Shown: piece after piece, positions 1 to 64,000 of the stretch | How the letters are laid out: the number at the start of each line of letters is the position of its first letter | How positions within the stretch are numbered: position 1 is the first letter of the stretch | IMG/VR virus record: IMGVR_UViG_3300050821_005814 | Span: 32,001 to 96,000 of that record | Reading direction: 5' to 3' (one strand) | Length of the DNA stretch: 64,000 nucleotides | Origin: a virus | The notes under the pieces: generated by a model | What the model was told of the DNA's origin: nothing | What the model saw: only the letters and a program-made list of their open reading frames with translations | Databases searched by the model: none | Made by a program: the position numbers and the translations under genes

Positions 1-2
1 AC

Positions 3-434
3 GTCGAGTAGTCCTGTGCGATAGAAAATTGGACCTTCGCGTCCCCCTTCCCATGACATCTCGAGCGCGGGATTTGATCCCCAGTTGCTACCTTCCCTTA
101 TCATCGGCGGGTCGATATCACGCGTACGACGGTCGCCAGTACCAAATGCCGCTTGCGGGTTGTCTTCGCGCGAACCCTCCTGCATATCATCCTGCATACG
201 CTTCGCACGCTTCAGGAATGCATCACACATTGCTGCTGTCGACGCGGACGGGGGAGGACCTGCGACGAGATCACCAAGCAAGCTCTGCCACAGCGCCCAA
301 GGACCGCCCTGCGAGTCGACGCCAGTGATCGTCCCCTTGTTCTTCGATGCGTAGAACACGGACGTGCCTTCCTTCTCGCCATACTGGCTGCGCATGGATC
401 GAAGTATCTTACGTCCCTTGGCTGACAATGGCAT
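3..434 (-). CDS. Head-associated hypothetical protein (partial, runs off left edge)
   Basis: Read manually: ATG at 434 after GAGGGA; MPLSAKGRKILRSMRSQYGEKEGTSVFYASKNKGTITGVDS..., open to the window edge. The N-terminus resembles small proteins of phage head modules. Confidence 0.7.
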   Translation of the reverse strand, partial: MPLSAKGRKILRSMRSQYGEKEGTSVFYASKNKGTITGVDSQGGPWALWQSLLGDLVAGPPPSASTAAMCDAFLKRAKRMQDDMQEGSREDNPQAAFGTGDRRTRDIDPPMIREGSNWGSNPALEMSWEGGREGPIFYRTGLLD

Positions 435-448
435 CGCTCTATTCCCTC

Positions 449-480
449 AAAGGAAAAACTGCGCCAGTCTCCCAGCGCAG
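449..480 (-). terminator. Rho-independent terminator after the capsid operon
   Basis: Minus strand CTGCGCTGG-GAGA-CTGGCGCAG followed by TTTTTCCTTT. Confidence 0.8.
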
Positions 481-486
481 TTGTAC

Positions 487-1047
487 TCAGGTGTTGGTGA
501 AGTTGGAGTCGCTCTCCTCCAACGCCACGCGCGTTCGCTTTTGACGATTGCGCTTCAGGTCGTCAGCGGCCTGAATCTCCTCTTGATCAAGCGCTGCCTG
601 AATGCGCTGCCGTCGCGTCGCCTCATGCCGCTTCTCTTCCTGGTCCTTGATCGTGCCAGGCGCGGGAGGAATTGGCGGGGGAGGGTTGTCGGTATGCGCG
701 AGTAGGTAGAAGTGACTCGCGTCCTTCTCCGACACGTCATAGTAACCCGGCAACCCGCAGTTCGTTCCCTTGGGATCGAACAACTCCTGCGTATGGTCCT
801 CCCTGTTCAGCATGAAGCGCGAGACAATATGCACGCGCGTCATGCCCTCTGGCGTTGGGACCTGATCAGCAGGCACCTCCTGCTCCTGCGCAGCGTCTTG
901 CGCGCTCTCAGAGGCGGTAGCGGCAGCGTTTGCCGCATTGCCTGCACCAGCCTGGGGGTCCGGCTGCGTCTGCACCGCGGGATCACCTCCCCCCTCATTG
1001 GGCGGCGCTCCACCCTGACCTGCGCCGCCCTGCGGTTCGTCTGCCAT
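487..1047 (-). CDS. Hypothetical virion-associated protein downstream of the major capsid gene
   Basis: 186 aa ORF with AAGGAG SD; low-complexity N-terminus; position after the MCP. Confidence 0.75.
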   Translation of the reverse strand: MADEPQGGAGQGGAPPNEGGGDPAVQTQPDPQAGAGNAANAAATASESAQDAAQEQEVPADQVPTPEGMTRVHIVSRFMLNREDHTQELFDPKGTNCGLPGYYDVSEKDASHFYLLAHTDNPPPPIPPAPGTIKDQEEKRHEATRRQRIQAALDQEEIQAADDLKRNRQKRTRVALEESDSNFTNT

Positions 1048-1076
1048 GCTCGTTACTCCTTTCGCAGTTTGACCCC

Positions 1077-2156
1077 TCAGATGCCGTCCGCGTACTGCAT
1101 CGTCTCAGGGTACACGAGCTCGATGACGCCCAAGCGGCCCCAGTACTCAACGACCTGATGAAGGCCGCGGAACTGAATGGGGGTACGCTGTAGCGGCACG
1201 AGCGGATAGCGCACACGGTCCTTGTCCTTCGTGTACGCGACCATGCGGTTGGTACCGCCAGCCCCTAGGCCCGGCAGCCATTTGACTGGCTGAATGTCCA
1301 GCTCGCGCCCATAAGAAGAGTTGGTGATGCTGTTCTTCTTGATGTACTCGATGATGGAGATATTGCCGGCGTTCGACACCTTCTGCGACGACAAGGTGCT
1401 GAAGTGGATCGGCGGCAGTCGCAGGTGCGTGGGGATCAACGCATATCCAGCGTTCGTCCAAGCCTGCGTCAACAGGAAGTTTACGTCGGCGACGATTTCG
1501 TCTGGCGACTTTGTGATCACACCAGTCGCTGTCACCCACGTCGTTACGCCTTGTGTGCCAAGCGGCACGTTGTAGGGCGTCACGAGCGCGCTGTTGAACA
1601 TGCCCGTCTTGTTGTAGTCGGTATCACCGACATACACCATCTGGTCGATGTCCATCTGGTACTTGAGCTTCATGCCCGCGTACTTCTGCTGATCAACCGG
1701 ACGACCGGTCTTCTCAGCCGACTGCAGTTCGGGCAACGTCCACTTCAGTTCGGTGCCCCACAGCAGCAGCGGGTTGACGACCTTGCCGATGTCCAGCGAG
1801 ATGCCGGAGATCGCAGTCGACTCCTTGCCGATCCAGTTCTTACCGGCCGGGTTGATACCACCAGGCGCGGCGAAGGTCGAGATCGTGTAGGACGAAAACT
1901 CGTCCGCTGCTGTCACGTCTTCCCGCAGATCGATGTCACGACCCCAGGAGACCTGAACGAGGGGCTCATGCAGAGTCTGGTCGAGCCGCTCAAGTTCGCC
2001 GATGAGAAACGCACCCGTACTGTCGATCGTCATCTGGGTGGCTGCATCGTAAGTCATCATCTGGTCCTTCGTGAACTGTCGCACACGAGGACGGATGATT
2101 GCTGGGCGTGAAAGCATGGTCGTATCCGCATACTCAATGCGGCGGAGATTGCTCAT
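1077..2156 (-). CDS. Major capsid protein (DUF2184-like, HK97 fold)
   Basis: 359 aa; FLIGELERLDQTLHEPL, G(A)GGTNRMVAY, YWGRLGVIELVYPETMQYADGI are typical of this MCP family. Confidence 0.92.
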   Translation of the reverse strand: MSNLRRIEYADTTMLSRPAIIRPRVRQFTKDQMMTYDAATQMTIDSTGAFLIGELERLDQTLHEPLVQVSWGRDIDLREDVTAADEFSSYTISTFAAPGGINPAGKNWIGKESTAISGISLDIGKVVNPLLLWGTELKWTLPELQSAEKTGRPVDQQKYAGMKLKYQMDIDQMVYVGDTDYNKTGMFNSALVTPYNVPLGTQGVTTWVTATGVITKSPDEIVADVNFLLTQAWTNAGYALIPTHLRLPPIHFSTLSSQKVSNAGNISIIEYIKKNSITNSSYGRELDIQPVKWLPGLGAGGTNRMVAYTKDKDRVRYPLVPLQRTPIQFRGLHQVVEYWGRLGVIELVYPETMQYADGI

Positions 2157-2217
2157 AACCTTTACCTCTCAATGACTGTTGGACGAAACGACTGCCGCTC
2201 AAGCAGCCAAGGTTGAA

Positions 2218-2745
2218 TTACGGGATACGACCGTTGAAGCTGATCTCCGTGAAGCCGCTTGCATCAGCCGGCCCCATGAAGGTGCAGCCATCGACTGCGA
2301 AACCACTGCCGCCAGGGTTCGCAGCCTCCCAACCGCCGGTGATATGCGTACCAGACGGCGCAGCGGTCCAGACATAGACCTGACCGCCTTTCACGGCGGC
2401 TGTCGACCCTGACAGCAGCACGCTGATGTACCCCTCGCGCAGAATGTCGCAGGGACCCTGCAAGCCAGGCGGCGACCCACCACCGAAGCCATCCTGCGGC
2501 CATGCCGACGACTGCGTCGGATAGGGACGCGCAAGAATGCCATAGACATGCGTGTCAGCAGCCTGCAGCGTGCGCATGTTGCCGACATTGCCTGCCGTCG
2601 CGTCGACAACCATTGGTACGCCATAGCCCGTCGGCGCACCAGTCGTACCTGCTGGCGTGATGACCTGCGCCTCAATCGTCGCAGCCCAAACGCGATTCAC
2701 TTCGCCAACGATGCCCGCTGGCATGCGAGTCAAAAATGCAGTCAT
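2218..2745 (-). CDS. Head decoration/cement protein
   Basis: 175 aa between protease and MCP; MPAGIVGEVNR, YGILARPYP, ILREGYISV, FMGPADASGFTEI. Confidence 0.8.
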   Translation of the reverse strand: MTAFLTRMPAGIVGEVNRVWAATIEAQVITPAGTTGAPTGYGVPMVVDATAGNVGNMRTLQAADTHVYGILARPYPTQSSAWPQDGFGGGSPPGLQGPCDILREGYISVLLSGSTAAVKGGQVYVWTAAPSGTHITGGWEAANPGGSGFAVDGCTFMGPADASGFTEISFNGRIP

Positions 2746-2795
2746 GATCCTTACCTACTCTCCAATGAATGTGAAGACTCGTAGCCGCGGTAGTC

Positions 2796-4400
2796 TCAGG
2801 CGGTGCCGTATGCCTTTCTGTTCATCTCGTTGATGGATGCGACAGTCTTGGCAGCAGTGTCAGCAGTACGACCGCCGCCGAACGTGTGCGCTGAGTTCTG
2901 CATGCCAGCCATCGTTGACGCTGCATTGAATGCGATCGAAATCGCGTCACACGTCCATGCAGTGTCATTGAACGCCGGACGGCGCGTGCCGATGACATCC
3001 TTGACGACCTGCTGCGTCTTCTCCGCCTTGTAGGCAGCATCGAGCACGCGACGCTTGAAGCTGCACATTGCGTCGAATGTCTTGTTGGCAGCCGCGTCCG
3101 CAACAAACGTCGGGAACGTCATGCCTGGCACAAGCTTCTCCGCTTTGGAGACCATGTCATCGAATGGTGCGCGCAGGTTGGTCGAATCACCGACCGCTGC
3201 CCGGCGACGGCGATCGCTTGTACCGCTTGCACGCGGCAAGCTTGGTATATGGCGACCATAGGCTTCGCTGACATCGATCTCGGTCCAACCTTCGGAGTCT
3301 TCCGCCTCCTCCTTGTTGCGCTCACGCCGACGACCGGACTCTTCTTCGCCCTCGAGCTCGCTCTCCGACTCGTCACGCATGCGCGCATCGCGGCTGCGAC
3401 GGTCACGCGTGCGCCGACTGCGATCACGCGTACGCCGGCGATCGCCCATCTCTTCGCGATCGCCGTCCTCGTCATCGTCGTCGTCGGGTTCCGCCCCTTC
3501 CTCCTGCGCGAGCATCGTCAGGATCTTCTCGATCGCATCGAGACGCTGCAAGACATTCGCCATGGGGTCACCGCCAGCAGCAGCGCCGCCTGCGGCAGCA
3601 CCGCCACCTTCCTCGGCATCGTCAGCAGGACGCTCAACAGCACCCCCGCCATTATGCAGGTGCACGTGAACCCCGCCCCCGCTCTCGCCGCCCATCATCT
3701 CATCCGAGATGATCTCACCAAGCATCTCAGGGTCGTGCTCAGCCTCTGTCACGGCAGCGAGGGCGTCGACAACGCTACCCCGCTTGACAGCCCTGCGAAA
3801 CCGATCCATGAAACGCGCACGCTGAACAGACTTTGGAAGTGCCATAGCTTGATCTCCAATTGCACAATGAGGACCGCACCGCCCCCTGTCGACGAGTGCG
3901 ACGTGGTTGCCGACAATGTTGAGGCAGCGTGCGCGGCCGGGCCCAAGCTGCTCATACTCTGCGTCGTATCCGGCCGAAATCTCCTTCTTGCCTGAGTTGA
4001 TTGCCTCAATCGCCTTCTTGTTGGTGACCAGGATGTCACCGAACATGAAGTCGTTGTCATACTGCAGCCCATCGCCACGACGGGGATTGAGGATGGTCCC
4101 CATTTGATAGTCGTGGCAGTTGTCGGGCGTCAGCATACCAATGGGAGGGTGGTCGTCAACGAACGGTTTCCCATTGTAGCTCGCAAGCGTCTGAGGCGCG
4201 AACACCTCCTCCGCATCGCGTTCGACTATAATCAGCCCATCCTTCCCAGCCTCGACTGCCGGGAGTTCATTTGCTGCATAGACTTGTGTGCCAATGCGCG
4301 CGATTGGCACATCCGTGATCAGCAAGAACCCCTCAGGCGTCAGAGCCCTATGGTCGGAGAGCGTCGAGGTTACATAGAACCTCTGCGTTGGCCCTGCCAT
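2796..4400 (-). CDS. DUF2213 prohead protease/scaffold protein
   Basis: TPEGFLLITDVPIARIGTQVY, GKPFVDDHP, EISAGYD, NHVALVDRGRCGPHCAIGD, followed by a charged scaffold-like C-terminal half. Confidence 0.9.
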   Translation of the reverse strand: MAGPTQRFYVTSTLSDHRALTPEGFLLITDVPIARIGTQVYAANELPAVEAGKDGLIIVERDAEEVFAPQTLASYNGKPFVDDHPPIGMLTPDNCHDYQMGTILNPRRGDGLQYDNDFMFGDILVTNKKAIEAINSGKKEISAGYDAEYEQLGPGRARCLNIVGNHVALVDRGRCGPHCAIGDQAMALPKSVQRARFMDRFRRAVKRGSVVDALAAVTEAEHDPEMLGEIISDEMMGGESGGGVHVHLHNGGGAVERPADDAEEGGGAAAGGAAAGGDPMANVLQRLDAIEKILTMLAQEEGAEPDDDDDEDGDREEMGDRRRTRDRSRRTRDRRSRDARMRDESESELEGEEESGRRRERNKEEAEDSEGWTEIDVSEAYGRHIPSLPRASGTSDRRRRAAVGDSTNLRAPFDDMVSKAEKLVPGMTFPTFVADAAANKTFDAMCSFKRRVLDAAYKAEKTQQVVKDVIGTRRPAFNDTAWTCDAISIAFNAASTMAGMQNSAHTFGGGRTADTAAKTVASINEMNRKAYGTA

Positions 4401-4401
4401 C

Positions 4402-4797
4402 TCAGCTATTCGCTACGACAGCAATGGGATTCGTCAGGTTGGCAACGCTCGCCGCACCATTGACGATTGAAATCTTGAGGCTCTGCGCAACGACAGTCAG
4501 CTTCGTGTCGCTGATGAATGCTGTCGCCGCTACGAGCGCTGCTGTGATTGCTGCGCCGTTGTTGATGTTGCCCAACACATCTAAGCACGGCTGGATGGTA
4601 AGCGTCCCCGCATTCGACAGCGTGCCGCCAATCGCAATGTGCGGGTTGCCGCCAGTAGCAACGACAACAGGGCCGAAGGTGCCGCTCGCCGCAATCGTCG
4701 CTGGCCAGGGGATGACGCCGGGTGCCGCGACAGTACCGCTATTCAATTGAATAGCAGCAGCGCTCGCGATCAAGCGCGCTGAAACCGATTCGCTCAT
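4402..4797 (-). CDS. Hypothetical beta-rich structural protein
   Basis: 131 aa ORF coupled to the DUF2213 gene. Confidence 0.7.
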   Translation of the reverse strand: MSESVSARLIASAAAIQLNSGTVAAPGVIPWPATIAASGTFGPVVVATGGNPHIAIGGTLSNAGTLTIQPCLDVLGNINNGAAITAALVAATAFISDTKLTVVAQSLKISIVNGAASVANLTNPIAVVANS

Positions 4798-4816
4798 GGA
4801 ATGCTCACCCTATGGT

Positions 4817-4866
4817 GAAAAGAGGAGGGGTAGCGTGACGGGTGCCGCTAACCCGCACTACCCCTC
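4817..4866 (-). terminator. Long hairpin plus pyrimidine tract; terminator or attenuator candidate
   Basis: GAGGGGTAG 4825-4833 pairs with CTACCCCTC 4858-4866, inner CGGG/CCCG; followed on the minus strand by CTCTTTTC. Confidence 0.5.
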
Positions 4867-4993
4867 AGAAGCGGCGTGGCAACCCCCGAGTATCGATCGG
4901 GGTAGTCGAGGAAGGAGAAAACAGGACGCCAGCAGCATGCAGGTGCCGTGCAACCCACTGCTGACTAAGACCACGGCTTCAGCGTAGGATGCG

Positions 4994-5605
4994 TTAGGTC
5001 GGACGCTCTGTCCAGACGACCTCGCACCCAATGGACGACCCAGCTTGGAACGACGTGGCTGCGCCGTTGATCGCAAGGAAGTTGCCGGGCTTGATGATGA
5101 TGTCCTTGTCGGTCGCTGAGTCCCGCGCCATGTCGAAGATTGCTGCATTGGACGGGCCGGACGACGCGAGCACAGTTGTGCCAAGCAGACCAGCGCGCAC
5201 GATGCCGAGTGATGTGCCAAGCGACGCAGGGTTGGCCGTGTACTTCGCGACGGTTGCAGTCGATGTCGGATCACGCGAGTCATAAGGCGTTGGCGTGACG
5301 GCAGCCGATGTACCACCGGTATTTGCCGTGCTGCGCAGGATGAGCTCAACGAGGTCCGCGCCGTTTGCCGTCGACGCACCAAAGCATGACACATGCCGCA
5401 CATGCACGAACAACGACGGGTTGGACGATCCGGACAATGTCAGGATGTCAGTCGGGGACGCAGCAGGCGTCAAGCCGGTGAAGATCGCCGAGTATGTCGG
5501 GTAGGACGATGGGATGGTGACGACGTTGTCATACGCCATTGCTGGCAGCGCAACAGCGACTGCCAATGCAGCAACGGCTCCGAGGAGGAAACGCCTCATG
5601 ATCAA
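4994..5605 (-). CDS. Hypothetical protein with N-terminal signal-peptide-like segment
   Basis: MRRFLLGAVAALAVAVALPAMA, then a Thr/Ser-rich beta domain. Confidence 0.75.
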   Translation of the reverse strand: MIMRRFLLGAVAALAVAVALPAMAYDNVVTIPSSYPTYSAIFTGLTPAASPTDILTLSGSSNPSLFVHVRHVSCFGASTANGADLVELILRSTANTGGTSAAVTPTPYDSRDPTSTATVAKYTANPASLGTSLGIVRAGLLGTTVLASSGPSNAAIFDMARDSATDKDIIIKPGNFLAINGAATSFQAGSSIGCEVVWTERPT

Positions 5606-5627
5606 AGCTCCTTATGAAAGTTGGTAG

Positions 5628-5990
5628 TCAACGTGAGATCAGAGGGATCTCCCCTCGTAGTTCTGCAAGCGCCCCCGCGATACCCGTCCCTGTCGAATAG
5701 CCATCGGACGGACCAAGAGGCGGCACAGCAGCACCAAACCCCTCCCATGTCTTGATGACCTTAGGAGGGAGTAACGATGAATCGACTGGATAGTCGCCGA
5801 GCTCCTTGACTGCCTCAAGGGCAGTCATCGGCTCAATGCGACCATCCTGGATCAGGCGCATGATTGAATCGACTGTCATCTGCAGTCGATTAGCTTGCAC
5901 AAGCGCGACTACCTGCGCCGGACCGATGAACTCAAGGACCCACACCCGCCGCGCTTGCTCTACTGTCAGCTCCATCAGAAGTTCGTCCAT
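5628..5990 (-). CDS. Hypothetical protein
   Basis: 120 aa, in operon orientation, GGGGGA SD. Confidence 0.7.
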   Translation of the reverse strand: MDELLMELTVEQARRVWVLEFIGPAQVVALVQANRLQMTVDSIMRLIQDGRIEPMTALEAVKELGDYPVDSSLLPPKVIKTWEGFGAAVPPLGPSDGYSTGTGIAGALAELRGEIPLISR

Positions 5991-5999
5991 GCTATCCCC

Positions 6000-6335
6000 C
6001 TATGTTCCGCGAAAGATACCGTCTGTCAGCCACCCATGCCATTTGCATCCATGCGTACGCAAAATAGATGGTGTAGTCGTTGGCTTGTCTTCACTTCCGT
6101 TCCATGCCCATGCCTTCCCATATGCAGGATTGACTGTGACCGCTGCGATAGCGCCGCACCCGCATGGACATGTGAACCACAACGACGCAATCTTACCATC
6201 CGATCCGCGCATCCAGACGCCTGTGCCAGGTTCTAAGTCGCGACGGTAGTATACGCCATCTTCATAGTGCCGCTCCTCGTACTCGAGAAACAGCACTCGA
6301 TAGTCGACAAGCTTGAGCGGCACATCCGCCATCAC
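6000..6335 (-). CDS. DUF6527-like CPCGCG protein
   Basis: FTCPCGCG...WAWNGSEDKPTTTPSI...CKWHGWLTDGIF. Confidence 0.7.
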   Translation of the reverse strand: MMADVPLKLVDYRVLFLEYEERHYEDGVYYRRDLEPGTGVWMRGSDGKIASLWFTCPCGCGAIAAVTVNPAYGKAWAWNGSEDKPTTTPSILRTHGCKWHGWLTDGIFRGT

Positions 6336-6577
6336 ACACCCTTGTGAAAGTGAATGTGTATGCCGCGCTTTGGCTTGAGCTTTTTGACTGCAGGCGCAGC
6401 AGTCGCTGCTTCATCATCATCAGCAGCAAGCGGATCAAAGCCAAGCAACGCGACTACATCGTCTGGCGTCTTCGCTAGCGGCTCATCATCATCCGAACTG
6501 TCATCTTCGGACGGCATCACCTGCTGCTCGCTGATTGCGCCAACATGCACGTCAGGTAGGTCGTCAGACATTTGCAT
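6332..6577 (-). CDS. Small acidic hypothetical protein ending in IHIHFH
   Basis: MQMSDDLPD...TPDDVVALLGFDPL...KRGIHIHFHKGV; overlaps the topoisomerase stop. Confidence 0.65.
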   Translation of the reverse strand: MQMSDDLPDVHVGAISEQQVMPSEDDSSDDDEPLAKTPDDVVALLGFDPLAADDDEAATAAPAVKKLKPKRGIHIHFHKGV

Positions 6578-7535
6578 TGCCCCACGGCGCAAACACGACA
6601 GGCGAGATGTAGCTTTGCAGCGCGACGGTTGGCGTGTTGCCAAGCTTCGCTGCGACGACTTTCGCTACCTGCATGACAGCCTTCTTGTAGCCCGTCGCAT
6701 TTGCAGGCGGTGCGACCTTCGTGACTTCCTTCATCGCAGTCTTGGTGCCAACGAGTGTGCGAAAGTCTTTCGTCTTGAACCCGCCGCCGAATGAGTGCAC
6801 GTAGTCGAGCAAGCTCTTCTGATTGACGTTACCAAACAGGCGGCCGTTGTTTCCCGCTGCCTGCTTACGCTCGCGCAGCATCTTGCTGAGCGATGGGTCT
6901 TCAACTGGTAGGTCCAACGCAACGCCCTTCTTACCAACAAACTTGAGCGACACCTTATTACCCATGACGACTACATGCTGCCCCTCAAGTGTCGTCGCAC
7001 CATATGCCTTCACCTTCGCCTGCGTGTCCGTGTCCGACCCAGGACGCACGCCCATATCCATGATGAGCGCTGTAACATCGCCCAATGCACGATGCGTCGG
7101 GTTGCTGGACTTACGCATCTTCTCATTCTGCAAGCGAATGGTAGACAGCTTCGCGTCAAGTGTCTTGATGCGTGCGAACTTAGCAGCCGCCTGCTTCGCT
7201 GCATGCGACTCGGAGTAGACGTATTGCGTGCGTCCCGCCGCATCCTTGCCCGTCACCTGCAACGGCGCCTGGGGGTCTTCACTATAGGTGACATCCTTCC
7301 ATGCGGGAGGGATGCGTAGCTTGGCTATGTGCGCTGGCAGCTCACCGCCACCCTTCGCCTTGAAGCCGTTGGGGGTCTTCTCCGCTGACGTGTGCCCGCT
7401 AGCACCGCCGCCTTTGGGTGCAAACTCGCCAGCGTTCTCCGGTTGACCCCGCGGATGCTGCGACGACTCCCATGAGACGTCGACAACATGCACAAGCGAT
7501 CCCTTACTATCTAGCCAGAGGTGCACGCTAGGCAT
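6564..7535 (-). CDS. DNA topoisomerase IB (bacterial/viral type) with N-terminal virion-protein-like leader
   Basis: IPPAW, GKDAAGRTQYVY; catalytic residues in GVRPG (R), FVGKKG (K), KDFRT (R), LGNT (N) and SYI (Y). Likely start ATG 7535 overlaps the MuF stop. Confidence 0.93.
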   Translation of the reverse strand: MPSVHLWLDSKGSLVHVVDVSWESSQHPRGQPENAGEFAPKGGGASGHTSAEKTPNGFKAKGGGELPAHIAKLRIPPAWKDVTYSEDPQAPLQVTGKDAAGRTQYVYSESHAAKQAAAKFARIKTLDAKLSTIRLQNEKMRKSSNPTHRALGDVTALIMDMGVRPGSDTDTQAKVKAYGATTLEGQHVVVMGNKVSLKFVGKKGVALDLPVEDPSLSKMLRERKQAAGNNGRLFGNVNQKSLLDYVHSFGGGFKTKDFRTLVGTKTAMKEVTKVAPPANATGYKKAVMQVAKVVAAKLGNTPTVALQSYISPVVFAPWGNANV

Positions 7536-8322
7536 TTGGAATGACAGGCTCCGGATAGCAGCGACAGTTGTAGATAGCACCGGGATGCGCGCGTTCGCCG
7601 TTGCTACCAGCGATTGGCGGGGCATCCCAGCGATGAAACGTACCCTCAAGCTTCTTATGCAGCGGACGCACATTCCAGTCGTGGGCCGTACGCCAGATAT
7701 ATCCCTCAGACCCGATCTGCTTAGCGCGCGCTTGCGTGAGCGTTGTCGCAGCGCGAGTCGTTTCAGTGCGCGCTATCGTGTCAGCGCGCGACTTAGCAAC
7801 CTCACCCGACAACATGATCTGCTTTGCAAGTACTTCTGCCCGCTGACCGCTATAGAGCTGACCCGTCGCAATGGCTTGCACACGCTTCGCTGCTTCAAGG
7901 GGCAGCGATGTGATCAAGTCAACCTGCTCATCAAGCAACTGCCGCATGATCTCGCCAGTCGGCGTTTCAGCGAGCTCCTTGCGCAGCTCAAGCCCCATGA
8001 AGCGCGCGTACTGCGCCCATGCTTTCTCATCGCGACGTGACACGTCAGCAAGTAGTGACGCGGATATCGCGCGCGCCCAGGGACGCAGGATGACGGAATA
8101 CCGATCAAGCAAACGCGTCAATGTGTCCAGGTCATGCGGACTACCGCTCGCCATACCCTTGACGAGATCGCCTATGTGCTTTGCAACGCTGCGTAACTGC
8201 ACCGTGAACTTAACCTCAGCATTGCGTACTCTAGCAAATGCCTCGCGCTCCTTGCGCGTATCCCGCCGCGCGTCACCCACTCTAGCTGCGGGCAACGACA
8301 ACGGCGGGAGAGCATCAGGCAT
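7528..8322 (-). CDS. Phage head morphogenesis protein (MuF / SPP1 gp7 family)
   Basis: RADTIARTET, YIWRTAHDWNVRPLH, HPGAIYNCRCYPEP. Confidence 0.92.
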   Translation of the reverse strand: MPDALPPLSLPAARVGDARRDTRKEREAFARVRNAEVKFTVQLRSVAKHIGDLVKGMASGSPHDLDTLTRLLDRYSVILRPWARAISASLLADVSRRDEKAWAQYARFMGLELRKELAETPTGEIMRQLLDEQVDLITSLPLEAAKRVQAIATGQLYSGQRAEVLAKQIMLSGEVAKSRADTIARTETTRAATTLTQARAKQIGSEGYIWRTAHDWNVRPLHKKLEGTFHRWDAPPIAGSNGERAHPGAIYNCRCYPEPVIPNA

Positions 8323-8331
8323 CGCTTGACT

Positions 8332-8703
8332 TTACGCAGCGGCCGGGGGCGGAGGCGGAGGCGTCGCTGCTGCCACAGCCGCATTGAGGTCATTTGTCAA
8401 CGTCGAGAGCTGACTGGACAGCGATGCCATCTGCGCGAGCTGGGCTGGCGTTGCAGTACCGCCACCTGACGCGACTTCCTGCTGCAAGGTGACGACCTGC
8501 GCAGCAAGCGAAGAGATCTCAGTAGCAGCTCCAGTCACGGCAGTCGTCAGCGTCGCAACGTTTGCCGCTTCAGTCGTCAGTTCGTTCTGCAAGTTGTCGG
8601 ACATCTGTATCACCTTCTGTAGTTGCTGTTGAAGGTTGGCCACCTCCCCCTGGACTATGGCCAACTGTGCAGGTGTCGCCCAGGGTAGTCTAAATAGAGG
8701 CAT
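8332..8703 (-). CDS. Coiled-coil hypothetical protein
   Basis: 123 aa, Ala/Gln/Thr heptads, GAGGAG SD. Confidence 0.7.
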   Translation of the reverse strand: MPLFRLPWATPAQLAIVQGEVANLQQQLQKVIQMSDNLQNELTTEAANVATLTTAVTGAATEISSLAAQVVTLQQEVASGGGTATPAQLAQMASLSSQLSTLTNDLNAAVAAATPPPPPPAAA

Positions 8704-8728
8704 CGGCGATCTCCTCTGCCACTAACCT

Positions 8729-9025
8729 CTATCTGATCGATGGCGTAGGCACGCGATCACAGAGCAGTGACTCAAGCTCTAGCATACGCTTGTGCGAGTC
8801 ATTCAAAAGCTCGGTGAGAGTACGAGCACGATGCTGCACAGTAGGTTGCGCCGCTTTCTTCTCGCTAACGCTGCTCACAGCTTGCAAATGCGTGCCGCGC
8901 ACTTCAACAAGAAGTGTGTCCAACCGATCGCGCAGATTCGATGCGGACATGAGCTGCTCAGACAGCTCTTCCGCAAGGTTGAATGCGCGATCTTCTGTTT
9001 GTCCGGCTTGGTTCATCTGGTTCAT
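8729..9025 (-). CDS. Hypothetical protein
   Basis: 98 aa, GGAGGGAG SD. Confidence 0.7.
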   Translation of the reverse strand: MNQMNQAGQTEDRAFNLAEELSEQLMSASNLRDRLDTLLVEVRGTHLQAVSSVSEKKAAQPTVQHRARTLTELLNDSHKRMLELESLLCDRVPTPSIR

Positions 9026-9040
9026 GCTACTCTCCCTCCT

Positions 9041-11098
9041 CTACTTCACGGCGCGAACTGGCGGCTCACCTCGCCCATAGCGATGGTTGTCAAGCCATCC
9101 CTTGAGCGCTGCGACAGTCATCTGGCGAATAGTGCCGATGCGGTCTGATCCCCGACCATCAGAGAACGCTGCTTTGTATGCAGTCAGCGCTTGCTCGCGC
9201 GACGAGAAGCGCAGCATGCACTTGTGCTCATCGAACACACCGCTATCTGGGTTCAATTGCTCGATCACCCAACACTGCTCCTGCTTCTCGTCGTCGCCGA
9301 TGAAGCAATCCATTTGCTCGCGAGGACCTTCAGCCGATGATGTGCCACTAATATACCCATAATGCGCAGGCATCACTGTCGACCAGCCATACCCTTTGCG
9401 CGCCTCGCCTTTCGGCGTCTCGATGATGCATGTCAGCGGCCCGACATCGACCATGCTGAGCGCATCCATCTGCCGCGCGCGAATGATGTGGCGCAGGAGT
9501 AGCGCATTGCCTGACAACGGGATGCCTTGATCGTCTGTGTCGTCGGGTTTCTCGCTTTCAGCCTGCGGTCCCTCGAGCAGCGGTTCTGTGTTCTCACCAG
9601 CAGCGGGGGTCTGGGTGCTTTCAGGCATCGCGGGAGCAGCGCCGCTCATGCCTGGACCTCCCTGCATTGGCATCCCTGTCTGCGGATCGACCTCTGGCTG
9701 TCCAGGCAGAGGCGCTAATGCGTCGGCCTGTTCCGCCATGTCGAGATCTTCGTCCGTGATGTTGCTGCCAAACCCTGTGATGCGCGAGGACTGGCGAATC
9801 TCCATCATAGCGGTCTTCAGCGTGAAGACGCGATCCTGCAGTAGATTGCTCGTCGCACCTGCGATCGTGCCGGCGATCTGCGACTTCTCGAGCTCAGTCA
9901 ACTGCCATAGCGGCGCAAACTTGTAGTTGAACCCATCTGGCAGCGGTTCACCAAAATGCGACTGATGCGTGATGTGGAATAGGCGTGTGACAAACCGCCG
10001 CAAGCGCGCTTCCTGTTGGCTGCGCGTACCATCATAGTAATTGCGCAGGTCGCTATCGCCAGTCGAGTTCAGTCCTGCAGGCGACTGCGCGAACAAGCGC
10101 GTCATGGGAATGTCAGCGGCACCCGCGACCTGCTGCCCGAATTGCAGCATCATGTCGGACAGCCCAGCAAACGTGTATGACTGCGACTCAAAGTCGTCGG
10201 CTTTGTCAAGGACCGTCATGCCCTCAATCGACTGCATGACACGTATGAGCTGCATGAACTGCTTGACAGCATCCGCCATCTTGCCGCCAGCAGCGATGAT
10301 CTCCCGCAGGTTCTCAATCTTGAGTACGCGTAGGTGCGCTTTGTAGATGAGCTGCGCAGCGCCTTGCGTTGACGAGTCGAATGCGATCATGCGATCGAAC
10401 ACCGGCTCGATCACCGACGCACCCCAACCATTCTCAGTGATCAACTGCCAGTAGGGCAGCTCAATGCCATCCAAGCGTATGCAACGCGAATGGTGAATCT
10501 TCATATTGGGGATTGACCGCGCATCAGCGACCGTGTCATAGAACTTTGGCATACCAAAGTCAGGCCCGAAGTCAGTCACGGGGTTTTCGATATGCGGCCA
10601 TACCATCCAGCGATCGAGGACGAGTATTCCCTTGAACTGATTTTTGCTGACAGTCTCAACGCGCAAGGGGGTTGAGATGTCCTGCCCCTCAATCATGATG
10701 ACGCCAAGCGCACCGCCATACAGGCGCGACCACTTGAGCACACTATTGAGCCGCGACCAAATCTGCAAGTCGTTCCAATACTGGTTCAGCGAGTCAATGC
10801 GGTCGGGCGGCATGTCCGACTCAATGTTGACCCCTTCCCGCGTCATGTCGTCAGCGACTACGTCAACGACCTTGCGCACGAGCCATGCGCCACGATACAT
10901 CCACTCGAGTAGCGTATGGTTGCGGCTGAGCGGATTAAACCCATAGGTCGACGCGGACGAAAGGTTGTTCGTGCCATACCCAAGGTTAGCAGCAAAGTTC
11001 TGGAAGCTGTCTGCTGTACGCACACGCGCGATGGAGTCGCTCGTGTATGCCTGCACGCGCACGCGCGGCTTGATAGGTGCGATAGGCGCGTCACTCAC
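9041..11098 (-). CDS. Portal protein (DUF1073 family) with C-terminal inorganic pyrophosphatase-like domain
   Basis: WLVRKVVDVVADDMTREG, WSRLYGG, IHHSR, DIPMTRLFAQSPAGLNSTGDSDLRNYYD; C-terminal IETPKG...HYGYI...DCFIG...FDEHKCML. Start GTG 11098 is preferred; the ORF is open to 11164. Confidence 0.92.
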   Translation of the reverse strand: MSDAPIAPIKPRVRVQAYTSDSIARVRTADSFQNFAANLGYGTNNLSSASTYGFNPLSRNHTLLEWMYRGAWLVRKVVDVVADDMTREGVNIESDMPPDRIDSLNQYWNDLQIWSRLNSVLKWSRLYGGALGVIMIEGQDISTPLRVETVSKNQFKGILVLDRWMVWPHIENPVTDFGPDFGMPKFYDTVADARSIPNMKIHHSRCIRLDGIELPYWQLITENGWGASVIEPVFDRMIAFDSSTQGAAQLIYKAHLRVLKIENLREIIAAGGKMADAVKQFMQLIRVMQSIEGMTVLDKADDFESQSYTFAGLSDMMLQFGQQVAGAADIPMTRLFAQSPAGLNSTGDSDLRNYYDGTRSQQEARLRRFVTRLFHITHQSHFGEPLPDGFNYKFAPLWQLTELEKSQIAGTIAGATSNLLQDRVFTLKTAMMEIRQSSRITGFGSNITDEDLDMAEQADALAPLPGQPEVDPQTGMPMQGGPGMSGAAPAMPESTQTPAAGENTEPLLEGPQAESEKPDDTDDQGIPLSGNALLLRHIIRARQMDALSMVDVGPLTCIIETPKGEARKGYGWSTVMPAHYGYISGTSSAEGPREQMDCFIGDDEKQEQCWVIEQLNPDSGVFDEHKCMLRFSSREQALTAYKAAFSDGRGSDRIGTIRQMTVAALKGWLDNHRYGRGEPPVRAVK

Positions 11099-11394
11099 TT
11101 GCTTGACATCTCCTGCTGCTGCTGACGTAGTAATGCCAGCGCTTGGCTCAGCTTGCTGCTGCACTCGTCAAGGCGGTCGGCAGTCAGCGCACGCACATCC
11201 TCGTTCTTGTTAGCGTACTCAATGATGGAGTCGAAGGTCCGGGGTTGTTTAGGCTTCACGATAGCAGCGGGATGCGGCGCGCACCCCTGCTCGAGATCTG
11301 CAGGAAGGTGCATGTAAGGCGCAGTCGTTGCTTGCTGCGGCGCATGCGTGCAGCAGCTAAACATCATCAACAGGCTTGCAGGAACCAGACGCAA
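11095..11394 (-). CDS. Putative lipoprotein (o-spanin/Rz1-like)
   Basis: Hydrophobic N-terminus ending in FSCC, Pro-rich segment (PADLEQGC), C-terminal coiled coil. Confidence 0.45.
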   Translation of the reverse strand: MRLVPASLLMMFSCCTHAPQQATTAPYMHLPADLEQGCAPHPAAIVKPKQPRTFDSIIEYANKNEDVRALTADRLDECSSKLSQALALLRQQQQEMSSK

Positions 11395-11397
11395 GGA

Positions 11398-11895
11398 TCA
11401 GTGCCCTCTGCCAGTCAGCGGTGTGTTGCTTGCCTTCTCAATCTGCTCAACGCGTACCTCGTGATTGACGTCATGCTGTTCAAGCGTATTGAGGCGCTTG
11501 CTTGATTCGCCCTGCTCCGCCTGCAGTGACGCAATCTGCTGACGCAAGACATCCAGCTGATCAGCGCGCGGACCAGCACCAACGGCTGCTGCTAGTGCTT
11601 GTGTCTGCTTTGCGAGCTCTTGCATTGAGGCTGTCACCATAGTCACACGCTCATTGATCGTCTGCACCTGCGCGGCCGTCTTCGCGGCATTGACGTCATC
11701 CCGCGAGAACACGCCAGACAAGCCAAGGATGAGCGTCAGCGTCGCAGCAGCAGCGCCAATGATGATTGCGACCGCTTGCCATGCCGACGCGTTACGTTCG
11801 AAATGTTGCCGAGCTCCATCAACCACTTTTTTGCCCCATGTCTTTGGCTCGCGGTTAACTACCTCATCAAGTTTGATGATCGACGCCAGTTGCAT
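11398..11895 (-). CDS. Single-TM coiled-coil membrane protein (possible lysis accessory)
   Basis: TM segment AVAIIIGAAAATLTLILGL followed by a long coiled coil; adjacent to the lipoprotein gene. Confidence 0.6.
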   Translation of the reverse strand: MQLASIIKLDEVVNREPKTWGKKVVDGARQHFERNASAWQAVAIIIGAAAATLTLILGLSGVFSRDDVNAAKTAAQVQTINERVTMVTASMQELAKQTQALAAAVGAGPRADQLDVLRQQIASLQAEQGESSKRLNTLEQHDVNHEVRVEQIEKASNTPLTGRGH

Positions 11896-12012
11896 CGGAA
11901 GCCTCCTTCAGCATTGGGTTGAGCGAGCAACAAAAATGCTGCTCGCCGCTCGCGTTGCTTAAATGATAGCTCCCGGACCTTAGCGCCCCAAAGCGGGGCG
12001 ACATATTGCTAG

Positions 12013-12384
12013 CTAATGCAGGTCGCTAAGAATTGACTCCTTGTGCGTGATCCGAGGCTGGATCATGCCAAAGAACATGCCTTGAATCAGCGTGCCGTAC
12101 CAATGCCAGATGCCTGCCTCGCTTACCGGAGATACAAACACAGGCGTGTTGAGAGTGACATTAGGCCATTCCCCGCGCACTGTCCACTCAGGACGTCCGC
12201 GCCCATGACCAACAAAATGTATAAGACCGTGCCGACCACAACCACACGGGCATGCAAAGCGGACAGCGGATGGCGTTTCATCGTCATCCCAGTACAAGAA
12301 GTGGAACGCACCCGGCTGGCGCTTGATGATGTCTGTCGACGTCGCTGGCACCTCGAACGCTTGCACTTGTAAGCCAGTCCTCAT
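12013..12384 (-). CDS. Second DUF6527-like CPCGCG protein
   Basis: FACPCGCG...WTVRGEWPNVTLNTPV...WHWYGTLIQG; start ATG 12384 after GAGGGG. Confidence 0.65.
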   Translation of the reverse strand: MRTGLQVQAFEVPATSTDIIKRQPGAFHFLYWDDDETPSAVRFACPCGCGRHGLIHFVGHGRGRPEWTVRGEWPNVTLNTPVFVSPVSEAGIWHWYGTLIQGMFFGMIQPRITHKESILSDLH

Positions 12385-12718
12385 TTGATCCCCCCTCAGA
12401 AGGCAGCAATGGTACGGTGCGCGTGCCGAAAGGTATCTCGCCGCGCACACGATCAACCATCTCATTGCTATTGGGCGGCAAGTACATGCGCTTCCAGTCA
12501 GGCGTTGTCGGGGGCGGCGCGGCATTAGCTGCCAATGCTTGCGTGATCTGAGTATGACTCGGTAATCCCAAGCGTAAGCGGCGGTCAGCAATCGTGTGTA
12601 CGTTGATACCCATGCGTTCAGCTATGTCAGTGTTACGCAGGGGCGGGCGGAGATTGCAGAGAGCTATTAGCTCAGCATCACGCTTAGGCCAGTACAAAGA
12701 CGATCCACGTATAGGCAT
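12284..12718 (-). CDS. GcrA-like N-terminal HTH protein
   Basis: WPKRDAELIAL...DIAERMGINVHTIADRRLRLGL resembles the GcrA DNA-binding N-terminus. Confidence 0.55.
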   Translation of the reverse strand: MPIRGSSLYWPKRDAELIALCNLRPPLRNTDIAERMGINVHTIADRRLRLGLPSHTQITQALAANAAPPPTTPDWKRMYLPPNSNEMVDRVRGEIPFGTRTVPLLPSEGGSNEDWLTSASVRGASDVDRHHQAPAGCVPLLVLG

Positions 12719-12730
12719 TAGCGCGCATCC

Positions 12731-13057
12731 CTAAGGCACTTTCGCAATCGCATGGCATATATCGCCAACCTCATACCAGACCATCCAAGCACGCGTGCCG
12801 TTCGCTAGCAGCACTTGCTTTGAGCAGGATGAGTAGTCGCCTTCCTGCTGATGCTTGATAGTCGGATCAGCAACCAATTGCGGCGCAAACGGTGCGACAT
12901 GGTCATCGAGAAACTGCACAGTCCATGCGCCGCAGAAGAATAGCACCATGAGCGCTATGGTTGTGATCAACGCCCAAAGACCGCGCGGCGCATGCTTCTC
13001 ATTGATGATAGGCGGCAGCACGCGTTGCAGTTTGCCGTGTCGATGCACATACATCAT
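12731..13057 (-). CDS. Membrane-anchored hypothetical protein (paralog of 13377-13652)
   Basis: TM segment plus C-terminal CSKQVLLANGTRAWMVWYEVGDICH. Confidence 0.65.
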   Translation of the reverse strand: MMYVHRHGKLQRVLPPIINEKHAPRGLWALITTIALMVLFFCGAWTVQFLDDHVAPFAPQLVADPTIKHQQEGDYSSCSKQVLLANGTRAWMVWYEVGDICHAIAKVP

Positions 13058-13410
13058 TGCGTACCCATCTTGAGCGCCTCAGCAAGCGTGAGTTCACCCC
13101 ATGTGCAATCAACGCCATACCCTTCGCCGCGTTCAACTGCTTGCCGCGCATTAGCATGCGCAAACATCACATAGGCTTTAGCGGCACCATGCGCGTAGGC
13201 ATACCGCCCACCTTGAGGAGGCGTGCGAAGTTGCATGCCTCGCGGCGAGTACATGCGAAACACATCACCCGCCTTGAGATCACGCACCTCAACATACGAC
13301 CACTTCTCGGACACACGGTCGTAGCGCATAGCGTACGTCCGCTCATCTTTCGGCGTCTCCGGCCACTCGTCATCCATCAGCGCGGCTTCACTTCTGCGAG
13401 CTCGTGACAA
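13054..13410 (-). CDS. Hypothetical protein
   Basis: 118 aa, coupled to neighbouring genes. Confidence 0.6.
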   Translation of the reverse strand: MSRARRSEAALMDDEWPETPKDERTYAMRYDRVSEKWSYVEVRDLKAGDVFRMYSPRGMQLRTPPQGGRYAYAHGAAKAYVMFAHANARQAVERGEGYGVDCTWGELTLAEALKMGTQ

Positions 13411-13652
13411 GTATCACCCGCCTCAGCCCAGACGATCTCGGCGACAGTACCATCAGACAGCAGCGCTTCACCAGCGCATGCGACCTTGCCGCTACTCCTG
13501 CCAATCGTAGCAGGCGGCGCTGACGAACGTACTATGGCTGACAGCACAGACGCATGCACAGGCGGCGGATCATCGACTGCGCTCACGAACATTACTATAG
13601 ATGCGCCGCCTAGCAGCGCTACCACGACCCACGTGAGCAGCGCGCGGATCAT
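13377..13652 (-). CDS. Membrane-anchored hypothetical protein
   Basis: N-terminal TM plus CAGEALLSDGTVAEIVWAEAGDTCH. Confidence 0.65.
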   Translation of the reverse strand: MIRALLTWVVVALLGGASIVMFVSAVDDPPPVHASVLSAIVRSSAPPATIGRSSGKVACAGEALLSDGTVAEIVWAEAGDTCHELAEVKPR

Positions 13653-13795
13653 AACCGGTACCGGACATAGCTCATCCGCCGCCCCAGCCGATACTCATTC
13701 CATTGCTGATGCCAGAGCGCACTTGCTTCCTGCGATGTCGTGATGCAGATCTCCCACCTGCCATCGCGGAACATGTAGACTGTATAGCGTATCAT
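13649..13795 (-). CDS. Small hypothetical protein (48 aa)
   Basis: Read manually: MIRYTVYMFRDGRWEIC...; ATGA-coupled to TerL and to the next gene. Confidence 0.5.
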   Translation of the reverse strand: MIRYTVYMFRDGRWEICITTSQEASALWHQQWNEYRLGRRMSYVRYRL

Positions 13796-15123
13796 CCTGC
13801 CAATTTCTCCCAAACGCCAAGACCACCACGCTTGGTAATATACCCGTCAAGCGAGTAACCGACCGCATCCCACCCATGGTTGTGCGCGTCGACTACTATC
13901 GGCAGTATCAGCGGCTGCTTTGTGACTGGATCAATACGCTTCTCGTCAGTCTTGTAGGAATAGAGCCTCGCCTCCTGCGCCATACCGACGCAGCGCTCGT
14001 GAATGTGAATCTTGCCAAAGCCCTTCAGGTGCGAGATGCGGTCTTCAACGCACCCCTGCCACTTGAGTGCAGCAGACATGTTGATGCCTTGCCGCAATAC
14101 ATAGCTGATCGTCTCCGGCCGCGCGTTGTCCGCCTTCACCGGCCAGTCAGTGATACCAGGAATGCCCTCGTACTGCATGCCGCTGATTGGTGCGCGGCCG
14201 CCCTTCAGCGCGTAGGGGATGTCTTCCAACTCAACGCCAACGCCGAAGAACTCATGCGTGATCCACAAGTCGTTGTTGTGGATGTAGCTGCGTATGCCGC
14301 ACAGCGGATCGTTCGCAAAGCCAAAGTCGACGCCGTAGAAGTACTTGTCGACGATCTCAGGTTCCTCGAACCCTTCGATCGCATAGCGGTCCTTGAAGAT
14401 AGCTGCTGACGAAATATGCCGGCACATACCCTCCCACACCCAGTCGTACGCGTCTGCGTCTGTCAGCATCATTTGCTTGCGCAGACGATTGAGCGACTCA
14501 GGGAACCATGGATTGTCCTGCCAGCCTACCTTCTCGACGAGTGCGTCTGTCGAATGACCTGTGACAAACGTCGCATACATGTAGTCGTCGGGATCAACGG
14601 CATTGAAGCTGATCCAAATCTCCGGGTTGATACCGCCACGCTCGCCTCTGATCGTTGGGTCGAGGAGCAGCATGGACTCGCGTGATGTCGTCTGCCCTTC
14701 CTCAATCCAGCAAATCGTCACACCTTCAAGCGATCGTATCTCAGCGATGTTACGCTTGAGTCCGCGGAAGATGAACTCACTACCCGTCAGCTTGCATCGT
14801 ATCGTGCGGTCGGTGATCTCGAAGAACGCTGCTAGTCCGAGTGCGCGTATCTGACCTGCAATGACACGATGCACGCTGTCAGCGATACTCGTCTGGAACT
14901 CACGCGTGCAGAGTATCAAATGTTTCTGCACCATCGCACGCCCAATTGCCGCACGTGCAAATGATCGGCTCTTAGCCCCGCCTCGACCGCCCCAGGCGAC
15001 CCGATATCTTACCGCCTCACCCGCGTCGGTCGTGCTCGCGGATAACAGCTTGCGAAAGCGCGGCGGGAAGCGGATGCGAAGAGGACCAGGACCTTCTGAA
15101 TCTGTGAGAGCGTCGAGAGGCAT
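13792..15123 (-). CDS. terL: Terminase large subunit (PBSX family)
   Basis: Walker A GGRGGAKS, Walker B CWIEEG, nuclease YGVDFGFANDP, HNHGWDAVGY. Confidence 0.95.
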   Translation of the reverse strand: MPLDALTDSEGPGPLRIRFPPRFRKLLSASTTDAGEAVRYRVAWGGRGGAKSRSFARAAIGRAMVQKHLILCTREFQTSIADSVHRVIAGQIRALGLAAFFEITDRTIRCKLTGSEFIFRGLKRNIAEIRSLEGVTICWIEEGQTTSRESMLLLDPTIRGERGGINPEIWISFNAVDPDDYMYATFVTGHSTDALVEKVGWQDNPWFPESLNRLRKQMMLTDADAYDWVWEGMCRHISSAAIFKDRYAIEGFEEPEIVDKYFYGVDFGFANDPLCGIRSYIHNNDLWITHEFFGVGVELEDIPYALKGGRAPISGMQYEGIPGITDWPVKADNARPETISYVLRQGINMSAALKWQGCVEDRISHLKGFGKIHIHERCVGMAQEARLYSYKTDEKRIDPVTKQPLILPIVVDAHNHGWDAVGYSLDGYITKRGGLGVWEKLAG

Positions 15124-15126
15124 GAC

Positions 15127-15624
15127 TCAATTGCCTTGCGCCTCTTGGCCATACGACTTCCCCGACAACCATATATGTCTGGGGTCGCTATTGAGATACC
15201 CTGACGACAACCCATCGATCGTTGTCATGTAGATGCGGAAGTCGTAGATGTCCTCGCCATTCGCATAGTCACAGCCACAATTGATGACTGCCCCCGAGTT
15301 GACGAATGTGTCGTAGGCCTCGCCGCCAAGCGCTGCCCAAAAGTCGACGCCATTCTTATGCACAGATAGCACGAGGTTGAGATTGACCATTAGCGGCGCG
15401 CCAAAGTTCATGACCCAACCCTGTGCGCACCAGTCAATATGACCGGCTTGCGGCTTCCACTGGAAGTTGACGTTGTCCCACTCGCCGCCTGTGTCATAGC
15501 CCTTCACGCCAGCAAAGTTGAAGTCAGTGCGGCCCTGCATCTTCGTGTAGCCGCCGACAGGACCGTGGGGGATGCCCATCTGCGACAAACTACCATTGGG
15601 TCCAGCACGAAAGCTATTGATCAT
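15127..15624 (-). CDS. Stand-alone C1q-like beta-sandwich protein
   Basis: SFRA...YDTGGEWDNVNFQWKPQAG...KNG...IWLSG pattern; similar to 23095-23598. Confidence 0.55.
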   Translation of the reverse strand: MINSFRAGPNGSLSQMGIPHGPVGGYTKMQGRTDFNFAGVKGYDTGGEWDNVNFQWKPQAGHIDWCAQGWVMNFGAPLMVNLNLVLSVHKNGVDFWAALGGEAYDTFVNSGAVINCGCDYANGEDIYDFRIYMTTIDGLSSGYLNSDPRHIWLSGKSYGQEAQGN

Positions 15625-15759
15625 TCGTCCTATGTTCCTTGCAAGTGCAGAGGCTGAGCGCCGGTTCGGGACCTTCAGTCGTCAGGGGAGCCGGGGGAGG
15701 AACGCCAGCGCGACCAAAGGGTCGCTCAGCCTCTGCTTCGTTGAGCGCTTAGCTGCGCC

Positions 15760-16101
15760 TTATAGTGACTCGCGCTTGATGCGCGCACGTTGTTCGACTT
15801 TTGCATGACGCACTGCATGGAGTAGTTCAAACAATGACGCATGCGCTAACCAAGAAGCGAAGTCGCGCTTGCGCACACCATCCGACTCCGCATACATCAT
15901 CAACCCAAGCGTCTGCACATCGCTGCCTTCACGCACTACCATGTGCTGCAAGTCAGCGCGCGGCACAAAGCCTGCTTTCGCCCACTCAACGCGAATTGCG
16001 CGACGCATGCGATAGGTAGCGACATGCGTGATCTCTTTGTCTTCATCCGTGCGCGGCGGCCGATGCCAGCTCACTTGTACGTCGCCCATGGATGCGAGCA
16101 T
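15760..16101 (-). CDS. Hypothetical protein
   Basis: 113 aa in operon orientation. Confidence 0.6.
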   Translation of the reverse strand: MLASMGDVQVSWHRPPRTDEDKEITHVATYRMRRAIRVEWAKAGFVPRADLQHMVVREGSDVQTLGLMMYAESDGVRKRDFASWLAHASLFELLHAVRHAKVEQRARIKRESL

Positions 16102-16364
16102 GGATCAGTCGTCGGCCAGTAGTTCTTCTCAACGGCAATGTTCACGCCGTTCTCGCACTCAATGAGCATCGTGCGTGATGGAGGTGCGGTCGTCAGCACT
16201 GACCCAGCAGGCGGGGAATTCTGCTGAGGCCAAGGCGGATCGTTCAACGCCCCCTCATCGCACAGCGTGATCATACCCTTGACATTATCCCACACCATAG
16301 TGCATTCCGGCGCAGGCGACGCAGCAATCGTCAGGAGAGCGGCAAGCAAAGCTAGTGCGCGCAT
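16071..16364 (-). CDS. Hypothetical secreted protein
   Basis: Signal peptide MRALALLAALLTIAASPA. Confidence 0.6.
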   Translation of the reverse strand: MRALALLAALLTIAASPAPECTMVWDNVKGMITLCDEGALNDPPWPQQNSPPAGSVLTTAPPSRTMLIECENGVNIAVEKNYWPTTDPCSHPWATYK

Positions 16365-16648
16365 TTGACTACATCCTGCAACGCATCCAATGGCAGCGAG
16401 TAACGCTCATGCACGAGACGAACGAACTTGTCCGCATCCCACTTGAACGTCAGCACCATCGAGTAGCGCTGCGCCTTCTGCGCATCGGTTGGCTCGTCCG
16501 CGTCGCACGTGTAGCACTCAAGCGCAATGTCCGCGAGATCATCGACTGCTGATGCAGGCATCGATGTGAAAGTCGTCAGCGCCTTTGCGGCGCCCTCGAT
16601 CACCGCATGTATGCGGTTGATGCCAGCACCCTTCGAGTAGGTGACCAT
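16352..16648 (-). CDS. Hypothetical protein
   Basis: 98 aa, coupled. Confidence 0.6.
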   Translation of the reverse strand: MVTYSKGAGINRIHAVIEGAAKALTTFTSMPASAVDDLADIALECYTCDADEPTDAQKAQRYSMVLTFKWDADKFVRLVHERYSLPLDALQDVVKCAH

Positions 16649-16819
16649 TATCGTGTCTTCTCAGCCCCCATCACAAAGCAGTGCGCTGATGCTAGCTGCG
16701 TCGCTTGTATCCACTGCGCTGCTAGATCACACGCCTGCAGGTTTGCCCAACCATCCTTGATGGCAACCCCATGGCTGCTCACCGTGATCAGGACTATACC
16801 TGCAAGCAAGCCGCGCACG

Positions 16820-17008
16820 CTACTTGTCCTTGAAGAAGGCACCCAAGAGCGAGTTGATGAAGCTGCCATCGCCTTTCGGTAGCATCAAACCAGTCACCTC
16901 ACGCAACGTGCGCGGTCCAATGCCGCCAAGCTTACCGTTGGAGCGTGTGCGGCGCATGCTATTGCGACGTTCAGCGCGATAGCGGCGTAGGCTATTCCCT
17001 TTCGGCAT
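16820..17008 (-). CDS. Small basic hypothetical protein
   Basis: 62 aa, TGATG-coupled to the upstream gene. Confidence 0.5.
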   Translation of the reverse strand: MPKGNSLRRYRAERRNSMRRTRSNGKLGGIGPRTLREVTGLMLPKGDGSFINSLLGAFFKDK

Positions 17009-17187
17009 CAGATCAGTCCCTTCTCTCGCGCGATCCCAGTTGGGATGGTATATACATCGCCGTCACGCTCAACGAGCGCCTTAGGTAACCATACCTTCTT
17101 ATCGCCATCGCTCACGAGCCATGCAAGATCGGTCTCGTGAACGTAGTCCAAGGTGAGATCAACGATCTCGTCACCCTTCTGCGGCAT
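17008..17187 (-). CDS. Small hypothetical phage protein (59 aa)
   Basis: Read manually: MPQKGDEIVDLTLDYVHETDLAWLVSDGDKKVWLPKALVE...EKGLI; GAGGGAG SD and GGGTATATGC motif upstream. Confidence 0.7.
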   Translation of the reverse strand: MPQKGDEIVDLTLDYVHETDLAWLVSDGDKKVWLPKALVERDGDVYTIPTGIAREKGLI

Positions 17188-17509
17188 TTGACTCTCCCTC
17201 AGCTAAGGGAGCATATACCCGACGTTCAACGCATGTCCGCACTATGCTGCACATGGCGGGATAGAGACAGGCGCCGCGTAGTGAGCACTGGTAACGATAG
17301 GCAATGGCCTCGGGCGCAGGGGACGCATCATGACACGCACTAGCCCAGCCGATCATATTCGCCTGCGCGATCGCTGCGTTGCGCCTATGCGCTCGACGCA
17401 AGCACGTGTTGTACCTAGCGCGCCACCAGCGGTATTGCGTGTCAGCGGTAAGCCTGCGCGTCGCACGTTCGCGCTCCATGAGCGTCCACGCTGCGACAAA
17501 TGCTTTCAT
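17171..17509 (-). CDS. Hypothetical protein
   Basis: 112 aa, ATGA-coupled. Confidence 0.45.
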   Translation of the reverse strand: MKAFVAAWTLMERERATRRLTADTQYRWWRARYNTCLRRAHRRNAAIAQANMIGWASACHDASPAPEAIAYRYQCSLRGACLYPAMCSIVRTCVERRVYAPLAEGESNAAEG

Positions 17510-17691
17510 TTTGGCAGCAAGTGCGCGACAACGTGCGTACGATTGCCCATACGTTTCTTCGACATGACCTTGTAAGGATGCCCTTTTGGCACATGCAGCT
17601 CCATGGTGCCTGGATCAGCATAATCAGTATGCCCTTCAGCTACTGCATGCTTAAGGCTAGTCGCATCTAACCACACGTGCACCTCAACCAT
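17506..17691 (-). CDS. Small hypothetical protein with VHVWLD N-terminus
   Basis: MVEVHVWLDATSLK...ELHVPKGHPYKV. Confidence 0.55.
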   Translation of the reverse strand: MVEVHVWLDATSLKHAVAEGHTDYADPGTMELHVPKGHPYKVMSKKRMGNRTHVVAHLLPK

Positions 17692-17900
17692 CACGCACAC
17701 TTCCAGGCAGCAAGACCTAGCCCAACGCCTTCATAGAAAGAGCTATCCAAGGCATGCACAAAGTCGTGCTTGATAAAGCAGTCGAAAACAACGTTGGCTG
17801 CTACCAGCGATCCCCACAAGATCAACATGTCAATGCGACGCTTGCGGCGCTGCTCACGCACAACGCGTGTGATGGTCTCGAGCAATTGCTCGCTAGTCAT
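17691..17900 (-). CDS. Small membrane protein
   Basis: 69 aa with hydrophobic segments, coupled to TerS. Confidence 0.55.
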   Translation of the reverse strand: MTSEQLLETITRVVREQRRKRRIDMLILWGSLVAANVVFDCFIKHDFVHALDSSFYEGVGLGLAAWKCA

Positions 17901-18445
17901 GTCTCTTCAAACTCACCATCGAGGATCTCACCCTGCGCCGGACCATTGAAGTCAAAGATCAGCGTAGGTGGCGGACGCAGATTACCATCTGGGTTGTTGA
18001 TGTCGACCTGACCGCGCTTCTTCCACGTATCCTTCTGACGGTTGGTCAGCCACAACTCAATAGCACCGACATCAGGCGGGTAATGCTCTATGTACGAGGC
18101 ACGCTTGATATCACCCGTCTTACTGTCGTACCAAAGCTTCTCCGCCGCATGCTCATACCCCTTGGCACGATGGTAGAGCGCATGCGCTACAACACCATCA
18201 GCGAGGTCACCACCTTCATTCCAACTACTCGCGAATTCTGCGATACTACTACGCCAGTCTTCTATCGTCTGCGGACTGACTTCAAAGATCTCACATATGC
18301 GCTGGTGGGATAAGCCGCACATGCGTAACTTGCGTACAAGATCCGCATACCCCTCGCGATACAATGTAGGGCGCCCCACAGGACGCTCCTTCATCTCGTA
18401 CTTGCGCTTGCGGCCGAAATGCCCCTTGGGGTACTTACCCGCCAT
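17897..18445 (-). CDS. terS: Terminase small subunit
   Basis: GRPTLY...HTH (ICEIFEVSPQTIEDW)...VAHALYHRAKGY...HYPPDVGAIELWLTNRQKDTW; exact start uncertain. Confidence 0.85.
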   Translation of the reverse strand: MAGKYPKGHFGRKRKYEMKERPVGRPTLYREGYADLVRKLRMCGLSHQRICEIFEVSPQTIEDWRSSIAEFASSWNEGGDLADGVVAHALYHRAKGYEHAAEKLWYDSKTGDIKRASYIEHYPPDVGAIELWLTNRQKDTWKKRGQVDINNPDGNLRPPPTLIFDFNGPAQGEILDGEFEET

Positions 18446-18491
18446 GCGCGGCAGTGATTGACGCTTCATAGTCCATAGTCCCGCAAAGGCT

Positions 18492-18779
18492 TTAGGGTGC
18501 TGCCATCGCCGTTGGATGGTCGAGGAAGGAGAACACTGGCGTGATCTCAATGCGGAGCTGGTTGCTTGCCCCACCATCCCATGACGCTTGGCTGCCTGAT
18601 GCATCAACCTGCACTGGCATCATCGGCGGATATGCATCGAGTGCTGCCTCGATGATGTCAACGGCTTTCAGCATGATGGACTGTTCAGGTTCAGCCATCT
18701 TCATCGATGATGCTTGCCGCTTGATCTCCGCCATGACGAGTGGCGGCCGGCCGGTTACCTTGTAGAAGCTCCACGACAT
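18492..18779 (-). CDS. Hypothetical protein
   Basis: 95 aa, GGGGAG SD; MSWS...VQVDASGSQ. Confidence 0.7.
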   Translation of the reverse strand: MSWSFYKVTGRPPLVMAEIKRQASSMKMAEPEQSIMLKAVDIIEAALDAYPPMMPVQVDASGSQASWDGGASNQLRIEITPVFSFLDHPTAMAAP

Positions 18780-18794
18780 AGTCGATACTCCCCC

Positions 18795-18905
18795 TTAGTG
18801 AATGCAGCGCCAAAGCACTGCTAGCAACATGATGGCGCAACCAATGCCGAATACCGTAGCGAATGACTGCGCGAACAGATCCAAGTATGCGCGTAGTGTC
18901 TTCAT
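18795..18905 (-). CDS. Small membrane peptide
   Basis: MKTLRAYLDLFAQSFATVFGIGCAIMLLAVLWRCIH, ATGA-coupled. Confidence 0.5.
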   Translation of the reverse strand: MKTLRAYLDLFAQSFATVFGIGCAIMLLAVLWRCIH

Positions 18906-19114
18906 CGCAGCAGCGGCAAGCTGTGAATGGTGCCGCCAACCAAATTGAGTAGCATGAGAATGACTATCAAGCACGCAATCACGACGACAACAACGCGTGC
19001 AGCAGTAGCGAAAGGTTGAGGTAGCGGGATTTGCTGCAACACCCACAGGACGAGCCCGACAAGCAGTCCGACAATGAGTAGATAGATCAGCAGGTAGATC
19101 AACTCGTTGATCAT
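18902..19114 (-). CDS. Two-TM small membrane protein (Thivi_2564-like)
   Basis: LLIVGLLVGLVLWVLQQIPLPQPF...VVVVIACLIVILMLL. Confidence 0.7.
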   Translation of the reverse strand: MINELIYLLIYLLIVGLLVGLVLWVLQQIPLPQPFATAARVVVVVIACLIVILMLLNLVGGTIHSLPLLR

Positions 19115-19127
19115 GACGTCACACTCC

Positions 19128-19637
19128 CTATTGCACGAGCTCAACATTGGCTCGATCAAACATCAGCACGACCTCGCGCTGCATCCAACTCATGAGCAGC
19201 GCTACCCGTTGCTGATCGGTCCATGTGACGAACCCCTCGCGCAGCATACCAGTCTGATGATCGACTGCGAATGCTCCCTTTAGTATGCGTACCCTGCACC
19301 CCTCGAACAGAATAGGGCGCTCGGGATCGTCCATATTGGACATGGACTTGATCTCGTCGATCGCGCCAGGCGGCAGTGCGACGGGACAGTTCTCGCTGTG
19401 GGAGAACAACTGGCGTACGCCGCGCGTTGATACTATCTTCTTCCATGGATCGGACAGCAGGTCGAATGCAACAAAAGCGTACCGCGAGAACAATGGCTTA
19501 ATCGCTGGCGCCTTCTTACTCGTGTAGCGCCGCAGGTAGGTCGGGCAGAACGCCTCAAACCCCTGCTGCATCATATGCGCGACAGCTAGGAACTCGGATC
19601 TAGGCAGCGTGTATACGCAATACCATTCGATCGCCAT
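19128..19637 (-). CDS. NusG/RfaH-family transcription antiterminator
   Basis: WYCVYTLPRSE, PLFSRYAFV, IVSTRGV (NGN domain), KOW GCRVRILKGAF. Confidence 0.9.
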   Translation of the reverse strand: MAIEWYCVYTLPRSEFLAVAHMMQQGFEAFCPTYLRRYTSKKAPAIKPLFSRYAFVAFDLLSDPWKKIVSTRGVRQLFSHSENCPVALPPGAIDEIKSMSNMDDPERPILFEGCRVRILKGAFAVDHQTGMLREGFVTWTDQQRVALLMSWMQREVVLMFDRANVELVQ

Positions 19638-19647
19638 GCAGCACTAT

Positions 19648-19945
19648 CCCCCGTCCGACAGCTAAGTAGCTGCCGCAGACCACAGCGGTACGACCGACTG
19701 TAGCCCCGCCAAGCTGTGAACGGGGGAACCTTATAGCGACCATTTTGGTTTGGCTGCAACGCTTTGTTTTTGGTGCAGCATTTACTACGCCTGCATACTG
19801 CTAGTGCTAGTCTGACTATAGCTTGAAGTAGATCGCGACTAGCATCCAAAAGATAGCCATGAGAAAGCCTCCTTTGGCTACATCATAATAGCGGGTGAAA
19901 GTCGCGATGAAGCACCCGCTCAAGTAGAAGCTACCCCCCAGTATG
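19648..19945. ncRNA. Candidate structured RNA or leader upstream of the nusG-like gene
   Basis: ORF-free tract with at least 7 nested helices (see findings). Confidence 0.45.
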
Positions 19946-19976
19946 AGGAAGGGAATGGATGGTGCAGACAGATCTA

Positions 19977-20540
19977 TCACGTCTGCGGACCGATGAAGTG
20001 CCCATCCTTCAACTCGCCGACCTTCTCATAGTCCATACCGTGAATCACATGGTAGGCGTAGCCATCGCTGTTGTGCGATAGTGCGAGATACTCGCCGCGC
20101 TCCTTACGCTCGAGCACGACCGTCAGGTGATTCTGCAGGTCGTCAGGCAGTGCGTTGCGCGCAAGCAACACGTCACCGACCTGATAGCTTGTGCCGGTCG
20201 TGTAACGTCGCGTCGCAGTCAGGAGGGGCTCAATGAGTACGCGCTGCCCCTTGATCATGACGGATGCAACAGGCGGTTGCTGCTTTGGACCTACGGCAGG
20301 GCGCGGCTTGATCTCGACGAGATCGAGGTACTCTTCAGTCAACCAGCAGCGAATGTCGCCGATCGAAGGGATTTGGAACAGTACGCTCCATGTGTTCGTC
20401 TGTGGGTCGAGACGCTCAAGCATACCTATCTCCTGGCGCTGCGCGAGCATGACCAAATGACGGTTCTGCTGCATGCCGCCAACGGGATTTGGCGGGACTT
20501 CCTTGATTGTGACGCGTGAACCTGCTCTGAAGTCAGACAT
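19977..20540 (-). CDS. Hypothetical protein
   Basis: Start ATG 20540 after AAGGAG. Confidence 0.65.
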   Translation of the reverse strand: MSDFRAGSRVTIKEVPPNPVGGMQQNRHLVMLAQRQEIGMLERLDPQTNTWSVLFQIPSIGDIRCWLTEEYLDLVEIKPRPAVGPKQQPPVASVMIKGQRVLIEPLLTATRRYTTGTSYQVGDVLLARNALPDDLQNHLTVVLERKERGEYLALSHNSDGYAYHVIHGMDYEKVGELKDGHFIGPQT

Positions 20541-20593
20541 GGGGATCTCCTTGCGATTGTCGTAGCCGAAGTGAACGATTGGTGGCCAGGGGC

Positions 20594-20788
20594 TCATGGT
20601 TGCCAGCTATGTAGTGCTCGCGCCTCTTGATGCGCGAAAGCGCGCAAGCGGTCCGCCTCATCATCGGTAAGCCCTTGGATTCGGCCGCTCTCAGGCGAGT
20701 AGTGCTTCGCGAGCAACGCGGCATAGATACTGGCTGCTACCAACAGCAGCACATCCCTGAAATCATCCATGATGTACCCGCCGCACAA
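20594..20788 (-). CDS. Small hypothetical protein
   Basis: Short ORF in operon orientation. Confidence 0.4.
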   Translation of the reverse strand: MCGGYIMDDFRDVLLLVAASIYAALLAKHYSPESGRIQGLTDDEADRLRAFAHQEARALHSWQP

Positions 20789-21320
20789 GCGCTAGCGCGC
20801 CAAGCGCTAATGCTAGTATGAACGCACTGCGCGGTTCAGGCGTGCCAATTGAAGGCGGGAGAGGAGTACCCTCAACGCATTCGTGCAGCGCAGCATCCCA
20901 ATGATGAGCTGGTTGACACGGATGATCCTCGACAGGCGTTGTCTCAATGGCGACAATACCTGGCGTGATTATGCCGAACAGCGGGAATGCTGGTATGAAC
21001 GCGCCCCCTGGTAACTCCCCGCCGCCAAACCCGAAGGGTGCTTGCGGTACAGGGAATCCAAATGGCGGCCACCATGCTGCGTTGCCATTGTCTGCATTGG
21101 ACAAGGGAGGCGGCGCAGCCATACCTACTGGTGGGACAGGAGGTGTTGGGAACTGTGCTGTTGCTGGTGGTGGGCATGCAACAACGAGTGCCAGCACAAT
21201 GGTGGCTGGCAATGGTGGGGTTCCTGCATGCCATGCAGCAGCTCCCCATCTGGCGATCACTTCAGCTTTCGTATAGGCATGCTTGGCAACTAACACGATG
21301 CAATCACTGGCACTCGGCAT
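20763..21320 (-). CDS. Pro-rich protein with C-terminal PEP-CTERM sorting motif
   Basis: C-terminus TPEPRSAFILALALGALALVRR; start ATG 21320 after AGGAG and a GGGTATATTG motif. Confidence 0.7.
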   Translation of the reverse strand: MPSASDCIVLVAKHAYTKAEVIARWGAAAWHAGTPPLPATIVLALVVACPPPATAQFPTPPVPPVGMAAPPPLSNADNGNAAWWPPFGFPVPQAPFGFGGGELPGGAFIPAFPLFGIITPGIVAIETTPVEDHPCQPAHHWDAALHECVEGTPLPPSIGTPEPRSAFILALALGALALVRRVHHG

Positions 21321-21499
21321 CTCCTGACACTCCATAGGCTCGCATGCAATATACCCCTGTCCCCACCAATACCAATACGCTGGCGACGGGGCGCTTGCCC
21401 CGTCGCATGTTCCGAAGCGTATACGCAAGCGAAGCGCAGCGTATACGCGAAAGGAACATCGTCATGCATGCGTGTGCTAGTAGTAGGTCTAGCGGCCTA

Positions 21500-22045
21500 G
21501 ACATGGTACCCCCTACATCCAGTCTCGGTAGCCAAACCGACCCCCATTGTCACTGCGCTGCGCTTCGCTCCGCTTGTTCGTGGGGACCTGCACGACCTTG
21601 CAGGTCGTGCGTCCAGTCATTGGTTGTCTAAGCATGAGTTGCGGTAGCTGAAGGGATCGTTCAAACGATTCCAAAGCTATCAGGACACACGTACCCCATG
21701 CCGGAGTACGTAGTATCCCGCAGGACAGTAGTGCCAAGCCCCTCCTTGTGCAGGTCAGCGGTCTCACAAGTCGATACATCTCCCCGCGGTTTCTGCCGCG
21801 TTGCAAGTGGGAGGGAGTCCGGTGGGAGCAGTACGTATCTGACGGCGCAAGAACAACCGGACACTACCCGCCTGTCCTTGCTCTGGGTTGCTTTCTCTCA
21901 GAGCCCAGATCACTGAGGCATAGTCAAAGCCTCCATTCAGCTAATGTGCTCTAGGACAGTCGAGGCACCCAGTCCTGTATTCTGGATCGACCCCGCTAGC
22001 GATATGGTCCTGAGGCGGCAGCGCCGCTCGCATACATCAGCCCTT
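21500..22045. ncRNA. Candidate large structured ncRNA
   Basis: About 550 nt without a credible ORF, at least 10 helices including long-range pairings. Confidence 0.5.
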
Positions 22046-22046
22046 A

Positions 22047-22056
22047 GCATATACCC
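22047..22056 (-). promoter_or_regulatory. Phage promoter motif GGGTATATGC
   Basis: Member of a recurring GGGTATA(T/A)TG family. Confidence 0.55.
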
Positions 22057-22274
22057 GACATTGCATTCATATTGCCAGTTGGTAGCGGTGCATTGGCGTT
22101 AAGCGCTTGATCTCATTGCAATCACGCCTGTCAGAATTATCTGACTTGCGCACAACCGCCTGCATTGACTATGTACTGGACTGTTTGAAACAGGGAAAGG
22201 GCATACTGCACGATGCTATGCGCGCCAGGTATAGTAAGAAGCGTAGCTAGCACCCCGTGCGGATCCATAGGACC

Positions 22275-22766
22275 ATGGCAGAGAAGGCGACTCTCGATGA
22301 ACTGATAGCGGCGCTGTCTCAGCGCGACGCGCTCAGGATCCATAAGCAGCTCCTTCATCGATTCGATGCCAAGCAAGGCAAGGTCGCCCCATTCACATCA
22401 CAGGAAGACGACTTCTACACGGCCCTGCACCGCGTGATGAATGGGCGGTTGTTGCCAAAGCTTGAGCTCGCGACGCACAAGAAAATCCATGGGCGGAACG
22501 GTTACAAGCGTGCGGCTACGCAGCTATTCACGACGTTGAAGAATGGTAGTGACGGTACGCTGCGGCGGCCGCAAATGCTGGCGCTTGCCTACGAGGCGCT
22601 TAGCTGTCTTGCGGAGGCGATGGAGGAATGGGGCATCCCTGTCTCCGCCGCCAACTTGATTATGCAGATCGACAACAACCTTGAGCATGCCCTTAACGAA
22701 GCGTACCCGGGGTATCTCGAGAACCGCATGTTGCACTACCTAGCTCCGATGCTCGAGGCTGCATAG
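22275..22766 (+). CDS. Hypothetical protein
   Basis: First gene of the rightward arm; ATG 22275 after AGGA. Confidence 0.75.
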   Translation: MAEKATLDELIAALSQRDALRIHKQLLHRFDAKQGKVAPFTSQEDDFYTALHRVMNGRLLPKLELATHKKIHGRNGYKRAATQLFTTLKNGSDGTLRRPQMLALAYEALSCLAEAMEEWGIPVSAANLIMQIDNNLEHALNEAYPGYLENRMLHYLAPMLEAA

Positions 22767-22775
22767 GGTATATTG
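22766..22775 (+). promoter_or_regulatory. Phage promoter motif GGGTATATTG
   Basis: Recurring motif, directly upstream of a structured tract. Confidence 0.6.
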
Positions 22776-22787
22776 GCTATTGTCTGC

Positions 22788-23070
22788 GCTGGTGGGAAAT
22801 GAGTGGTGTGCTGATGAACCCTCCCGCCAGCACGGATCGGATCGCTGTGCCCCCCAAAGGCAGTGATCCGTGGCGGCTCTTGTGCTTCCGTGAGAGTCGC
22901 TAAGGAGAAGGGTGCGTAGGGCCGCAACAGCCCGACTGTACGCTACGCACCCTTCACTCCCTCTAGCAGTTGGTAGTGCAGTGCCCGGTCCAGATCCCCT
23001 TAGCTTAACACGCCGCAATACAGTCATGGGACTCGCACTATGCGGGTTCGGCAATCCGCGCGCTGACTGC
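22788..23070 (+). ncRNA. Candidate structured ncRNA or 5' leader
   Basis: Five consecutive stem domains with G-U pairs on the plus strand, starting just after a promoter motif. Confidence 0.6.
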
Positions 23071-23094
23071 AATGCGTATGCAGGAGACTACAGT

Positions 23095-23598
23095 ATGCTT
23101 GTCGGCTTCAGTGCGCATCTCGATGGTGTCAACCAAATGGGATGCATGAACCTTGCGTATACGGCAGTCGGTATGCGCAACACGGACTTCAATGACGCAG
23201 GCTATGACCTTGCCAACAACTGGTGGATGCCGCCAGCCGTCGGGCTAGTCATCATGGCATTCAATGTGTGGATCAACGCTAACGCATGCGCGCCTATCAT
23301 GGCGGACTCAGCAGGGCGTGTCACGTTTCCGCCTGGCGAAGGGTTTGCGCAGTGCGGCAAGATACACTCGAGCCGCGATCGAGGCGCATCCTGGCAGCAG
23401 GTCAAAGCAGCGCCGGGGTTCAACCCCGCTGGATACCCCGGCACAGGTGGTTCTGGGAATGCCGGCATTCTCGCAAAGGCAGATGGCATGACAGCATTTC
23501 GACTGTTCATGTATACGACATCCGCTGACGGTAAGGATGAGTGCGTGATCGATGGCAATCCCGCACACACATGGTTCACAGGGTTCTATGCGCAATGA
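23095..23598 (+). CDS. Stand-alone C1q-like beta-sandwich protein
   Basis: ATG 23095 after AGGAG; GFSA...YDLANNWWMPPAVG...TWFTG. Confidence 0.6.
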   Translation: MLVGFSAHLDGVNQMGCMNLAYTAVGMRNTDFNDAGYDLANNWWMPPAVGLVIMAFNVWINANACAPIMADSAGRVTFPPGEGFAQCGKIHSSRDRGASWQQVKAAPGFNPAGYPGTGGSGNAGILAKADGMTAFRLFMYTTSADGKDECVIDGNPAHTWFTGFYAQ

Positions 23599-23981
23599 GT
23601 GAATGGGAAGCTGCGGCTAAGGCCGCGTTGCAGCGGCGGGAACGCGAGATGGGTCGCGCTGAAGTCACTGAAGCAGAGATTGCCGAGAAGATTGCAGCTG
23701 ATCCTGTTGCCGCTGCCGCAGTCCTATGCCGGCAGGAAGACAAGTTAATCGCAGCAGAGAAGGAGTTGCGCAACCTACTATCCGCCATGGACGAGTCTCT
23801 TTGGCATCGTCACGCCGAAATGGGCAAGAGAGTCAAACGCATCTGCATCACGGAAGATGCTATCGCTCGTATCCGCGTGATTGTTGGAGATAACGCATGT
23901 GATCATCCTAACTACGCCTTCTCCGAACACGGTAGATGCTGCCCTCACTGCGGCACATTCATGGTGGACTTCGGAGATTGA
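23595..23981 (+). CDS. Hypothetical protein with C-terminal zinc ribbon
   Basis: CDH...CPHCG; ATGA-coupled. Confidence 0.65.
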   Translation: MSEWEAAAKAALQRREREMGRAEVTEAEIAEKIAADPVAAAAVLCRQEDKLIAAEKELRNLLSAMDESLWHRHAEMGKRVKRICITEDAIARIRVIVGDNACDHPNYAFSEHGRCCPHCGTFMVDFGD

Positions 23982-23983
23982 AA

Positions 23984-24214
23984 ATGGCCAACGGTAAAAC
24001 TAATACGACCGACCCTCTCGATATGCCCCTACCGTGTGAAATCCGGGTGCCTGGAATGCGGTTCAGCAAGGGCGTGAAACTTCGTGTGTTTGTGGAGGCA
24101 GCGGCGCGTTGGAAGGCTATGGCTGATCGGCCAACGCAGAAGATGAACACGCAAGAGGTCGCCAGATTTCTCGAAAGGCTGCATCGGAAGGAAAATCTAC
24201 GTGGCGAAAATTGA
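23984..24214 (+). CDS. Hypothetical protein
   Basis: 76 aa; DPLDMPLPCEIRV...KGVKLR. Confidence 0.65.
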   Translation: MANGKTNTTDPLDMPLPCEIRVPGMRFSKGVKLRVFVEAAARWKAMADRPTQKMNTQEVARFLERLHRKENLRGEN

Positions 24215-24230
24215 AACGACCGTTTAGGTC

Positions 24231-25238
24231 ATGCCCTACGATTGGCGCTCTCTGCTGGACCAAGCGCGCATCCCCTGGCGCGTGAAAGGTCCCAACACAT
24301 CCAAAGGGAATGTGTCAATCGAGTGCCCATTTTGCGGCGACGATCCAAGCTTTCATTTCCAGCTTAGCGAAACGTTTGATGGCTACCGTTGCCTACGCGA
24401 CAGCAGGCACAACGGCTCGCATATGGTGCGCCTACTGGTCGCCTTAGGATATAGCCGCACCGAAGCGCAAGTACTCCTGCATGAGCATAAGCTGGACAAG
24501 AAGCCGCTCCCGCCAAAGCCGCGCGCCATTGAAGACCTGACCGACATCTGGCAGCGCTTCCCGCCAGCCGAAGACGCACCGCATAGCATGCGCTACCTGA
24601 AAGGGCGCGGCTTCACTAATCCCATGCAGACAGCTATTGACTACGATTTGCGCTATGCCAGGGCGGGCGATTGGGCGCAGCGTGTGCTCATACCATTTGC
24701 AGTTGATGGGATAGTCGTCAGTTGGGCTGGGCGCGCGACTACGAGTTACCTACGTCCTCGCTATCGTATGTATGATCCAAGTCCTCCTGGATTGATCTAT
24801 GTGCCGCGCGTCATCACGACTGAACAGACCGTTGTGATCGTCGAAGGGCAATTCGATGCACTCAAGATCGCAGTTGCAACAGAACGCGATTCCGTCGGTG
24901 TGATCGGCCTGAGCGGTAAGAACCTTGACAGCGCAGACCGTCTATTGCGCCTAGCACATGTGCTCGGCAAAAGCAGAAGGCTAATCTTGCTTGCGCTTGA
25001 TCCTGATGTCTCTGTTGGCGTTGCCAGCCATTCTATTATGCTGGTTGCGCAAGCATTGCGCTGGTGCTATGTTGCGCGCCTTCATGTGCCCGTCGGTCAG
25101 GAAGATCCAGGGGCAATGTCTTTGGGGGACGCGCAGAAGTGGATCCAAAACGCAATACGCGCAAACGCGCGAGTCTTTATGTCGGGCCGCAGTGGTCAGG
25201 CACATTCGAGGAATACGCCCGCAAGTACGCGCGCATAA
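24231..25238 (+). CDS. DNA primase (Zn finger plus TOPRIM)
   Basis: CPFCGDD...H...C; YLKGRG; RVLIP; IVEGQFDA; LDPD; EDPG. Confidence 0.9.
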   Translation: MPYDWRSLLDQARIPWRVKGPNTSKGNVSIECPFCGDDPSFHFQLSETFDGYRCLRDSRHNGSHMVRLLVALGYSRTEAQVLLHEHKLDKKPLPPKPRAIEDLTDIWQRFPPAEDAPHSMRYLKGRGFTNPMQTAIDYDLRYARAGDWAQRVLIPFAVDGIVVSWAGRATTSYLRPRYRMYDPSPPGLIYVPRVITTEQTVVIVEGQFDALKIAVATERDSVGVIGLSGKNLDSADRLLRLAHVLGKSRRLILLALDPDVSVGVASHSIMLVAQALRWCYVARLHVPVGQEDPGAMSLGDAQKWIQNAIRANARVFMSGRSGQAHSRNTPASTRA

Positions 25239-25720
25239 ACTACTGGAAGGTGCGCAAGCATTGCGAGACAGTGCAAGACGCTGAGCAGGAGTGCGCGATG
25301 GTCTTCGCCGACTGCTACAAGCGCTATGCGCACAAGGTCAACAATGATGCATGGTTCATGGCGCTGTACAAGCGCATGCTAGCAACGCATTGGATCAAGC
25401 TCGCCGAGAAGGGCCAGCGTCGATGTCTACTACCGATCATTGAAGAGCAGCCCGACGACTCGCTCGCGCTACTCGTAGCTGACCCTCAGGCAGAGGATAA
25501 CGTCGCAGGCGCGGCTGAGATCGCAGTCGCCTGGTCCCGTGCATCGTCCGAAGCGAAAGCAGTACTGCGCATAATTGCGGACGCGCCGGCGGAAGTCCTG
25601 CAAGAGCTGCTCAACAATAGGATCTCCGACACGCGGCGCAATCGCAGGTTTCGCCGCTGGGCCAATCTGCCTGGTAAGCCTGACATTCTCGGGGAGCTGC
25701 GTGCGTTACTACACGCATAG
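25139..25720 (+). CDS. Possible phage sigma-factor-like transcription factor
   Basis: DAEQECAMVF...Y...WFMALY resembles sigma region 2; GTG start inferred. Confidence 0.45.
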   Translation: MDPKRNTRKRASLYVGPQWSGTFEEYARKYARINYWKVRKHCETVQDAEQECAMVFADCYKRYAHKVNNDAWFMALYKRMLATHWIKLAEKGQRRCLLPIIEEQPDDSLALLVADPQAEDNVAGAAEIAVAWSRASSEAKAVLRIIADAPAEVLQELLNNRISDTRRNRRFRRWANLPGKPDILGELRALLHA

Positions 25721-25730
25721 GTAGCAATGT

Positions 25731-25740
25731 GGGTATAATG
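25731..25740 (+). promoter_or_regulatory. Phage promoter motif GGGTATAATG
   Basis: Intergenic, about 25 nt before ATG 25765. Confidence 0.6.
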
Positions 25741-25764
25741 CCTCTGTAGTCAGGAGGCACACCC

Positions 25765-26274
25765 ATGGTCAGACTAACGCCGAAGATGGTCGCGCCGACC
25801 GTCGCTATCAAGTTACGCGATGAGGTCATCGCCGAGATAGGCGATTGGCTGCTAATCATGCCAGACGACCAAGTTGTCGTCATGAACGATGCAGACGTGC
25901 GGGCAGTCTACACGCAGATCAAAGAGACTCATGCACCGGCAGGCAAAAAGTCCAAATACACGCGCGTTGTTGGCGTTTCGCCAAGATCATTTGCCGCCAT
26001 AATCAACGGCAAACCTGTGCGCGTCGGGGCGCAGACTATCCGCACATTGTCAGCCCTAAACGAGCTCCCTTTTGCACGCGGGACCACATCACAAGTAGCA
26101 AATAGGCTTACGCATCCTGATGATGCGCAGGTTTCAGCCCGCATGCTTGATGCAATCAGGTTTGAGTGCGTGCAATTGGATAAGTTCAATCGGCCCTTCA
26201 TATACCAACTCACGCCCGCAGGTGCGGAGGTCGTGCACCAATTCGGCAAGGAAGCAGGCAGAAAGGAATTCTGA
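25765..26274 (+). CDS. Hypothetical protein with winged-helix-like C-terminus
   Basis: AGGAGG SD; ...YQLTPAG. Confidence 0.7.
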   Translation: MVRLTPKMVAPTVAIKLRDEVIAEIGDWLLIMPDDQVVVMNDADVRAVYTQIKETHAPAGKKSKYTRVVGVSPRSFAAIINGKPVRVGAQTIRTLSALNELPFARGTTSQVANRLTHPDDAQVSARMLDAIRFECVQLDKFNRPFIYQLTPAGAEVVHQFGKEAGRKEF

Positions 26275-26276
26275 CT

Positions 26277-27041
26277 ATGGCTGAAATGATCACCTCGAAT
26301 CGCGCTGGCCCCCTCGCTAAGCGCGTATTGCTCTACTCAGGCGGCATGGATAGCGTCTGCTTTGACAACCTGCTCTTGCCTGACGTTTGCCTGTATGTGC
26401 GCAACAAAGCGCCCTATGCTGCATGCGAAGACTACTGCGTCGAGAAACTCGAGGCGCAGGACAAGATCAAAGGTGAGCTTGTGACACTCGATGCCAATGT
26501 GCTCGATCTCTCGCAATGGGAGCGCGATGACGCAATCGTGCCCAACCGCAATGCGCATCTCGTCCTACTCGCAAGCAACTATGGCGACCAGATCTATCTC
26601 AGTTCGGTCTATGGCGATCGATCCAACGACAAGGATGAGAAGTTCTACCGCCTGATGGAAATGCTACTCGGGCATATGTGGGATGAGCAGCATTGGACAA
26701 AGCGCCGGCGCTTCCGTATCTCAAGTCCCTTCAAGATGTGGACGAAATCAACGCTTGTCGACCGCTACTTGTCTCGCGGAGGTGACCACCTTGCGCTGCT
26801 GACATCCTACTCCTGCTACCGCGGGCAACCCAAGCATTGCGGCATCTGCAAGCCTTGCTTCCGCAAACGCGTCGCGCTCGAGAACAACTATATCGAAGTG
26901 CCGCGGGGTTACTTCGAGGATGACTTCTGGCGCCAAGACTGGTTTCATGAACTGCTGCCGCGCATGCAGGAAGGCAAGTATCGAGGCGATGAGGACAAGG
27001 ATGTACTCAAGTTCCTGCGGCTAAGGAATTTGCTTGCATAG
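26277..27041 (+). CDS. queC: 7-cyano-7-deazaguanine synthase
   Basis: LLYSGGMDS, VPNRN, SYSCY...HCGICKPCFRK. Confidence 0.92.
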   Translation: MAEMITSNRAGPLAKRVLLYSGGMDSVCFDNLLLPDVCLYVRNKAPYAACEDYCVEKLEAQDKIKGELVTLDANVLDLSQWERDDAIVPNRNAHLVLLASNYGDQIYLSSVYGDRSNDKDEKFYRLMEMLLGHMWDEQHWTKRRRFRISSPFKMWTKSTLVDRYLSRGGDHLALLTSYSCYRGQPKHCGICKPCFRKRVALENNYIEVPRGYFEDDFWRQDWFHELLPRMQEGKYRGDEDKDVLKFLRLRNLLA

Positions 27042-27090
27042 CGCTGCGCATAGCTACTAGCTTGCGCAGCCTAATGGGAGAACAGTAATC

Positions 27091-27321
27091 ATGGTTGCGA
27101 GCGTAAGCTCAATTGAGGCAGTCGTACGCATAGTGCGAAAGCATGTCTCAGATGAGAAGTTTCAGGTCATCGTGTCTGAGTTGATCGATGTGCCTGGTAA
27201 TGCATCGTTCCGCGAGTCGGTCATGCGCCTCGCCGACCTTGCTAACATTGGGCTTGATGGGCGGCCAACGCATGTGCGGCAGATCCGCAAGCGCGTGCGG
27301 CTTGTGCGGGTGAAGCTATGA
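27091..27321 (+). CDS. Hypothetical protein
   Basis: 76 aa, preceded by AATGGGAGAAC. Confidence 0.65.
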   Translation: MVASVSSIEAVVRIVRKHVSDEKFQVIVSELIDVPGNASFRESVMRLADLANIGLDGRPTHVRQIRKRVRLVRVKL

Positions 27322-27647
27322 CCGACACATCTCATGACTTCAGCGGCAAGTACGATGCATGGGAACTGCGCGTGTTCGATAGCGCGACAAGCTTCTCATG
27401 CGTCACGGTCTATGGCGGTGGTAGACGCGATAGGGCGGTGTTCTCCGATCTGCCCAGCGCCTTTAACGCAGCGCGCGACATGCAGCGCACATGCGTGTAT
27501 GCAGTGTCAGGCTTTGGTCACGGCATCTGCCTCGACCGCAAGCTATGGGATGTCTGGTTAGAGCGCTGGAACGAGAACCAACTGAGTAAGAAGATCACGC
27601 CGCGGCCTGTCAAGCGCCGCCGACGCGAGGCACTTGCATCTACCTAA
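27318..27647 (+). CDS. Hypothetical protein
   Basis: 109 aa, ATGA-coupled. Confidence 0.65.
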   Translation: MTDTSHDFSGKYDAWELRVFDSATSFSCVTVYGGGRRDRAVFSDLPSAFNAARDMQRTCVYAVSGFGHGICLDRKLWDVWLERWNENQLSKKITPRPVKRRRREALAST

Positions 27648-27673
27648 GCAAGTGCACTAGGACGACCTGTGCT

Positions 27674-27683
27674 TGGTATATTG
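27674..27683 (+). promoter_or_regulatory. Phage promoter motif TGGTATATTG
   Basis: Intergenic, before the histone-like gene. Confidence 0.6.
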
Positions 27684-27718
27684 CTAAGTCGGGAACACAA
27701 TGAGTCAGGAGCTAAGCG

Positions 27719-28351
27719 ATGGCTAACAAGACTGTCTACGACCTGCTGCTCGCCTTCGTGAAGGAGCAGGATGCTGACTTCGAGGAGCGCACCGAGAAGG
27801 AGACCGACCAGAAGTATCTCGCGCGCATGATGACCGTCATCTCGGAAGCAGACGAGGAAGTCTGGAACGGGCTCGACGAAGACGCGCAGAGCTGGTTCAA
27901 CGACGCGGCGATCGCGCGCAAAAAGCGGAAGGATGTCGACCTGCCAGACGGTTACGAGGCAGCGCCTGTGCCGGAGAAGGCAGCGCGCAAGAAGTCCGGT
28001 GCTGAGGCACTCGCTGAGACGACCGCCAAGAAGGCGGCTGGCAAGAAGGCGGCTGCACCTGCAAAGAAGGAAGCAGCTAAAAAGCAGGCTGCCCCGGCGA
28101 AGAAGGCGGCTGCCAAGAAGGAAGCTGCACCGAAGAAGGCTGCTGCTGCGACGAAGCCGAAGAAGGAACTGTCGGCTGCGCAGTTCATGCGGCAACTCGT
28201 CATCAAAAAGCACAACATCACAAACGAGGAAGTCGCGGAGAAGGTCGCCGCCAAGTTCGAGGACATCAGTGCAGCCACAATCGCCGCAACCGCGGGATTC
28301 ACGCGAAGCGTCATTCGCGACATGATCGAGATGGGCGTGCTATCGAGTTAA
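27719..28351 (+). CDS. Histone H1-like (AKK-rich) DNA-binding protein
   Basis: Acidic N-domain, KKAAAPAKK repeats, small C-terminal helical domain; has its own promoter and terminator. Confidence 0.75.
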   Translation: MANKTVYDLLLAFVKEQDADFEERTEKETDQKYLARMMTVISEADEEVWNGLDEDAQSWFNDAAIARKKRKDVDLPDGYEAAPVPEKAARKKSGAEALAETTAKKAAGKKAAAPAKKEAAKKQAAPAKKAAAKKEAAPKKAAAATKPKKELSAAQFMRQLVIKKHNITNEEVAEKVAAKFEDISAATIAATAGFTRSVIRDMIEMGVLSS

Positions 28352-28397
28352 CCTCCGCGTCTCTAGTTCTCCCAGGACAGCGTAGAGGTTGGCGGGA

Positions 28398-28434
28398 GGG
28401 GGCGGTCCTTGAGCGAGGCCGCCCCCTTTCTTTT
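28398..28434 (+). terminator. Rho-independent terminator
   Basis: GGGGGCGGT...GCCGCCCCC followed by TTTCTTTT. Confidence 0.85.
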
Positions 28435-28510
28435 GCAGCCTACCCCTAGCATGACAGCGCCCCTAATGCTGGAAGCTGCGGAGCCCCCCGTCCTAGCTCG
28501 CTCGCGATGG

Positions 28511-28520
28511 GGGTATATTG
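28511..28520 (+). promoter_or_regulatory. Phage promoter motif GGGTATATTG
   Basis: Intergenic, 30 nt before folE. Confidence 0.6.
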
Positions 28521-28549
28521 CTTAGCTGGACCCCATTTGCAGGACCGTC

Positions 28550-29176
28550 ATGTCAATGCACCCCGATGACTTCGCGCTCCCGCTTGAGCGCTCGCTTGAG
28601 CGCCCTTCCAAGTTTGACGCGCTAGCCGCTATGCGCACCATACTGCGTTACATAGGCGAAGACCCCTTGCGACCAGGCTTGCTTGAAACGCCAGACCGCG
28701 TGTTGCGCGCATGGGAACGCGAATGGGGGCGCGGGTATCGTGAAGACCCCAGCAAGTTTGCCCGGCTGTTCGAGGAAGAGCAGCCCTTCTATGACTCCAT
28801 GGTCATCGTGCGACACATTCGTGTGCGCAGCATGTGCGAGCACCACATGGCACCATTCATCGGCTACGCGCATGTCGGCTACCTGCCGAAAGACGCGCGA
28901 CATGTCGTTGGCATCTCGAAGCTTGCGCGCATCGTTGATCACTTCTCCCGCCGCTTGCAGGTGCAGGAACGCCTGACCTACGAGATCGTAGACTTCATCA
29001 TGGACAAGATCACCGATCTCGGGGCTGGCGTCATCATATGTGCCAAGCATACCTGCATGTGTACGCGTGGCGTGAATGAGGCGGAGGCTGAGACCGTTAC
29101 GTCAGCGCTGAAGGGGGCATTCTTTGACAACCCTGAAACGCGGTCCGAGTTCCTGCGCTTAGCGCATCCTAAATAG
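28550..29176 (+). CDS. folE: GTP cyclohydrolase I
   Basis: GLLETPDRV, SMCEHHMAPF, GISKLAR, RRLQVQERLT, HTCMCTRG. Confidence 0.96.
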   Translation: MSMHPDDFALPLERSLERPSKFDALAAMRTILRYIGEDPLRPGLLETPDRVLRAWEREWGRGYREDPSKFARLFEEEQPFYDSMVIVRHIRVRSMCEHHMAPFIGYAHVGYLPKDARHVVGISKLARIVDHFSRRLQVQERLTYEIVDFIMDKITDLGAGVIICAKHTCMCTRGVNEAEAETVTSALKGAFFDNPETRSEFLRLAHPK

Positions 29177-29185
29177 GAGAGCACT

Positions 29186-29830
29186 ATGAGTAAGCTTGTA
29201 ATCTCCATTGACGACAACATCATCTTCAAGCTGTTTCAGCAATCGAGCCTGATGCCTCCATGCATGTTGAAGATCGGTTGGTTGCAGGTGCTTGCTGCGA
29301 CCGCTGCGACGACGTTCGCTGGCCACATGCTGGATGTCAAGCTGTTCGATACGCCAGACAAGGTCTATAAGATTGTCAGCGATTTGACGCACCACTTTGA
29401 ACCCGCCTTTCTGTCTGTGCATGCGGCAGGAGGGCGCGAGATGCTCAATGCTGCATATGCCGCGGCGGCGGGGACGAACACGGAGCTGTTCGCAGTTGGC
29501 GTAATGACAACCGATCATGCAGCAAGAGGGATTGAGGAACTATCGCGCAATGTCGAGCTTGCTACGATGGCGCTGGAGACAGGTATCAACTATCTAAGTT
29601 GCAGTATGGATTCTGTGCATTTCCTGAAGACGATGTTCCCGGCGCTCAAGCTAATCGTGCCCGGCATCCGCATGGGCAACAGCGACCTTCGTATGGTCAA
29701 GGACCATGCGCGCGTGCACGAACCGACAGACCGACGTGTCGACTACTACGTCGTCGGGCGACCTATCACGCAATCGGCAGCACCCTTTGTGGAGGCGAAG
29801 CGTTACTTCGATGTGATCGATGCCCTCTAA
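29186..29830 (+). CDS. pyrF: OMP decarboxylase-like protein
   Basis: LKIG, LDVKLFD (DxKxxD), SVHAAGG, VPGIR, VVGRPITQS. Confidence 0.85.
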   Translation: MSKLVISIDDNIIFKLFQQSSLMPPCMLKIGWLQVLAATAATTFAGHMLDVKLFDTPDKVYKIVSDLTHHFEPAFLSVHAAGGREMLNAAYAAAAGTNTELFAVGVMTTDHAARGIEELSRNVELATMALETGINYLSCSMDSVHFLKTMFPALKLIVPGIRMGNSDLRMVKDHARVHEPTDRRVDYYVVGRPITQSAAPFVEAKRYFDVIDAL

Positions 29831-30884
29831 GCGCAAGGCGGGCACGCCGAAAGTCTGCATGCTCATAGATAGCGGCGCCTACTCAGCGTGGCGATTGAAG
29901 AAGCCAGTCAACCTCGATCAGTACTGCGACTTCTTGAAAGCCAATCTCGACTGGATCAACGGCTATGTCAACATGGATGTCATCATCCCGGAAGACCCTG
30001 AGAAGGCAGCAGCAGCAGGCTTCGAGAACTTTAAGTGCATGCGGCGCAAGGGACTCAATCCCATCCCTGTTGTGCACGCAGGCGAGGACATCAAGTGGAC
30101 CTATCGCTATCTCGATGCGAAGTGTGACTACCTGGGGATTTCCTCATCCATGTTAGGGCATCGTCCAGGCGGCATGGCGGACGACTGGTATGCGGAGGTC
30201 TGGTCGCATCTCGTTGACAGTCAGGGTAATCCCATCGTCAAGACGCATGCGTTCGGCGAGGGGCGGCAGGAAGCTATGCAGCGCTTCCCCTGGTACTCCG
30301 CTGACAGCGCGAGCTGGATTTATGCGTCGCAGCGCAGCGGACGTGTCAAGCTTATTGGCGGGCGTGATGTGCAGTTCCGTGCTGACGGTCTGCATACCGA
30401 ACGCGAACCCGACATCCTATCACTCGCCAAACATGATCACGGCGAGTTTAGCCGCATACTGGCAGACGAAGGGATTGACTGGGAAAGCTTCAAGGAGCGT
30501 TCAGGTCGCCCCGCCTACACCATTCGCACCTATTTGACCTGCAAGTACTTCCTTTGGTTGGAGAAGTACATACGCGGCATGCAGCCGATTGCTTTCCATC
30601 CGACATCCTTGTTTGGGCGCCCAAAGGTGAAGCTGCCGGGCATTCGGCTTAACGCATTCAACCTGCATCTCGTGCTTGGCGGCAATGCGTCAGCGCAAGC
30701 TGTGTTTGCGCATGCAGGCGGGACAAACGCCCTTGTGTCATTCTTTCACATCCTCGAGTTTGCGCACTACGCGACACTTCGCGACTTCGTGTATAATCCT
30801 CTCAAGACCTGTCAAACAGCAGAGCATCTGAAAGGGTACTACGATGTCATCGACAAGCTCGTTAAAGCGCCGGCAGCAGCGTAA
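29820..30884 (+). CDS. dpdA: DpdA-like (TGT-family) deazaguanine DNA transglycosylase
   Basis: IDSGAYSAW, NMDVI, PIPVVHAGE, HAFG, PWYSADSASW; located with folE/queC/D/E. Confidence 0.82.
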   Translation: MPSKRKAGTPKVCMLIDSGAYSAWRLKKPVNLDQYCDFLKANLDWINGYVNMDVIIPEDPEKAAAAGFENFKCMRRKGLNPIPVVHAGEDIKWTYRYLDAKCDYLGISSSMLGHRPGGMADDWYAEVWSHLVDSQGNPIVKTHAFGEGRQEAMQRFPWYSADSASWIYASQRSGRVKLIGGRDVQFRADGLHTEREPDILSLAKHDHGEFSRILADEGIDWESFKERSGRPAYTIRTYLTCKYFLWLEKYIRGMQPIAFHPTSLFGRPKVKLPGIRLNAFNLHLVLGGNASAQAVFAHAGGTNALVSFFHILEFAHYATLRDFVYNPLKTCQTAEHLKGYYDVIDKLVKAPAAA

Positions 30885-30897
30885 GAGCAGCGCGAAC

Positions 30898-31272
30898 ATG
30901 CAGCGCTTGTTGCATGCGCGTAAAGTGATGGAGCAGGTGCGTGATGAGCAGCGGCCATTCAATATGGCGACGTGGTTTGCGCCATCTGATCCAGAGTATG
31001 CGCATGACTGCCAGACTGCCGCTTGCTTTGGCGGTTGGTGCGCGCGAGATCCGCTGTTTCAGGCTGAGGGACTCGGAATCTTTATGGAGATGCCAGCTTA
31101 CAGCGACAGGGTAGGGTCAGTCGCACTAGCGAACTTCTTCAACATTAAGCTGCCCGACGCCAAGTTCCTGACGCTGCCGCGTAATTATGAGGAGCTCGTC
31201 GGCACCGCTGACAGAATCCAACCGCAACACGTCATCGACCATCTCGACATAGTCATAAAGAGGTACTCATGA
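30898..31272 (+). CDS. Hypothetical protein
   Basis: FNMATW...CQTAACFGGW. Confidence 0.7.
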   Translation: MQRLLHARKVMEQVRDEQRPFNMATWFAPSDPEYAHDCQTAACFGGWCARDPLFQAEGLGIFMEMPAYSDRVGSVALANFFNIKLPDAKFLTLPRNYEELVGTADRIQPQHVIDHLDIVIKRYS

Positions 31273-32348
31273 ATAGCTCTGAGCTCAATGCAGCTCTCAA
31301 GCCGTTTCGGCAGATCGCAAACAACAATGCGCTCTCGCCAATCTACCGCTCCCTCGCTGTGTCAGCGAAGCGCATACGAGGAGAAGCAAGCTTCGCGCAT
31401 TTGGATGCAGCAGTCGACTTGCCGCTTGAACGCGAGATCTGCGTTGACACACGTATCTTCCTTGCAGTTGTCGACTCGCTGCCAAGCAACAGCGACCTGA
31501 CGCTTGAAGCCAACGAGAACGTCCTCGCATGGAAGTGCGGTTCGGCGTCCGGCCGCCTAGCACTCGCTGCAATCGACATCCCAAAGGTCCCCTGGCCGCG
31601 CACAGGTAATGCAGCGTTCACACCAACAGACGCATTCAAGCAAGCACTCGAACTTGGTGCGCTCTCATGCGCTGACCAGACTACGGACTCGTCAGGACTG
31701 CGGGGCGTTGTCATTGACAACCGCGGCGACCTGACTATCGCGTCGTCAGACGCAACGACGCTCAGCGTTGCAAGCCTAGACCTTGGGTTCAAGGACTGGC
31801 CGGATCTCGTGACGATGCCGCCAGACGGTATGCGCTTGCTCGCGAGCGTGATCACGGCAGATGAGGGTGATCTCGCATTCCAAGCGGCGGGTAAAGCAGG
31901 CGACCCAGCGCACATGTACTACTCTGACACGAAGCTGCGCTGCGCTATCCCGCAAGCGAAAGCATTGACGCGTGATCTCGCTAAGACCGTGAAGGAGTAC
32001 TCCGGCGAGAAGGTCACAGCCGAACTACCGCGGGAGCGTGTGCGCGCGTTCATCAAGCGCATCGCAGCGCTGGCGGAGAGCCGCTACGATGCATACGTTG
32101 AACTCGGCGCCAAGAAGGGTCGCCTGACATTGGGGTTTATGGAAGGCGTCGTAACGACCGACGAGTACTACCTCGTCGAGAGCCTCAAGAAGATCCCCGA
32201 TCTTGAGCCCGTCCGCCTCAATGCAATCAAGCTTGGGCGAGCGCTTGAGCACGTTGATCGCGTCGTACTGGACTACATCGACAAACGTGCTGTCGTACTG
32301 CGCGGCGATGGGTTCGGCTACATCATTGCAGGCCATTCCCCGAAATGA
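31269..32348 (+). CDS. DNA polymerase III beta-clamp-like protein
   Basis: 359 aa with clamp-like size and periodicity; LRGVVI...IASSDATTLS resembles the DnaN ATDGxRL region. Confidence 0.7.
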   Translation: MNSSELNAALKPFRQIANNNALSPIYRSLAVSAKRIRGEASFAHLDAAVDLPLEREICVDTRIFLAVVDSLPSNSDLTLEANENVLAWKCGSASGRLALAAIDIPKVPWPRTGNAAFTPTDAFKQALELGALSCADQTTDSSGLRGVVIDNRGDLTIASSDATTLSVASLDLGFKDWPDLVTMPPDGMRLLASVITADEGDLAFQAAGKAGDPAHMYYSDTKLRCAIPQAKALTRDLAKTVKEYSGEKVTAELPRERVRAFIKRIAALAESRYDAYVELGAKKGRLTLGFMEGVVTTDEYYLVESLKKIPDLEPVRLNAIKLGRALEHVDRVVLDYIDKRAVVLRGDGFGYIIAGHSPK

Positions 32349-32638
32349 CACTCGTTCGCGCGCTGACAGTCGGCGGTCTGCATGATGGTGATTGGGTCGA
32401 GGTAGACCCAACGATCCAAGTGCATCGGCGGTACGTGCAGACAAATTACTACCCCGTGACTGCATATGGTCTCACGCTACCGCAGCCTGAGCTACAAGCA
32501 GTGCACTATGCGCTGCATAAGTTCCTTGGCGCATCGCACAGGGAGATGTTCTTCTTTCTTACACCGCAAAAAGCTGACCCCGACATAATCATTCGCGCAC
32601 TCATGACGACCTATCACAAAAGCCGTAAAAAGCCATGA
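32345..32638 (+). CDS. Hypothetical protein
   Basis: 97 aa, GGLHDG motif. Confidence 0.6.
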   Translation: MTLVRALTVGGLHDGDWVEVDPTIQVHRRYVQTNYYPVTAYGLTLPQPELQAVHYALHKFLGASHREMFFFLTPQKADPDIIIRALMTTYHKSRKKP

Positions 32639-32667
32639 TCTACCAACTGCACCCAAAGGAGACACCA

Positions 32668-33120
32668 ATGCCTGGTAAGCCCATTCTCTGCCTCGACTTT
32701 GACGGCGTCGTTCATCGCTATTCGCAGGGATGGAAAGGCGTTGACGTCATCTATGATGATGTTGTCCCTGGGTTCTTTGAGTGGGCTGCGAAAGCGCGCG
32801 ATCACTTCGAGCTTGTGATCTACTCGTCGCGATCCAAGTACTCCGAAGGGCTCGCTGCGATGCTAGAATGGCTCGGCACGCAGTTGACTAGCTGGAAGAC
32901 CAGCAACATAGTCAGCATTGAACTCCCGCCTTATCTCTCCGACTTCACATTTGCGCATGAGAAGCCGCCTGCTTTCCTCATCATTGACGACCGCGCAATA
33001 CAGTTCCGCGGCGACTGGTCAGCATGGTGGCTTGAGCCAGAGAAACTGCGCGCGTTCAAAGCATGGACGAGCGGCGAGCAAGAGTCCTGCCCAACAACGC
33101 AAAGGGAGTCACAATCATGA
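32668..33120 (+). CDS. HAD-superfamily phosphatase
   Basis: CLDFDGVVH, IYSSR, KPPAFLIIDDRA. Confidence 0.85.
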   Translation: MPGKPILCLDFDGVVHRYSQGWKGVDVIYDDVVPGFFEWAAKARDHFELVIYSSRSKYSEGLAAMLEWLGTQLTSWKTSNIVSIELPPYLSDFTFAHEKPPAFLIIDDRAIQFRGDWSAWWLEPEKLRAFKAWTSGEQESCPTTQRESQS

Positions 33121-33326
33121 ACTTTTGCAAGGACTGCAAGTACTGCGAACTAGTCGTCGCCTACCAGACCTACAAGTGCACACATCCATCAGCGCTGGAC
33201 CCTGTGACCGGCGCGTCCGCCAACAGCGACTGCAATACCGCTCGCAGCAAGGATGGGTTCTGCGGTCCTGGCGGCAAGCACTGGGAAGCGAAAGAGCTGC
33301 CAATCCCTGCAATGCCTACGCGCTGA
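33117..33326 (+). CDS. Small Cys-rich protein
   Basis: FCKDCKYC...C...C..AR....CGPGGKHWE. Confidence 0.7.
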   Translation: MNFCKDCKYCELVVAYQTYKCTHPSALDPVTGASANSDCNTARSKDGFCGPGGKHWEAKELPIPAMPTR

Positions 33327-33463
33327 AATGACGCGCATTGCAACTGGACTAGCGATAGCAGCAGCTATCGCTAGTATTTTTATGGGGATCCGGTTCATCA
33401 GCAATAGCTGTGCGATGGGCGACCTCAATAGCGCTTATTCTCACTCTACGCAGGAGCGCAAAG

Positions 33464-36037
33464 ATGGCGCTACCACTCAACGGTAGTCTATTTGAGGACA
33501 TTCCATTACCAACGACCATCCCAAAGACGCGTCGCTCAGGTGGCGGCGTAGCACGCGCGAAGCGCCAGCTTAGCCCAACTGAACGAGGATGCGATCACTG
33601 CCCCCTGCGCGAAACGTGGCCCCGCCTCACATCCCCACGCATGCCTGCATGCGGGAACACAGACGACCCCGACATCTTAGTGCTTGGCGAGGGGCCGGGC
33701 GAGGAAGAGGATGCAGAGGGAGAAGTGTTCATAGGCAAGAGCGGCAAGCTCCTGCGCCAATTTATCCCTGGTAGGTTTCGCGACCGCTTAGCATTCCAAA
33801 ATGCTGTGCGTTGCCGCCCAGACGACAATCAAACGCCTGACGCTGCCGAGCTACATGCATGCAGCATTCACGTCGACGCTGACATAAAGCAGCTAGGCGT
33901 TGGTTATATCCTCGGCGTTGGAGGTGTTCCGCTCTCCCGCTTCGTGCGCGGCAAGACAGCATCCATCCTTGCGATCCACGGCGTGCGCTTCCCCGTCGAG
34001 ATCAACGGTGAGACGTTATGGTACTACCCTGTGATGCACCCCTCGTTTGTCATGCGTATGGGCGATAGCAACGAAGGGCGGGGTGAAGGTCCTGCGATGC
34101 CTGTGTTCCGCGCTGACATGAAGCGCTTCTTTGCGGAAGTCGACTCATGGCCGCGTCCAGTCATCACGCCTATGAGTCCAAAGGATGTGCTGCTACCGCG
34201 GACGCGCGATGAGGCCGAGGCGCTGCTCGCTAAGATGCATGCTCCGGTCGGTCTTGATCTTGAAACGTCATCGCCGCATCCAGACCGCGTACCAAAGCCC
34301 TATATGATCGGCGCCAAACTCGTATCAGCAGCAATTAGTGACGGGAAGACAACCTTCGCGTTCGCAGTTGACGGTAACGAATGGGGACTGGACTTCCTGC
34401 TACAAATTGCAGAGGAGCACGAATGGATCGCGCAGAATGCCAGCTATGAGCTAGCCTGGCTGATCTACATGTCGCAGACAATGCGGCGCAATCGTCCGCT
34501 CAAACGATGCCAAGATACCATGGCGCTTGCGCGCATTTACCATCAGCGCGAAACTCTCCTGTCGCTCGCTGCGATCTCGCGCATACATCTCGGCGTTGAT
34601 GTCAAACAGATCATGGAGATCAACACAACGCGTCTTGATGCCTACCCAATCGAGGAGGTTTTGCAGTACAATGGGTTGGATGCACTAGCAACAGCCCTCA
34701 TCCATCGCAAACTGCATAAGCGCGTCGACCCCATGCTGTACGAGCAGATCATGGGCCGCACATACTCTGTCGTTGACATGGAGCTTGCAGGCCTGCCTGT
34801 GTCGATTGAGGTAGCTGAGAAGCTAGCGGTGAAATGGAAAGCTAAAGCAGATGAGGCTGAAGAGGCTGCTAAGAAGCTGCATGAGGTACGCGCTTATGAG
34901 GCCGCTGCGCAGGTAGCATTCTCCATCAGCAAGCCAGCGCAGGTCGGTGAAGCGCTTGTGCTGCACGGCAAGATCAACCTGCCGAAGACCGAGAAAGGGA
35001 AGCAGTACAACACGAAGGATGAGATCCTCAATGCGGAGTGCCCCGATCATCCATTAGCGAAAGCAGTGCTGAGTTGGCGTGAAGCAACGAAGGTGCGTTC
35101 GACCTATACGCTGTGTGTGATCGAGGTGCCAACCATCTACAAGGATGGCATGCTGCATCCCGGTTACAACACAATGCTCGTGTCGACCTTCCGCTTGTCG
35201 TCAGACGACCCCAACATTCAGAACTGGCCGAAGCGCAGCGCTGCGACGCGTGAGGTACGCAGCATGATTGAGGTGCCAGAAGGTTACGTTCTCGTCCCAA
35301 TGGACCAGGGGCAGATTCAGGTACGCATTATCGCAATGGCGTCTGGCGACAAGAAGCTGATCAAGAATCTCGTTGAGGGGCATGACACGCACACAGACTG
35401 GCTGAACAACACGATCGACATCTATCCCGACTACATAGACCGCCTCGCGCAGAAGGTCGGCGAGAAGGACGAGAAGAAGATCCGTAAGTACGGCCGCAAT
35501 ATCATCAAGACAGACTTCGTCTTCTACAGTCTGTTCGGCGGGGGATACAAAGGCATCGCGCGCACAACAGGCATCCCTGAGCGCCTATCAAGGGAACTGC
35601 AAGGCGAGTTCTTCCTCGAGTTCAAAGGTGTGAAGGACTGGCAGAATAGGCAGCGCAAGCAATACGCGGACACAGGCTCGATCACCGGACTGTCTGGTGA
35701 AACGCGCCATGCAATCTTGTGGGGCAATGAGCCGCTTAACACGCCGATCCAAATGGGCGAAGCGCAGATAGTCCTTGAAGCGCAAGCTGAGTTGGCGACG
35801 AAGGCGCGTGAGACCGGCGACAAGCACTACCTACCGCGCATCAGCGTGCATGATGACCTGACCTTCATACTACCCGATGACAACCGGCTCATGGGGTATA
35901 TTGAGGAGATAGCTGAGGTCATGCTGAAGGTGCGCTACGACTGGCAAATATGCCCCTTGAGCTTGGAGGTTCAGCTTGGCACCAACTGGGCGGACCTAAC
36001 TGAGGTCCATACGTTCACGGGGGACTATATGAGATGA
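33464..36037 (+). CDS. Family A DNA polymerase with N-terminal family-4 uracil-DNA glycosylase domain
   Basis: UDG: CDHC, GEGPG, FIGKSG, NAVRCRP, HPS. Exonuclease: DLET, YNGLD. Polymerase: RLSSDDPNIQN, DQGQIQVR, VHDD. Confidence 0.95.
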   Translation: MALPLNGSLFEDIPLPTTIPKTRRSGGGVARAKRQLSPTERGCDHCPLRETWPRLTSPRMPACGNTDDPDILVLGEGPGEEEDAEGEVFIGKSGKLLRQFIPGRFRDRLAFQNAVRCRPDDNQTPDAAELHACSIHVDADIKQLGVGYILGVGGVPLSRFVRGKTASILAIHGVRFPVEINGETLWYYPVMHPSFVMRMGDSNEGRGEGPAMPVFRADMKRFFAEVDSWPRPVITPMSPKDVLLPRTRDEAEALLAKMHAPVGLDLETSSPHPDRVPKPYMIGAKLVSAAISDGKTTFAFAVDGNEWGLDFLLQIAEEHEWIAQNASYELAWLIYMSQTMRRNRPLKRCQDTMALARIYHQRETLLSLAAISRIHLGVDVKQIMEINTTRLDAYPIEEVLQYNGLDALATALIHRKLHKRVDPMLYEQIMGRTYSVVDMELAGLPVSIEVAEKLAVKWKAKADEAEEAAKKLHEVRAYEAAAQVAFSISKPAQVGEALVLHGKINLPKTEKGKQYNTKDEILNAECPDHPLAKAVLSWREATKVRSTYTLCVIEVPTIYKDGMLHPGYNTMLVSTFRLSSDDPNIQNWPKRSAATREVRSMIEVPEGYVLVPMDQGQIQVRIIAMASGDKKLIKNLVEGHDTHTDWLNNTIDIYPDYIDRLAQKVGEKDEKKIRKYGRNIIKTDFVFYSLFGGGYKGIARTTGIPERLSRELQGEFFLEFKGVKDWQNRQRKQYADTGSITGLSGETRHAILWGNEPLNTPIQMGEAQIVLEAQAELATKARETGDKHYLPRISVHDDLTFILPDDNRLMGYIEEIAEVMLKVRYDWQICPLSLEVQLGTNWADLTEVHTFTGDYMR

Positions 36038-37089
36038 GTAAGATTCCTGAATCTTATCGCGCCATGGATCGCATATGGTTGATCCAGAAGCATCCGTCCG
36101 ACGACAGGTATCGCGTCTGGACCTACGAAGACGATATCGACGGTCCAGCTAATGCTGTGCTGTTGAATGGCGCGACAAGTACATCGCTCGAGCAAGCAGG
36201 CGAAGACGTGCTGCACAATATGTATGGCGCTACCAAGCGCCAAGAACTTCGCTTGGAAGATGAGCTCAAGCTTGTCCGCAGGCTAAGCGGCGAGATTCGC
36301 ACAGCCATCGACAACCCGCGGATCATTGGGCGTTTCATGCGCTCTTTGGAAGCAACGGCTGAGCTCGAGAAGGAGCCGCGCTTTGATGAAGTAGAATGGA
36401 GTCTGCCACGGCAGACCGTACAAGCATTGGCGCAAGCCGAAGCGCAAAACATACTGTGCGCTTTGCCGCCTACTGCCTTGGTGTTTAGGCAGCACTCCGG
36501 TGCACTACTCAACGATATGGTACATGCATGGAACGCCACATTTTACAATGGGCGCCTATGGGACAAGCAGCAGGTGGATGCTGCCAGTCAAGCCATAGGG
36601 TTGCCGCAGGGGCGCTGGCGGTGCTGGATCAAAAACTGGAGCAATCCTGACATTGCTGAGCAACTGCGCACCTTCAAGTTCAAAGGTAAGCTGTACTGGT
36701 GCGCACGGGCATCAAAGCATGCAATCCCAGAGGGCTACGTTGAACAGTTTGAGCGTCCAACGCGCCCACGGACTAAAGACCGTTACCTGAACGGTATGGG
36801 TTTGGTGCGCGATGCCGCACAGCACCAATTAGATCTTATAGCACGAAACAAGATGCCTGAGCTGCATTTCAAGCTTGCGCCTAAGTTCAACCAGCGCCTC
36901 GCCGCCAAGATCGATATCTGCATGCAAAAGACATCTGGTGCTATACCTGCGAAGGTCATATGCGAAAGGGTCGGCGCGAGGTCACCTACCAACAAGCGCC
37001 GCGTATACAATATCCTCGCGCGCTTGGCCGGAGAAGGCTACATCCAACTTGGTAAGGATGGCTTCTATACCTTAGCGTCGCGCGCATGA
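36034..37089 (+). CDS. Hypothetical protein with C-terminal winged HTH
   Basis: 351 aa; VYNILARLAGEGYI. Confidence 0.7.
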   Translation: MSKIPESYRAMDRIWLIQKHPSDDRYRVWTYEDDIDGPANAVLLNGATSTSLEQAGEDVLHNMYGATKRQELRLEDELKLVRRLSGEIRTAIDNPRIIGRFMRSLEATAELEKEPRFDEVEWSLPRQTVQALAQAEAQNILCALPPTALVFRQHSGALLNDMVHAWNATFYNGRLWDKQQVDAASQAIGLPQGRWRCWIKNWSNPDIAEQLRTFKFKGKLYWCARASKHAIPEGYVEQFERPTRPRTKDRYLNGMGLVRDAAQHQLDLIARNKMPELHFKLAPKFNQRLAAKIDICMQKTSGAIPAKVICERVGARSPTNKRRVYNILARLAGEGYIQLGKDGFYTLASRA

Positions 37090-37478
37090 GCGACTGGATT
37101 CCACCCGAGACAGGCGGCAGCTTCGTTGCGCTGCCTGTCTCTGCTGTGCGCGATGCAGCACATGCAACGCTCACCAACATTGATCAGCATCGCACCGAGC
37201 TGCATGCGCAAGCGATTGAAGCGGCCCAAAGCGGCTGGTTCGGCAAGCGCTCAAAAGAACGAGCGGAACGACTGTATCGGCAGACGCGCCTACATCGTGC
37301 GAATAGCAACTGCTATTCAGAACACTACTCTGCCGCTGCGCAATTGTATGCACTGACAACCGCTGCGCTGCGATTGCAAGCTGATGATGAAATGATGGTG
37401 ACTGTGGCCGACTTCCGTATGATCGGCAGTGCGTGGCTCAAACTCCACGAACCAGCCAGTACCAGTAACAAGGAGTAG
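37086..37478 (+). CDS. Hypothetical protein
   Basis: 130 aa, ATGA-coupled. Confidence 0.65.
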   Translation: MSDWIPPETGGSFVALPVSAVRDAAHATLTNIDQHRTELHAQAIEAAQSGWFGKRSKERAERLYRQTRLHRANSNCYSEHYSAAAQLYALTTAALRLQADDEMMVTVADFRMIGSAWLKLHEPASTSNKE

Positions 37479-37482
37479 CATT

Positions 37483-38484
37483 GTGGCAAAGCGTGCGCGG
37501 GTTGCAGTCGAAGATGATGAGGTTCTCCAAGAAGCACCGCCGATCAAGGTCGCCGAACCACTGATCACTGCTTACCGCCCGCAGATGTGGGGGGAACTCA
37601 TTGGGCACGAGGAAGCGATCCCCAAGCTTCGCCGCACGATCCAATCAAACAGCCATGCACATGCATATTTGCTGGTCGGGCCGTCTGGCGTCGGGAAGAC
37701 AACGATTGCCCGCCTAATCGCACAGGAGTTCGAAGCTGAAGTGCTGGAAGTCGATGCTGCGACCTACAGCGGCAAAGACGAGATGAAGCAGCTCATCGAG
37801 ACCGGCCGCCACATGTCGCTATCAGGTGCAGGCAAGCGCCTCATACTCATGAACGAGGTGCAGCGGCTGTCAAAGGCTGCATGGGATGCGCTGCTGACAA
37901 CGCTCGAGGAACCCCCGCCGCATCTCTACTTCGCGCTGACGACGACTGAACCAGACAAGGTGCCGGATGCTGTCAACACACGCTCCTATCGCGTGCTGCT
38001 GCGATCTGTTGGACACAAGGACATTGAGACGCTCCTCGAGGCTGTCATAGCAGCCGAAGGGTGGGAAGTCGTTGACGATGTGTTTAATGCAATCGTCAAC
38101 GCGTCCAATGGTCAACCCCGCCTCGCGCTGTCAATCCTACAGTCGGCGTACGATGCTGAGTCAAGCGATGAGGTTACGCGCATTGCAGGGCTAATCGACC
38201 AGGACAACAGCCCGCTGATCGAGCTCTGCCAGTTCCTGATTGCAGGCAAGACGAACTGGGAACTCATTCAGCGCATGCTGCAACGCGTCAATGACGATGA
38301 CTACCAGCCCGGCCTGACGATATGCGGGCGTTACATCGCAGCCGTTGCTATCAAGTCCGAGAACGCATCGACTGCACAACGCGCGCTGTCGCTCATCGAG
38401 GCATTCGCGGCGCCAGCAGCGACATTCGACCCCAAGGTGCAGTTCCTCGCAGCAATCAGCCGCTATGTATGGAGTATGAAATGA
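37483..38484 (+). CDS. Clamp loader AAA+ subunit (DnaX/RFC-like)
   Basis: YRPQMWGELIGH, GPSGVGKTT, LMNEVQRLS, LLTTLEEPP. Confidence 0.9.
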   Translation: MAKRARVAVEDDEVLQEAPPIKVAEPLITAYRPQMWGELIGHEEAIPKLRRTIQSNSHAHAYLLVGPSGVGKTTIARLIAQEFEAEVLEVDAATYSGKDEMKQLIETGRHMSLSGAGKRLILMNEVQRLSKAAWDALLTTLEEPPPHLYFALTTTEPDKVPDAVNTRSYRVLLRSVGHKDIETLLEAVIAAEGWEVVDDVFNAIVNASNGQPRLALSILQSAYDAESSDEVTRIAGLIDQDNSPLIELCQFLIAGKTNWELIQRMLQRVNDDDYQPGLTICGRYIAAVAIKSENASTAQRALSLIEAFAAPAATFDPKVQFLAAISRYVWSMK

Positions 38485-38996
38485 CGCGCGAACAAAAGGT
38501 CATCTTTGACCGACTCAAGGCACGCCTGACTGTCAGTACGTTGCATCTCGAAGAAGACCTCATAGAGCTGCCAATGTTCGTCATGGAGATCGGCGAACAC
38601 CATGCGGATGCAATCAAGGAGCATGGCGCGGCTGAACACGAACTCGAGATCGTCGAGGCTGATGTCGCTGACCTGCTGCGCCGCAAGCCAATTCCCGCTC
38701 CTACCAAAGCGAGCGGCGACACAGCGACAAAGACGCGTTCTGAAGCGCAGATCAAAGCAGAGTTACCGCTGCATGAGAAGGTGATTGACGCAGCCACTGC
38801 TGTCGCTAACGCGGCGCATGACGTCGCATTGTGGCGCGCATTGCAGGATGCATCGCGCACAAAAGATCGGGCAGTACATCGGGTAGCTGAGCTTGTCATA
38901 ACTGGCTACCTCACAAAGGACACGGTATATAAGGAGGGACGGCGCAATTTGAATGAAGCGCGTCAGCGCAGGACAAGGGAACGAGAGGCAACGTGA
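38481..38996 (+). CDS. UvsY-like recombination mediator (putative)
   Basis: Helical protein with SEAQIKA motif, upstream of SSB and RecA. Confidence 0.5.
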   Translation: MTREQKVIFDRLKARLTVSTLHLEEDLIELPMFVMEIGEHHADAIKEHGAAEHELEIVEADVADLLRRKPIPAPTKASGDTATKTRSEAQIKAELPLHEKVIDAATAVANAAHDVALWRALQDASRTKDRAVHRVAELVITGYLTKDTVYKEGRRNLNEARQRRTREREAT

Positions 38997-39151
38997 TCTC
39001 AATCGCAACCGTCAGCGCGGTGCTAGCAGCAGTCCTTGTTGGGCTGCTGCTTGTCTACCTGGCGTTTCGGCTTGCGGGGGCCGCTTGGTACCGCTCCAAG
39101 CAAGAGTTCAGTAACCCAGGTACCGTGACGACGACCAACAACGAGGAGTAG
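38993..39151 (+). CDS. Small membrane protein
   Basis: Read manually: MISIATVSAVLAAVLVGLLLVYLAFRLAGAAWYRSK... Confidence 0.55.
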   Translation: MISIATVSAVLAAVLVGLLLVYLAFRLAGAAWYRSKQEFSNPGTVTTTNNEE

Positions 39152-39154
39152 ACT

Positions 39155-40465
39155 ATGCCATACCGTTATCAGGAACGTTCAAAGCAGGATTGGGACAAGC
39201 GTCGCAATCAAAAGGTCGGCGGGGACTTCCAAGGCGTCATCCTCAGCGACTTCCCAGTCTACAAGGTGCGTGACGGCGCCAACAATGTCCGCATCTTCCC
39301 GCCGACATGGGATGCGCCCGACCACTATGGCATGGACGTCTTCATTCACAACAACGTCGGCCCTGGTCGCGCTGTCGTGCTTTGCCTGCGCAGCCACAAA
39401 AATCGCAAATGCCCGCTATGTGAAGCGCAGGTCGCGGCGGACAAGGACGGCGACGAAGAGTCCGCAAAGGCGCTGAAGGTCAATCGCCGTGTGCTCGTCT
39501 GGATCCTCGATCGCGATGACGAAGCAAAGGGACCGCAGCTTTGGGCGATGCCGGCCAGTCTGGACAAGGACATCACCAAGGCGACTGAAGACCGACAGAC
39601 GCATGCGACTCTCAACATCGACGACCCAGTCGAGGGACATGATGTCTACTTCGACAAGGAGGGCAGTCGCCTGACGACGAAGTACAACGGCGTGCAGGTT
39701 GCACGACGACCGTCAAAGGTTGCCGGCAAGTGGATGGAATATGTCGTCAAGAACCCGCTCGATACTGTTCTGCGTTGGCGCAACTACACGGAAATGCTCG
39801 CGCTATATGAGGGCGGCACAGCGGACGATGACGACAAGGACGATGATCGTCCAGCGCGCGGACGTTCTCGCGACGATGATGACGATGATCGCAGACCAGC
39901 GCGTAACAGGTCACGCGACGACGATGATGCCCCACCAGCGCGTCGTCGGCGGGATGATGATGACGACGATGATCGTCCACGCAGACCGCGGCGCGAAGAC
40001 GATGATGACGATGCGCGGTCCGCTCGTCGACGCGAGGAAGACGATGAGCCGCCTCGTCGCACTCGCCGTGACGATGACGATGATGCAGACGACCGCAGAC
40101 CAACAACAGCCCGTCGCAGTCGGCGTGAAGACGATGATGACGCGCCTGCGCCGCGCAGGACGACACGCGAGAAGCTGGATAAGGAGGACGACGATCCGCC
40201 CCCAAGGTCTTCCCGCCGCAACAAGGACCTGGACGATGATGATGTCCCCTGGGATCGGTTGGAGGGGAAGGAACGCGGGAAGGGGAATGGGAAGGACGAT
40301 CCGGACGAGGATCGCGCGAGCTCCAGGCGCTCCCGGGACGCGGATGACGAGGATCGTCCCCGTCGTAGCAGGGGAGAGGATGACGACCCCCCTGCAAGGC
40401 GCTCTGGGAGCTCCCGCGCGGAGGAGCTTAGCCGCGCCTTCAAAGAGCGTAACCGGCGCGACTGA
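39155..40465 (+). CDS. Single-stranded DNA-binding protein (gp32-like) with long Asp/Arg tail
   Basis: NNVRIFPP, H...C...CPLC Zn site, IDDPVEGHD; about 210 aa low-complexity C-terminus. Confidence 0.8.
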   Translation: MPYRYQERSKQDWDKRRNQKVGGDFQGVILSDFPVYKVRDGANNVRIFPPTWDAPDHYGMDVFIHNNVGPGRAVVLCLRSHKNRKCPLCEAQVAADKDGDEESAKALKVNRRVLVWILDRDDEAKGPQLWAMPASLDKDITKATEDRQTHATLNIDDPVEGHDVYFDKEGSRLTTKYNGVQVARRPSKVAGKWMEYVVKNPLDTVLRWRNYTEMLALYEGGTADDDDKDDDRPARGRSRDDDDDDRRPARNRSRDDDDAPPARRRRDDDDDDDRPRRPRREDDDDDARSARRREEDDEPPRRTRRDDDDDADDRRPTTARRSRREDDDDAPAPRRTTREKLDKEDDDPPPRSSRRNKDLDDDDVPWDRLEGKERGKGNGKDDPDEDRASSRRSRDADDEDRPRRSRGEDDDPPARRSGSSRAEELSRAFKERNRRD

Positions 40466-41463
40466 TGCAGCGCGTATCCCTCGGTAGTGAGGAGAAGGAG
40501 TCGCCCCGCAAGGCGGCTCCTGACTTCTATGTCAGCTCCGGCTCAACCCTCCTAGACCTCGTCCTGGGTGGGGGATGGCCGCGCGGACGCATCATGAACA
40601 TAGTTGGAGATCGTTCAGTCGGTAAGACGGGGTTGGCAATTGAAGCGTGCGCTAACTTTGCGCGCGTCGGTAGTTCCAAATGCTGCCGCTATGGCGAGGC
40701 TGAGTCTGCATTTGATGATGCCTATGCAGAGATGCTTGGCATGCCAAAGGGTATCACGCGTCCGACTGATCCGCTTGAGACAGTCGAGCAATTCCATGAT
40801 GACCTCGATGCATTCCTCAAGAAGGGTATCAAGGTCAAGCCGCTGTTCTATGTGCTGGACTCACTTGATGCGCTATCAGACGCAGCGGAGATGGATCGCG
40901 GCATGGAAGAGGCGACCTATGGTCAGGACAAAGCGAAGCAGCTATCCAAGCTGTTCCGCAAGCTGACGAGCCGCCTCGAACACGAAGACTGCTCACTCTT
41001 TGTCATCAGCCAGGTGCGCGACAACATCGGCGTCAAGTTCGGCCCGAAGACCAAGCGGTCTGGCGGCAAAGCGCTGGACTTCTATGCGTCGCAGATACTC
41101 TGGCTAAGTCAGCTACGCCAACTAAAGCGCACAGTGCGCGGCGTTGAGCGCACCTATGGGATTGAGGTGCGCGTGCGGGCGACGAAGAACAAAGTCGGAC
41201 TGCCGTTCCGCGAGGCTGACATCCAGCTCATATTCAACTACGGCATCGACGATGAAATGTCCATGATCGAGTATCTGAAGAAGTACAAAGCATGGACAGG
41301 CGCTGACAAATTGGAGAGCGTGCAGCGTGCTATCGTCAAGGCGCGTGAGGCGCAGGACCGCGAGCATGTCGATCATTTGCGCGAACTGCTCGCTGAGGAT
41401 GTCATCTCACACTGGATGGGTATCGAGGCGCAGATCGAACCCCCCATGCGAAAGTATGCATAG
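40465..41463 (+). CDS. recA: RecA/UvsX recombinase
   Basis: SSGSTLLDLVLGGGWPRGR, GDRSVGKT, SGGKALDFYAS, KNKVGLPF. Confidence 0.95.
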   Translation: MQRVSLGSEEKESPRKAAPDFYVSSGSTLLDLVLGGGWPRGRIMNIVGDRSVGKTGLAIEACANFARVGSSKCCRYGEAESAFDDAYAEMLGMPKGITRPTDPLETVEQFHDDLDAFLKKGIKVKPLFYVLDSLDALSDAAEMDRGMEEATYGQDKAKQLSKLFRKLTSRLEHEDCSLFVISQVRDNIGVKFGPKTKRSGGKALDFYASQILWLSQLRQLKRTVRGVERTYGIEVRVRATKNKVGLPFREADIQLIFNYGIDDEMSMIEYLKKYKAWTGADKLESVQRAIVKAREAQDREHVDHLRELLAEDVISHWMGIEAQIEPPMRKYA

Positions 41464-41748
41464 GTGTCAACGCATCCCCCTGCATTCTTCCGTGATCTGC
41501 TGCGTGACTATCGCATGAAGCGCGTGCGCATGTGGTTTGTCACGTTCGAAGGTGACAACTCCCCTCCCGGCGGTCGCGATAGCGTCAAAGCCGTTGACTG
41601 TAGTTGTGAAGGGTGCCGCATGCAGAATGCAGCGCATCTCATTCGTGCAGCGCTTGATCTGGCGGGGGAACGGTTTGAAGAGTGCATGGCAAGCGCCAAG
41701 CAAAGCTACCAGATGGACAACGCTCAACGACCTGATCGCTTAAACTGA
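41464..41748 (+). CDS. Hypothetical protein
   Basis: 94 aa, CSCEGC. Confidence 0.55.
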   Translation: MSTHPPAFFRDLLRDYRMKRVRMWFVTFEGDNSPPGGRDSVKAVDCSCEGCRMQNAAHLIRAALDLAGERFEECMASAKQSYQMDNAQRPDRLN

Positions 41749-41771
41749 CTACCAGAACCAAGGGGAATACC

Positions 41772-44471
41772 GTGGCTGATTTCGACCTCGAGGCATTTCG
41801 CGCCGAAGTACTGTCTGACCCACTGGTGCAAAACGTATGGGAGAACAAGTACCGCTGGAAGTCACTCGACGGTAGCAGCGAAGCAAGTATCGCTGCATCG
41901 CAGACGCGCGTGATCAACGCGGTCTACGCTAATGACCCAAGCAACAACGCACGCGTTGACGCATTCCTTGCGCTACAGCAGGGGTACTTTCTCCCTGGCG
42001 GCCGCATCAACGCAGGCGCAGGTACCAGTCGGCGCGTGACGCTACTGAACTGCTATGTCGGGGAAACGATCCAAGACTCCATGCAGGGCATTCAGCGCGC
42101 AATCATGCGTGCTGCATTCACGCTGCAACAAGGCGGCGGGATTGGGCATGACTTCTCAACGCTCCGCCCAGCAGGCGCTATAGTCCGGCGGACGGGATCA
42201 GTCGCGTCTGGCCCCATCCCTTACATGGACCAAATGTCCGCGATGTCTGAGACCGTGTGTTCGGCTGGCGAACGGCGCGGCGCAATGATGATGACGCTTG
42301 CCGACTGGCACCCTGATCTCTGGCATGAGAATCAGTTCGAGACGTTCAACGACTACAACGGGCGCCCCAAGCTATTCAACCCTAGTTTCATCAGCGTCAA
42401 GCGGCAGCAGGGACGACTGACGCAGACGAACATCTCAGTACTCGTGTCAGACTCATTCATGCAGGCCGTCCACAGAGGTGATCATTGGGACATGGGGCAT
42501 TGGGTGCCGCGCGCCGACGGTAAGCATGTCGACGTGTATGAGCGGCGGTTCCCCTACGACGAACTCGAGCTTGACAACGATCTGCATCCTGTGCACGGCG
42601 CAAAGCTCAAGAAGCAAGGCGAGATGCATCCCTTCTATGTCTACCAGCGTGTGCCTGCGCAGCGCATTTGGCATGACATCATGGAAGCGACCTACAAGTA
42701 CGCAGAGCCTGGCGTCCTCTACATCGACAAAATTAATGCCCGCAACAACCTGAGCTACTGCGAAGACATAGTCGCAACCAACCCTTGCGGCGAACAGCCG
42801 CTCCCGCCATTCGGGTGCTGCTGCTTAGGGTCTGTCAATGCCGCATTTATGGTGCTGGACCCATTCACTGAGAATGCACGCTTTGACTGGAATACGTTTC
42901 ACGGTGTAACGGGTATCGGCGTCCGCTTCCTCGACAATGTGCTGGATATCGCGACCTATCCGCTCGAACAGCAGCAGCGTGAGTCGATGAACAAGCGGCG
43001 CATTGGTCTTGGTCTGACTGGCGTCGCTGATGCTTGCGCGCAACTGCGCCTGCGCTACGGTAGCTGGGATGCTATCGACTTCATGCGGCAGCTATCCCAT
43101 CGCTTGCGCGAGTCATCCTATATCACATCAGCGAAGCTTGCTTCTGAGCGCAGCCCGTTCCCGCTGTACAACCGGGACGACTTCATGAAGTCGCCGAATG
43201 TGCAAGCACTTGAGTCAAGCACGCGCGCACTCATTGAGAAGCATGGCATCCGCAATGGCGTGCTCAACACAGTCGCGCCTAATGGGACGATCTCGACCTA
43301 CAGCGGCAACACGGGGCAAGGCATTGAACCCGTCTACGCATTCGGCGGATACAATCGCAAGGTGCGCCAACCTGATGGCAAGCTCATCGACTATAAGGTG
43401 CTGAACTATGCTGAGCGCATGTACGCTGCGAAGTTTCCCAACCATACAACGCCCGCCTACTTCGTTGGCGCAGAGCAGCTCACGCCGAGCGAACACATTC
43501 GCATGCAGGCTGCCTGTCAGGAGGGTATCGATGCCAGCATCTCGAAGACCGTCAACTGCCCAACATCGCTCTCCTTCGCGGACTTTGTCAACGTCTACAT
43601 GGAAGCCTATCAGCTCGACTGCAAAGGCTGCACGACCTACCGTCCTGACCCCGATTCAGGCCGCGGTTCGGTACTCTCTATTGACACACCGTCTGGTGAT
43701 CACGTAGTCGTAGAGAGGCTTCTGCAAGATGCCAATATCATAGGTGTAGCTGGAGCTTTCAATTCTGAAGCAATCAAGGCAACAGTCGATGCGTTGGAGG
43801 CAGTCATTCAAAACGACTTGCGGGAGACTACCTACCCAGTAGCGCCGCGCGCTAGCGTGCTTGCAGGACATACTTACAAGCTGAAATGGCCAACGACCGG
43901 CGCCAATTGGTACATCACCATCAACCATGACGAAGACAACTACCCGTCGGAGGTCTTCATCGTTGGCAGCGGGGAGAAGGCTGCTGAGAGCACTGAATGG
44001 ATCCAAGCTACCAGCCGCTTGCTGACTGCTGTCCTGCGGCGAGGGGGTGATATCAAGTTCCTCGTCAACGAACTCGCTGCGATATGCTCATCAAGCGGCG
44101 GGGCCTTCATCAAGGAGCAGCACAAGCACCGCCCCTCAATCGTTGCAGCGATTGGCGGCATCCTTGAGACCGAGTTCCGTGAGCTTGGGTTGTTTAGTCT
44201 GCCTGAATCAGTATCTGAACCCGAGCCTGGCGGCCGTACAGTAAGCGTCCCGACTCAAGGCGATGGCGGCACATCAGCGTTCGTTGCTCCGCGCACAGTC
44301 GGTGTTACGATCTATGCAGGCGGCGTTGGAGGGAATGGCGGAGGCAACGCGTCAGCGTTTGCGCCTGGCATCGTTGGAGTAGACACCTGCCCGCAATGCT
44401 ACTCAACGCCACTCGTCCATGAGCAGGGATGCCTGCGCTGCCTCAATTGCGACTGGAATAAGTGCGGCTGA
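41772..44471 (+). CDS. nrdJ: Class II (B12-dependent) ribonucleotide reductase with TSCPD and Zn ribbon
   Basis: LPGGRI, NCY, EPG, TNPCGEQ, CCLGS, GIRN, APNGTIS, SKTVN, KGCTTYR, CPQC...GC..C..C..KCG. Confidence 0.95.
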   Translation: MADFDLEAFRAEVLSDPLVQNVWENKYRWKSLDGSSEASIAASQTRVINAVYANDPSNNARVDAFLALQQGYFLPGGRINAGAGTSRRVTLLNCYVGETIQDSMQGIQRAIMRAAFTLQQGGGIGHDFSTLRPAGAIVRRTGSVASGPIPYMDQMSAMSETVCSAGERRGAMMMTLADWHPDLWHENQFETFNDYNGRPKLFNPSFISVKRQQGRLTQTNISVLVSDSFMQAVHRGDHWDMGHWVPRADGKHVDVYERRFPYDELELDNDLHPVHGAKLKKQGEMHPFYVYQRVPAQRIWHDIMEATYKYAEPGVLYIDKINARNNLSYCEDIVATNPCGEQPLPPFGCCCLGSVNAAFMVLDPFTENARFDWNTFHGVTGIGVRFLDNVLDIATYPLEQQQRESMNKRRIGLGLTGVADACAQLRLRYGSWDAIDFMRQLSHRLRESSYITSAKLASERSPFPLYNRDDFMKSPNVQALESSTRALIEKHGIRNGVLNTVAPNGTISTYSGNTGQGIEPVYAFGGYNRKVRQPDGKLIDYKVLNYAERMYAAKFPNHTTPAYFVGAEQLTPSEHIRMQAACQEGIDASISKTVNCPTSLSFADFVNVYMEAYQLDCKGCTTYRPDPDSGRGSVLSIDTPSGDHVVVERLLQDANIIGVAGAFNSEAIKATVDALEAVIQNDLRETTYPVAPRASVLAGHTYKLKWPTTGANWYITINHDEDNYPSEVFIVGSGEKAAESTEWIQATSRLLTAVLRRGGDIKFLVNELAAICSSSGGAFIKEQHKHRPSIVAAIGGILETEFRELGLFSLPESVSEPEPGGRTVSVPTQGDGGTSAFVAPRTVGVTIYAGGVGGNGGGNASAFAPGIVGVDTCPQCYSTPLVHEQGCLRCLNCDWNKCG

Positions 44472-44485
44472 AGGGGAGACACTAA

Positions 44486-45397
44486 ATGACCATCACGGCC
44501 AAAGTCATATGCGACAGCATAGCAGAGTGGGGTAACAGCATAGCAGAGTGGGGTATCCGCCTGACAACGATGCAGCTTCGCTATCCGAAGTTTATCCATG
44601 GCGAGTTCATGACGCACCGCAAGTTCAGCCGCAACGCGTCATCATCGCGTGCTATCCCAGTCAAGCGCCTCATTCAAGATGTAATCTCAGATCCTGCGAT
44701 CCCCATATACTGGGGTAAGAACATGCCAGGCATGCAGGCCATCGAAGAATTCACAGACAATGAACGCGATGCTATGATCGAATGGTGGCTCGAACTTCGC
44801 GACATGGCCGTCAAGCAAGCTTCGATGATGAGCCGCAATGGGCTGCATAAGCAGCTAGTCAACCGCATGATTGAGCCCTGGTGCCATATCAACGTTGTAG
44901 TCACGTCGACCGAGTGGGCCAACTTTGATGCGCTGCGCTGCCATCCCGCTGCTCAACCCGAAATGCGCGCACTCGCTGAAGCTATGCGGGATGCGCGCAA
45001 AGCAAGCAATCCAAGGTTCCTCAAACCGGGTGAATGGCATCTACCTTATGTGACTGACGATGAACTAAACGCGCTGGGGGGATACACGGCTGGTCAGCCA
45101 GACCATAAAGATTGGCTCACCTTCATCAAGGCATCCGTGGCGCGCTGCGCTCGCGTGAGTTACTTGACGCAAGAAGGTAGAACGCCAACCTTTGGTGAAG
45201 ACCTCGCGCTATATGATCGGTTGGTCGGCAGCGAGCCATTGCATGCATCACCTGCAGAGCATCAAGCAACGCCTGATACTCGCATGTCCGACGGCTTCCG
45301 AACTGATCTATGGCGTCATCAAGAGCAGCATGCCAACTTCGTTGGCTGGCGGCAGTATCGTAAGATGCTGCCTAATGAGTATGTAGGAGATCGCTAA
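44486..45397 (+). CDS. thyX: Flavin-dependent thymidylate synthase
   Basis: EFMTHRKFSRNASSSRAIP, HKQLVNR, LRCHPAAQPE, HASPAEHQA. Confidence 0.9.
   Translation: MTITAKVICDSIAEWGNSIAEWGIRLTTMQLRYPKFIHGEFMTHRKFSRNASSSRAIPVKRLIQDVISDPAIPIYWGKNMPGMQAIEEFTDNERDAMIEWWLELRDMAVKQASMMSRNGLHKQLVNRMIEPWCHINVVVTSTEWANFDALRCHPAAQPEMRALAEAMRDARKASNPRFLKPGEWHLPYVTDDELNALGGYTAGQPDHKDWLTFIKASVARCARVSYLTQEGRTPTFGEDLALYDRLVGSEPLHASPAEHQATPDTRMSDGFRTDLWRHQEQHANFVGWRQYRKMLPNEYVGDR
44514..44555 (+). repeat. Perfect 21-bp tandem duplication in the thyX 5' end
   Basis: ACAGCATAGCAGAGTGGGGTA x2. Confidence 0.95.
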
Positions 45398-45398
45398 C

Positions 45399-45884
45399 AT
45401 GGACCTCGAGCCTGGCTACTACTGGGTGCAGTCAATCAATCCTGAGTACCCCGGGATTCACATTGCTGAGTGGCACGAACGCGGCTACTGGTATGACATG
45501 GGGGTTGAGGGGCATACAAGCTTCGGGGAGTACTGTGTCATGTCCCCGCGCTTGACTGACCCGACTGGCATCAACACATTCATTGCTGCTGATGGTACTG
45601 TCCGCCAAAGCTACTACGGCGACGGCAAGCAACCCTGGGATATCATAGTCGAACAGGGTTGGGGCATGTACTTTGCGGCGAGCAATGTGCTCAAGTACAT
45701 CCGCCGCAAGAAGGATGGGGCGAAGGATCTCGAGAAGGCGCGCTGGTATTTCAATGCACTGCGCGAAATCGTCCGCGGTCCCCATCTCCGCACCGATCAC
45801 TACCTGGACTCACTCGCTTGCATGGAACGCTTGCGCCACCTTCTCACAGATGGCGAGAAGGCGGACCTCCTGTGGTTGCAATAA
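45399..45884 (+). CDS. DUF3310-like protein
   Basis: YY...QPWDII...F...NVLKYIRR.K...DLEKARWY. Confidence 0.75.
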   Translation: MDLEPGYYWVQSINPEYPGIHIAEWHERGYWYDMGVEGHTSFGEYCVMSPRLTDPTGINTFIAADGTVRQSYYGDGKQPWDIIVEQGWGMYFAASNVLKYIRRKKDGAKDLEKARWYFNALREIVRGPHLRTDHYLDSLACMERLRHLLTDGEKADLLWLQ

Positions 45885-46126
45885 TCGCGCTCAACAGCAA
45901 GAACCGCCGCAACGCGCTTGAGCGTGATCGGCTTGCGCGCACCTATATGGCGGGTGTGCAGCGCATGCCTATCCCCGAGCTACAAGCAGCGCGGGCAGCA
46001 GCGGAGGTTGATGCTGACATCCCGCCATCGGTGAAGGCGCTGGTCTTGGAACGCTTCGACGAACTGATCATGGAGAGAGATAATGAAGCGCGTCGCGCTC
46101 AAGCCGCAGCGCGCAAGCCTGTTTGA
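45872..46126 (+). CDS. Hypothetical protein
   Basis: GTG start inferred; coupled. Confidence 0.5.
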   Translation: MVAIIALNSKNRRNALERDRLARTYMAGVQRMPIPELQAARAAAEVDADIPPSVKALVLERFDELIMERDNEARRAQAAARKPV

Positions 46127-46328
46127 AGAACAGCTTGACGCAGCGCGGGATGCGCCAAAGACAGACCGCATGCGAATGCTCGTCGATGTCTTCTCGCATG
46201 TCTCCTACATCGGTGGTCAGATTGCACTCATGATTGAGAGCCGACGCGGGTTGACGATGACTGCTGTTGACGAGTTCGATGCGCGCTTGGCGAAAGCGCG
46301 CGAGATACTCAAGAAGGTCAAGCAATGA
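46083..46328 (+). CDS. Hypothetical protein
   Basis: 81 aa, GGAG SD. Confidence 0.6.
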   Translation: MKRVALKPQRASLFEEQLDAARDAPKTDRMRMLVDVFSHVSYIGGQIALMIESRRGLTMTAVDEFDARLAKAREILKKVKQ

Positions 46329-46549
46329 GCGAGCGCCGTCCCATTCCCGACATGGGGTTAGCCTATGAGATCACGCGCGAGGGTGAGATCTATGCGCTTG
46401 CATACATGACGTCAGCAAACCACCTACGCAAGGAATGCCGTGTACACGGCTACTCCCCAAACAAGCACCTGATCAAACTATGCGGGCCGGACGGCAAGCG
46501 TCGATGGTATGCAATCGCTACACTCGTTGAGAAGGTCTATGGCAAATGA
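46325..46549 (+). CDS. NUMOD4-like small protein
   Basis: RPIPD...YEITREGEIY...L...DGKRR...LV. Confidence 0.5.
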   Translation: MSERRPIPDMGLAYEITREGEIYALAYMTSANHLRKECRVHGYSPNKHLIKLCGPDGKRRWYAIATLVEKVYGK

Positions 46550-47097
46550 GGCCGGGCGGTGGTCACGCTAAGGGGGCGGGCTTTGAGCGGCGCATATGCC
46601 GCGCTCTGTCAAGCTGGCTGACAGCAGGTGCACGCGACGACCTGTTCTCGCGGAACGTCTTGTCGGGCGGACAATTCACCGTCGCTAAAGGTAAGCGCGG
46701 CAGTCCCGGCGACATCACTGGCGTTGACCCCCTTGCAGCACCATTCCTTGCGCTGTTCGCAGTCGAGTGCAAGCACCATCGCTCGCTGTATCTCGAGCAG
46801 CTACTGCTGAAGCCGCTTGGCGATTCACCATTCGGGCGCATCATTGAAGACACGCGCCACCAAGCCCGCCTAGCAGGCAAGAGCTATCTTGTGATTGCGC
46901 AGCAGAACAGATGTGAAGCACTCGTTGTCATGGACCGCGCAATCGCCGCCTGCATTCTCTACAAGCCGCGCTCCTTCCAGTATCACCTTCTGCACAATGA
47001 GCGTATAATGCTTATGCCGTTAGCGAGCTTCATGCGCGCTGACCCTGCTAAGTTCTTGGATGCCGTGCGTAACCGACACCTTCATCGCCAACCATAG
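46546..47097 (+). CDS. Holliday junction resolvase (PD-(D/E)xK)
   Basis: KGAGFERRI, SGG, GDI, VECKH. Confidence 0.85.
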   Translation: MRPGGGHAKGAGFERRICRALSSWLTAGARDDLFSRNVLSGGQFTVAKGKRGSPGDITGVDPLAAPFLALFAVECKHHRSLYLEQLLLKPLGDSPFGRIIEDTRHQARLAGKSYLVIAQQNRCEALVVMDRAIAACILYKPRSFQYHLLHNERIMLMPLASFMRADPAKFLDAVRNRHLHRQP

Positions 47098-47106
47098 GAG
47101 ATAGCG

Positions 47107-47577
47107 ATGCACTTGACACGAACTGGCTACAATGTCCTCGTCATCATCTGGCTTGCCCCGCTCGTTGTGCTGGACTTCATCGGCAATACCCTCACGACCG
47201 GCAGTCAGTCGGACATGTTCTACTACAAAACGATGGTCGACGGCTTGCTGATCGCCTATGCACTGTATCAGTGCTTCCGCCCAGCAACGGGCTCAGCATC
47301 GACAGTACATGCACGCATCGCCGACACGCATGACGAGGTCGTCGGCTTCGAAAAGCTTGGCGCAGCGGAGTACCTCTACTGCGCTATCCTGACGCTCTAT
47401 GCGGCGGGCAATTGGTACTTCATGCACATGATCAACCGTGAGTCGACAGGTATCGTGTCCATTGCCACATTGGCATGGTCGTTCTTGTCGCTCGCAATTG
47501 CGCTGCTGTCGGCAGTACAATTCTACCATCTGAAGAGCGGCGCGATCGTCGAACTGAAGCACCGCATCGTCCAGTAA
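47107..47577 (+). CDS. Four-TM membrane protein
   Basis: Four hydrophobic segments; AGGAG SD; GCGTATAATG at 47001. Confidence 0.7.
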   Translation: MHLTRTGYNVLVIIWLAPLVVLDFIGNTLTTGSQSDMFYYKTMVDGLLIAYALYQCFRPATGSASTVHARIADTHDEVVGFEKLGAAEYLYCAILTLYAAGNWYFMHMINRESTGIVSIATLAWSFLSLAIALLSAVQFYHLKSGAIVELKHRIVQ

Positions 47578-47630
47578 ACAGTCTCTCGGCCTAACTGCAG
47601 CCGTGGGCAGCAAGCCACGGCACTTATTCA

Positions 47631-47846
47631 ATGGAGGCAGGCGTGCCTACTGCTAAACCAGAAGCATCCGCATTCCACGGGTTTCTTGTGCAGAACCGCG
47701 CATCGGTCTGGCTCTGCTTCGCGATACTGATCGTATCGGCTGTCATGCACGCCCCAAGTTTCGCTAGTATGATCGCGCTCTGCATCGAGGCAATGCTGTT
47801 GGTCGTGCTACGCTGGGTCGCGCATGTTGAGGGACGCAACGCATAG
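47631..47846 (+). CDS. Small membrane protein
   Basis: Two hydrophobic segments. Confidence 0.5.
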   Translation: MEAGVPTAKPEASAFHGFLVQNRASVWLCFAILIVSAVMHAPSFASMIALCIEAMLLVVLRWVAHVEGRNA

Positions 47847-47856
47847 GAGGTTTACT

Positions 47857-48198
47857 ATGGAGACTGAAGACATTCCGGAGACAGGTCATGCGTCGGACTG
47901 GCTGCCTGCGACTGATCCACTGCTCGTTGGTCTGCTAGCAAAGCTTGGTGAAGAGTCAGGAGAACTTGCGACTATTTGCTCACGCTGCATTGCACAGGGC
48001 GGACTGGATGAGAAGGATCCCGCAACCGGCAAGCTTAACCGCGATGCACTGCAAGATGAGCTTGCTGACGTTTCTGCCATCAGCTTTCTCGCAGTCGAGT
48101 ACCTAGCACTCAACATGCGAGCCATAATGGATCGCAGAGAGCGTAAGCGCGCGTTCAAGCGGCCGTGGTTTGACTGGCTAAAAAGCCTGCGCAAATGA
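47857..48198 (+). CDS. MazG-like NTP pyrophosphohydrolase
   Basis: KLGEESGEL...LQDELADV. Confidence 0.75.
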   Translation: METEDIPETGHASDWLPATDPLLVGLLAKLGEESGELATICSRCIAQGGLDEKDPATGKLNRDALQDELADVSAISFLAVEYLALNMRAIMDRRERKRAFKRPWFDWLKSLRK

Positions 48199-48443
48199 CG
48201 AGCGAACGCAAATGCGAACCTTGGCGGTGCGGTGACGACTGCTGGGGCTTGCCTGGCTGTCAACATCCCGAGCGTACACCCTTCTACGAAATCCCCCTGC
48301 CGCGCTTCCCGCCGCCAGAAGACGATGCACTGATCAACGATCTGTTCTATCCAATCCAGCGCACGGCAATTGCGCGGCGCATACTCAGCATTGCGATCAT
48401 ACTGTTCACGCTCGTTGTCATCTACGGACTGCTGCGCCGATGA
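48195..48443 (+). CDS. Small membrane protein
   Basis: C-terminal TM, coupled. Confidence 0.55.
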   Translation: MTSERKCEPWRCGDDCWGLPGCQHPERTPFYEIPLPRFPPPEDDALINDLFYPIQRTAIARRILSIAIILFTLVVIYGLLRR

Positions 48444-49414
48444 TCCTGACGACCGACCTTCACCTCGATGACAACCCAGACAACCTATACCGCTGGCTTG
48501 TCTTCGATACCATTGACGAGATTCTGCGCGAGACGAATGAGACTGAGCTGTTCATTCTCGGCGACCTGTGCGACCGCAAGGATCGGCATAGCGGTGAGTT
48601 GGTCAACCAGCTTGTCCGCACATTCGCTGCGCTTAAGGCGGAGTCCATTATCATACTCATGGGCAACCATGATGCACCGCTGCGCGGCACCCCCTTCTGG
48701 TCGTTTCTTAATGAGCTGCCGCATGTGCGGTTCATCACGAAGCCGGTTGTACGCGGTAGTCTCGTGCTGCTGCCATCTTCGACCAATCCAAGCAAAGACT
48801 GGGCAGACATCGACTTCACGCACTACCAAGCCGCATTCATGCATCAGACCGTCAAGGGTGCGCAGCATAGCGTGATGCTGGAAGAGTCGCCAGGCATGGT
48901 TGAGTTCCCCAAGGGGCTGAAGGTCTACTCAGGGGATGTGCATGTGCAGCAGACTGTGCGCGGCATTGTGTATGTCGGGGCACCGCATCCTGTCAAGTTC
49001 GGCGATGACTATTCATCGCGCATACTCATCCTTAACGACCGCTATGTGATCAAGGAGGAGGTCAAGCTCTACCCGCCGCGCAAGCATGTGCTGACTGTCA
49101 ATTCACTCGCCCAACTCAAAAGCATGAAGGTGAACGAAGGGGACCAGGCGCAGATCCGCATCAACATTCCCTCATCGAAGATGGAACAATGGCCGGTCGA
49201 ACAGCAGGCTATTGCAGCTTGGGCAGCAGACAAGGGGTTGCGCATTGCTAGCATCGAGGCGACCGTTGAGATGGATGCGGAAGAGCAGCGCCAACAAGCG
49301 CCTGCGCTCGGCGCGGACCCGAAAGCTGTATTGCACGCGTATGCGAAGGCGGAAGGTCTGGACAAGCGGCGGATCGAGGTCGGGCTAGAGCTTCTCGAGG
49401 AGTCAGAAGGATGA
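48440..49414 (+). CDS. SbcD/Mre11-like metallophosphoesterase nuclease
   Basis: TDLHL, LGD, GNHD, MHQ, SGDVH, YVGAP. Confidence 0.9.
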   Translation: MILTTDLHLDDNPDNLYRWLVFDTIDEILRETNETELFILGDLCDRKDRHSGELVNQLVRTFAALKAESIIILMGNHDAPLRGTPFWSFLNELPHVRFITKPVVRGSLVLLPSSTNPSKDWADIDFTHYQAAFMHQTVKGAQHSVMLEESPGMVEFPKGLKVYSGDVHVQQTVRGIVYVGAPHPVKFGDDYSSRILILNDRYVIKEEVKLYPPRKHVLTVNSLAQLKSMKVNEGDQAQIRINIPSSKMEQWPVEQQAIAAWAADKGLRIASIEATVEMDAEEQRQQAPALGADPKAVLHAYAKAEGLDKRRIEVGLELLEESEG

Positions 49415-49743
49415 TCGCATCTCTTGACGTTCTACGCGCAAGCGGTTGGGCCGTCGCAGTGCACAATGACTATCGCCTCAATGGAAACCGGCATACATTT
49501 TGGCTTCTGACGCACCCATCCGGCCGCTATGTCAAGGGCGAAGGTCCAACTGATGAAGTAGCGCTTGACGAGTGCTTGAAGCAAATAGATCGCTTCAGCT
49601 TGGGCGGTGCGATAGGGCCTTACATGACCCGTCTCAGCGAGAGCAGCGAAACCAAGATAGGTCGTTTAGAGCTTGCGTTTAGTACCTATGAGCAAGCGCG
49701 CAAGTACTTGGCTTGGATCGAACGTCTCGAGCGGAGGCACTGA
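49411..49743 (+). CDS. Hypothetical protein
   Basis: GWAVAVHNDYRLNG...TFWLLTHP...KGEG. Confidence 0.7.
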   Translation: MIASLDVLRASGWAVAVHNDYRLNGNRHTFWLLTHPSGRYVKGEGPTDEVALDECLKQIDRFSLGGAIGPYMTRLSESSETKIGRLELAFSTYEQARKYLAWIERLERRH

Positions 49744-49744
49744 C

Positions 49745-50239
49745 ATGAAGCCGCATTGGATTGCGTTTGCCTTAGCTGCGGTTGGCGCTTTTGCATTGCT
49801 CTTTCCCGCGCCACATGAAGACCCTGCGCCTGGTTGGAACCCCCCGCACCCGCTCAACAAGCGGCAGCTAAGCGAGCAGCCGTTCTATCAACCGATTGGT
49901 CCCATGACCATCCTGCTGCGCATTCAGCCGCGCGATCAGTTCTATAAGCAGAATGGCAGCGCTATCAACGGGTACACGCATTATGCGGAGAAGGGTCATC
50001 CGCTTTGCGAGATCACCATTCCCGATGGATTCATCGTCCGGGGAGTAGCCGAGTTAGGCTTTGCTTCGTTCACTGACTTCCAACTAGCAAAAACGATTGC
50101 GCATGAGATCTTGCACTGCGAAGCTGGAATATGGCACCCTACATGGGACGAGATCAATAAGGACTATGATCAACACTACCACGGTCCGATAACCATTCTA
50201 GGCTCTTGGCCACCTGCTAATCCTGCGGATATGCGCTGA
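49745..50239 (+). CDS. Secreted HExxH (zincin-like) protein
   Basis: Signal or TM at the N-terminus; TIAHEILHCEAGIWH. Confidence 0.65.
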   Translation: MKPHWIAFALAAVGAFALLFPAPHEDPAPGWNPPHPLNKRQLSEQPFYQPIGPMTILLRIQPRDQFYKQNGSAINGYTHYAEKGHPLCEITIPDGFIVRGVAELGFASFTDFQLAKTIAHEILHCEAGIWHPTWDEINKDYDQHYHGPITILGSWPPANPADMR

Positions 50240-52140
50240 TGATTCAGCTACTAAGCATTACGCTGAGCGGCTTCAAGAGCTTTCGCAATGAGACGACTGT
50301 TCACTTCCCAAAAACAGCCGGCTTCCGCTTGGTCAGTGGGATTAACGAAACGAATGCGCGACTGGGCGCAAATGGTGCAGGTAAGAGCAGTCTTTTTACC
50401 GATGCTGTCCATTGGTGCCTGTATGGCACATCGATTCGCGGTAAGCGTACGTCAGACCTTGTGTCATGGGGACTCAAGAAAGCGCGCATCGAGACAAGCT
50501 GGCTTGTCGATGGTAAGCTCATGCACGTCTGCCGCATGGGACCGCCTGAACGGCTGACGATCAATGACGAGCCAGTCGAGCAAGCGAATGTCGACGCAAT
50601 CTTTCTCCCCGCTGCTAGCTTCCGCCAGGCAATCATCTATGGCCAGACAGTCCCGCTATTCTATGACATGCCGGTCCCACAGCGCGGCATATTGCTGGAC
50701 GAGGTCTTGCAGCTTGAGCGCTGGCTGGAGCTGTCTGCACTTGCTGCTAAGAAGGCGCGAGCACTGGAGAATGAAGAAGCAGAGGCTGATCGCGCCATTG
50801 CACGGCTTGAGGGTAAGCTTGATGCGCTGGAAGACGAGGCGCAGCTCCAGGAAGCATTCGATACCTGGGAAGCTGATCATGCGAAGGTTGTCAAGAATGC
50901 AATAGCAGCGCTTGCTGCTAGCGAAGCAAAGCACGATGAAGCGCAGAAGCTGCACAAGCGCCTGCATGCCGCCTATCGCAAAACAAGTGACGTTGCCCCT
51001 ATCATAAAGACCGACGCCATCGAGGACCGCATCCTTGATGCGCGCGTCGCAGTCGGCAAAGCGCAAGAAGCGGCAGACAATGCAGAGCAGCTCGGCGAGT
51101 TCTTCCTGCATCATCGCAACTGCCCGACGTGTGAACAAGAGATTTCGACGACCTTCGCTGACCGCCAGCGCATTAACTATGATGCAGTGCGAGGCGAGGC
51201 TCGTGCGCGCATGGTGACGCTGAATGCGCAGATCACTGCGGACCGCGAGAAGCTTGACGAGATTCGCGTTGGCCGTGCGGCAGCAGAGAAGGCAAACACT
51301 GAAGCACGCATCAAGCTCGCATCTGCAGCAACGGCTGTCGATCATCTCCTTAGCGTTGTTGAGCAGGATGAACATACTGCGAATGCGCTGATGAAGGAGA
51401 GCAATCCTTGGGGCACGCGTCTCGATAAGGTGCAGCAGGAACGGCGCGAAACGAAGGAAGCGCTGCGCAAGGCTAACAATGCGTTCCTGCGTTTGCAGTC
51501 AGAGCGCGAACTTATGGAGTACTGGAAGGATGGCTTCAAGCGTGTGCGGCTATTCCAAATCAAGCGCACTCTGGACTTTCTACAACTTGAGGTCGCCAAC
51601 GCGGCTAGCGCTTTGGGCTTACTTGGCTGGACCATCGCCTTCTCAACAGAGATCGAGACTAAAAGCGGAAGCATGCGGCCGGGGATTCACATTGAGATTG
51701 GAGCCCCTGAGTCAGCCGCAGGACGCGAATGGTCGCCAGGGGAATTGCAGCGCGTCCGACTAGCTGTGTCGCTCGGTCTCAGCGCCATGATCCAGCGCAT
51801 GTCGGGTATAAGCTATGCAATGGAGGTGTTTGATGAGCCGACGAATTGGCTTGCATCAGAGGGTATCGAAGACCTGCTATCGTGCTTGGCGCGCCGCGCT
51901 GAGACAACCAACAAAAGCGTCTGGCTGATTGACCATCGCGCATTGCAATTCGCTGGGTTTGATCAGGTCTGGACGATTGTGAAGGATGAGGACGGATCGC
52001 ATGTCAAAGGAGCTGCCAACGGGGTTCTCGGAGGCATTGCGCGAGCTGAATCACGCAGCCGGGTTGCTAGCAAGCGCATCAACACGGATGACGTCTTGGG
52101 CAGTAGGCGAGGGGTGCGCAAACGGGAGAAGCTCTCCTAA
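50239..52140 (+). CDS. SbcC/Rad50-like ATPase
   Basis: GFKSF, NGAGKSS, coiled coil with CPTC hook, SPGELQR, VFDEP, IDH. Confidence 0.92.
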   Translation: MIQLLSITLSGFKSFRNETTVHFPKTAGFRLVSGINETNARLGANGAGKSSLFTDAVHWCLYGTSIRGKRTSDLVSWGLKKARIETSWLVDGKLMHVCRMGPPERLTINDEPVEQANVDAIFLPAASFRQAIIYGQTVPLFYDMPVPQRGILLDEVLQLERWLELSALAAKKARALENEEAEADRAIARLEGKLDALEDEAQLQEAFDTWEADHAKVVKNAIAALAASEAKHDEAQKLHKRLHAAYRKTSDVAPIIKTDAIEDRILDARVAVGKAQEAADNAEQLGEFFLHHRNCPTCEQEISTTFADRQRINYDAVRGEARARMVTLNAQITADREKLDEIRVGRAAAEKANTEARIKLASAATAVDHLLSVVEQDEHTANALMKESNPWGTRLDKVQQERRETKEALRKANNAFLRLQSERELMEYWKDGFKRVRLFQIKRTLDFLQLEVANAASALGLLGWTIAFSTEIETKSGSMRPGIHIEIGAPESAAGREWSPGELQRVRLAVSLGLSAMIQRMSGISYAMEVFDEPTNWLASEGIEDLLSCLARRAETTNKSVWLIDHRALQFAGFDQVWTIVKDEDGSHVKGAANGVLGGIARAESRSRVASKRINTDDVLGSRRGVRKREKLS

Positions 52141-52211
52141 CTTGACGGAGCTAGCTTATCAATGCGCACTAGACGCAATCGAAATTCTTGCAGCATTTAG
52201 GAGCACTCTAA

Positions 52212-52670
52212 ATGACCGAGGTACTAGCCACCCGCTACCATGACCTGTCGATTGGTCATCGCGTCGTCGGGCACGAGAACAAATGTCGCATGCTGCATGG
52301 TCACAACCTACGCATCCACTTTGCGTGCGCAGCCGAGGAGCTTGATGGCGTTGGACGCGTCATTGACTTCAGCGACATCAACAAGCGCCTCTGCATGTGG
52401 CTCGAGGACAACTGGGATCACAAGATGCTGCTATGGGAATCCGATCCCCTCCTTCACGACCTGCGCTATCGAAGGCATGCTTTCTCGGCTGAGGTGTTGG
52501 ACATAATAGACATGTCAATAGTCCCAGTACCGTTCAACCCGACGTCTGAGTTGATTGCGCTGCATCTCCTGCACTTTATCGGCCCCAAGCAATTGCAGGG
52601 GACTGGTGTGCGCTTGGTCAGCGTGCAGGTCGATGAGACGCGGAAGTGCTTTGCCATCGCGCAGGAGTGA
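52212..52670 (+). CDS. queD: 6-carboxy-5,6,7,8-tetrahydropterin synthase
   Basis: GHRV..HENKCRMLHGHN, VIDF, WDHK, NPTSE, ETRKC. Confidence 0.93.
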   Translation: MTEVLATRYHDLSIGHRVVGHENKCRMLHGHNLRIHFACAAEELDGVGRVIDFSDINKRLCMWLEDNWDHKMLLWESDPLLHDLRYRRHAFSAEVLDIIDMSIVPVPFNPTSELIALHLLHFIGPKQLQGTGVRLVSVQVDETRKCFAIAQE

Positions 52671-52673
52671 GCA

Positions 52674-53504
52674 ATGTTTGGGGGCAATAAGCAGCGGACA
52701 TACCGCGACTATGCAATGCTCGACAGCGATATGCTGTTCGTCACAAGCGTATTCTACACCTTGCAGGGTGAGGGACCATTTGCGGGACAACCAGCTGTCT
52801 TTGTGCGGCTGACTGGCTGCCATCTCGCATGCTCCTTCTGCGACACATGGTTTGATAGCGGGCATGTGCAGACGTTTCACGAGATCGAGCAGCGCATTGA
52901 TACGCTCGCTGAGCAGGCATGGAAGCATGGTGCGCCGATTTGGGGGAAGCAGGGACTGCTTGTCGTTGTGACAGGCGGCGAGCCTATGCTGCAAGCAAAC
53001 CTTCCCCGCTTCCTGCAACGGCTGCAAAACCATCGCTGCCGTACGCAAATCGAAACAGCAGGTAGCTTTTGGCTACAAGATATACCGCATCGCACGCACA
53101 TTGTTTGCAGTCCGAAAGTCAACGCAGCCACCAAGCAGTACATGGGCGTGAATACCAAACTGCTCGATCGCATCGACTCCCTCAAGTTCATTGTGTCCGC
53201 TACTGAAGCTGGCTACACTGACATTCCGCATTGGGCAATCAACTGGGCCTATCAAGCATCGCCGACCGGTCATCGGCGCGTCTACGTGTCGCCAATGAAC
53301 TGCTATCTGCGGCCGCCGAAGAAGCTTGATGCAGACGCAAGCATTGAGGCGCGCAGTGAGTACGACGAGCGCATCTCCTTCTGGGAAGAGGGATTGCTCG
53401 ATCGCGCTGCCAACCAACGCAATCACGAACATGCTGCTGCGCTCGCGCTCAAGTACGGCGCGATCCTGTCGCTGCAACAGCATCTCTACGCGAACCTGCC
53501 GTGA
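52674..53504 (+). CDS. queE: 7-carboxy-7-deazaguanine synthase (radical SAM)
   Basis: FYTLQGEG, FVRLTGCHLACSFCDT, TGGEP, IETAG, SPK, LSLQQH. Confidence 0.95.
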   Translation: MFGGNKQRTYRDYAMLDSDMLFVTSVFYTLQGEGPFAGQPAVFVRLTGCHLACSFCDTWFDSGHVQTFHEIEQRIDTLAEQAWKHGAPIWGKQGLLVVVTGGEPMLQANLPRFLQRLQNHRCRTQIETAGSFWLQDIPHRTHIVCSPKVNAATKQYMGVNTKLLDRIDSLKFIVSATEAGYTDIPHWAINWAYQASPTGHRRVYVSPMNCYLRPPKKLDADASIEARSEYDERISFWEEGLLDRAANQRNHEHAAALALKYGAILSLQQHLYANLP

Positions 53505-53507
53505 CGC

Positions 53508-54938
53508 ATGGACGACACCGATCAAGAGGACGAAATCCTCCTCCCCGTCGAATTGGAGGAATCAGTTCTGACGGGACTTGTCTGGAGCGATGAACTAGCA
53601 CCGCAGATCATCATCCGCCTAAAAGCTGAAGACTTCTCATCACGCCAGTACCAGCGTGTCGCACGGCAAGCAATCACGCATCTCGAGCGCTACGGCAAAG
53701 CGCCCGGCGCCCATATGCCCGAACTCCTGTCGCGGGACCTGACGCGCGGCAGTGAAGGGCAACTGCTGCGCATGCTGCTGCAAGGCATGGAGCAGGTCGC
53801 ACCAAGACTGCAGTCAAGCTTCGTGCTCGAGCACCTGGACGACTTCCTTGAGACGCGCCAGATCCAGAAGGCAATTGAATTAGCTTCTGACGCCTTGCAG
53901 CGCGGGGAGCTCAAGGTCGCTAGGGAAGCGATTCAGCAGCAACAGAGCATCAAGCAGGAGGGTTCGCCGGGCGTCTATCTGCATGAAGCAGACAAGATGC
54001 TGTCCTTTCTCAACCGATCCGCGGACAGCGGCTTTACGAGCGGCGTTGACACTTTGGACCAATTCGGCGCGACACCAGCCCGCAAGACGATGCTACTGTT
54101 CCTTGCTCCGCCGAAGAAAGGTAAGTCATGGTTCGTCGTCAACTGCGGCAAACGCAACCTCATGCATCGCAAGTCTGTGCTGCACATCACGCTCGAGAAT
54201 AGCTGGGAGCTGACAGCGCAGCGCTACGCACAGGCGATCAATGCGATGACATCAGACGCTGATGCGACGATACGCGTGACGCGCTTCAAGAAGGACGACC
54301 TGCAACGGCTCGCGTCCATTGAGCTTGACTCCATTGAGGCCGAAGCGATCTCACGCGGGAACAAGGAGAAGATAGCGCGCAAGTTGAAGGCGTTCGAGCG
54401 GCGCCCCAAACTGCTGATCAAAGAGTTCCCCATGTCGACGCTGACGGTTGGGCAGTTGACAGCCTACCTGGACTACCTCGAACGCGTCGAGAAGTTTAAG
54501 CCTGACCTGCTACTCATTGACTCTCCCAACCGTATGGCAATGGATTCACGCAACCTGCGTACAGACCTTGCGCAGATCTTTGCGCGGCTGCACGGCGTGG
54601 CATCGTCCCGCAATATGGCGCTAGTATGCGTGCATCATGGGAACAGGGGGTCAGCGACGGCGAAGACAGTGACGAGCACCATGTCATCTGAGGACTACAC
54701 GGTCATTGGCATTGCTGACCTCATCATCACCTACAGTCAGACATCCCGCGAGAAGACAAAGGGGCTTGCGCGGTTGCTTGTCGATGGTGCGCGTAATGCG
54801 CGGGACAACTTTTCGGTCATGATCACGCAAGCCTATGACATCGGGCAGTTCTGCCTCGACAGTGTCTACTTTAGCAAGTTCGCGGCTGAAGAGAATTCGC
54901 GTATGACAGGGGAGAAGGAAGATGACGGAAAAAGCTAA
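53508..54938 (+). CDS. Replicative DnaB-like helicase
   Basis: APPKKGKS, HITLEN, PDLLLID, N-terminal DnaB-like domain. Confidence 0.88.
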   Translation: MDDTDQEDEILLPVELEESVLTGLVWSDELAPQIIIRLKAEDFSSRQYQRVARQAITHLERYGKAPGAHMPELLSRDLTRGSEGQLLRMLLQGMEQVAPRLQSSFVLEHLDDFLETRQIQKAIELASDALQRGELKVAREAIQQQQSIKQEGSPGVYLHEADKMLSFLNRSADSGFTSGVDTLDQFGATPARKTMLLFLAPPKKGKSWFVVNCGKRNLMHRKSVLHITLENSWELTAQRYAQAINAMTSDADATIRVTRFKKDDLQRLASIELDSIEAEAISRGNKEKIARKLKAFERRPKLLIKEFPMSTLTVGQLTAYLDYLERVEKFKPDLLLIDSPNRMAMDSRNLRTDLAQIFARLHGVASSRNMALVCVHHGNRGSATAKTVTSTMSSEDYTVIGIADLIITYSQTSREKTKGLARLLVDGARNARDNFSVMITQAYDIGQFCLDSVYFSKFAAEENSRMTGEKEDDGKS

Positions 54939-55308
54939 CTGGCTCTATCGTTGCTACCACTGTGATCAAGTCTTCAAACGCGAGGCAGCAGCCATCCACT
55001 TCGGCATGCATGAGCTTGACGCGCCTGCATGCAAGCTTGCTGCTGATCTGCCTGGCCTCATAGAGCTACTGCGCAGTAAGGATGCAGAGCTTGCGCAAAT
55101 GCGGCGGGAGGACAGTCCAACGCATCGACAGTTCTATGAGCTAGGCTCCCAGTACACGCGCGATGTGACTGCTGCGCAGGAACAAGGTTACAACAAAGCG
55201 CTGCGCGATCTCGAGAACGGCGACCTTGAGAAAGCGCATGCAGCGCGCGTGCTCCCAGGCATCATCAAGGCGCTGACCAGCAATGCCGATCTCCAAGAAA
55301 GCGATTGA
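54922..55308 (+). CDS. Hypothetical protein with N-terminal C2H2-like motif
   Basis: CYHCDQVF...HFG...PAC. Confidence 0.7.
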   Translation: MTEKANWLYRCYHCDQVFKREAAAIHFGMHELDAPACKLAADLPGLIELLRSKDAELAQMRREDSPTHRQFYELGSQYTRDVTAAQEQGYNKALRDLENGDLEKAHAARVLPGIIKALTSNADLQESD

Positions 55309-56962
55309 GGCGTTCCTAACGAAGCCGCTGCCTCATCTGCCCAAATTCAAAGGCGCGGACGAGGCAGCGCTTATGCGCCTGATCTACGACTCGACAGGAC
55401 AACCCTACGCACCAATCACAACCCCCCGCAAGCATCAGCTTGATGGCGTTGCATTTGCGCTGTATCAGCGCCGCGCTGTGCTGCAATACGACCCTCGGTT
55501 GGGCAAGACAAAGATGGCGCTCGACTGGGCTATGCACCTGCGCAAAGCCAATCTCTGGCGGGCAGGCAAGAAGGGGCTTGTCATCGCGCATTCGCCTGTC
55601 GGGTTGTCAGTATGGAAGCATGAGATCGCGAAGCACTCCAATCTATCAGCATGCTATGTGCAGAACGATGTGCAAGAGTTCATCGACGCGCTAGCAACGG
55701 ATGTCGACCTCATCGTGCTACCTTGGTCTGGCTTGCAGGCAATCTTCTCCGAGAAACGCCTAGCGCAGCGGGGACGACGCGCGGGGAAGCCTAAACTTTA
55801 CCCCTTCTATGCAGCGCTGCACATTGCGGCGGAGGAGTTCGGGCTCGTCATTGCGGACGAGATCCACATGTGCAACAACCATATGTCGCTGCGTTTCAAG
55901 ATCGCTGCCAAGATCATTGAGGGGTGCCGCTTTCGCTTGGGACTGACTGGCACACCAATCGGCCGCAACAAGCTTGCGATATGGCCGTCCAGCTATCTCC
56001 TAGATGAAGGAGCAGCGCTCAGCGCAAGCTACCCATTTTTCGAGGCTGCTTTCAGCGCGCGCAAGAAGAACTGGTTCGGGCGGCACAAAGGGCTGTTCAA
56101 AAACGAGAAGACTGGCGTTGAGACCTGGGCCAACTACGACTACGTGTTTGACAATGACAAGCTACCGCTCCTGCAGGCGAAGCTTGCCACCCTAGCGATC
56201 AGCTACAAGCTGAAGGAGGTACGCGCTGTTGATGTGCGGCCTGATGTCATCGAGCTGACCATGTCGCTTGAACAGGCGGAGGCGTACAACGAGGTCGTGC
56301 AGCGTGCACGCATGATTCACAGCGGAGATGTGCATGAGATTCAGAACTCGTTTGTGCGCTTGCGGCAGATCTCGTCGGGGTTCATACCCTTCACGGACAG
56401 CGATGGTAAGCAGCATATGCGGCAGTTCACGCACCCGTCGAAGGTTGAGTGGCTGTCGGACTTGCTCGAGAAGATAGACCCTGACTTAGCGCTCATCATC
56501 TTTCATGAGTTCACGGAGTCAGGGGACCGCATATGCGGACTGCTCGAGGCTGCTAAGATCAAGCATGCATGGTTCTACGGCGGCACAAAGGACAAGGACG
56601 CGATTGGCAAGTTTCAGCGCGGCGACATCAACGTGCTTGTCGCTAACACGGCGAAAGGCGGCATGTCAATTGACTTACATCGCGCTGACTACATGTTGTT
56701 TTATGAGAGTCCCGTCAGTCCCATCACACGCACGCAAGCCGAGGCGCGTCCGCTAGCTGAGCAGCGCGGCAAGCGTCCTCTGATTATTGACGACCTCGTC
56801 TGTTCACCAATCGAACGCAGAGTGCGTGAGCTCGTACGTGAAGGTAAGAACGCGCTCAAAGCATTGACGAGTGCACCGCGCAGTTGGGAGATGCTTGACC
56901 TGCATGCATTAGGCAAAAAGAAACCCCCAGGCCGTAAAGCCCAGGGGCGCTTGCCGCTTTAG
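55283..56962 (+). CDS. SNF2-family (SF2) helicase
   Basis: PRKHQ, RLGKT, DEIH, LTGTP, LRQISSG, QAEAR. Confidence 0.9.
   Translation: MPISKKAIEAFLTKPLPHLPKFKGADEAALMRLIYDSTGQPYAPITTPRKHQLDGVAFALYQRRAVLQYDPRLGKTKMALDWAMHLRKANLWRAGKKGLVIAHSPVGLSVWKHEIAKHSNLSACYVQNDVQEFIDALATDVDLIVLPWSGLQAIFSEKRLAQRGRRAGKPKLYPFYAALHIAAEEFGLVIADEIHMCNNHMSLRFKIAAKIIEGCRFRLGLTGTPIGRNKLAIWPSSYLLDEGAALSASYPFFEAAFSARKKNWFGRHKGLFKNEKTGVETWANYDYVFDNDKLPLLQAKLATLAISYKLKEVRAVDVRPDVIELTMSLEQAEAYNEVVQRARMIHSGDVHEIQNSFVRLRQISSGFIPFTDSDGKQHMRQFTHPSKVEWLSDLLEKIDPDLALIIFHEFTESGDRICGLLEAAKIKHAWFYGGTKDKDAIGKFQRGDINVLVANTAKGGMSIDLHRADYMLFYESPVSPITRTQAEARPLAEQRGKRPLIIDDLVCSPIERRVRELVREGKNALKALTSAPRSWEMLDLHALGKKKPPGRKAQGRLPL
56915..56947 (-). 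terminator. Rho-independent terminator for the convergent small gene
   Basis: Minus strand CCCCTGGGC-TTTACG-GCCTGGGGG then TTTCTTTTT. Confidence 0.8.
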
Positions 56963-57165
56963 CCGTAGATCGCTACCGCTATCTCGTCCGTGAGCAACAT
57001 CTCTTCTTGCTGCGCAGAAGCGGGTACGCGCTGCTGAAGCAATGCTAGGACTGCGTTTGCATTGTTGATGTTGCCAACGTCGACCATTGCCTCATATGCA
57101 GCAATCAACGCGTAGCGTGGCTGATCGTTCTCGTCGCGCGCAGGCGCGAACTCTGCAACTTGCAT
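56959..57165 (-). CDS. Small hypothetical protein ending in AIYG
   Basis: ATG 57165 after AGGAGA; has its own terminator. Confidence 0.7.
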   Translation of the reverse strand: MQVAEFAPARDENDQPRYALIAAYEAMVDVGNINNANAVLALLQQRVPASAQQEEMLLTDEIAVAIYG

Positions 57166-57552
57166 AGCTGATTCTCCTGACAAAGAGCGGGGACACGACA
57201 TTGCGTCCAACAGCATGCTAGCAGTCCCGCAGCAGCGTAGCGTTGCTCATTGCGCATCGCTGAAAAATTGGTCTGTAATAGCTGCCCTAATAGGCATATG
57301 CACGGGCATATGCAGGGAAATTGCGCTGCGCAAAACTGTGGGGGGTTTGGCTAGTTTTAGCTAGCGCAACGCTGCGAGCCAAAAGTGCGCCGTTCCGCCT
57401 AGGCGGAAGCGCAATGACCCCCTACTAACCCCTTGAAATCGTAGTGGGTTTTTATCTAGTAGTCAGATCTGCGCGCAGATAGTATATTTATGTCAATCCC
57501 CTAGCTAAATAACAGCCTAAAGAGGGGGAATGAGGCAGCGCTAGCTGCTCGC

Positions 57553-57939
57553 GGGGTCCGACCCCCCGCCCCCATTCCCAGCGGTCAACGGACTAGCTAA
57601 GCGCTGCTTAGCTGCTCCCCACCAGGACCCCTTAGCGCAGCGCAGCGCGGGATTGGGGAATGGGTGACGGAGTACCTGACGAGGACCTCTTGCTTCGGTG
57701 CGCTGACGTCTGCACCAGCAACGGGACCAGCCGGACCGCCGTGACAGACATGAGTCGGCAGCGTGCAGTATCCTAGTAGCTTCTAGGCAACGAAATGCAT
57801 GCGACGGTGCGCATAGCGCAGCGCGAGTCCCCTTAGCTAGCAGCAATGCAGCGGGAGTGGGGTAGCGCTAAGCGCGGGACTACGCGCCTTAGCATAGCAG
57901 GACGGACCACACGCTCGGTTTGGGACTCATGCTGGGTGC
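57553..57939 (+). ncRNA. Candidate structured ncRNA upstream of the early genes
   Basis: ORF-free, multiple nested long-range helices. Confidence 0.5.
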
Positions 57940-58036
57940 AAACATAAAGTTCTCTCTCATTGTTCTACTGATGAAAGCGTCAATGCTTTTGCATATGCCT
58001 CTAGCGCCGCAGCGCGGGATTAGGCGATATATGCAA

Positions 58037-58063
58037 TTGCATTGACGCTATGCAGCTATAGCA
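58037..58063 (+). promoter_or_regulatory. Putative host sigma70-type early promoter
   Basis: TTGCAT/TTGACG ... GCTATAGC just before the first leader hairpin at 58072. Confidence 0.4.
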
Positions 58064-58109
58064 CCTTACGCTGCACTGATGATTCCTGGTGCACAATGGG
58101 AGAACAAAT

Positions 58110-58451
58110 ATGCTCAAAGCGAAGCGCGTGACGATCGAACGTGACCATCGCGCTAACGGCTACATTGCTGGCTGGAACGGCCGCGTCCCAGGCGACGATC
58201 ACCCGGAGTATTTGGAGGGACACAAGCAAGGCGTTGCAGCAGCGAAAAGAGCAAATGACGTCGAAACGTTCGCTGCGCGTACGAGAAAGCATCATAAGGA
58301 CGTGCGTGCTGCTGCTAAAGCGCTACGCGACGCTGCGCCTGACCTTGCTAATGCTTTACGACTCGCAAGGGAATTGGCATGCACAGCTGGCGGCTTGCGG
58401 CACGACCAAATTGACTCATTGCTCGCGCATATGATTCTATACGGCTACTAA
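58110..58451 (+). CDS. Early hypothetical protein
   Basis: ATG after GGGAGA leader; ends ILYGY. Confidence 0.75.
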   Translation: MLKAKRVTIERDHRANGYIAGWNGRVPGDDHPEYLEGHKQGVAAAKRANDVETFAARTRKHHKDVRAAAKALRDAAPDLANALRLARELACTAGGLRHDQIDSLLAHMILYGY

Positions 58452-58520
58452 CGCGTACAGATGCAGCGCATTGCGCTGCATTTGCCTGCGCTAGTGCAGG
58501 ATACAATGGGAGAACAAAAT

Positions 58521-59045
58521 ATGGCTTACAAAGCACGGAAGCTTACGCGCGCTGAGATGACTGCAAAGGAGAACGCAGCGCTTGCAGAGGCGGGTATGGC
58601 TATTGACGCTGCGAACAGCAACCCAGACACGACGAACGTTCAACGCTATCAGCTCGCGTCGCGCATCCTTTGGATCCAAGGGGCGCACAAGTATGTGTTC
58701 CCTAGCCAACTGATGCTTAGTGCTGCGCATGCGGACAAAGCGAAGTACCAAGCCGACTTTGACGTATATGCTCATGCCGAGGGCGTCAAGCATGCGCGGT
58801 CTTATGCGCTGGGCGGTGCAAATAGGTATCTCGAGAAAATGAAGAAGCATGCCGAGCGATTGATCGAAGACCTCAACCGCTATCAAGTGCAGCTCAACGC
58901 AGACAACAACGATAACGTCGACCGGTCCGATCGCTTCGGCTGGGCGGTCAATGAGATCGAAAACTTCTGCCGCAACGTTGGCTACAGCGAAGCAACGCGC
59001 ATTTGCGCTACGCTTGCAAAGGCTTTTGACCGCAAAGACGACTAA
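58521..59045 (+). CDS. Early hypothetical protein
   Basis: ATG after repeat leader. Confidence 0.8.
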   Translation: MAYKARKLTRAEMTAKENAALAEAGMAIDAANSNPDTTNVQRYQLASRILWIQGAHKYVFPSQLMLSAAHADKAKYQADFDVYAHAEGVKHARSYALGGANRYLEKMKKHAERLIEDLNRYQVQLNADNNDNVDRSDRFGWAVNEIENFCRNVGYSEATRICATLAKAFDRKDD

Positions 59046-59113
59046 CGCGTATGGATGCAGCGTTCGCTCACGCTGCATTCACCTGCGCTAGTGCAGGCAA
59101 TGGGAGAACTCAA

Positions 59114-59344
59114 ATGGTTGAAGTTGAAATGATCGGCCGCGCACTCAAGCTTGGCGACAAGCTGAGCAATGGGGCGGTCGTCATGGCATATCGCGACGTA
59201 AGCTTTGATCGGCGCATAGTGCTCGCGCTGTTCCGTCGCACTGAGTATGTCACGTGGCGGCTTGACTATGACAACAACCCCTGGGGCGGACACTACTTCG
59301 AGGGCGACCTCGTCGCCGCTGCCATGGACTTTCTCAGCCGCTGA
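59114..59344 (+). CDS. Early hypothetical protein
   Basis: ATG after repeat leader; YVTW...GHYF...A..DF..R. Confidence 0.8.
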   Translation: MVEVEMIGRALKLGDKLSNGAVVMAYRDVSFDRRIVLALFRRTEYVTWRLDYDNNPWGGHYFEGDLVAAAMDFLSR

Positions 59345-59357
59345 AGGAGTATGCGCT

Positions 59358-59633
59358 ATGGTTGGAACACGCTTTGAAATCACGGATCTCGACCTTGGCG
59401 AGGCTGCTTACTTCGAGCTCGCGTGCAAGACGCATATGCAGCGCAGCACGTTCGGCACAAGGGAAGCGCTCGTCGCGCTGATCGCTATTGCGCAAGGTAA
59501 GCAAGTCTCCGACGCCGTCCGCAACGATGCGATCAATGCCGCTAGTGCGGTCATCGTACAAAAAGGTTGCGAGGAGATGGGTGAGGGGTTGTCCTACCTG
59601 ACGGACAACATCGACGTCATAATTTACGGCTGA
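59358..59633 (+). CDS. Early hypothetical protein ending in IIYG
   Basis: AAGGAG SD; similar to 56959-57165. Confidence 0.75.
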   Translation: MVGTRFEITDLDLGEAAYFELACKTHMQRSTFGTREALVALIAIAQGKQVSDAVRNDAINAASAVIVQKGCEEMGEGLSYLTDNIDVIIYG

Positions 59634-59705
59634 CCCTGATGGATGCAGCATAAGGAGATGCTGCATTTACCTAGGCCAGACCTGGGATACAATGGGAGAA
59701 CGAAT

Positions 59706-59945
59706 ATGAAGGTAAAGTACACGATCACTGCTGAAGTGATGGTCGACATCATGCCAGACGACGACAACAAGGTGCCGCCAAAAGTGCTTCGCAAAGTGCC
59801 ATCGCAACTCAAGCATGAGTTGCGGTACACGCTGCAAGAAGACGATCAGCTGTCCAACAGCTTGCTCGATACACTCGGGCATGTCATTCGACTCAAGGTC
59901 AAGCGATTGGCCGTCGACCAATCCGGACCATTATGGATCCGCTAA
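59706..59945 (+). CDS. Early hypothetical protein
   Basis: ATG after repeat leader. Confidence 0.75.
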   Translation: MKVKYTITAEVMVDIMPDDDNKVPPKVLRKVPSQLKHELRYTLQEDDQLSNSLLDTLGHVIRLKVKRLAVDQSGPLWIR

Positions 59946-60020
59946 GTAACTAGCTTGGATGGAAGCAGCGCCAATGCGCTGCTTCTACCTGCGCTAGTGC
60001 AGGGCAATGGGAGAACGAAT

Positions 60021-60368
60021 ATGAAGATCGATCCGACGACCACGCGCCGCATACTTCGGGTTGGCGATATCGTCATGGTCCGCAGCGCGCATACGAACAA
60101 GGTGCTGAAGACGATGAAAATTGATCGCGTCAGCAAGGCGCAAAAGCGCGTGCATCTCGAAGGTCAGCATGCAGACATTGCGTTTTACTACCAGCAAGGC
60201 AGCATGCACTACAGGCAAAACCCCGGTTCGGGTTTGGCTGGTAGCTTTCTCAACGACTACTTTTGCATCGATGATGTCAAGTCCGGTCCCGGCTATATCG
60301 AAGCCGAAGGCGATGACGGCTCGAAGCTGTTTATCAACAGCAATGGCGATGTACGCGGTATCTTCTGA
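60021..60368 (+). CDS. Early hypothetical protein
   Basis: ATG after repeat leader. Confidence 0.75.
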   Translation: MKIDPTTTRRILRVGDIVMVRSAHTNKVLKTMKIDRVSKAQKRVHLEGQHADIAFYYQQGSMHYRQNPGSGLAGSFLNDYFCIDDVKSGPGYIEAEGDDGSKLFINSNGDVRGIF

Positions 60369-60446
60369 CCCTGATGGATGCAGCGCTCGAAGCGCTGCAT
60401 CTACCTAGGCCAGCATGGCGTAGGGTATCACAATGGGAGAACTTAC

Positions 60447-61184
60447 ATGGCACTTAACGACAAGATCCGCAAGCTCATGGCACTGGCGACGCACCCTGGC
60501 AGCAATGCGCAGGAGGCGGCCGCTGCTGCCGCAATGGCTGCAGAGCTTGCGCTCAAGTACAACATCGACCTCGAAAGCGTCTCGCAGGAGACGACAAAGC
60601 AGGCCAAGGTGTTCATGCGCGGTAACACTGCATTCAAGGTGTCGCCGCGTGACCGGTCCGCTGGCTTTGCCATACAGCATGGTATCGCCAAGCTGTATGG
60701 TGTGAAGCCTGCATACCACTATGACGGCAGTCAAAATCATATGTGGTACATTGGACAGGAGCACAACGTTGCTGTTGCCAATAGCTGGTCGGAATACCTT
60801 TGGAACGCGTGCCTCAAGGCCAACGTCGAGTACAGCCGGCGGCGCATATACGATAGCGCGAAGGAACGCTATCGCGCGGACCAGACCTTCCGTCTGACCT
60901 TCTCGCGTGAAGTATGCTCGCGTCTCGAAGAGAAGCAGCAGCGCATGAAGGACACTGGCGTATCATCGACTGGCACGGCGCTCGTCGTTGTCAATTGGTA
61001 TGAGGCTGAGCGCAAGGAGATCCAAGCTTGGGTCGACAATACTATGAAAATGAAGACGACGACCTCGAAGGCAAAGCGCATTGACTCGGGCGCTGCGCTT
61101 GCGGGGCACGAAGCTGGTCGTCGCGTTGGTCTGCATGACCAGCTCGCCGGCCGGGCGCAACCTACAATGCGCCGCATAGCCTAA
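60447..61184 (+). CDS. DUF2786-domain protein
   Basis: DKIRKLMALA...N.QEAAAA...A..L..KYNI; C-terminal AG.EAG. Confidence 0.85.
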   Translation: MALNDKIRKLMALATHPGSNAQEAAAAAAMAAELALKYNIDLESVSQETTKQAKVFMRGNTAFKVSPRDRSAGFAIQHGIAKLYGVKPAYHYDGSQNHMWYIGQEHNVAVANSWSEYLWNACLKANVEYSRRRIYDSAKERYRADQTFRLTFSREVCSRLEEKQQRMKDTGVSSTGTALVVVNWYEAERKEIQAWVDNTMKMKTTTSKAKRIDSGAALAGHEAGRRVGLHDQLAGRAQPTMRRIA

Positions 61185-61264
61185 CCTGTAGGGAAGCAAC
61201 GCAGCGCTCAGCGTTGCTTCTCCCTGGGTTAGTTAGTCCAGGGTAACGCAATGGGAGAACTTAG

Positions 61265-62149
61265 ATGACACTAGAACTTAGAGATCCGCAAGTCCGCGCT
61301 GAGCTGTTCGCAATGCGCTGGGCGAGCGAGTCCGCTGCAAAGCAGTGGCTTCGTCGGCAGGGTGCCAATGCTGAGGCATTGACAACCAACGGGCTGATCG
61401 TTGGAATGGCGCCTGACAACGGCGTCTGCCTGCAGGAGCAGGTTACTGCTGTGAAAGGGACCATCCCGCAGGCGGCAAAGGCAAAGGAGCGCAGCGCTGC
61501 AACGCGCCGTGCTCTCGAGCTGGACGCTGCGACGGGTAAGGGGAAGGTCGCGGACATCGATGACAAGGTCGCAGCGCATGAGAAAGCGGATGCGGCGGGT
61601 GATATCGAGGATGCGCGGCCGAAGGTTCCCCAAACACTCGTCGACGGGGACACACCACTCCCTGACACGGAGTCGCTGCTCGCGCGGGACACGTCTGGGC
61701 GCGTAATGATCAATCGGTCGCATGAGGCGTTCATTCGCCTGCCGACAATGGGACCGAAAGACAAGCTTCGCTCCTGGGCGGCATACTACGCCGCTTACCT
61801 GCGCACTGTCATTGACGTGTGCGATGTCGAGACAGGCGCATTGATCGAACGCTTCAACGGTCGCGGTGCGACAGTACGTCCGCCATCGACCAGCAAGCCG
61901 CGCGTGTCCATGACCAATGGTACTGGTCGCGGCCGCAGGGCGAGCAGCGCTGCACTGAGTCCCTTGCAACTCAAGTGGATTGAGCTTGCGTCGCGTCCAG
62001 ATGGCGCCAAGCGCACCGAGCTCACGTCTGCCAATGAGGGCACTGTCCTCAATTGGAAGGGTGTGCTCGAATCGCTTGGTAAGAAGCGCGGCCTGTCGCT
62101 GACGGTCACAAAGGCGCAGGGTGAGACGCCTGTATACAAGCTAGCCTAA
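61265..62149 (+). CDS. Early hypothetical protein, possible C-terminal wHTH
   Basis: 294 aa after repeat leader; LASRPDGA...EL...W...YKL. Confidence 0.8.
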   Translation: MTLELRDPQVRAELFAMRWASESAAKQWLRRQGANAEALTTNGLIVGMAPDNGVCLQEQVTAVKGTIPQAAKAKERSAATRRALELDAATGKGKVADIDDKVAAHEKADAAGDIEDARPKVPQTLVDGDTPLPDTESLLARDTSGRVMINRSHEAFIRLPTMGPKDKLRSWAAYYAAYLRTVIDVCDVETGALIERFNGRGATVRPPSTSKPRVSMTNGTGRGRRASSAALSPLQLKWIELASRPDGAKRTELTSANEGTVLNWKGVLESLGKKRGLSLTVTKAQGETPVYKLA

Positions 62150-62225
62150 CCTGTAGGGAAGCAGCATGGTAGCGCATGCTGCTTCTCCCTGGGTTAGACC
62201 TGGGATGACCAATGGGAGAACGAAT

Positions 62226-62552
62226 ATGGCTAGCAGTTCATATATAGGCGAAGAGTACGCCGATCATGTCGCAGTACCTGCTTGTATCAGGCATGACGAA
62301 GAGCTTTGCTGGCACTATGCAGAGCTCGCCGCAGAGATCTTCTTTCGCGGTACGATGCCTCAGTACGATGATGCTGCGTACTGGCGGTATAGCGCAAGCT
62401 GTTACTTGCCTGAAAACCAGCCGCAGTACCGCAACAGCATGCCTCCTCCTCCTCCAAGCGAGGATGACGCATTTGACATGACCTACGACGATTGCATCGA
62501 GGAAGCTGAAAAGATTGAGTGCGGCTTTGTCGGCGGCGAGGAGATGGTGTGA
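62226..62552 (+). CDS. Early acidic hypothetical protein
   Basis: ATG after repeat leader; D/E-rich. Confidence 0.7.
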   Translation: MASSSYIGEEYADHVAVPACIRHDEELCWHYAELAAEIFFRGTMPQYDDAAYWRYSASCYLPENQPQYRNSMPPPPPSEDDAFDMTYDDCIEEAEKIECGFVGGEEMV

Positions 62553-62698
62553 TGTCTGACCACGAAATAGTCGAGATGCTCATGCTACTCGGCAAGATCG
62601 TATGGAGCGTCGCTGGGATCGCTGCCGGTGCCTTTAGCATCTTCGCTAATGGCGTCGTCATTTGGCGCATCATGACCGGCAAACGTCTCTGGACCTGA
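62552..62698 (+). CDS. Small membrane peptide (48 aa)
   Basis: Read manually; TGATG-coupled; its stop lies in the next repeat. Confidence 0.6.
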   Translation: MSDHEIVEMLMLLGKIVWSVAGIAAGAFSIFANGVVIWRIMTGKRLWT

Positions 62699-62771
62699 CC
62701 CTGATGGATGCAGCGCAAGCGCGCTGCATCTACCTAGGCCAGTCGCTTAGGACAACAATGGGAGAACGAAT

Positions 62772-63107
62772 ATGGTACCGACTATCAGACTAATGGTCAT
62801 GCGCAGCGGTACGCGCTACTTCATCTACAACCGAGGCATGACATTCGTCATGCAGCGCGCGGATGGGTCGCAGGCTGCGCTCGGCCTGATCACGCATGAA
62901 CCCGTCATGTTCATGTTCGCGCTGGAAGACGCGCTGCTGTCCAAGGACAACCCCAGCGGCATGGCGATGAAAGCAGCAAAAGCGTTCCTCGGCGAGGACT
63001 GCAAGATCAACCTTATCCACACTGTCACGAAGCCGATCGAGGATAAGGATCCCGCGATTGAGCTCGAGGCGGCGGGGATCAACCTGACGGAGGCGCATGT
63101 GTCATGA
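62772..63107 (+). CDS. Early hypothetical protein
   Basis: ATG after repeat leader. Confidence 0.75.
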   Translation: MVPTIRLMVMRSGTRYFIYNRGMTFVMQRADGSQAALGLITHEPVMFMFALEDALLSKDNPSGMAMKAAKAFLGEDCKINLIHTVTKPIEDKDPAIELEAAGINLTEAHVS

Positions 63108-63490
63108 AGCGCTATAGCATTCTAATGGTATGCGGCTTGGTTGTTGCGCTTGCTTTTGCGTACGTGCACGGTGCTTTAGCTGATGGATTGCTCACAGCAT
63201 TCATCGGCGCAGTATGCGGCATGTACGTTGGCAGTTGGGCATTCCAGCGCTGGGGCGACCCCAAGCTCATGCGGGACTGGGATCGTGTCAGCAACCGCAA
63301 TTGGTCGCTTGCGCAAGCAAGTCAAGCAATGTTCGACGCAGGTATCGGCGAGCCTTATGCTGATGCTGAGCACGATATGATCGACCTGCTGCGGGGACAC
63401 GTGACCCTGCCCGAGTTGATCGAGGTGATGCGTATATTACACAACGCATGGGGTCACCGCTTCCTGCATGATCTCGTGACGGGCGACTAA
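63104..63490 (+). CDS. Early membrane protein
   Basis: Two N-terminal TM segments; ATGA-coupled. Confidence 0.7.
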   Translation: MKRYSILMVCGLVVALAFAYVHGALADGLLTAFIGAVCGMYVGSWAFQRWGDPKLMRDWDRVSNRNWSLAQASQAMFDAGIGEPYADAEHDMIDLLRGHVTLPELIEVMRILHNAWGHRFLHDLVTGD

Positions 63491-63559
63491 CGCGTACGGT
63501 TGCAGCGCTTGTCAGCGCTGCACTCGCCTGCGCTAGTGCAGGACAATGGGAGAACAAAT

Positions 63560-64000
63560 ATGGTACGCATACTATCGGTTGACTGGGACTTCTTCGTCGA
63601 GGAAGACCCCATGCTTGACTATGGGCATCGCGAAGTAAGCCTGTTCCTCGAGATGATCTGGCATACGCGTCGCCAAGGGTACCTATGGGACCCAGCGACG
63701 CAAACGGCCGAACCCATTCGACGTGACCTGACAAAGCTCCTGCCGTTCCGCGGCGACCCAGCGTTTCTGCAAGTGGCAGCTATGCGCTGGCACAACTACG
63801 ACGTTGCGGTCGCTGAGTCACACCTGACAATCTTACAGATGATTGGGCAGCGGACCGATCTCGAGATCATCAACGTCGACGCGCATCACGACATTCACTA
63901 TGGTACCTTGCCCAAAGATGATGTCGTGCATTGCGGCAATTGGGGCGCTCACCTCATGCAGCAAAATCGCGTGCGCTCCTGGACGCAGATCTACCCGGAG
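63560..64000 (+). CDS. Arginase/ureohydrolase-fold (UPF0489-like) protein, partial
   Basis: Read manually: ILSVDWDFF...ESH...INVDAHHD...CGNW; runs off the right edge. Confidence 0.7.
   Translation, partial: MVRILSVDWDFFVEEDPMLDYGHREVSLFLEMIWHTRRQGYLWDPATQTAEPIRRDLTKLLPFRGDPAFLQVAAMRWHNYDVAVAESHLTILQMIGQRTDLEIINVDAHHDIHYGTLPKDDVVHCGNWGAHLMQQNRVRSWTQIYPE

Follow-up and report, generated by a model that had tools for sequence, protein, structure and literature searches.

This analysis concerns a 64,000-nucleotide stretch (the window) of the complete 106.8-kb (~107 kb) genome of an uncultured phage. Within its head module, the window contains a gene for a predicted type IB topoisomerase (TopIB), flanked by the following genes.

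2796..4400, minus strand: DUF2213 prohead protease (PF09979, 8.1e-45; phrog_530 and phrog_12864, 'head maturation protease')
6332..6577, minus strand: small acidic partner gene (81 aa, pI 4.3), directly downstream of TopIB, its ATG overlapping the last TopIB codons
6564..7535, minus strand: TopIB gene, 323 aa plus stop (open reading frame, Pfam, PDB match, AF2)
7528..8322, minus strand: MuF-type head protein gene, directly upstream of TopIB (PF04233, 1.6e-16; phrog_324, 'head morphogenesis', 2.2e-62)
9041..11164, minus strand: portal (Phage_portal_3/DUF1073)-InPase fusion (PF06381, 1.5e-108; PF18823, 9.8e-29)
13792..15123, minus strand: TerL, in the head module on the same strand as TopIB

The TopIB gene lies between portal/MuF and the prohead protease, co-oriented with TerL, portal and MuF. 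The replication genes are on the plus strand from ~33 kb, about 26 kb away. The TopIB ATG (7535..7533), with a GGAG 13 nt 5′ of it, overlaps the TAG stop of the MuF gene by 8 nt. Overlap and neighbours agree with the original prediction, which placed the enzyme behind MuF in the head module and not in the replication arm. No strand was given for the gene at that time; it is on the minus strand, and the plus-strand reading of 6564..7535 has stops throughout. Two other gene models were rejected. A longer TopIB beginning at 7673 (369 aa) would overlap MuF by 146 nt, and the added residues are unconserved. A frameshift fusion of MuF and TopIB would require a +1 shift; MuF has its own stop, TopIB has its own ATG in the other frame (+1 offset), and a relative (L014) likewise has two separate genes. 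The prohead protease has a scaffold-like, highly charged C-terminal half. Among cultured phages (INPHARED), a search with the portal found 1,658 relatives, none of which covers at least 80% of the portal-InPase query; identities reach about 51%, as in Burkholderia phage Magia.

Catalytic residues and fold of the topoisomerase

The TopIB gene can be divided into the following parts.

7401..7535, minus strand: N-terminal leader, residues 1-45 (beta-hairpin 3-19, tag 22-38, then Gly-rich linker)
7422..7472, minus strand: tag core W22-F38, WESSQHPRGQPENAGEF (regex; profile match)
7206..7400, minus strand: N-terminal beta-sheet domain, residues ~46-110 (AF2 strands; PF21338; aligned to the variola N-domain)
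6567..7205, minus strand: catalytic domain, residues ~111-323 (2f4q alignment, conservation, VIA)
6609..6611, minus strand: TAC codon of the catalytic tyrosine Y309 (aligned to Y289 of 2f4q; invariant)

Pfam matches are well above their cut-offs, both for PF01028 (5.4e-24; 85.2 bits versus 23.7) and for PF21338 (1.9e-9; 37.6 bits versus 27; residues 69-98). The TopIB of D. radiodurans (2f4q) matches the window protein at 1.5e-31, and its R137/K174/R239/N280/Y289 align to R164/K202/R259/N300/Y309. In an alignment of 62 homologues, four of these residues (R164, K202, N300 and Y309) never vary, and the fifth, R259, reaches at least 90% conservation. With the pentad in register and conserved, the full catalytic set that had been predicted from the sequence is borne out. 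The AF2 model (pLDDT 90) has the two-domain TopIB fold, with a beta-sheet N-domain (strands 48-54, 57-60, 80-85, 92-97 and 103-107) and a tyrosine-recombinase-like catalytic domain. Foldseek matches the model to 3m4a at 5.7e-16. VIA superimposes the catalytic domain on 3m4a with Z 21.9 (rmsd 2.5 over 204 residues) and the model on variola TopIB with Z 21.6 (271 residues). We rejected protelomerase or integrase as the identity of the protein: TelA gives a Foldseek E of 0.03 and Xer, Cre and integrases give Z of at most 15, compared to E ~1e-15 and Z ~21 for TopIB chains. By sequence and model, then, the window protein is a TopIB of the bacterial/poxvirus type, apparently catalytically competent, and belongs to a large clade found in uncultured phages.

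A tag peptide at domain borders of phage head proteins

The N-terminus of the TopIB reading frame reads MPSVHLWLDSKGSLVHVVDVSWESSQHPRGQPENAGEF. Solved TopIBs have nothing equivalent to residues 1-45; residues 46-323 of the model are covered by residues 1-288 of variola TopIB. AF2 predicts strands at residues 3-8 and 14-19 of this leader (pLDDT ~80), with lower values for the tag (~63) and for residues 35-44 (<50). A Gly-rich linker follows the tag, from residue 39 to 45 or 47, and then comes the TopIB domain. A word-based search with the leader alone gave three candidates, none of them useful. By contrast with the window's TopIB, which is preceded by the tag, the second cargo enzyme of its head module, the portal-InPase, has a junction sequence free of it; this fusion type has been described for BcepF1.124 (PMC5512222).

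The tag can be written [W/F]-x-E-x-x-HPR-(3 or 6 aa)-G-x-F, followed by a Gly/Ser linker. A profile made without the window row matches the leader at 47 bits (E = 8e-14); the leader is the only match in the 106.8-kb genome, with no second copy found by this profile. The tag profile matches 4,360 protein clusters. A single protein can have as many as 18 copies, with a median spacing of 272 aa, and a domain follows every copy. Tags occur about once per domain, marking almost every border between the domains of head-module polyproteins, and are also seen on portals and prohead proteases. The domains behind them (TopIB, NUDIX, ADP-ribosyltransferase, zeta-kinase, GNAT) are of types typical of polyvalent proteins. 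The original prediction had described a W..S.HPR....G.F peptide at the start of cargo domains; such a peptide is real, very widespread and precedes cargo domains, but here six residues, not four, separate HPR from G.F. Its proposal that the enzyme is clipped after Asp found no support. Among 508 tag copies, Asp is not conserved at any fixed upstream position (D is 15% at position -8, and E, D and A are 24, 21 and 20% at position -6), and conservation of an acidic residue is confined to Glu at position -3 (93%). In the window tag, W-E-S-S-Q-HPR as compared to the consensus [W/F]-x-E-S-x-HPR, this Glu is displaced by one position.

Several lines of evidence bear on whether the peptide itself matters. 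In the 62 TopIB homologues, F38 never varies, and conservation is at least 90% for H27, P28, R29 and G36. The strict pattern is present in 64 of 79 solo-like close homologues, and the remainder are mostly near or variant forms or cut gene calls. Between tag copies of one genome, codons differ at 31-70% of identical residues. Since synonymous sites differ so widely between same-genome copies, we rejected the idea that the tag is merely a DNA-level recombination junction. These patterns of substitution indicate that the tag is under protein-level selection. It has been necessary to consider, too, that the leader of the window protein may be left over, without function, from the recent splitting of a fused ancestor, and so say nothing about where the enzyme is located. 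Fusion and fission are frequent in the clade, the window copy is slightly off consensus, and the genome has a single tag, all as would be expected of a leftover. We nonetheless regard this as very improbable, because the tag is kept in solo homologues whose enzyme domain is only 50-60% identical and is conserved on par with the catalytic residues, while the adjacent linker is free to vary from 21 to 69 residues and synonymous sites change around a retained peptide. The window tag stands alone, with no upstream domain to separate, which argues that its role here is not linker work.

Neither the tag nor the product of the acidic partner gene belongs to a Pfam family at E values up to 10. A PDB search with the tag profile returned only a chance match, to cyclin-Y (E 0.14). 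In cultured phages (INPHARED), no match was seen for the tag peptide or for a tag-ART protein. A tag-zeta query against the same set matched Bacteroides phages and Cyanophage PSS2 in its kinase-like part only, and no tag is present in the minor head protein of PSS2. Our literature search turned up neither a paper on a phage-head TopIB nor one on the tag.

Fused relatives, the acidic partner and the site of action

The closest homologues of the window TopIB include in-frame fusions with portal C-termini, prohead proteases and polyproteins, as well as NUDIX and ART fusions. Of 47 viral loci, at least 14 have a portal-fused TopIB, 18 have it within another long ORF, and 13 have it solo. Homologues in L005, L016, L053 and other loci are multi-domain, polyvalent-type proteins. 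The nearest relative of the window TopIB is itself portal-fused (L002, 61% identity), and in the TopIB tree solo and fused architectures interleave, such that the solo forms require at least nine changes. One portal-fused relative, L038, lacks the tag, showing that the tag is not required in every arrangement. The eight cellular TopIB loci have no tag, no acidic partner and no head genes. Cultured phages (INPHARED) gave one weak TopIB match, in Bacteroides phage BS162P1.

With the closest relatives fused to portals, prohead proteases and polyproteins, a location in the capsid interior is the most economical reading. The balance of the evidence, in our judgement, tips towards TopIB acting as cargo of the head module rather than as a replication enzyme, entering the head and leaving with the genome. 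The enzyme is probably carried in the phage head, as poxviruses carry theirs. For the window protein, which is not itself head-fused, capsid loading is argued by homology, from the logic of these fusions. The displaced Glu of the window tag, the untagged L038 and the tag-free portal-InPase junction weigh against this reading. It is also conceivable that TopIB is a late cytoplasmic helper that is never packaged: it would remove torsion from replicating or concatemeric DNA ahead of the terminase and remain behind at lysis, with the tag either irrelevant or docking the enzyme transiently at the portal vertex. The gene does lie in a late head operon, adjoining packaging genes, and its product is a separate polypeptide. 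TopIB enzymes are, moreover, cofactor-independent and relax supercoils of either sign. For an unpackaged helper, however, frequent tethering to prohead components is unexpected, yet relatives occur as in-frame fusions with portal C-termini, prohead proteases and polyproteins with ART, NUDIX and zeta-kinase effectors, and the tree shows repeated switches between solo and fused forms. We therefore consider a purely cytoplasmic role unlikely.

The acidic partner bears on the same question. It carries a conserved core, LPDVH.G...DDDE.L..TPDDVVALLGFDP, and the window TopIB is very basic (pI about 10). A partner homologue or the GFDP core follows TopIB in 43 of 45 informative viral loci, and the partner is also present in MAG loci of the phage TopIB clade. 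It is in-frame with TopIB in L037, L038, P0120 and P0139, and forms the N-terminus of the prohead protease in L003, L017, L023 and L039. In the AF2 model of the natural TopIB-acidic fusion P0120, the acidic segment is disordered (pLDDT 33-50), which speaks neither for nor against binding; in the ESM Atlas, the acidic protein is likewise disordered, with scores <0.9. The partner is a second uncatalogued family, very tightly linked to one enzyme.

Such a gene pair brings toxin and immunity to mind: TopIB would be a weapon that damages or relaxes host or competitor DNA, and the acidic protein, undelivered, would protect the producer, in line with a proposal made for MuF polymorphic toxins. A small ORF directly downstream is a hallmark of MuF toxins, noted for 89% of them (PMC5576092). 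The strongly acidic partner of a basic enzyme, the near-universal linkage, and the presence of the same tag in front of ART and zeta-toxin domains all fit as well. But in the loci and proteins named above the partner is either in-frame with TopIB or itself the N-terminal part of the prohead protease, which implies that those phages take it into the head instead of leaving it behind. Nor is the window TopIB fused to MuF, and the genome also encodes PolA, RNR, ThyX and helicases. Taken together, these points make a toxin-immunity relationship quite unlikely.

Returning to capsid cargo, we envisage that TopIB is made late and then enters the procapsid. Entry would depend on the tag, as a docking peptide or a substrate of the prohead protease, and/or on the acidic partner. 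The partner might mask the very basic enzyme until DNA arrives, an idea to which the AF2 model of P0120 lends no structural support. TopIB would exit the head together with the genome and, once ejected, could relax supercoils in the newly delivered phage DNA or in the chromosome of the host, comparable to the TopIB of poxvirus virions. We also put forward, tentatively and with some doubt, a broader proposal, in which the tag would serve a very large group of tailed phages as a general signal for capsid loading and processing, and the acidic LLGFDP module would be a TopIB-specific, head-borne adaptor or inhibitor. Any domain behind a tag, be it on a portal, on a protease or alone, would then be taken into the prohead and freed by the prohead protease.

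Enzymes carried in phage heads include T4 Alt, N4 RNA polymerase, and MuF or portal fusions. No topoisomerase was found among them in the literature searched. Were the window enzyme loaded, tailed phages would resemble poxviruses in bringing a type IB topoisomerase into the cell, and the supercoiling of the incoming genome or host chromosome would be a target early in infection. If the tag is indeed a general signal, many phages would deliver a pre-made topoisomerase with their DNA. Forterre and Gadelle (PMC2647321) have suggested that bacterial TopIB came from an 'undiscovered viral TopIB group', and the tagged phage clade would then be a candidate for that group. The tag (17 residues, >4,000 protein clusters), as a candidate general loading or processing signal, may outweigh the enzyme in importance. 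Should its role hold, it would aid the annotation of cargo proteins in viromes and could be used to place chosen proteins into phage capsids. The stand-alone TopIB of the window would be the cleanest test case for its function.

Comparison with known systems

By sequence, the nearest solved relative of the window protein is the TopIB of D. radiodurans (2f4q/3m4a; ~30% identity), which shares the R-K-R-N-Y pentad, with Asn in fourth place, and the two-domain fold (VIA Z 21.9). Genome-sampled cellular TopIBs have an identity of only 24-32%, and lack the 45-residue leader, the tag, the partner and the head genes. Polyvalent proteins (Iyer et al. 2017, PMC5512222) share the neighbourhood of portal, MuF and terminase, and homologues of the window TopIB share their multi-domain context with ART-PolyVal, NUDIX, zeta and GNAT. 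Polyvalent proteins, however, have at least two effector domains, whereas the window protein consists of a leader and a single, stand-alone TopIB. The text of Iyer et al. (PMC5512222) has TopIB in its reference list only, and neither 'HPR' nor 'linker' occurs in it.

Like the TopIB gene and its partner, MuF polymorphic toxins (Jamet et al. 2017, PMC5576092) comprise a MuF-associated enzyme module and then a small ORF. There, however, the effector is the C-terminus of MuF, whereas the window TopIB is a separate gene. The acidic module, fused as it is to TopIB or the prohead protease in relatives, also fits poorly with an immunity protein that stays behind. As a precedent for head cargo, purified AXL1 virions contain a MuF-ART protein by mass spectrometry (PMC9206674). 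For the tag, the capsid-targeting leader of T4 is the working model closest to the idea of the original prediction. T4 internal proteins and Alt have a short N-terminal leader, are loaded into the prohead, are cut by the protease after Glu, and are ejected with the DNA. The T4 leader is ~10 residues long, unrelated in sequence to the tag and not repeated between domains; for the tag, targeting and cleavage are putative.

Finally, poxvirus TopIB (vaccinia H6R, variola; 2h7f/3igc) is likewise small and two-domain, with ~20% identity to the window protein. Its pentad has His where the window protein has Asn, and the enzyme in the virion is presumed to help early transcription. Both tag and acidic partner are absent from it, and it belongs to a eukaryotic virus with another particle and loading route. 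The poxvirus gene is of the late class (PMC11980589), and vaccinia H6R topoisomerase is among the known virion enzymes (PMC1540416). Poxvirus TopIB, for which packaging has been demonstrated, is the closest functional analogy for the particle-borne topoisomerase that we infer for the window phage.

Identity and genomic setting of the topoisomerase

The gene at 6564..7535 is a 323-aa ORF on the minus strand whose N-terminus is the peptide cited in the original prediction; read on the plus strand, the frame is closed. Its product matches PF01028 (5.4e-24) and PF21338 (1.9e-9), both over the curated Pfam cut-offs, and the best solved relative is the type IB topoisomerase (TopIB) of D. radiodurans (2f4q, 1.5e-31), followed by variola TopIB (2.5e-11). 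As had been predicted, the catalytic set is complete. Residues R164, K202, R259, N300 and Y309 align with R137, K174, R239, N280 and Y289 of 2f4q, and among 62 homologues all are invariant except R259, which is conserved in at least 90%. An AlphaFold2 model made with the 62-homologue alignment as input has a mean pLDDT of 90 and a pTM of 0.78. TopIB structures top the Foldseek results (3m4a, 5.7e-16; variola, TM 0.63), and VIA-align gives Z scores of 21.9 against 3m4a and 21.6 against variola TopIB. Protelomerase or integrase identity was rejected, as such structures score far lower by both methods. From sequence and model, the gene encodes a type IB topoisomerase, apparently an active one. 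Because model residues 46-323 align with residues 1-288 of variola TopIB, residues 1-45 are an extension without counterpart in the solved enzymes.

The source IMG/VR virus record (106,805 bp, of which the window is bases 32001-96000) is complete according to CheckV. The TopIB ATG (7535) lies in an 8-nt overlap with the TAG of MuF, and GGAG occurs 13 nt upstream of this ATG. An alternative in-frame start at 7673 was rejected, as it lies 146 nt into MuF.

Gene order of the head module, in transcription order, and content of the replication arm
13792..15123, minus strand: TerL, first in the head module
9041..11164, minus strand: portal (PF06381, formerly DUF1073) fused to an InPase domain
minus strand: two small genes, between portal-InPase and MuF
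7528..8322, minus strand: MuF
6564..7535, minus strand: TopIB
6332..6577, minus strand: 81-aa acidic ORF
6000..6335, minus strand: DUF6527 gene, its start overlapping the acidic ORF stop
minus strand: three unknown genes
2796..4400, minus strand: DUF2213 prohead protease, with the capsid genes next
from about 33 kb, plus strand: replication arm, with PolA carrying a UDG-like domain, gp32-like, RecA-like, RNR, ThyX, DnaB and SNF2 helicases

The predicted placement of TopIB in the head module rather than the replication arm is thus correct: TerL, portal, MuF and DUF2213 share its strand, and the replication genes lie on the other. No second topoisomerase was matched in the replication arm. The same order of MuF, TopIB, acidic ORF, DUF2213 and capsid is also found in locus L014.

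Several neighboring genes deserve mention. The pyrophosphatase-like InPase domain at the portal C-terminus is preceded by a Pro/Gly/Glu-rich linker without an HPR tag. A DUF6527 homologue adjoins the portal in L005, which is the nearest relative when capsid and MuF genes are compared. In the DUF2213 protein, the long middle region is extremely charged, with D/E runs followed by R/D/S repeats, and looks like a built-in scaffold. In the replication arm, a single 875-aa ORF (33410..36037, plus strand) joins an N-terminal UDG-superfamily domain, a 3'-5' exonuclease domain and a family A DNA polymerase. Outside the window, the head genes are followed by two minus-strand ORFs of very large size, 2,177 and 1,935 aa (G000:C1:18088-30936), in what is presumably the tail region.

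The HPR tag

Homologues of the enzyme at 50–62% identity are numerous (2,733 matches, nearly all metagenomic). In all 15 that were read, the motif [F/W]-x-E-[S/A]-x-HPR...G-x-F directly precedes the TopIB domain, whether that domain is solo or follows a portal C-terminus, NUDIX or ADP-ribosyltransferase; in some, one tag stands ahead of each domain. Out of 1.84 billion representative clusters, a profile built from 75 tags of 66 viral loci matched 4,360 at E <= 1e-3, 606 of them at E <= 1e-10, with up to 18 copies per protein. Across 508 copies, position -5 from HPR is W or F in 97% and position -3 is E in 93%; downstream of HPR come 3 or 6 residues, then G-x-F and a G/S/A-rich tail. HPR itself was fixed in this set by the collecting pattern, and is invariant in tag alignment A1. 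The median distance is 272 aa between successive tags and 309 aa between the last tag and the C-terminus, which amounts to about one tag per domain, with the domain always downstream. Domains found after the tag include TopIB, NUDIX, ADPrib_exo_Tox, ART-PolyVal, zeta-toxin kinase, GNAT, RelA/SpoT-like and DUF7178, and the tag is carried by portals from two Pfam families, by DUF2213 and S78_2 proteases, and by proteins that stand alone. This bears out the statement in the original prediction that such a peptide is common ahead of cargo domains in head regions. With its own row left out of the profile, the window leader scores 47 bits (E 8e-14), and no other tag was matched in this phage's genome. 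The tag has no Pfam model and is absent from solved structures. Among PHROG families, it is part of portal families 113 and 15528 and of family 30637. The tag appears to be uncatalogued.

Could the tag be a mere recombination sequence, or a neutral remnant of former fusions? Copies within one genome carry many synonymous differences (e.g. in 19 of 30 identical-residue codons in locus L053), which rules out the former. Against the latter, 64 of 79 solo-like homologues (close homologues with TopIB starting <=130 residues from the N-terminus) retain the tag by the strict pattern; most of the others show close forms (HKR, HLR) or the variant tag NP[CY]H.P.G.KGG[EQ]F, or are cut gene calls. In the 62-sequence alignment H27, P28, R29 and G36 are conserved in at least 90% and F38 is invariant, a level that matches the catalytic residues; the linker to the enzyme varies freely from 21 to 69 residues. 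Taken together, these comparisons indicate that the tag is under selection as a peptide, even without an upstream domain to join. The NP[CY]H variant takes the place of the HPR tag in homologues P0050, P0078, P0082, P0086, P0114 and P0119.

Prohead proteases of T4 and phiKZ are Glu-specific. The original prediction had the leader clipped after Asp. This part is not supported, since the 508 copies have no Asp conserved at a fixed site upstream of the tag; D19 of the window protein falls at position -8, where Asp is present in 15%. The observation itself, a TopIB with this leader in the head module, is confirmed, and the interpretation is partly supported. Should the tag serve as a protease site, its conserved Glu, displaced by one residue in the window copy, would by analogy with these proteases be a more likely cutting point than an Asp. 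A processing-site role is favored by the occurrence of tags at every border between domains and, in two loci (L062, L064), immediately behind DUF2213 protease domains; that solo proteins keep the tag speaks for a docking role as well.

The acidic partner and a probable head location

The 81-aa acidic ORF overlaps the TopIB stop. Its product has a pI of 4.3 (TopIB, ~9.9), with 18 D/E versus 1 K/R in residues 1-62. The core, LPDVHFG...DWR...DDDEEL.ETP.DVV.MLGFDP, follows TopIB, mostly within ~135 nt, in 43 of the 45 viral loci that were informative. The ORF belongs to a conserved family with the core motif LLGFDP, apparently uncatalogued and tightly linked to phage-clade TopIBs. In a control on reference genomes, ten MAG contigs with phage-clade TopIB (37–55% identical) all have the partner; the strict pattern detects the tag in about half of them, and head genes are present in four; eight cellular TopIBs from Rhodobacterales and Sphingomonas (24–32% identical) have no partner, tag or head genes. 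The partner and TopIB share a reading frame in L037, L038, P0120 and P0139; in L003, L017, L023 and L039 the partner makes up the N-terminus of the ORF for the DUF2213 protease. These fusions to enzyme and protease argue for a module that enters the head, and a role as adaptor or in-head inhibitor would fit better than that of an immunity protein that stays behind. In an AlphaFold2 model of the natural fusion P0120, the acidic part has pLDDT 33–50; the linkage is confirmed, but the model gives no support to a role as plug.

Among 47 viral loci, TopIB is a C-terminal domain of the portal ORF in at least 14, lies within other long ORFs in 18, and is solo in 13. These three architectures are interleaved in a maximum-likelihood tree of the enzyme domain, whose well-supported branches require at least nine changes of the solo state. 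The nearest relatives of the window enzyme are portal-fused (L002, 61% identical). Even phages with closely related capsid genes differ in placement: portal-fused in L047, solo behind the portal in L048, solo behind MuF in L014 and the window, and within a 1,273-aa polyprotein in L005. Portal C-termini and prohead proteases are located inside the prohead during tailed-phage assembly. With its relatives fused to portals, the simplest reading is that solo TopIB would go there too.

Individual loci show further variety. In L005 (2690-18151), eight tags are carried by five head-module proteins, of which two, both small and tag-led, are encoded downstream of the major capsid gene; the polyprotein has four tags, and includes NUDIX, with TopIB at its end. 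In L074 (1719-14850), a contig binned as 'archaeon', a 2,419-aa ORF ends in phage-clade TopIB, followed by the acidic module and an ORF of >1,900 aa with four tags. In L038 (8342-11605), portal, TopIB, acidic module and InPase form one ORF with no HPR tag ahead of TopIB; hence, the tag is dispensable in at least one fused arrangement.

Relation to known head-module cargo

Iyer et al. 2017 (PMC5512222) described polyvalent proteins, fusions to MuF and to portals, and the portal-InPase type known from Burkholderia phage BcepF1; in a search of that text, TopIB occurs in a reference title only, and 'HPR' and 'linker' are absent. Jamet et al. 2017 (PMC5576092) described MuF toxins with small downstream ORFs, and mention neither a topoisomerase nor the motif. 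Full-text literature searches for topoisomerase IB together with phage, MuF, portal or virion gave no relevant result. A MuF-ART protein has been detected in particles of phage AXL1 by virion mass spectrometry (PMC9206674), and H6R of vaccinia appears in a list of known virion enzymes (PMC1540416). The window contributes a family-wide description of the tag and a control that compares cellular with phage enzymes. Head-module cargo enzymes are a known kind, of which the stand-alone, tag-led TopIB is a new form.

Follow-up and report, generated by a model that had tools for sequence, protein, structure and literature searches.

In this uncultured phage, the gene-free stretch at which the two genome arms diverge most likely represents a regulatory leader and not a large RNA of a new kind. 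We read it as an untranslated leftward leader that would begin at a distal promoter and end, ahead of the proximal late-arm promoter, in a hairpin or operator checkpoint, and we assign this arrangement a probability of roughly 0.4. The analysis was carried out on a window of 64,000 nt (bases 32001-96000 of a 106,805-nt IMG/VR virus record), and all coordinates are those of the window unless the genome is named. The feature exists, although most of it is ordinary; its statistically solid part is the pair of promoter motifs together with a palindromic module at 21383-21458. A large structured RNA is not supported by the computation. The elements are given below from right to left.

22257/22275-22766, plus strand: first rightward gene.
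22057-22256: divergent spacer, G+C 0.46-0.50, from the distal leftward promoter to the first rightward gene.
22049-22056, minus strand: distal leftward promoter-like motif GGGTATATG, with a predicted transcript start near 22041.
21722-22041, minus strand: untranslated right half of the tract, folding at chance level and lacking a credible ORF.
21682-21720, minus strand: 17-bp hairpin, -26.4 kcal/mol on the minus strand vs -14.4 kcal/mol on the plus strand.
21643-21681, plus strand: 7+8-bp hairpin, -21.0 kcal/mol on the plus strand vs -11.7 kcal/mol on the minus strand.
21585-21610: perfect 9-bp hairpin GCACGACCT/AGGTCGTGC, with an alternative 8-bp register.
21552-21576: run of CGCTN pentamers.
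21408-21458: 51-nt near-palindrome, ATGTTCC...GGAACAT.
21383-21406: perfect 10-bp G+C-rich hairpin, ending 26 nt before the proximal promoter motif.
21348-21375, minus strand: putative proximal leftward promoter (TTGGTA, 16 nt, TATATT), containing GGGTATATT.
19128-19637, left arm: NusG-like gene in the long leftward operon (Pfam NusG, E 2e-12).

The orientations of the genes bear out the placement of the tract at the divergence of two genome arms, as the sequence-only reading had it. Rightward genes extend from ~54.26 to 98.85 kb of the genome and leftward genes lie elsewhere. The left arm carries the NusG-family gene, an HTH_7 protein, terminase, portal and capsid, and the right arm carries primase (24231-25238), QueC, family-A polymerase (33410-36037) and ribonucleotide reductase. 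The record is labelled linear. Its two ends, which lie beyond the window, are identical over 20 nt (genome 1-20 and 106786-106805), and the junction is spanned by a 220-aa minus-strand ORF with good codon usage; the contig is therefore circular or circularly permuted in the assembly. The idea that the tract marks the genome midpoint was rejected, the contig being circular in assembly and cut arbitrarily. The arms converge near genome 98.87 kb and not at the contig ends.

The leader reading draws first on two leftward copies of an 8-mer, GGGTATAT, at 22049-22056 and 21349-21356, which bracket the tract. This 8-mer is found 8 times in the window against 0.35 copies expected, a number that none of 100 shuffles reached. 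The minus-strand copies are all located at or below 22056 and the plus-strand copies all at or above 22766, such that every copy is directed along its own arm, and most of them precede gene starts by 25-45 nt. Copies with one mismatch at 25731 and 27674 are likewise located in short gaps before genes. Being enriched, gene-oriented and upstream of starts, GGGTATAT has the attributes of a phage promoter class and is treated here as a putative promoter. A conserved -35 element is not seen at most copies. A leftward promoter motif firing into the tract had been proposed at its right-hand edge, and the motif is indeed present there, on the minus strand at 22049-22056. This copy and the one at 17220 have 14 nt in common, and its GCTAAG extension recurs at 27674 and 28511; the motif extends to GGGTATAT(T/G)GCT(A/T)AG at three sites, among 22056(-), 27674(+), 28511(+) and 25731(+). 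The copy at 21349-21356 belongs to the proximal site and lies 13 nt before an in-frame ATG at 21335, the start of the first late-arm ORF. The promoter scan identified this proximal site as the sole sigma-70-like site in 21000-22600. An 11-nt element, TG(C/T)ATGCGAGC in the minus sense, follows both leftward promoters (21338-21348 and 22026-22036), at +2 and +13 from the promoter motif.

Base composition also places the tract with the leftward arm. Its GC skew (-0.04 to -0.07) and AT skew (-0.02 to -0.05) match those of the left arm (GC -0.058, AT -0.015) and not those of the right arm (GC +0.021, AT +0.077), and the cumulative G-C minimum of the window, at 22431, lies to the right of the tract. 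Both points argue for the leader reading. The G+C content of the tract is 0.58, the genome average, and the lowest value, 0.46, is reached only in 22050-22200. Because the tract sides with the leftward arm both by composition and by promoter logic, the true divergent spacer is 22057-22256. The ORF at 22257-22766, to the right of this spacer, has a coding-like codon score of 0.21, and the searches found neither relatives nor a family for it. The first rightward GGGTATAT motif overlaps the stop codon of this ORF, at 22766. Since the ORF lies upstream of that motif, it must use another kind of promoter.

The absence of a coding signal between the two promoter-like motifs is a further argument for a leader. 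The description of 21500-22045 as ORF-free holds in the sense that the segment contains no credible gene, with codon scores, ribosome-binding sites and Pfam/PHROGs searches all negative. The gene-free stretch is larger than first proposed, at ~21336-22256 or about 0.9 kb. Nowhere else in the genome does a longer stretch lack a codon-supported ORF, as judged by a crude codon filter that also misses some probable small genes elsewhere in the genome; codon-supported ORFs cover 91% of the genome. That other stretches of >600 nt without codon-supported ORFs occur counts against the leader reading; at least one of these, 17188-17896, probably holds small genes missed by the filter. The second-longest such stretch, 57217-58088 (872 nt), lies just before the hairpin-cassette array of the right arm.

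It is highly improbable that the tract conceals one or more small protein genes with atypical codon usage. Table-11 ORFs of 49-97 aa are present on the minus strand (the longest at 21513-21806), and the codon filter scores probable small genes elsewhere weakly, as seen with a likely small gene at 17171-17509 (score -0.10). The ORFs of the tract, however, all score between -0.10 and -0.22, like spurious antisense ORFs, and they overlap one another in different frames instead of abutting. None has a convincing, well-spaced ribosome-binding site plus start, and none gave a Pfam or PHROGs trace at E<=1. A search of 1.84 billion proteins with the 97-aa ORF returned only two weak, fragmented, low-complexity matches of 6 short stretches each, and a protein-coding role for this ORF was rejected. 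A recoded gene was rejected as well, given that neither TGA read as W (code 4) nor TAG read as Q opens a long frame, and so was a decayed gene with a family trace, as Pfam and PHROGs hold nothing of the kind. At the left-hand border, the PEP-CTERM-like ORF at 20763-21335 (minus strand) has a near-zero codon-usage score of 0.04, and an antisense Gly-rich ORF at 20947-21276 (plus strand) scores 0.25; this region is of Pro/Gly low complexity and codon usage does not settle the strand on which it is read.

We then come to the folding of the tract, described in the sequence-only reading as heavily base-paired. All of the helix pairs that it quoted are present where it placed them. Local hairpins do exceed chance, but 21500-22045 overall is close to the genome average: its shuffle z-scores are -2.59 (plus) and -1.61 (minus), and its per-base folding energy is ~3% below the genome mean. 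The 200-nt windows inside the tract have z-scores of -1.8 to +0.8 and are not outliers in the genome-wide scan; the sole outlying window there is 21351-21550 on the minus strand (z -3.1). The proposed long-range multibranch domain (21722-21878) does not rise above chance, with z-scores of -0.07/-0.19 for 21722-21871. The segments 21878-21912 and 21912-22042 are also at chance level (z between -0.2 and -1.7), and 21460-21580 has a z-score of about 0. About half of the tract thus folds like shuffled sequence, which counts against the leader reading. Four segments do stand above chance, with z-scores that are somewhat inflated because the segments were picked after the hairpins had been seen: 21577-21615 (-4.1 minus, -3.2 plus), 21636-21686 (-4.9 plus, only -2.2 minus), 21680-21722 (-5.3 minus, -3.1 plus) and, with the strongest structure and outside the original finding, 21376-21460 (-6.8/-8.4). 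The claim that wobble pairs favour the plus strand was not borne out, as one strong hairpin favours plus and its neighbour minus. The hairpin at 21643-21681 is strong only on the plus strand, by virtue of two G.U pairs, and this too counts against a leftward leader. The hairpin at 21682-21720 is strong only as minus-sense RNA, its G.U pairs turning into A.C on the plus strand.

When the folded segment was extended to 21376-22042, the shuffle z-score was near -5 on both strands (-5.5 on the minus strand, from only 20 shuffles). The minus-sense fold of this segment, at -290.3 kcal/mol, lies below those of all 69 other 667-nt windows of the genome; the GC-adjusted z-scores against genome windows are -2.6 (minus) and -1.8 (plus). 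There are 22 perfect hairpins of >=9 bp in the genome, 15 of them in the right-arm cassette array. Two of the seven outside this array fall in the gene-free 0.9 kb, and the 9-bp hairpin at 21585-21610 is among the seven. The hairpin count, the minus-sense fold and the z-scores of the left-end module all lend weight to the leader reading.

Structure above chance lies above all in the palindromic module 21383-21458, outside the finding as it was first framed. Two perfect 10-bp palindromes, GCGTATACGC, are located at 21417-21426 and 21439-21448, 22 bp apart centre to centre, and these two are the only exact copies in the window. The centre of the 51-nt near-palindrome, 21428-21441, has a perfect 14-nt complement at 21556-21569, within the CGCTN pentamer run, and the local hairpin 21408-21458 would face competition from pairing between these segments. 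The adjacent G+C-rich hairpin (21383-21406) is flanked 3' by CAGCGUAUUGG on the minus strand and by AUGUUCCG on the plus strand; it has no U-run on either strand and was not called by the terminator scan. In the tract itself, the scan found no hairpin with a U-run except a weak 5-bp site at 21870-21858. The sole canonical intrinsic terminator among the perfect hairpins of the genome is a perfect 12-bp hairpin followed by ATTTTTAT, at 33348-33375 (plus strand), just before the polymerase gene, and the contrast between it and the G+C-rich hairpin is a point against the leader reading. A protelomerase-type telomere site was rejected, the largest palindrome being 51 nt and imperfect.

The properties of the module also bear on a second explanation, by which the region acts as DNA, either as a replication origin or as an operator for a regulator that binds the paired palindromes. 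As an origin it might receive its primer from distal-promoter transcription, or from the DnaG-like primase of the phage acting on the hairpin cluster. The region sits at the arm divergence and adjoins the replication module (primase, family-A polymerase), with the cumulative G-C minimum nearby and the 200 bp of lower G+C (22057-22256) at its side. The identical 10-bp palindromes, two helical turns apart, resemble dimer-binding boxes, and the strongest structures, being perfect Watson-Crick palindromes, fold equally well in either strand. The skew, however, is confounded with the direction of transcription and its turning point is outside the tract, which at 0.58 G+C is not A+T-rich. Iterons or over-represented words are absent from the tract beyond the palindrome pair and the 22-nt pentamer run, and no DnaA box within 1 mismatch is nearer than 23267. 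We consider a DNA-level role unlikely on this balance.

A large phage ncRNA, the other suggestion of the sequence-only reading, received no positive support. Such an entity would be a discrete, stable minus-strand RNA of ~600-650 nt with its own function, bounded by the distal promoter on one side and the hairpins at 21458-21383 on the other. It might represent a large ncRNA of a new kind, or a pre-primer akin to ColE1 RNA II that initiates replication at the divergence for the family-A polymerase, and its functional core would be the hairpins 21585-21720 together with the two-state pairing of 21556-21569 with 21428-21441. The layout is that of an RNA gene (promoter, ORF-free body, strong double hairpin, next promoter), and the minus-sense fold is the most stable of the 70 windows compared. 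Against this, the searches with Rfam 15 (4227 models, including GOLLD, ROOL, HEARO, group I/II introns, riboswitches, 6S and tmRNA) gave no match at gathering score in the whole window and none at E<=10 in 21200-22400 on either strand, and no tRNA or tmRNA was found. The first 320 nt at the 5' end and the segment 21460-21580 fold no differently from shuffled sequence, the 200-nt windows are ordinary for the genome, and the high z-score is mostly owed to DNA palindromes, whose folding is the same in either strand. The neighbouring hairpins are in conflict over strand preference, and neither a homologue nor an internal paralogue was found. The tract resembles GOLLD, ROOL and similar phage RNAs in its ~600-nt size class and its phage location; it differs from them in matching no Rfam model and in having structure that is not above background over much of its length. 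A self-acting RNA of ~650 nt is, on these grounds, very unlikely. CRISPR, DGR or retron-like repeats were rejected for want of an internal paralogue.

Searches for relatives found no homologue of the tract in phage records, IMG/VR, JGI metagenomes or 165 retrieved loci. The tract and 20 kb around it had no DNA match among 50,697 phage records. The right-hand ORF, the 206-aa left ORF and the NusG-like protein gave no related loci in IMG/VR, and the flanking proteins match only themselves among 5.8 billion clusters. The primase search in IMG/VR produced two distant, non-syntenic loci alone, and an exact-pattern scan of IMG/VR for the paired palindromes produced two unrelated repeat loci. The TerL search returned 80 loci, at identities of <=51%; a NusG-like gene is common only to two of them, L009 and L010, and the tract is in none. 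These two and the present phage have the same order of NusG-like gene, HTH_7 protein and TerL, and the HTH_7 protein is probably the small terminase. The metagenome scan with the NusG-like alignment gave 260 relatives at <=38% identity, none with the tract or its neighbours. The other end of the 49.8-kb genome of L009 consists of densely packed co-oriented genes with no analogous tract.

No relative having been found, there is no sign of selection on the tract, which weakens the leader reading and favours a functionless spacer, in the form of a decayed gene or of filler separating two promoters, its hairpins being without function. The half of the tract that is indistinguishable from shuffled sequence fits this explanation, as does a G+C content equal to the genome average. 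Yet phage genomes are compact, this one with 91% in codon-supported ORFs, and the longest gap is here; a trace of a former gene is absent in Pfam and PHROGs; and chance is an unlikely source of the palindrome module, of the perfect 14-nt long-range complement and of the surplus of perfect hairpins. We judge a functionless spacer to be distinctly unlikely.

Returning to the leader reading, we propose the following course of events. RNA polymerase would start at the distal promoter (motif 22049-22056) and run ~650 nt without encountering a gene, at first through 320 nt of plain spacer and then through three strong local hairpins. It would reach the checkpoint at 21383-21458, consisting of the 51-nt palindrome with its two 10-bp boxes and then the 10-bp G+C hairpin, directly behind which are the second promoter (21348-21375) and the first gene of the late arm. 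The checkpoint might act as RNA, with the hairpins stopping or attenuating read-through, or as DNA, with a dimeric regulator bound at the boxes. Either mode would set the amount of transcription from the distal promoter that enters the late arm. The 14-nt complement may provide an alternative pairing that opens the palindrome hairpin. We infer promoter activity of GGGTATAT, transcription of the tract and the termination or regulator binding at its end. In the sequence-only reading, the leader had been cast as a structured one acted on by a NusG paralog. The late-operon leader is the part of that proposal that fits better, through the promoter layout, the skews and the hairpin/palindrome module at the left end; a link to the NusG-like protein found no support.

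An RfaH-type leader has the ops element GGCGGTAGnnTG on its non-template strand. The sole sense-strand match in the tract, at 21502-21513, has 2 mismatches, and there are 84 such matches in the window; no ops-like element beyond chance is thus present. The occurrence of GCGGTAGC at 21641-21648 belongs to the plus strand, which leftward transcription would use as its template. A LoaP-type hairpin with a UNCG tetraloop and an intrinsic terminator was not found in the tract either, the predicted minus-sense loops being AAGC, GCA, UUGA and GGCAU. Action of the NusG paralog on the leader accordingly found no backing.

Comparable arrangements have been described for a Bartonella gene transfer agent and for the dfn leader, which is an additional argument for the leader reading. 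A further known system is that of phage lambda. Its late leader, PR'-tR' (6S RNA), is ~200 nt long and has a canonical terminator, and Q acts at its promoter. The present tract would have the same succession of a promoter, a non-coding transcript and a stop element before the late genes, in which read-through would decide late expression; it differs from lambda in a leader of ~650 nt, a hairpin without a U-run and a second promoter after it. Another parallel is the late locus of the Bartonella gene transfer agent (BaGTA), P_bgtA-K, which has an 864-bp non-coding leader with an internal terminator and a constitutive promoter. This leader is under the control of the Q-like BrrG, and truncated reporters demonstrated both its promoter and the attenuating fragment (10.1101/2024.11.20.624540). 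In both cases many hundreds of untranslated bases separate a promoter from the first virion gene, entry into a long late operon is proposed to be gated by a hairpin in the leader, and an antiterminator-type factor is encoded by the element. The function was demonstrated by reporters in BaGTA and is a prediction from sequence here. The Q-like factor of BaGTA binds DNA at the promoter, whereas the sole candidate here is NusG-like and encoded downstream. The second promoter after the hairpins is particular to the present phage, and the two loci have no sequence similarity. A looser likeness exists to the leaders of RfaH/ops and of dfn, the latter a hairpin plus terminator under the NusG paralogue LoaP (PMC12691694), in that a NusG-family gene is in the same long operon and the leader is untranslated and contains hairpins. 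Unlike the RfaH case, the sense strand carries ops-like 12-mers no more often than chance allows; unlike the dfn leader, there is neither a UNCG-loop hairpin nor a hairpin-plus-U-run terminator. The NusG-like gene here also differs from both in having an upstream spacer of its own, in a position common to L009 and L010.

If the leader reading is true, an orphan phage gates its 60-kb virion arm by tandem promoters, a long untranslated tract and a palindromic checkpoint. This would be a further instance in which late genes are controlled through their leader, here in a lineage without cultured relatives and with its own NusG-like factor. The result is useful for annotation and for the definition of a phage promoter motif, and it leaves the picture of phage regulation unchanged. 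Its interest would rise only with the demonstration of a stable RNA or of an origin primed by RNA.

The cis site of the NusG-like protein, if there is one, may be in the spacer upstream of its own gene. This ORF-free spacer, 19638-19976 (~340 nt), is 1.7 kb further on from the tract. An ORF-free spacer of 270-340 nt is located directly upstream of the NusG-like gene in all three phages:

19638-19976, window: spacer upstream of the NusG-like gene.
730-1022, L009: spacer upstream of the NusG-like gene.
284-550, L010: spacer upstream of the NusG-like gene.

The MAFFT alignment of these three spacers revealed no sequence conservation. In the window, the minus-strand folds of 19551-19800 rank with the most stable of all 200-nt windows in the genome (z -3.3).

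Follow-up and report, generated by a model that had tools for sequence, protein, structure and literature searches.

A strand-specific array of four abutting hairpins between a promoter-like motif and a C1q-like gene in an environmental phage

The DNA analysed here, referred to as the window, is a stretch of 64,000 nucleotides that covers bases 32001-96000 of an IMG/VR virus record of 106,805 bases (IMGVR_UViG_3300050821_005814). The record is from an uncultivated, environmental phage, is rated complete by CheckV, and has a GC content of ~57%. Unless stated otherwise, positions are those of the window. The genes are arranged in two arms that diverge at ~21.4-22.25 kb: the leftward arm consists of structural genes, including a portal protein fused to a pyrophosphatase-like domain, and the rightward arm consists of replication genes, including a primase, a UDG-PolA fusion, and a ribonucleotide reductase. 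The cumulative GC skew has its minimum at ~21-22 kb, coinciding with the switch in transcription direction. A hairpin array (GC 61%) is placed exactly between two co-oriented genes of the rightward arm, a 169-aa ORF and a C1q-like gene, with the primase gene 1.1 kb downstream. The features of the locus are as follows.

22257-22766, plus strand: 169-aa ORF, the first gene of the rightward arm, whose TAG stop overlaps the promoter-like motif
22766-22775, plus strand: promoter-like motif GGGTATATTG, resembling an extended −10 element (TATATT at 22769-22774)
22782-22837, plus strand: hairpin H1, a 5-bp outer stem and a 10-bp stem with a 24-nt loop
22838-22870, plus strand: hairpin H2, an 11-bp stem with an 11-nt C-rich loop and no spacer after H1
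22871-22902, plus strand: hairpin H3, a ~14-bp stem with G-U pairs, abutting H2
22904-22960, plus strand: hairpin H4, a 3-bp stem and a perfect 13-bp stem
22964-23072, plus strand: proposed multibranch domain, unsupported as RNA structure
22981-23094, plus strand: probable coding extension of the C1q-like gene from GTG 22981, with a Tat-like signal
23095-23598, plus strand: C1q/TNF-fold domain gene, from ATG 23095

The 169-aa ORF has a gene-like codon score, and its protein has no match in Pfam or PHROG, no homologue other than itself among 5.8 billion proteins, and nothing informative in the ESM Atlas. The downstream gene had been called C1q-like from the letters of the sequence, and the predicted fold confirms its product as a C1q/TNF-type jelly roll. 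The AlphaFold2 model (pLDDT 91.2, pTM 0.86) is matched by Foldseek at a probability of 1.00 to Caprin-2, C1QL, C1q heads, and the spike knob of phage phi812, with TM-scores (by target) of up to 0.81. The C1q-fold family comprises at least 452 representative proteins. Its two members closest to the phage protein, P0002 and P0003 from Logan assemblies (64% and 62% identity), begin with twin-arginine signal peptides, and Sec or Tat signals are also present in many stand-alone members. Elsewhere in the family, the domain forms the C-terminus of fibre-like proteins of 200 to over 1000 aa (L005, for example). The gene is found elsewhere in unrelated contexts. In scans of JGI metagenomes, IMG/VR, and GTDB genomes with an alignment of the C1q-like protein, two records of a different phage (L004 and L007) encode a homologue of 52% identity next to a terminase gene, and small ORFs occupy the place where the hairpin array would be, with no such leader present.

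The element between the two genes is a strand-specific, exceptionally stable array of four hairpins, ~180 nt in length. The sequence-only reading had described a fully structured RNA of about 280 nt at 22788-23070, and every helix that it listed there is present. Comparison of the fold with shuffles upholds this description for ~180 nt (22782-22960) and not for the last third. Each of the four hairpins is individually significant, with folding energies of −25.7 kcal/mol for H1 (z −4.02), −17.4 kcal/mol for H2 (z −4.63), −16.0 kcal/mol for H3 (z −3.14), and −29 kcal/mol for H4 (z −4.76), and the gaps between neighbours are 0-1 nt. The paired length is 15 bp in H1 and 16 bp plus an apical extension in H4, where the 13-bp perfect inverted repeat was also found as repeat I18. 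Buried within H4 are an AAGGAG (22902-22907) and the codon GTG 22912. Folded together (22778-22962), the four hairpins reach −90.8 kcal/mol with a z of −5.69, none of 200 shuffles is as good, and the minimum-free-energy and centroid structures agree. When the whole 303 nt are folded, z is −2.85 on the plus strand and −1.68 on the minus strand, and the signal is unevenly spread.

In a GC-corrected scan of the whole 106.8-kb genome in 185-nt windows, which was phased on the target and thus favours it slightly, the array comes first among the 1777 plus-strand windows, and its rank on the minus strand is 87. An unphased scan in 300-nt windows places the region at rank 8 of 1066, and most of the windows that outrank it belong to the known hairpin-cassette region; a local hairpin-density scan at the threshold used was not discriminating. 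The minus strand of the whole array folds at −78.8 kcal/mol (z −3.05), and H1-H3 are weaker there than on the plus strand, H3 falling to −7.0 kcal/mol (z −1.21). This strand bias arises because of G-U pairs, in keeping with the statement in the sequence-only reading that the wobbles are G-U on the plus strand. With DNA parameters, the plus strand of the array has a z of −4.61.

Downstream of H4 the picture changes. A multibranch domain had been proposed at 22966-23070, so that the structured tract would run up to the Shine-Dalgarno sequence of the C1q-like gene. The stretch 22964-23072 folds like its shuffles (z −0.70, with 53 of 200 as good; minus strand z −0.14), and this last part of the tract coincides with a probable coding extension. 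Upstream of its ATG, the C1q-like gene has an open frame that extends back to 22894 and includes two GTG codons, 22912 and 22981. By codon usage, 22981-23094 resembles coding sequence (likelihood ratio 4.8) and 22912-22980 non-coding sequence (likelihood ratio 0.04). A Tat signal has an S/T-R-R-x-F-L-K motif, a stretch of moderate hydrophobicity, and an A-x-A cleavage site. In the translation of 22981-23094, T-R-R is followed by 14 uncharged residues and by A-Y-A, which stops four residues short of the methionine at 23095. In a MAFFT alignment, the RR of the extension falls on the RR of the homologues, including the Tat motifs of P0002, P0003, P0115, and P0061, and the residues after the RR (N-T-V-M) depart from the Tat consensus. 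This pattern, which was defined after the sequence had been seen, occurs in 0.2-0.3% of random open 61-codon windows. Neither PF10518 nor the NCBIfam TAT models match the extension, and the homologues' own matches to them are only faint. Taken together, 22981-23094 probably encodes a Tat-like signal, which may be functional or a recent relic, and in both cases it is not RNA structure.

The start codons can be further compared by the energy required to open the mRNA from −18 to +6 around each of them. Among 23 reference genes this energy is 9.2 ± 2.5 kcal/mol, with a maximum of 15.9. Both GTG 22981 (8-9 kcal/mol) and ATG 23095 (10-11 kcal/mol) are normal by this measure, and these two likely start codons are not occluded by the array. 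ATG 23095 is preceded, 8 nt upstream, by CAGGAG, the usual ribosome-binding site of the phage; GTG 22981 has no Shine-Dalgarno sequence before it. GTG 22912, which the sequence-only reading had raised as the start of an upstream ORF extension, lies inside H4, where opening costs 24-28 kcal/mol. Its use as a start is unlikely given this burial and the non-coding-like codons that follow it, and because of the opening energy and the codon result, the placement of AAGGAG and GTG inside H4 is probably incidental. An operator that sequesters the ribosome-binding site of the start actually translated is not supported, as H4 covers the disfavoured GTG 22912 and the likely starts at 22981 and 23095 are normally accessible. 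A 110-aa ORF on the reverse strand that spans the region was set aside, its codon usage being non-coding-like.

Directly upstream of H1 lies the motif GGGTATATTG, noted from the outset as a phage promoter motif. At up to one mismatch it occurs 8 times against 1.21 expected, a count reached by none of 100 shuffles. All eight copies are co-oriented with the local genes and most are just upstream of gene starts, a pattern consistent with an extended −10-type promoter. Such a promoter would place the transcription start at ~22781-22782, ~7 nt past TATATT and at the first base of the outer stem of H1. The 60 nt that follow the motif at this locus have a z of −3.73, while at the other seven sites the RNA downstream is unstructured (z −0.5 to +1.7) and the leaders are short, ~20-30 nt. 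As only this copy has structure after it, the structured leader is peculiar to this transcription unit. One perfect copy of the motif (21347-21356, minus strand) is inside the 5′ part of ORF 20763-21428, and the start of this gene, which encodes a PEP-CTERM-like protein, probably lies downstream of that internal copy.

Searches for relatives leave the array, on present evidence, as a single orphan sequence. The earlier remark that no known family was recognised agrees with Rfam 15, which gives no match at the gathering score over the whole window and none at E up to 10 over 21300-23300; a search for tRNA or tmRNA found none. By blastn against 50,697 phage records, there was no match to the element. 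Scans of IMG/VR anchored on both flanking genes, the primase, and the DNA polymerase recovered relatives of 26-32% identity at best, which are not syntenic; no relative carrying H1-H4, and none close to the phage, was found in the collections reached. An exact-pattern scan for H4 in IMG/VR gave no matches. The pattern for H2 was too unspecific for the GTDB genomes, where it gave at least 120 chance matches scattered over unrelated phyla; none of these showed extended similarity. A covariance model of H1-H4 finds only itself in the genome, with no paralogue, and nothing in three distant records. The array is also not a copy of the hairpin cassettes of the genome, with which it shares nothing, and complementarity to the leader elsewhere in the genome is near expectation (17 11-mers against ~10).

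Intrinsic termination was considered for H1-H4 and rejected because none of the four hairpins is followed by a U-tract; a terminator scan finds none there. Canonical U-tract terminators are found elsewhere in the same genome, and the stem and U-tract terminators at 457-482 and 4818-4866 (both minus strand) show that ordinary terminators are in use in this phage and its host. At 22788-22795, within the 5′ arm of H1, lies the Chi octamer GCTGGTGG of E. coli. This octamer occurs 5 times in the window against 3.0 expected, and its presence in H1 is probably due to chance.

What, then, is the ~180-nt element? It is most likely a leader, and we tentatively propose that H1-H4 form a cis-acting structured 5′ leader of the C1q-like mRNA, with a stabilising or insulating function. 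The proposal is tentative in that both the start of transcription and the stabilising effect are inferred. The original suggestion of a phage ncRNA or regulatory leader stands for the first ~180 nt, with their exceptional and plus-strand-specific fold, and not for the full 280 nt. Under the leader proposal, transcription would start at the extended −10-type promoter so that the transcript begins at the foot of H1. With four abutting hairpins there would be hardly any single-stranded RNA within the first 180 nt, and the leader would offer no free 5′ end for 5′-end-dependent decay and no RNase E or Rho loading sites on a long untranslated stretch. In this way the array would stabilise and insulate, in cis, the transcript of a gene whose leader is long where those of its neighbours are not. 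It would then hand over to an accessible initiation region in which the probable start codons are unmasked, and translation could begin from GTG 22981 (giving a form with the Tat-like signal), from ATG 23095 (giving a signal-less form), or from both.

Several of the results above count for the leader proposal: the fold and its plus-strand rank of first against 87 on the minus strand, the enriched and co-oriented GGGTATATTG with structure after this copy only, stems that lack U-tracts, start sites that are normally accessible, and a reverse ORF that is non-coding-like. Counting against it are the 52%-identity relative in L007, which has no such leader, the missing Shine-Dalgarno sequence at GTG 22981, and the lack of a homologue of the element in the collections searched. 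In addition, a single 5′ hairpin suffices for stabilisation, and four therefore suggest something more specific. The 5′ UTR of E. coli ompA and the leader of T7 gene 10 are 5′-terminal stem-loop stabilisers of mRNA that consist of one or two hairpins. The phage element resembles them in placing a stable hairpin at the probable 5′ end, in cis and upstream of an accessible ribosome-binding site. It differs from them in having four abutting hairpins over 180 nt, in the lack of any sequence relation, and in a start that is assigned from the motif.

If the leader works as proposed, it would be a compact, natural, fully base-paired 5′ module that shields a phage mRNA. As the closest relatives of the C1q-fold gene are exported, it also raises the question of whether the phage exports a C1q-like protein through the Tat pathway of its host or, alternatively, whether it makes signal and signal-less forms of the protein from two start codons. 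As an orphan, the element is of present value as a lead for transcript mapping and not as a new RNA class.

Other explanations of the array draw on the same evidence. Its position exactly between two co-oriented genes would also suit an intercistronic module in a read-through transcript from the 169-aa gene, in which the hairpins serve as RNase III-type processing sites or as barriers to 3′ exonucleases. RNase III processing hairpins are known from the early genes of phage T7 (R0.3-R1.3) and from the lambda N leader, where they lie in early or middle transcripts. Like these, the hairpins described here are large and intergenic, and they lack the U-tracts of a terminator; the 16 bp and apical extension of H4 also count in favour of such a role. 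A further point in favour is that long hairpins of one family (I1-I11) occupy the gaps between early genes of the same genome. These cassettes (58-64 kb of the window) are on the same strand and have intergenic stems of 10-13 bp, but they form one repeated family, associated with stop codons and with a ribosome-binding-site motif common to its members, whereas the four hairpins of the array are unique and share no sequence with the cassettes or with each other. A site of the T7 R1.1 type spans some two helical turns of irregular duplex RNA between cistrons; H4 offers 16 bp plus its apical extension, and H1 15 bp. Classic RNase III substrates are ~20 bp, a length that stems of 10-14 bp do not reach, and even when H4 is counted at 16 bp, the array has shorter stems than those of T7 and lambda N and joins four different hairpins in tandem, known here from sequence. 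With the promoter-like motif directly upstream as well, a processing or protection module appears unlikely. The same motif, followed at once by abutting stem-loops at the head of the rightward arm, invites the idea that the RNA itself is functional, as a put-like antiterminator, as a leader that recruits a phage NusG paralogue, or as a trans-acting decoy or small RNA. The phage does encode a NusG-like antiterminator (19128-19637, minus strand), which matches phrog_6386, "transcription antiterminator", at an E of 2.7e-11, and the array is the strongest fold in the genome in the 185-nt scan. The put RNAs of phage HK022 (putL and putR) are two adjacent stem-loops that act in cis and allow read-through of terminators without protein factors. 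The likeness to put lies in stem-loops 0-1 nt apart that begin 6-7 nt after a −10-like motif and precede a long run of co-oriented genes. The array has four hairpins against two, however, with no detectable similarity, no demonstrated downstream terminators, and a promoter assigned from its motif; a literature search on put RNA returned nothing relevant. Further promoter motifs at 25731, 27674, 28511, and 35894 show that the arm comprises more than one operon, the number of terminator-like sites downstream does not exceed chance, and there is no terminator to define a discrete small RNA. Given also the absence of a match in Rfam even at E 10, a functional RNA of this broad kind is improbable. 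The specific version in which H1-H4 are a new antitermination RNA at the head of the rightward replication arm, either protein-independent or dependent on the NusG paralogue, is highly improbable. Were it true, the fold of the nascent transcript would make RNA polymerase resist termination, and the array would represent a second, unrelated put-like class.

The burial of AAGGAG and GTG 22912 in H4 gives rise to another reading, in which H4 is a translational operator that hides both and gates a long, 228-aa form of the C1q-like protein. The two sequences are 4 nt apart within the stem, and their opening energy is 24-28 kcal/mol. In this reading, H4 would be opened through translational coupling by H1-H3 or by a 34-codon ORF (22799-22903), whose stop codon at 22901-22903 ends 1 nt before H4. 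The codons that such a long form would use (22912-22980) are non-coding-like, the codon usage of the 34-codon ORF is uninformative (likelihood ratio 0.67), and the start of that ORF is poorly accessible (15 kcal/mol) and has no properly spaced Shine-Dalgarno sequence. We therefore regard an operator as very unlikely. Hairpins acting at the DNA level, extruded or in single-stranded DNA, would point to a replication origin or priming signal near the primase, or to a recombination site. The GC skew minimum, the nearby primase gene, and a fold that is significant with DNA parameters are in line with this, but the GC skew turn coincides with the switch in transcription direction, the G-U-based strand bias favours RNA, and the region, at 61% GC, has no iterons, direct repeats, or AT-rich stretch. 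A DNA-level role is accordingly given little probability. Finally, the array could have no present function, as a relic of the arrival of the C1q-like gene or a chance cluster of palindromes in a GC-rich spacer. The unrelated contexts of the gene elsewhere suit such an origin, as does an array without relatives in the collections searched. Its first rank among 1777 windows, the 200 shuffles of which none is as good, and four helices that keep G-U and not A-C mismatches on the transcribed strand speak against it, and we consider the absence of function doubtful enough to call improbable.

Beyond the leader candidate, the genome scans point to several other structured tracts. The most structured 300-nt window of the plus strand is at genome positions 100,400-100,800 (window coordinate ~68,500, outside the window), with a GC of 68%, a folding energy of −166.7 kcal/mol, and a GC-corrected z of −3.96. 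On the minus strand, the top 185-nt windows are 5678-5922, 57938-58122, 19598-19782, 21338-21522, and 37058-37242 (z −3.2 to −3.65), one of them upstream of the NusG-like gene and one where the two arms meet. An intergenic stretch at 27030-27330 (z −2.5) holds one cassette-type hairpin together with the ribosome-binding-site motif GGGAGAAC, and the ATG at ~27091 that follows this motif may open a small unannotated ORF.

Follow-up and report, generated by a model that had tools for sequence, protein, structure and literature searches.

A repeated cassette with two alternative folds between small phage genes, a candidate RNase III processing signal of the T7 type joined to a standard ribosome-binding site

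The sequence analyzed here (the window) is a stretch of 64,000 nucleotides, positions 32,001 to 96,000 of IMG/VR record IMGVR_UViG_3300050821_005814, from the 106.8-kb genome of an uncultured phage. Toward its end it carries an operon of small genes, most of which have no known function; the domains matched are DUF2786 and DUF7168 in the gene at 60447-61184 and DUF932 in a gene beyond the window. That these genes are early, as a first-pass annotation of the DNA termed them, is an assumption. A short cassette is repeated between the genes, three gene pairs being joined directly without it (59344/59358, 62552, and 63104). The nine full copies listed in the first-pass annotation hold in both coordinates and geometry: each consists of a CTRRC box, 5 nt ending in A, an inner hairpin of 12 to 13 bp (9+3 in the copy at 63487), CCTRS, GYYAG, and the box CAATGGGAGAAC, followed after 4 to 5 nt by ATG. 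A further four full copies follow shortly after the end of the window (genome positions 96222, 97377, 97749, and 98243), which brings the genome total to 13. All 13 are located on the + strand in one operon, with no full copy elsewhere in the genome; a degenerate leader copy and a partial copy exist besides (Table 1). The repeated cassette is thus confirmed as real and more extensive than first noted.

The 12-mer CAATGGGAGAAC occurs 10 times exactly in the window (0 expected), and 17 window matches have at most two mismatches, compared to 4.3 ± 2.0 in shuffled sequences. The upstream stop codon was said to lie inside the 5' box in eight of the nine window copies; this is the case, and genome-wide the proportion is 12/13, the stop occupying the same three columns of the box each time. 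The sole window copy with the stop outside the box is the one at 59950, where TAA is found at 59943. The leader of the first gene had been described as a single hairpin plus Shine-Dalgarno (SD) box behind a putative promoter. The evidence for this is weaker than stated: the leader fold is no more stable than that of shuffled sequence (z = -0.07), structure model R1 scores the leader as a full copy in degenerate form, and the promoter scan gave no sigma-70-like site there.

Table 1. Cassette copies and associated features (window positions unless stated otherwise)
Feature	Coordinates	Strand	Details
Leader of array, degenerate cassette	58037..58105	+	Model R1 29 bits, E = 3e-6; box TTGACGCT, stem TGCAGC/GCTGCA and hairpin TGCACTG..TGGTGCA both weak, end CAATGGGAGAAC; gene ATG 58110
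Cassette G1, class A	58448..58515	+	Model R1 78 bits; z = -3.8; 5' box 58448-58457, stop TAA 58449-58451; inner hairpin 58458-58484; 3' box and hairpin 2 58485-58500; SD box 58504-58515; ATG 58521
Cassette G2, class A	59042..59109	+	Model R1 83.5 bits
Cassette G3, class B	59630..59701	+	Outer stem weak; hairpin 2 CCTAGG/CCTGGG
Cassette G4, class A'	59950..60016	+	5' box CTAGC; predicted lowest-energy fold is state 1
Cassette G5, class B	60365..60442	+	Model R1 match
Cassette G6, class C	61181..61260	+	8-bp outer stem; predicted lowest-energy fold is state 1
Cassette G7, class C	62146..62221	+	z = -5.2
Cassette G8, class B	62695..62767	+	Hairpin 2 CCTAGGC/GCTTAGG
Cassette G9, class A	63487..63555	+	Model R1 83 bits
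Operon of small genes with cassettes between	58110..64000, on to genome 98.5 kb	+	Gene calls/domain matches
Partial copy, stand-alone, replication/queuosine module	27043..27083	+	Model R1 15 bits; 7-bp hairpin GCTGCGC..GCGCAGC directly followed by TAATGGGAGAAC; ATG 27091

Two alternative folds are predicted for the cassette. In state 1, the 5' box pairs with the 3' box to form an outer stem, which stacks on the inner hairpin across an internal loop of 2 to 3 x 2 nt, with an invariant A (xA) on one side and CC on the other. The resulting helix, which is backed by covariation, would span approximately two turns, with 8 bp in the outer and 12 to 15 bp in the inner stem (9+3 in one copy); for classes B and E, the outer stem comprises just five pairs and a mismatch. 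In state 2, the 3' box takes part in a second hairpin (hairpin 2) instead. The compensatory pairing claimed for outer stem and inner hairpin stood up to analysis, with 90% of the cells paired, compared to 73.3 ± 1.3% in shuffles and 25 to 45% on sliding, and 16 of the 20 state 1 pairs change on both sides. For the outer stem alone, the corresponding values are 80.6%, 69.9 ± 1.8%, and 24 to 45%. The four central pairs of the inner stem, with a CAGC/GCUG core, are invariant or nearly so (22 to 23 of 23 copies). Likewise, a second, covarying hairpin is present in every copy, as had been proposed; in 23/23 copies its first base is the first C of the invariant CC, located in the internal loop on the 3' side, and its fourth pair is found as G-C, A-U, C-G, and U-A. 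Judged from the alignment, both alternative pairings covary, and positions 53 to 55 of the 3' box do so with both of their partners in a three-way fashion, which makes the cassette an unusually clean natural case of one RNA segment selected to pair with two alternative partners.

Compared to shuffled sequences, the element folds are more stable, with z values of -1.9 to -5.3. By predicted energies, the two folds are nearly isoenergetic: in 13 of 20 copies they differ by no more than 1.6 kcal/mol, while state 2 is favored by 1.6 to 6.7 kcal/mol in six. The predicted ground state is the two-hairpin form in 10 of the 13 genomic copies and the long helix in three. In the predicted folds, the ribosome-binding site is equally accessible in precursor and "processed" RNA. 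An excess of G-U pairs on the sense strand had been taken to point to RNA; such a bias exists for the inner stem (21 G-U versus 6 A-C) but not for the outer stem (17 versus 18), and sense and antisense strands fold alike (-30.4 and -30.6 kcal/mol). The argument for RNA from strand asymmetry is weak.

A syntenic relative, whose proteins are 33 to 48% identical, carries at least 10 copies of the cassette. The 12-mer is kept in seven of them and reads CCTGCGCTAGTGCAGG in three; the boxes of three distal copies have drifted (CAACGGGAGAAT, CAATGGGAATAC, and CAATGGAAGGAC). Across the two phages, the 12-mer is identical in 21 copies. The stop codon occupies the same 5'-box columns in five of the relative's first seven copies, and the first cassette of its array has the full structure with no gene upstream. 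The length from stop to ATG favors no reading frame, with 11 of 23 copies in frame. Between the two genomes, the homologues of 60021-60368 and 60447-61184 have changed places, and entire genes bounded by cassettes have been gained or lost. The cassette copies appear to be break points for gene shuffling between related phages. Two copies of the relative share an identical 80-nt stretch, which takes in the final codons of the genes upstream. The class of a cassette does not track the downstream orthologue, which indicates concerted evolution.

Searching the whole window against Rfam 15 at the gathering threshold matched no family, and E-value mode returned one chance match (RNase P, 15 bits versus a threshold of 97). 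Among described phage elements, the start-associated sequences (SAS) and extended SAS (ESAS) of Cluster K mycobacteriophages are similar in several respects: both SAS and the cassette feature an asymmetric conserved 12- to 13-mer with an SD sequence, located 3 to 7 nt before ATG, and both are confined to nonstructural genes and a single orientation (PMC3203893). The conserved SAS 13-mer is GGGATAGGAGCCC, which sometimes overlaps the upstream stop codon; approximately half of the SAS are preceded, at a variable spacing, by an inverted repeat, which in ESAS measures 17 bp (PMC3203893). Departures from the ESAS inverted repeat do not support RNA pairing, and its authors favor DNA-binding proteins, the function of SAS being unknown (PMC3203893). 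The cassette has a different 12-mer, and both of its helices strongly covary, so we rejected identity with SAS/ESAS. The PeSL elements of T4-type phages are likewise short regulatory cassettes repeated between small nonessential genes, at points of modular shuffling, and consist of a sigma-70 early promoter and a terminator stem-loop (PMC2839356). Identity with PeSL was rejected because the cassettes show no promoter or terminator excess, a variable spacing, and no U tract. Integron attC sites, including those of integrase-less arrays, share with the cassette the form of 55- to 62-nt imperfect palindromes at the 3' end of each gene, conserved in structure above sequence, with an outer stem, an unpaired spacer, an inner stem, and often a stop codon inside. 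The cassette, however, has a 1x1 mismatch where attC has extrahelical bases, and the invariant ribosome-binding box is part of its unit. The attC core triplets AAC (R'') and GTT (R') are both present only in two class C copies, the non-class-C copies reading GAC..GCC or AAC..GCT at these sites, and an integron integrase or other tyrosine recombinase (PF00589) is absent from the genome, rated 100% complete, in a search whose control matched 14/14 genomes; the cassette was not assigned to attC.

The closest parallel to the cassette is provided by the RNase III signals of T7 early mRNA (R0.3, R0.5, R1, R1.1, and R1.3), which are also repeated, sequence-related, and located between the cistrons of a polycistronic message. 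When folded here, these five sites adopted the same stem/internal-loop/stem build, and they share with the cassette a length of about two helical turns and one site before the first gene. The lower stem of R0.5 includes the stop codon of T7 gene 0.4, comparable to the stop in the 5' box, and T7 cleavage on the loop's 3' side leaves a 3' hairpin. The cassette has a longer upper stem (12 to 15 versus 9 to 10 bp) and a smaller, more symmetric loop. In contrast to the cassette with its hairpin 2, T7 downstream fragments lack a 5'-terminal hairpin (-0.3 to -4.8 kcal/mol); the T7 sites also have no fused identical ribosome-binding box and no fixed stop-codon register, and cleavage of the cassette, unlike theirs, is a prediction. 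E. coli RNase III substrates typically comprise two helical turns, possibly by coaxial stacking; internal loops restrict cleavage to one strand, leaving a protective 3' hairpin, and at least 11 bp are required between the cut and the hairpin loop (PMC1540722). Predicted state 1 has the two turns, and its inner stem places 12 to 15 bp (9+3 in one copy) between internal loop and hairpin loop.

We therefore consider the cassette a candidate RNase III processing signal of the T7 type with a standard ribosome-binding site attached, a reading to which we assign a probability of about one half. It would act in the sense mRNA as an intercistronic signal that processes and insulates the message of each gene. 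Host RNase III (no RNase III gene was found in the phage genome) or a similar double-strand endonuclease would cut the internal loop on its 3' side, leaving the inner hairpin as the 3' end of the upstream message. The freed 3' box could then refold with the sequence just downstream into hairpin 2, from the first C of CC, so that the downstream message would start with a 5'-terminal hairpin, a few bases before the invariant box and ATG. The outer stem, but not the inner hairpin, would be melted by a ribosome that terminates in the 5' box, and the passage of ribosomes is probably a further factor that favors the two-hairpin form. For this cut-and-protect scheme, put forward in the first-pass annotation, the anatomy speaks in favor (two-turn helix, internal loop, hairpin 2 at the loop's 3' side, and identical ribosome-binding box), whereas the unchanged SD accessibility, the weak strand asymmetry, and the predicted ground state do not. 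Since the latter is the two-hairpin form for all but three of the 13 copies, the long helix would have to be transient or captured by the enzyme. Against a plain RNase III site stand the strict stop-codon register and the invariant 12 nt around the SD sequence, neither of which it needs. If true, cut-and-refold would be a natural solution to a problem tackled in synthetic biology with ribozyme or Csy4 insulators, giving each gene the same 5' end, protective hairpin, and ribosome site whatever gene lies upstream; the cassette also lends itself well to work on the coupling of RNase III sites, translation termination, and mRNA stability.

A conformational switch driven by ribosomes, without obligatory cleavage, is a tentative alternative that we regard as rather unlikely: a terminating ribosome would hold the 5' box so that the 3' box forms hairpin 2, untranslated RNA would keep the long helix, and what distinguishes the two forms would be their stability or the loading of ribosomes onto the next gene. 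The stop codon in fixed columns of the 5' box and its constant 7-nt gap to the inner hairpin agree with this, as do the covariation of both pairings and the small energy gap; given the footprint of a ribosome, the outer stem would melt and the inner hairpin stay intact. No output of such a switch is visible, however, the SD box being equally unpaired in both forms, and the lack of a frame preference from stop to ATG and the fully structured first cassette of the relative, with no gene upstream, also speak against it. The earlier suggestion that class C acts through an anti-SD stretch did not generalize, TTCTCCC being confined to classes C and D. A broader version, with the same rather low probability, is that the cassette is no plain cutting site but a bistable intercistronic switch, flipped between a long helix and two stacked hairpins by a terminating ribosome or by a phage-encoded factor reading the invariant box, and gating processing or decay of the downstream message; if true, it would constitute a natural "insulator plus standard ribosome site" module in a family of ~105- to 113-kb soil phages. 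Less probable again is that an RNA-binding protein or nuclease encoded by the phage recognizes the cassette, in a role like that of T4 RegA or RegB, and controls all array genes at once via the SD box and/or the CAGC/GCUG core. A box that is longer than pairing with 16S rRNA requires and remains identical across such divergent phages would suit this, as would the near-invariant central pairs of the inner stem and the many array genes of no known function, but no candidate protein was identified, the relative's three distal boxes have drifted, and concerted evolution could account for part of the identity within a genome.

It is slightly more doubtful still that the main role of the cassette is at the DNA level, as a junction at which genes are shuffled (a PeSL-like homologous-recombination handle or an attC-like folded site), with any RNA structure being incidental. 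Shuffling fits as a side effect, in view of the differing gene order, the two copies identical over 80 nt, and the concerted evolution of the classes, and this part of the recombination-handle proposal retains some support; both strands fold equally well, and RYYYAAC and GTTRRRY, the core motifs of attC, can be recognized in class C copies. As a primary role it fares worse: plain homologous recombination depends on identity and does not call for compensation in two alternative helices, 11 of 13 copies lack the AAC/GTT triplets, a tyrosine recombinase and a PeSL-type promoter or terminator are absent, and the fixed orientation and fusion to stop codon and SD sequence point to mRNA. Finally, it is very improbable that each cassette is a promoter, of sigma-70 or hairpin type, or an intrinsic terminator. 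The xxCAAT before GGGAGA does resemble a -10 element, GGGAGA is reminiscent of the T7 transcript start, and one sigma-70-like match falls in the cassette region (59666-59693), but -35/-10 spacing is not kept because CAAT lies anywhere between 10 and 27 nt from the inner stem, and the hairpin 2 loops of 3 to 13 nt are unlike those of N4-type hairpin promoters. Promoter-like and terminator-like sites are no more frequent in the region than in shuffles, with none of the latter at the cassettes and no U tract after either hairpin, and a search of the phage genome for a T7-type RNA polymerase, whose control gave no match, found none. The class B copy at 60365 recurs in identical form in a second metagenome (L208, 99.9% identity).

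The shared 12-mer CAATGGGAGAAC, which carries the Shine-Dalgarno (SD) sequence and closes each cassette ahead of an ATG, occurs 10 times in the window, in every case on the + strand and between positions 58094 and 63555, compared with an expectation of 0 by chance. The whole genome contains 13 copies, and in a fourteenth box the first C is replaced by T. The box terminates a full cassette at 13 genome sites, which extends to all of these copies the geometry described in the first-pass annotation. The copies were used to build a structure model, which, run against the entire genome, recovered the 13 cassettes at 62 to 84 bits, the leader at 29 bits, and a partial copy at 15 bits, with no match beyond these. 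The units set apart by the cassettes are single genes or pairs of translationally coupled genes; at three junctions within the array there is no cassette but an ordinary SD or overlapping stop and start codons.

Pairing in the long helix (state 1) was counted in an alignment of 20 sequences (A2), in which the outer stem, formed by the 5′ and 3′ boxes, occupies columns 5 to 12 with 52 to 59 and the inner hairpin columns 16 to 27 with 38 to 49. Standard pairs filled 90.0% of the cells, versus 73.3 ± 1.3% after shuffling and 25 to 45% with the partner slid, and two-sided changes were present at 16 of the 20 pairs. The outer stem by itself, represented by 13 distinct haplotypes, was 80.6% paired, versus 69.9 ± 1.8% for shuffled (0/2000 shuffles) and 24 to 45% for slid partners. 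In the mutually exclusive state 2, the 3′ box pairs with the sequence just downstream to form hairpin 2. The 3′ arm of this hairpin, which MAFFT could not align, was placed by anchored searching together with a model-fitted alignment. In every copy hairpin 2 opens with the first C of the invariant CC, which lies in the 3′ strand of the internal loop, and comprises 4 to 8 contiguous pairs; its 14 distinct versions score above their own shuffles. In the 23-copy model-fitted alignment, which is biased towards the fitted structure, pairs 1 and 2 are C-G in 23/23 copies, and the fourth pair is G-C in 18, A-U in 2, C-G in 1, and U-A in 1. Three columns of the 3′ box (53, 54, and 55) covary with both their 5′ box partner and their hairpin 2 partner; for example, two copies of a syntenic relative that have A instead of G at column 55 have T instead of C at both partner positions. 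These three-way changes are the best indication that the two folds are both important. The compensatory pairing initially proposed was confirmed for both folds. The cassette is thus real as a structured element with two states, for which support is strong, whereas its function is inferred. No Rfam family matched it, either at the gathering threshold or in E-value mode.

The predicted energies of the two states lie within 1.6 kcal/mol of each other in 13 of 20 copies, and six copies of this phage prefer state 2 by 1.6 to 6.7 kcal/mol. The predicted minimum fold is the two-hairpin form in 10 of 13 elements and the long helix in 3 of 13, with fold z-scores ranging from -1.9 to -5.3. The SD box is about equally unpaired in the full precursor and in an RNA beginning at the CC, and masking of the ribosome site was therefore rejected as the output of the cassette. 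The bias of G-U pairs to the sense strand, which had been taken to point to RNA, is evident in the inner stem (21 G-U versus 6 A-C cells) but not in the outer stem (17 versus 18), and the antisense RNA folds as well as the sense RNA. The case for a sense mRNA is supported mainly by two features, namely, the fixed orientation of the element and the way it is joined to the stop codon, the SD, and the ATG.

Bacterial RNase III substrates span two helical turns, with coaxial stacking allowed, and have at least 11 bp from the cut to the loop; an internal loop confines cutting to one strand, leaving a 3′ hairpin (PMC1540722). The predicted long form conforms to these published structural criteria, and the covarying hairpin 2 starts precisely at the predicted cut. 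Among known systems, T7-type RNase III sites are closest in build: the five T7 early sites, folded with gene coordinates from the RefSeq record and assumed cut positions, likewise consist of a lower stem, an internal loop, and an upper stem, and at R0.5 the stop codon of gene 0.4 lies within the lower stem. The downstream T7 fragments, however, lack a 5′-terminal hairpin, whereas the cassette has the covarying hairpin 2 at this place. Given the agreement with RNase III substrates, the T7-like build, and the covarying hairpin at the predicted cut, we favor, at a probability of about one half, a reading in which an RNase III-type cut would occur on the 3′ side of the internal loop and the 3′ box would then refold into hairpin 2. 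Every message would thereby obtain a 3′ hairpin as well as a 5′ hairpin before a standard ribosome site; 5′-terminal stem-loops slow 5′-end-dependent decay. No RNase III was found in the phage genome.

Translation probably drives the same switch, and this is the main rival to processing, or else its complement: the gap between stop codon and inner hairpin is fixed at 7 nt, so that a terminating ribosome would open the outer stem only. Readthrough of the stop codon or frame coupling was rejected, as stop and start are in frame in 11 of 23 copies, most of which contain further stops, and the stop-to-ATG length is without frame bias. A promoter or terminator reading was likewise discarded, since promoter-like and terminator-like sites are not in excess and a U tract is absent; the distance from the inner stem to CAAT ranges from 10 to 27 nt. 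A T7-type polymerase was not found in the phage by a search whose control was equally silent.

The relative is represented by two contigs of one metagenome assembly, L207 and L210, which are identical across the 10.2 kb they have in common. Both are syntenic with the phage, with SbcC-like and DnaB-type genes upstream and DNA identity of 66 to 72% in that region. The array of the relative is of the same kind and contains the exact 12-mer in seven copies; three additional copies with drifted boxes were picked up by a second structure model. While the array proteins of the two phages are only 33 to 48% identical, neither the 12-mer nor the 16-mer CCTGCGCTAGTGCAGG has changed, and this invariance of the 12-mer in two diverged phages suggests a further reader, of host or phage origin. 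Inner-stem sequences are genome specific, the downstream orthologue does not predict the sequence class of a cassette, and two copies of the relative share 80 identical nt, a stretch that takes in the final codons of the genes upstream. Hence the cassette copies undergo concerted evolution. Two homologous genes are swapped between the phages, and several cassette-bounded genes are found in one of the two only. The copies evidently recombine with one another, but this looks like a by-product. No tyrosine recombinase was found in the phage genome, and just 2 of the 13 copies have the core triplets of attC sites. In evolutionary behavior, PeSLs are closest to the cassette; in layout, Cluster K SAS/ESAS are closest, which, unlike the cassette, are reported as not covarying.

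The IMG/VR record of the phage comprises 106,805 bp, of which the window covers 32001 to 96000, is rated 100% complete, and has a G+C content of 57%. It encodes a family A DNA polymerase, a ribonucleotide reductase, a DnaB-type helicase, an SbcC-like nuclease, a portal, a prohead protease, and a PBSX-type terminase. The late genes are on the - strand and the replication module is on the + strand, extending to window position 56962, where a largely non-coding stretch of 1.1 kb precedes the array. Only two of the array genes match known families, namely, a DUF2786+DUF7168 gene and a DUF932 gene.

Coordinates of the array, outlying cassette-related elements, and other genes of the phage
Feature	Position	Strand	Remark
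Giant virion-module gene, 2177 aa	genome 18088-24621 (L308:88-6621)	-	
Giant virion-module gene, 1935 aa	genome 25129-30936 (L308:7129-12936)	-	
Lone partial unit, hairpin + TAATGGGAGAAC	window 27043-27083		structure model 15 bits
85-aa ORF	window 56959-57216	-	left edge of 1.1-kb stretch
Leader box	window 58094	+	ends degenerate leader
Array, ~17 small genes	window 58110 to genome 98.5 kb	+	converges on late genes

A QueC-like gene (window 26277-27041) adjoins the partial copy. The two giant genes were considered as virion RNA polymerases and rejected; their sequences matched nothing in Pfam or PDB, and PHROG gave nothing beyond a weak structural-protein match.

No close cultured relative of the phage was found: a BLAST search with the region returned no match among 50,697 phage records, and the DNA polymerase is only ~30% identical to those of the nearest cultured phages. 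A single-protein search based on the helicase neighboring the array found no relatives, and a terminase-profile search of IMG/VR returned one 19.6-kb contig at 61% identity, the rest being distant phages; the nearest terminases sit on contigs of 104 to 113 kb. A 1.1-kb contig of another sample, 99.9% identical, comes from the same phage. When IMG/VR was scanned with cassette patterns, the matches were all chance or coding ones, such as a helicase motif encoding QGSQWEN, and a scan of 185,579 species genomes yielded five single chance matches and no clue to the host; neither patterns nor model revealed further members in these two collections. The structure model found zero copies on 65 IMG/VR contigs with DUF932 homologues.

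The 1.1-kb stretch between helicase gene and array bears several TAGCGCAGCGC / CGCAGCGCGGGATT repeats (window 57362-58026) and, immediately upstream of the array leader, a 21-nt inverted repeat (window 57976-58049; 90% complementary, spacer of 32 nt), and is a possible control region for the array. The sole sigma-70-like site on the + strand upstream of the array (window 57460-57488; TAGTCA, 17 nt, TATATT) has in its spacer the palindrome AGATCTGCGCGCAGAT, which looks like an operator. At 57943-57958 of the window, GTTCTCTCTCATTG is nearly complementary to the shared box. Its - strand reads as the box-like CAATGAGAGAGAAC, followed 3 nt on by an ATG and an 18-codon frame, so that a ribosome site for a divergent frame may be present here instead of an antisense silencer.

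Other repeat layouts were noted on IMG/VR contigs with DUF932 homologues. On L347, L352, and ~20 others, which belong to a phage group different from that of the cassette phages, (CAACT)AGGAGAAAGC(AA)ATG is repeated ahead of as many as 12 genes per locus, often with a hairpin, for example GTGGCCACTGCGGTTCAGTGGCAC, before it. This layout also combines a hairpin with a standard ribosome site, its sequence being unrelated to the cassette. On a further such contig, L369, the palindrome CCGGGGGACAnnTGTCCCCC occurs seven times directly after stop codons, and these copies look like terminators or repeated intergenic hairpins.
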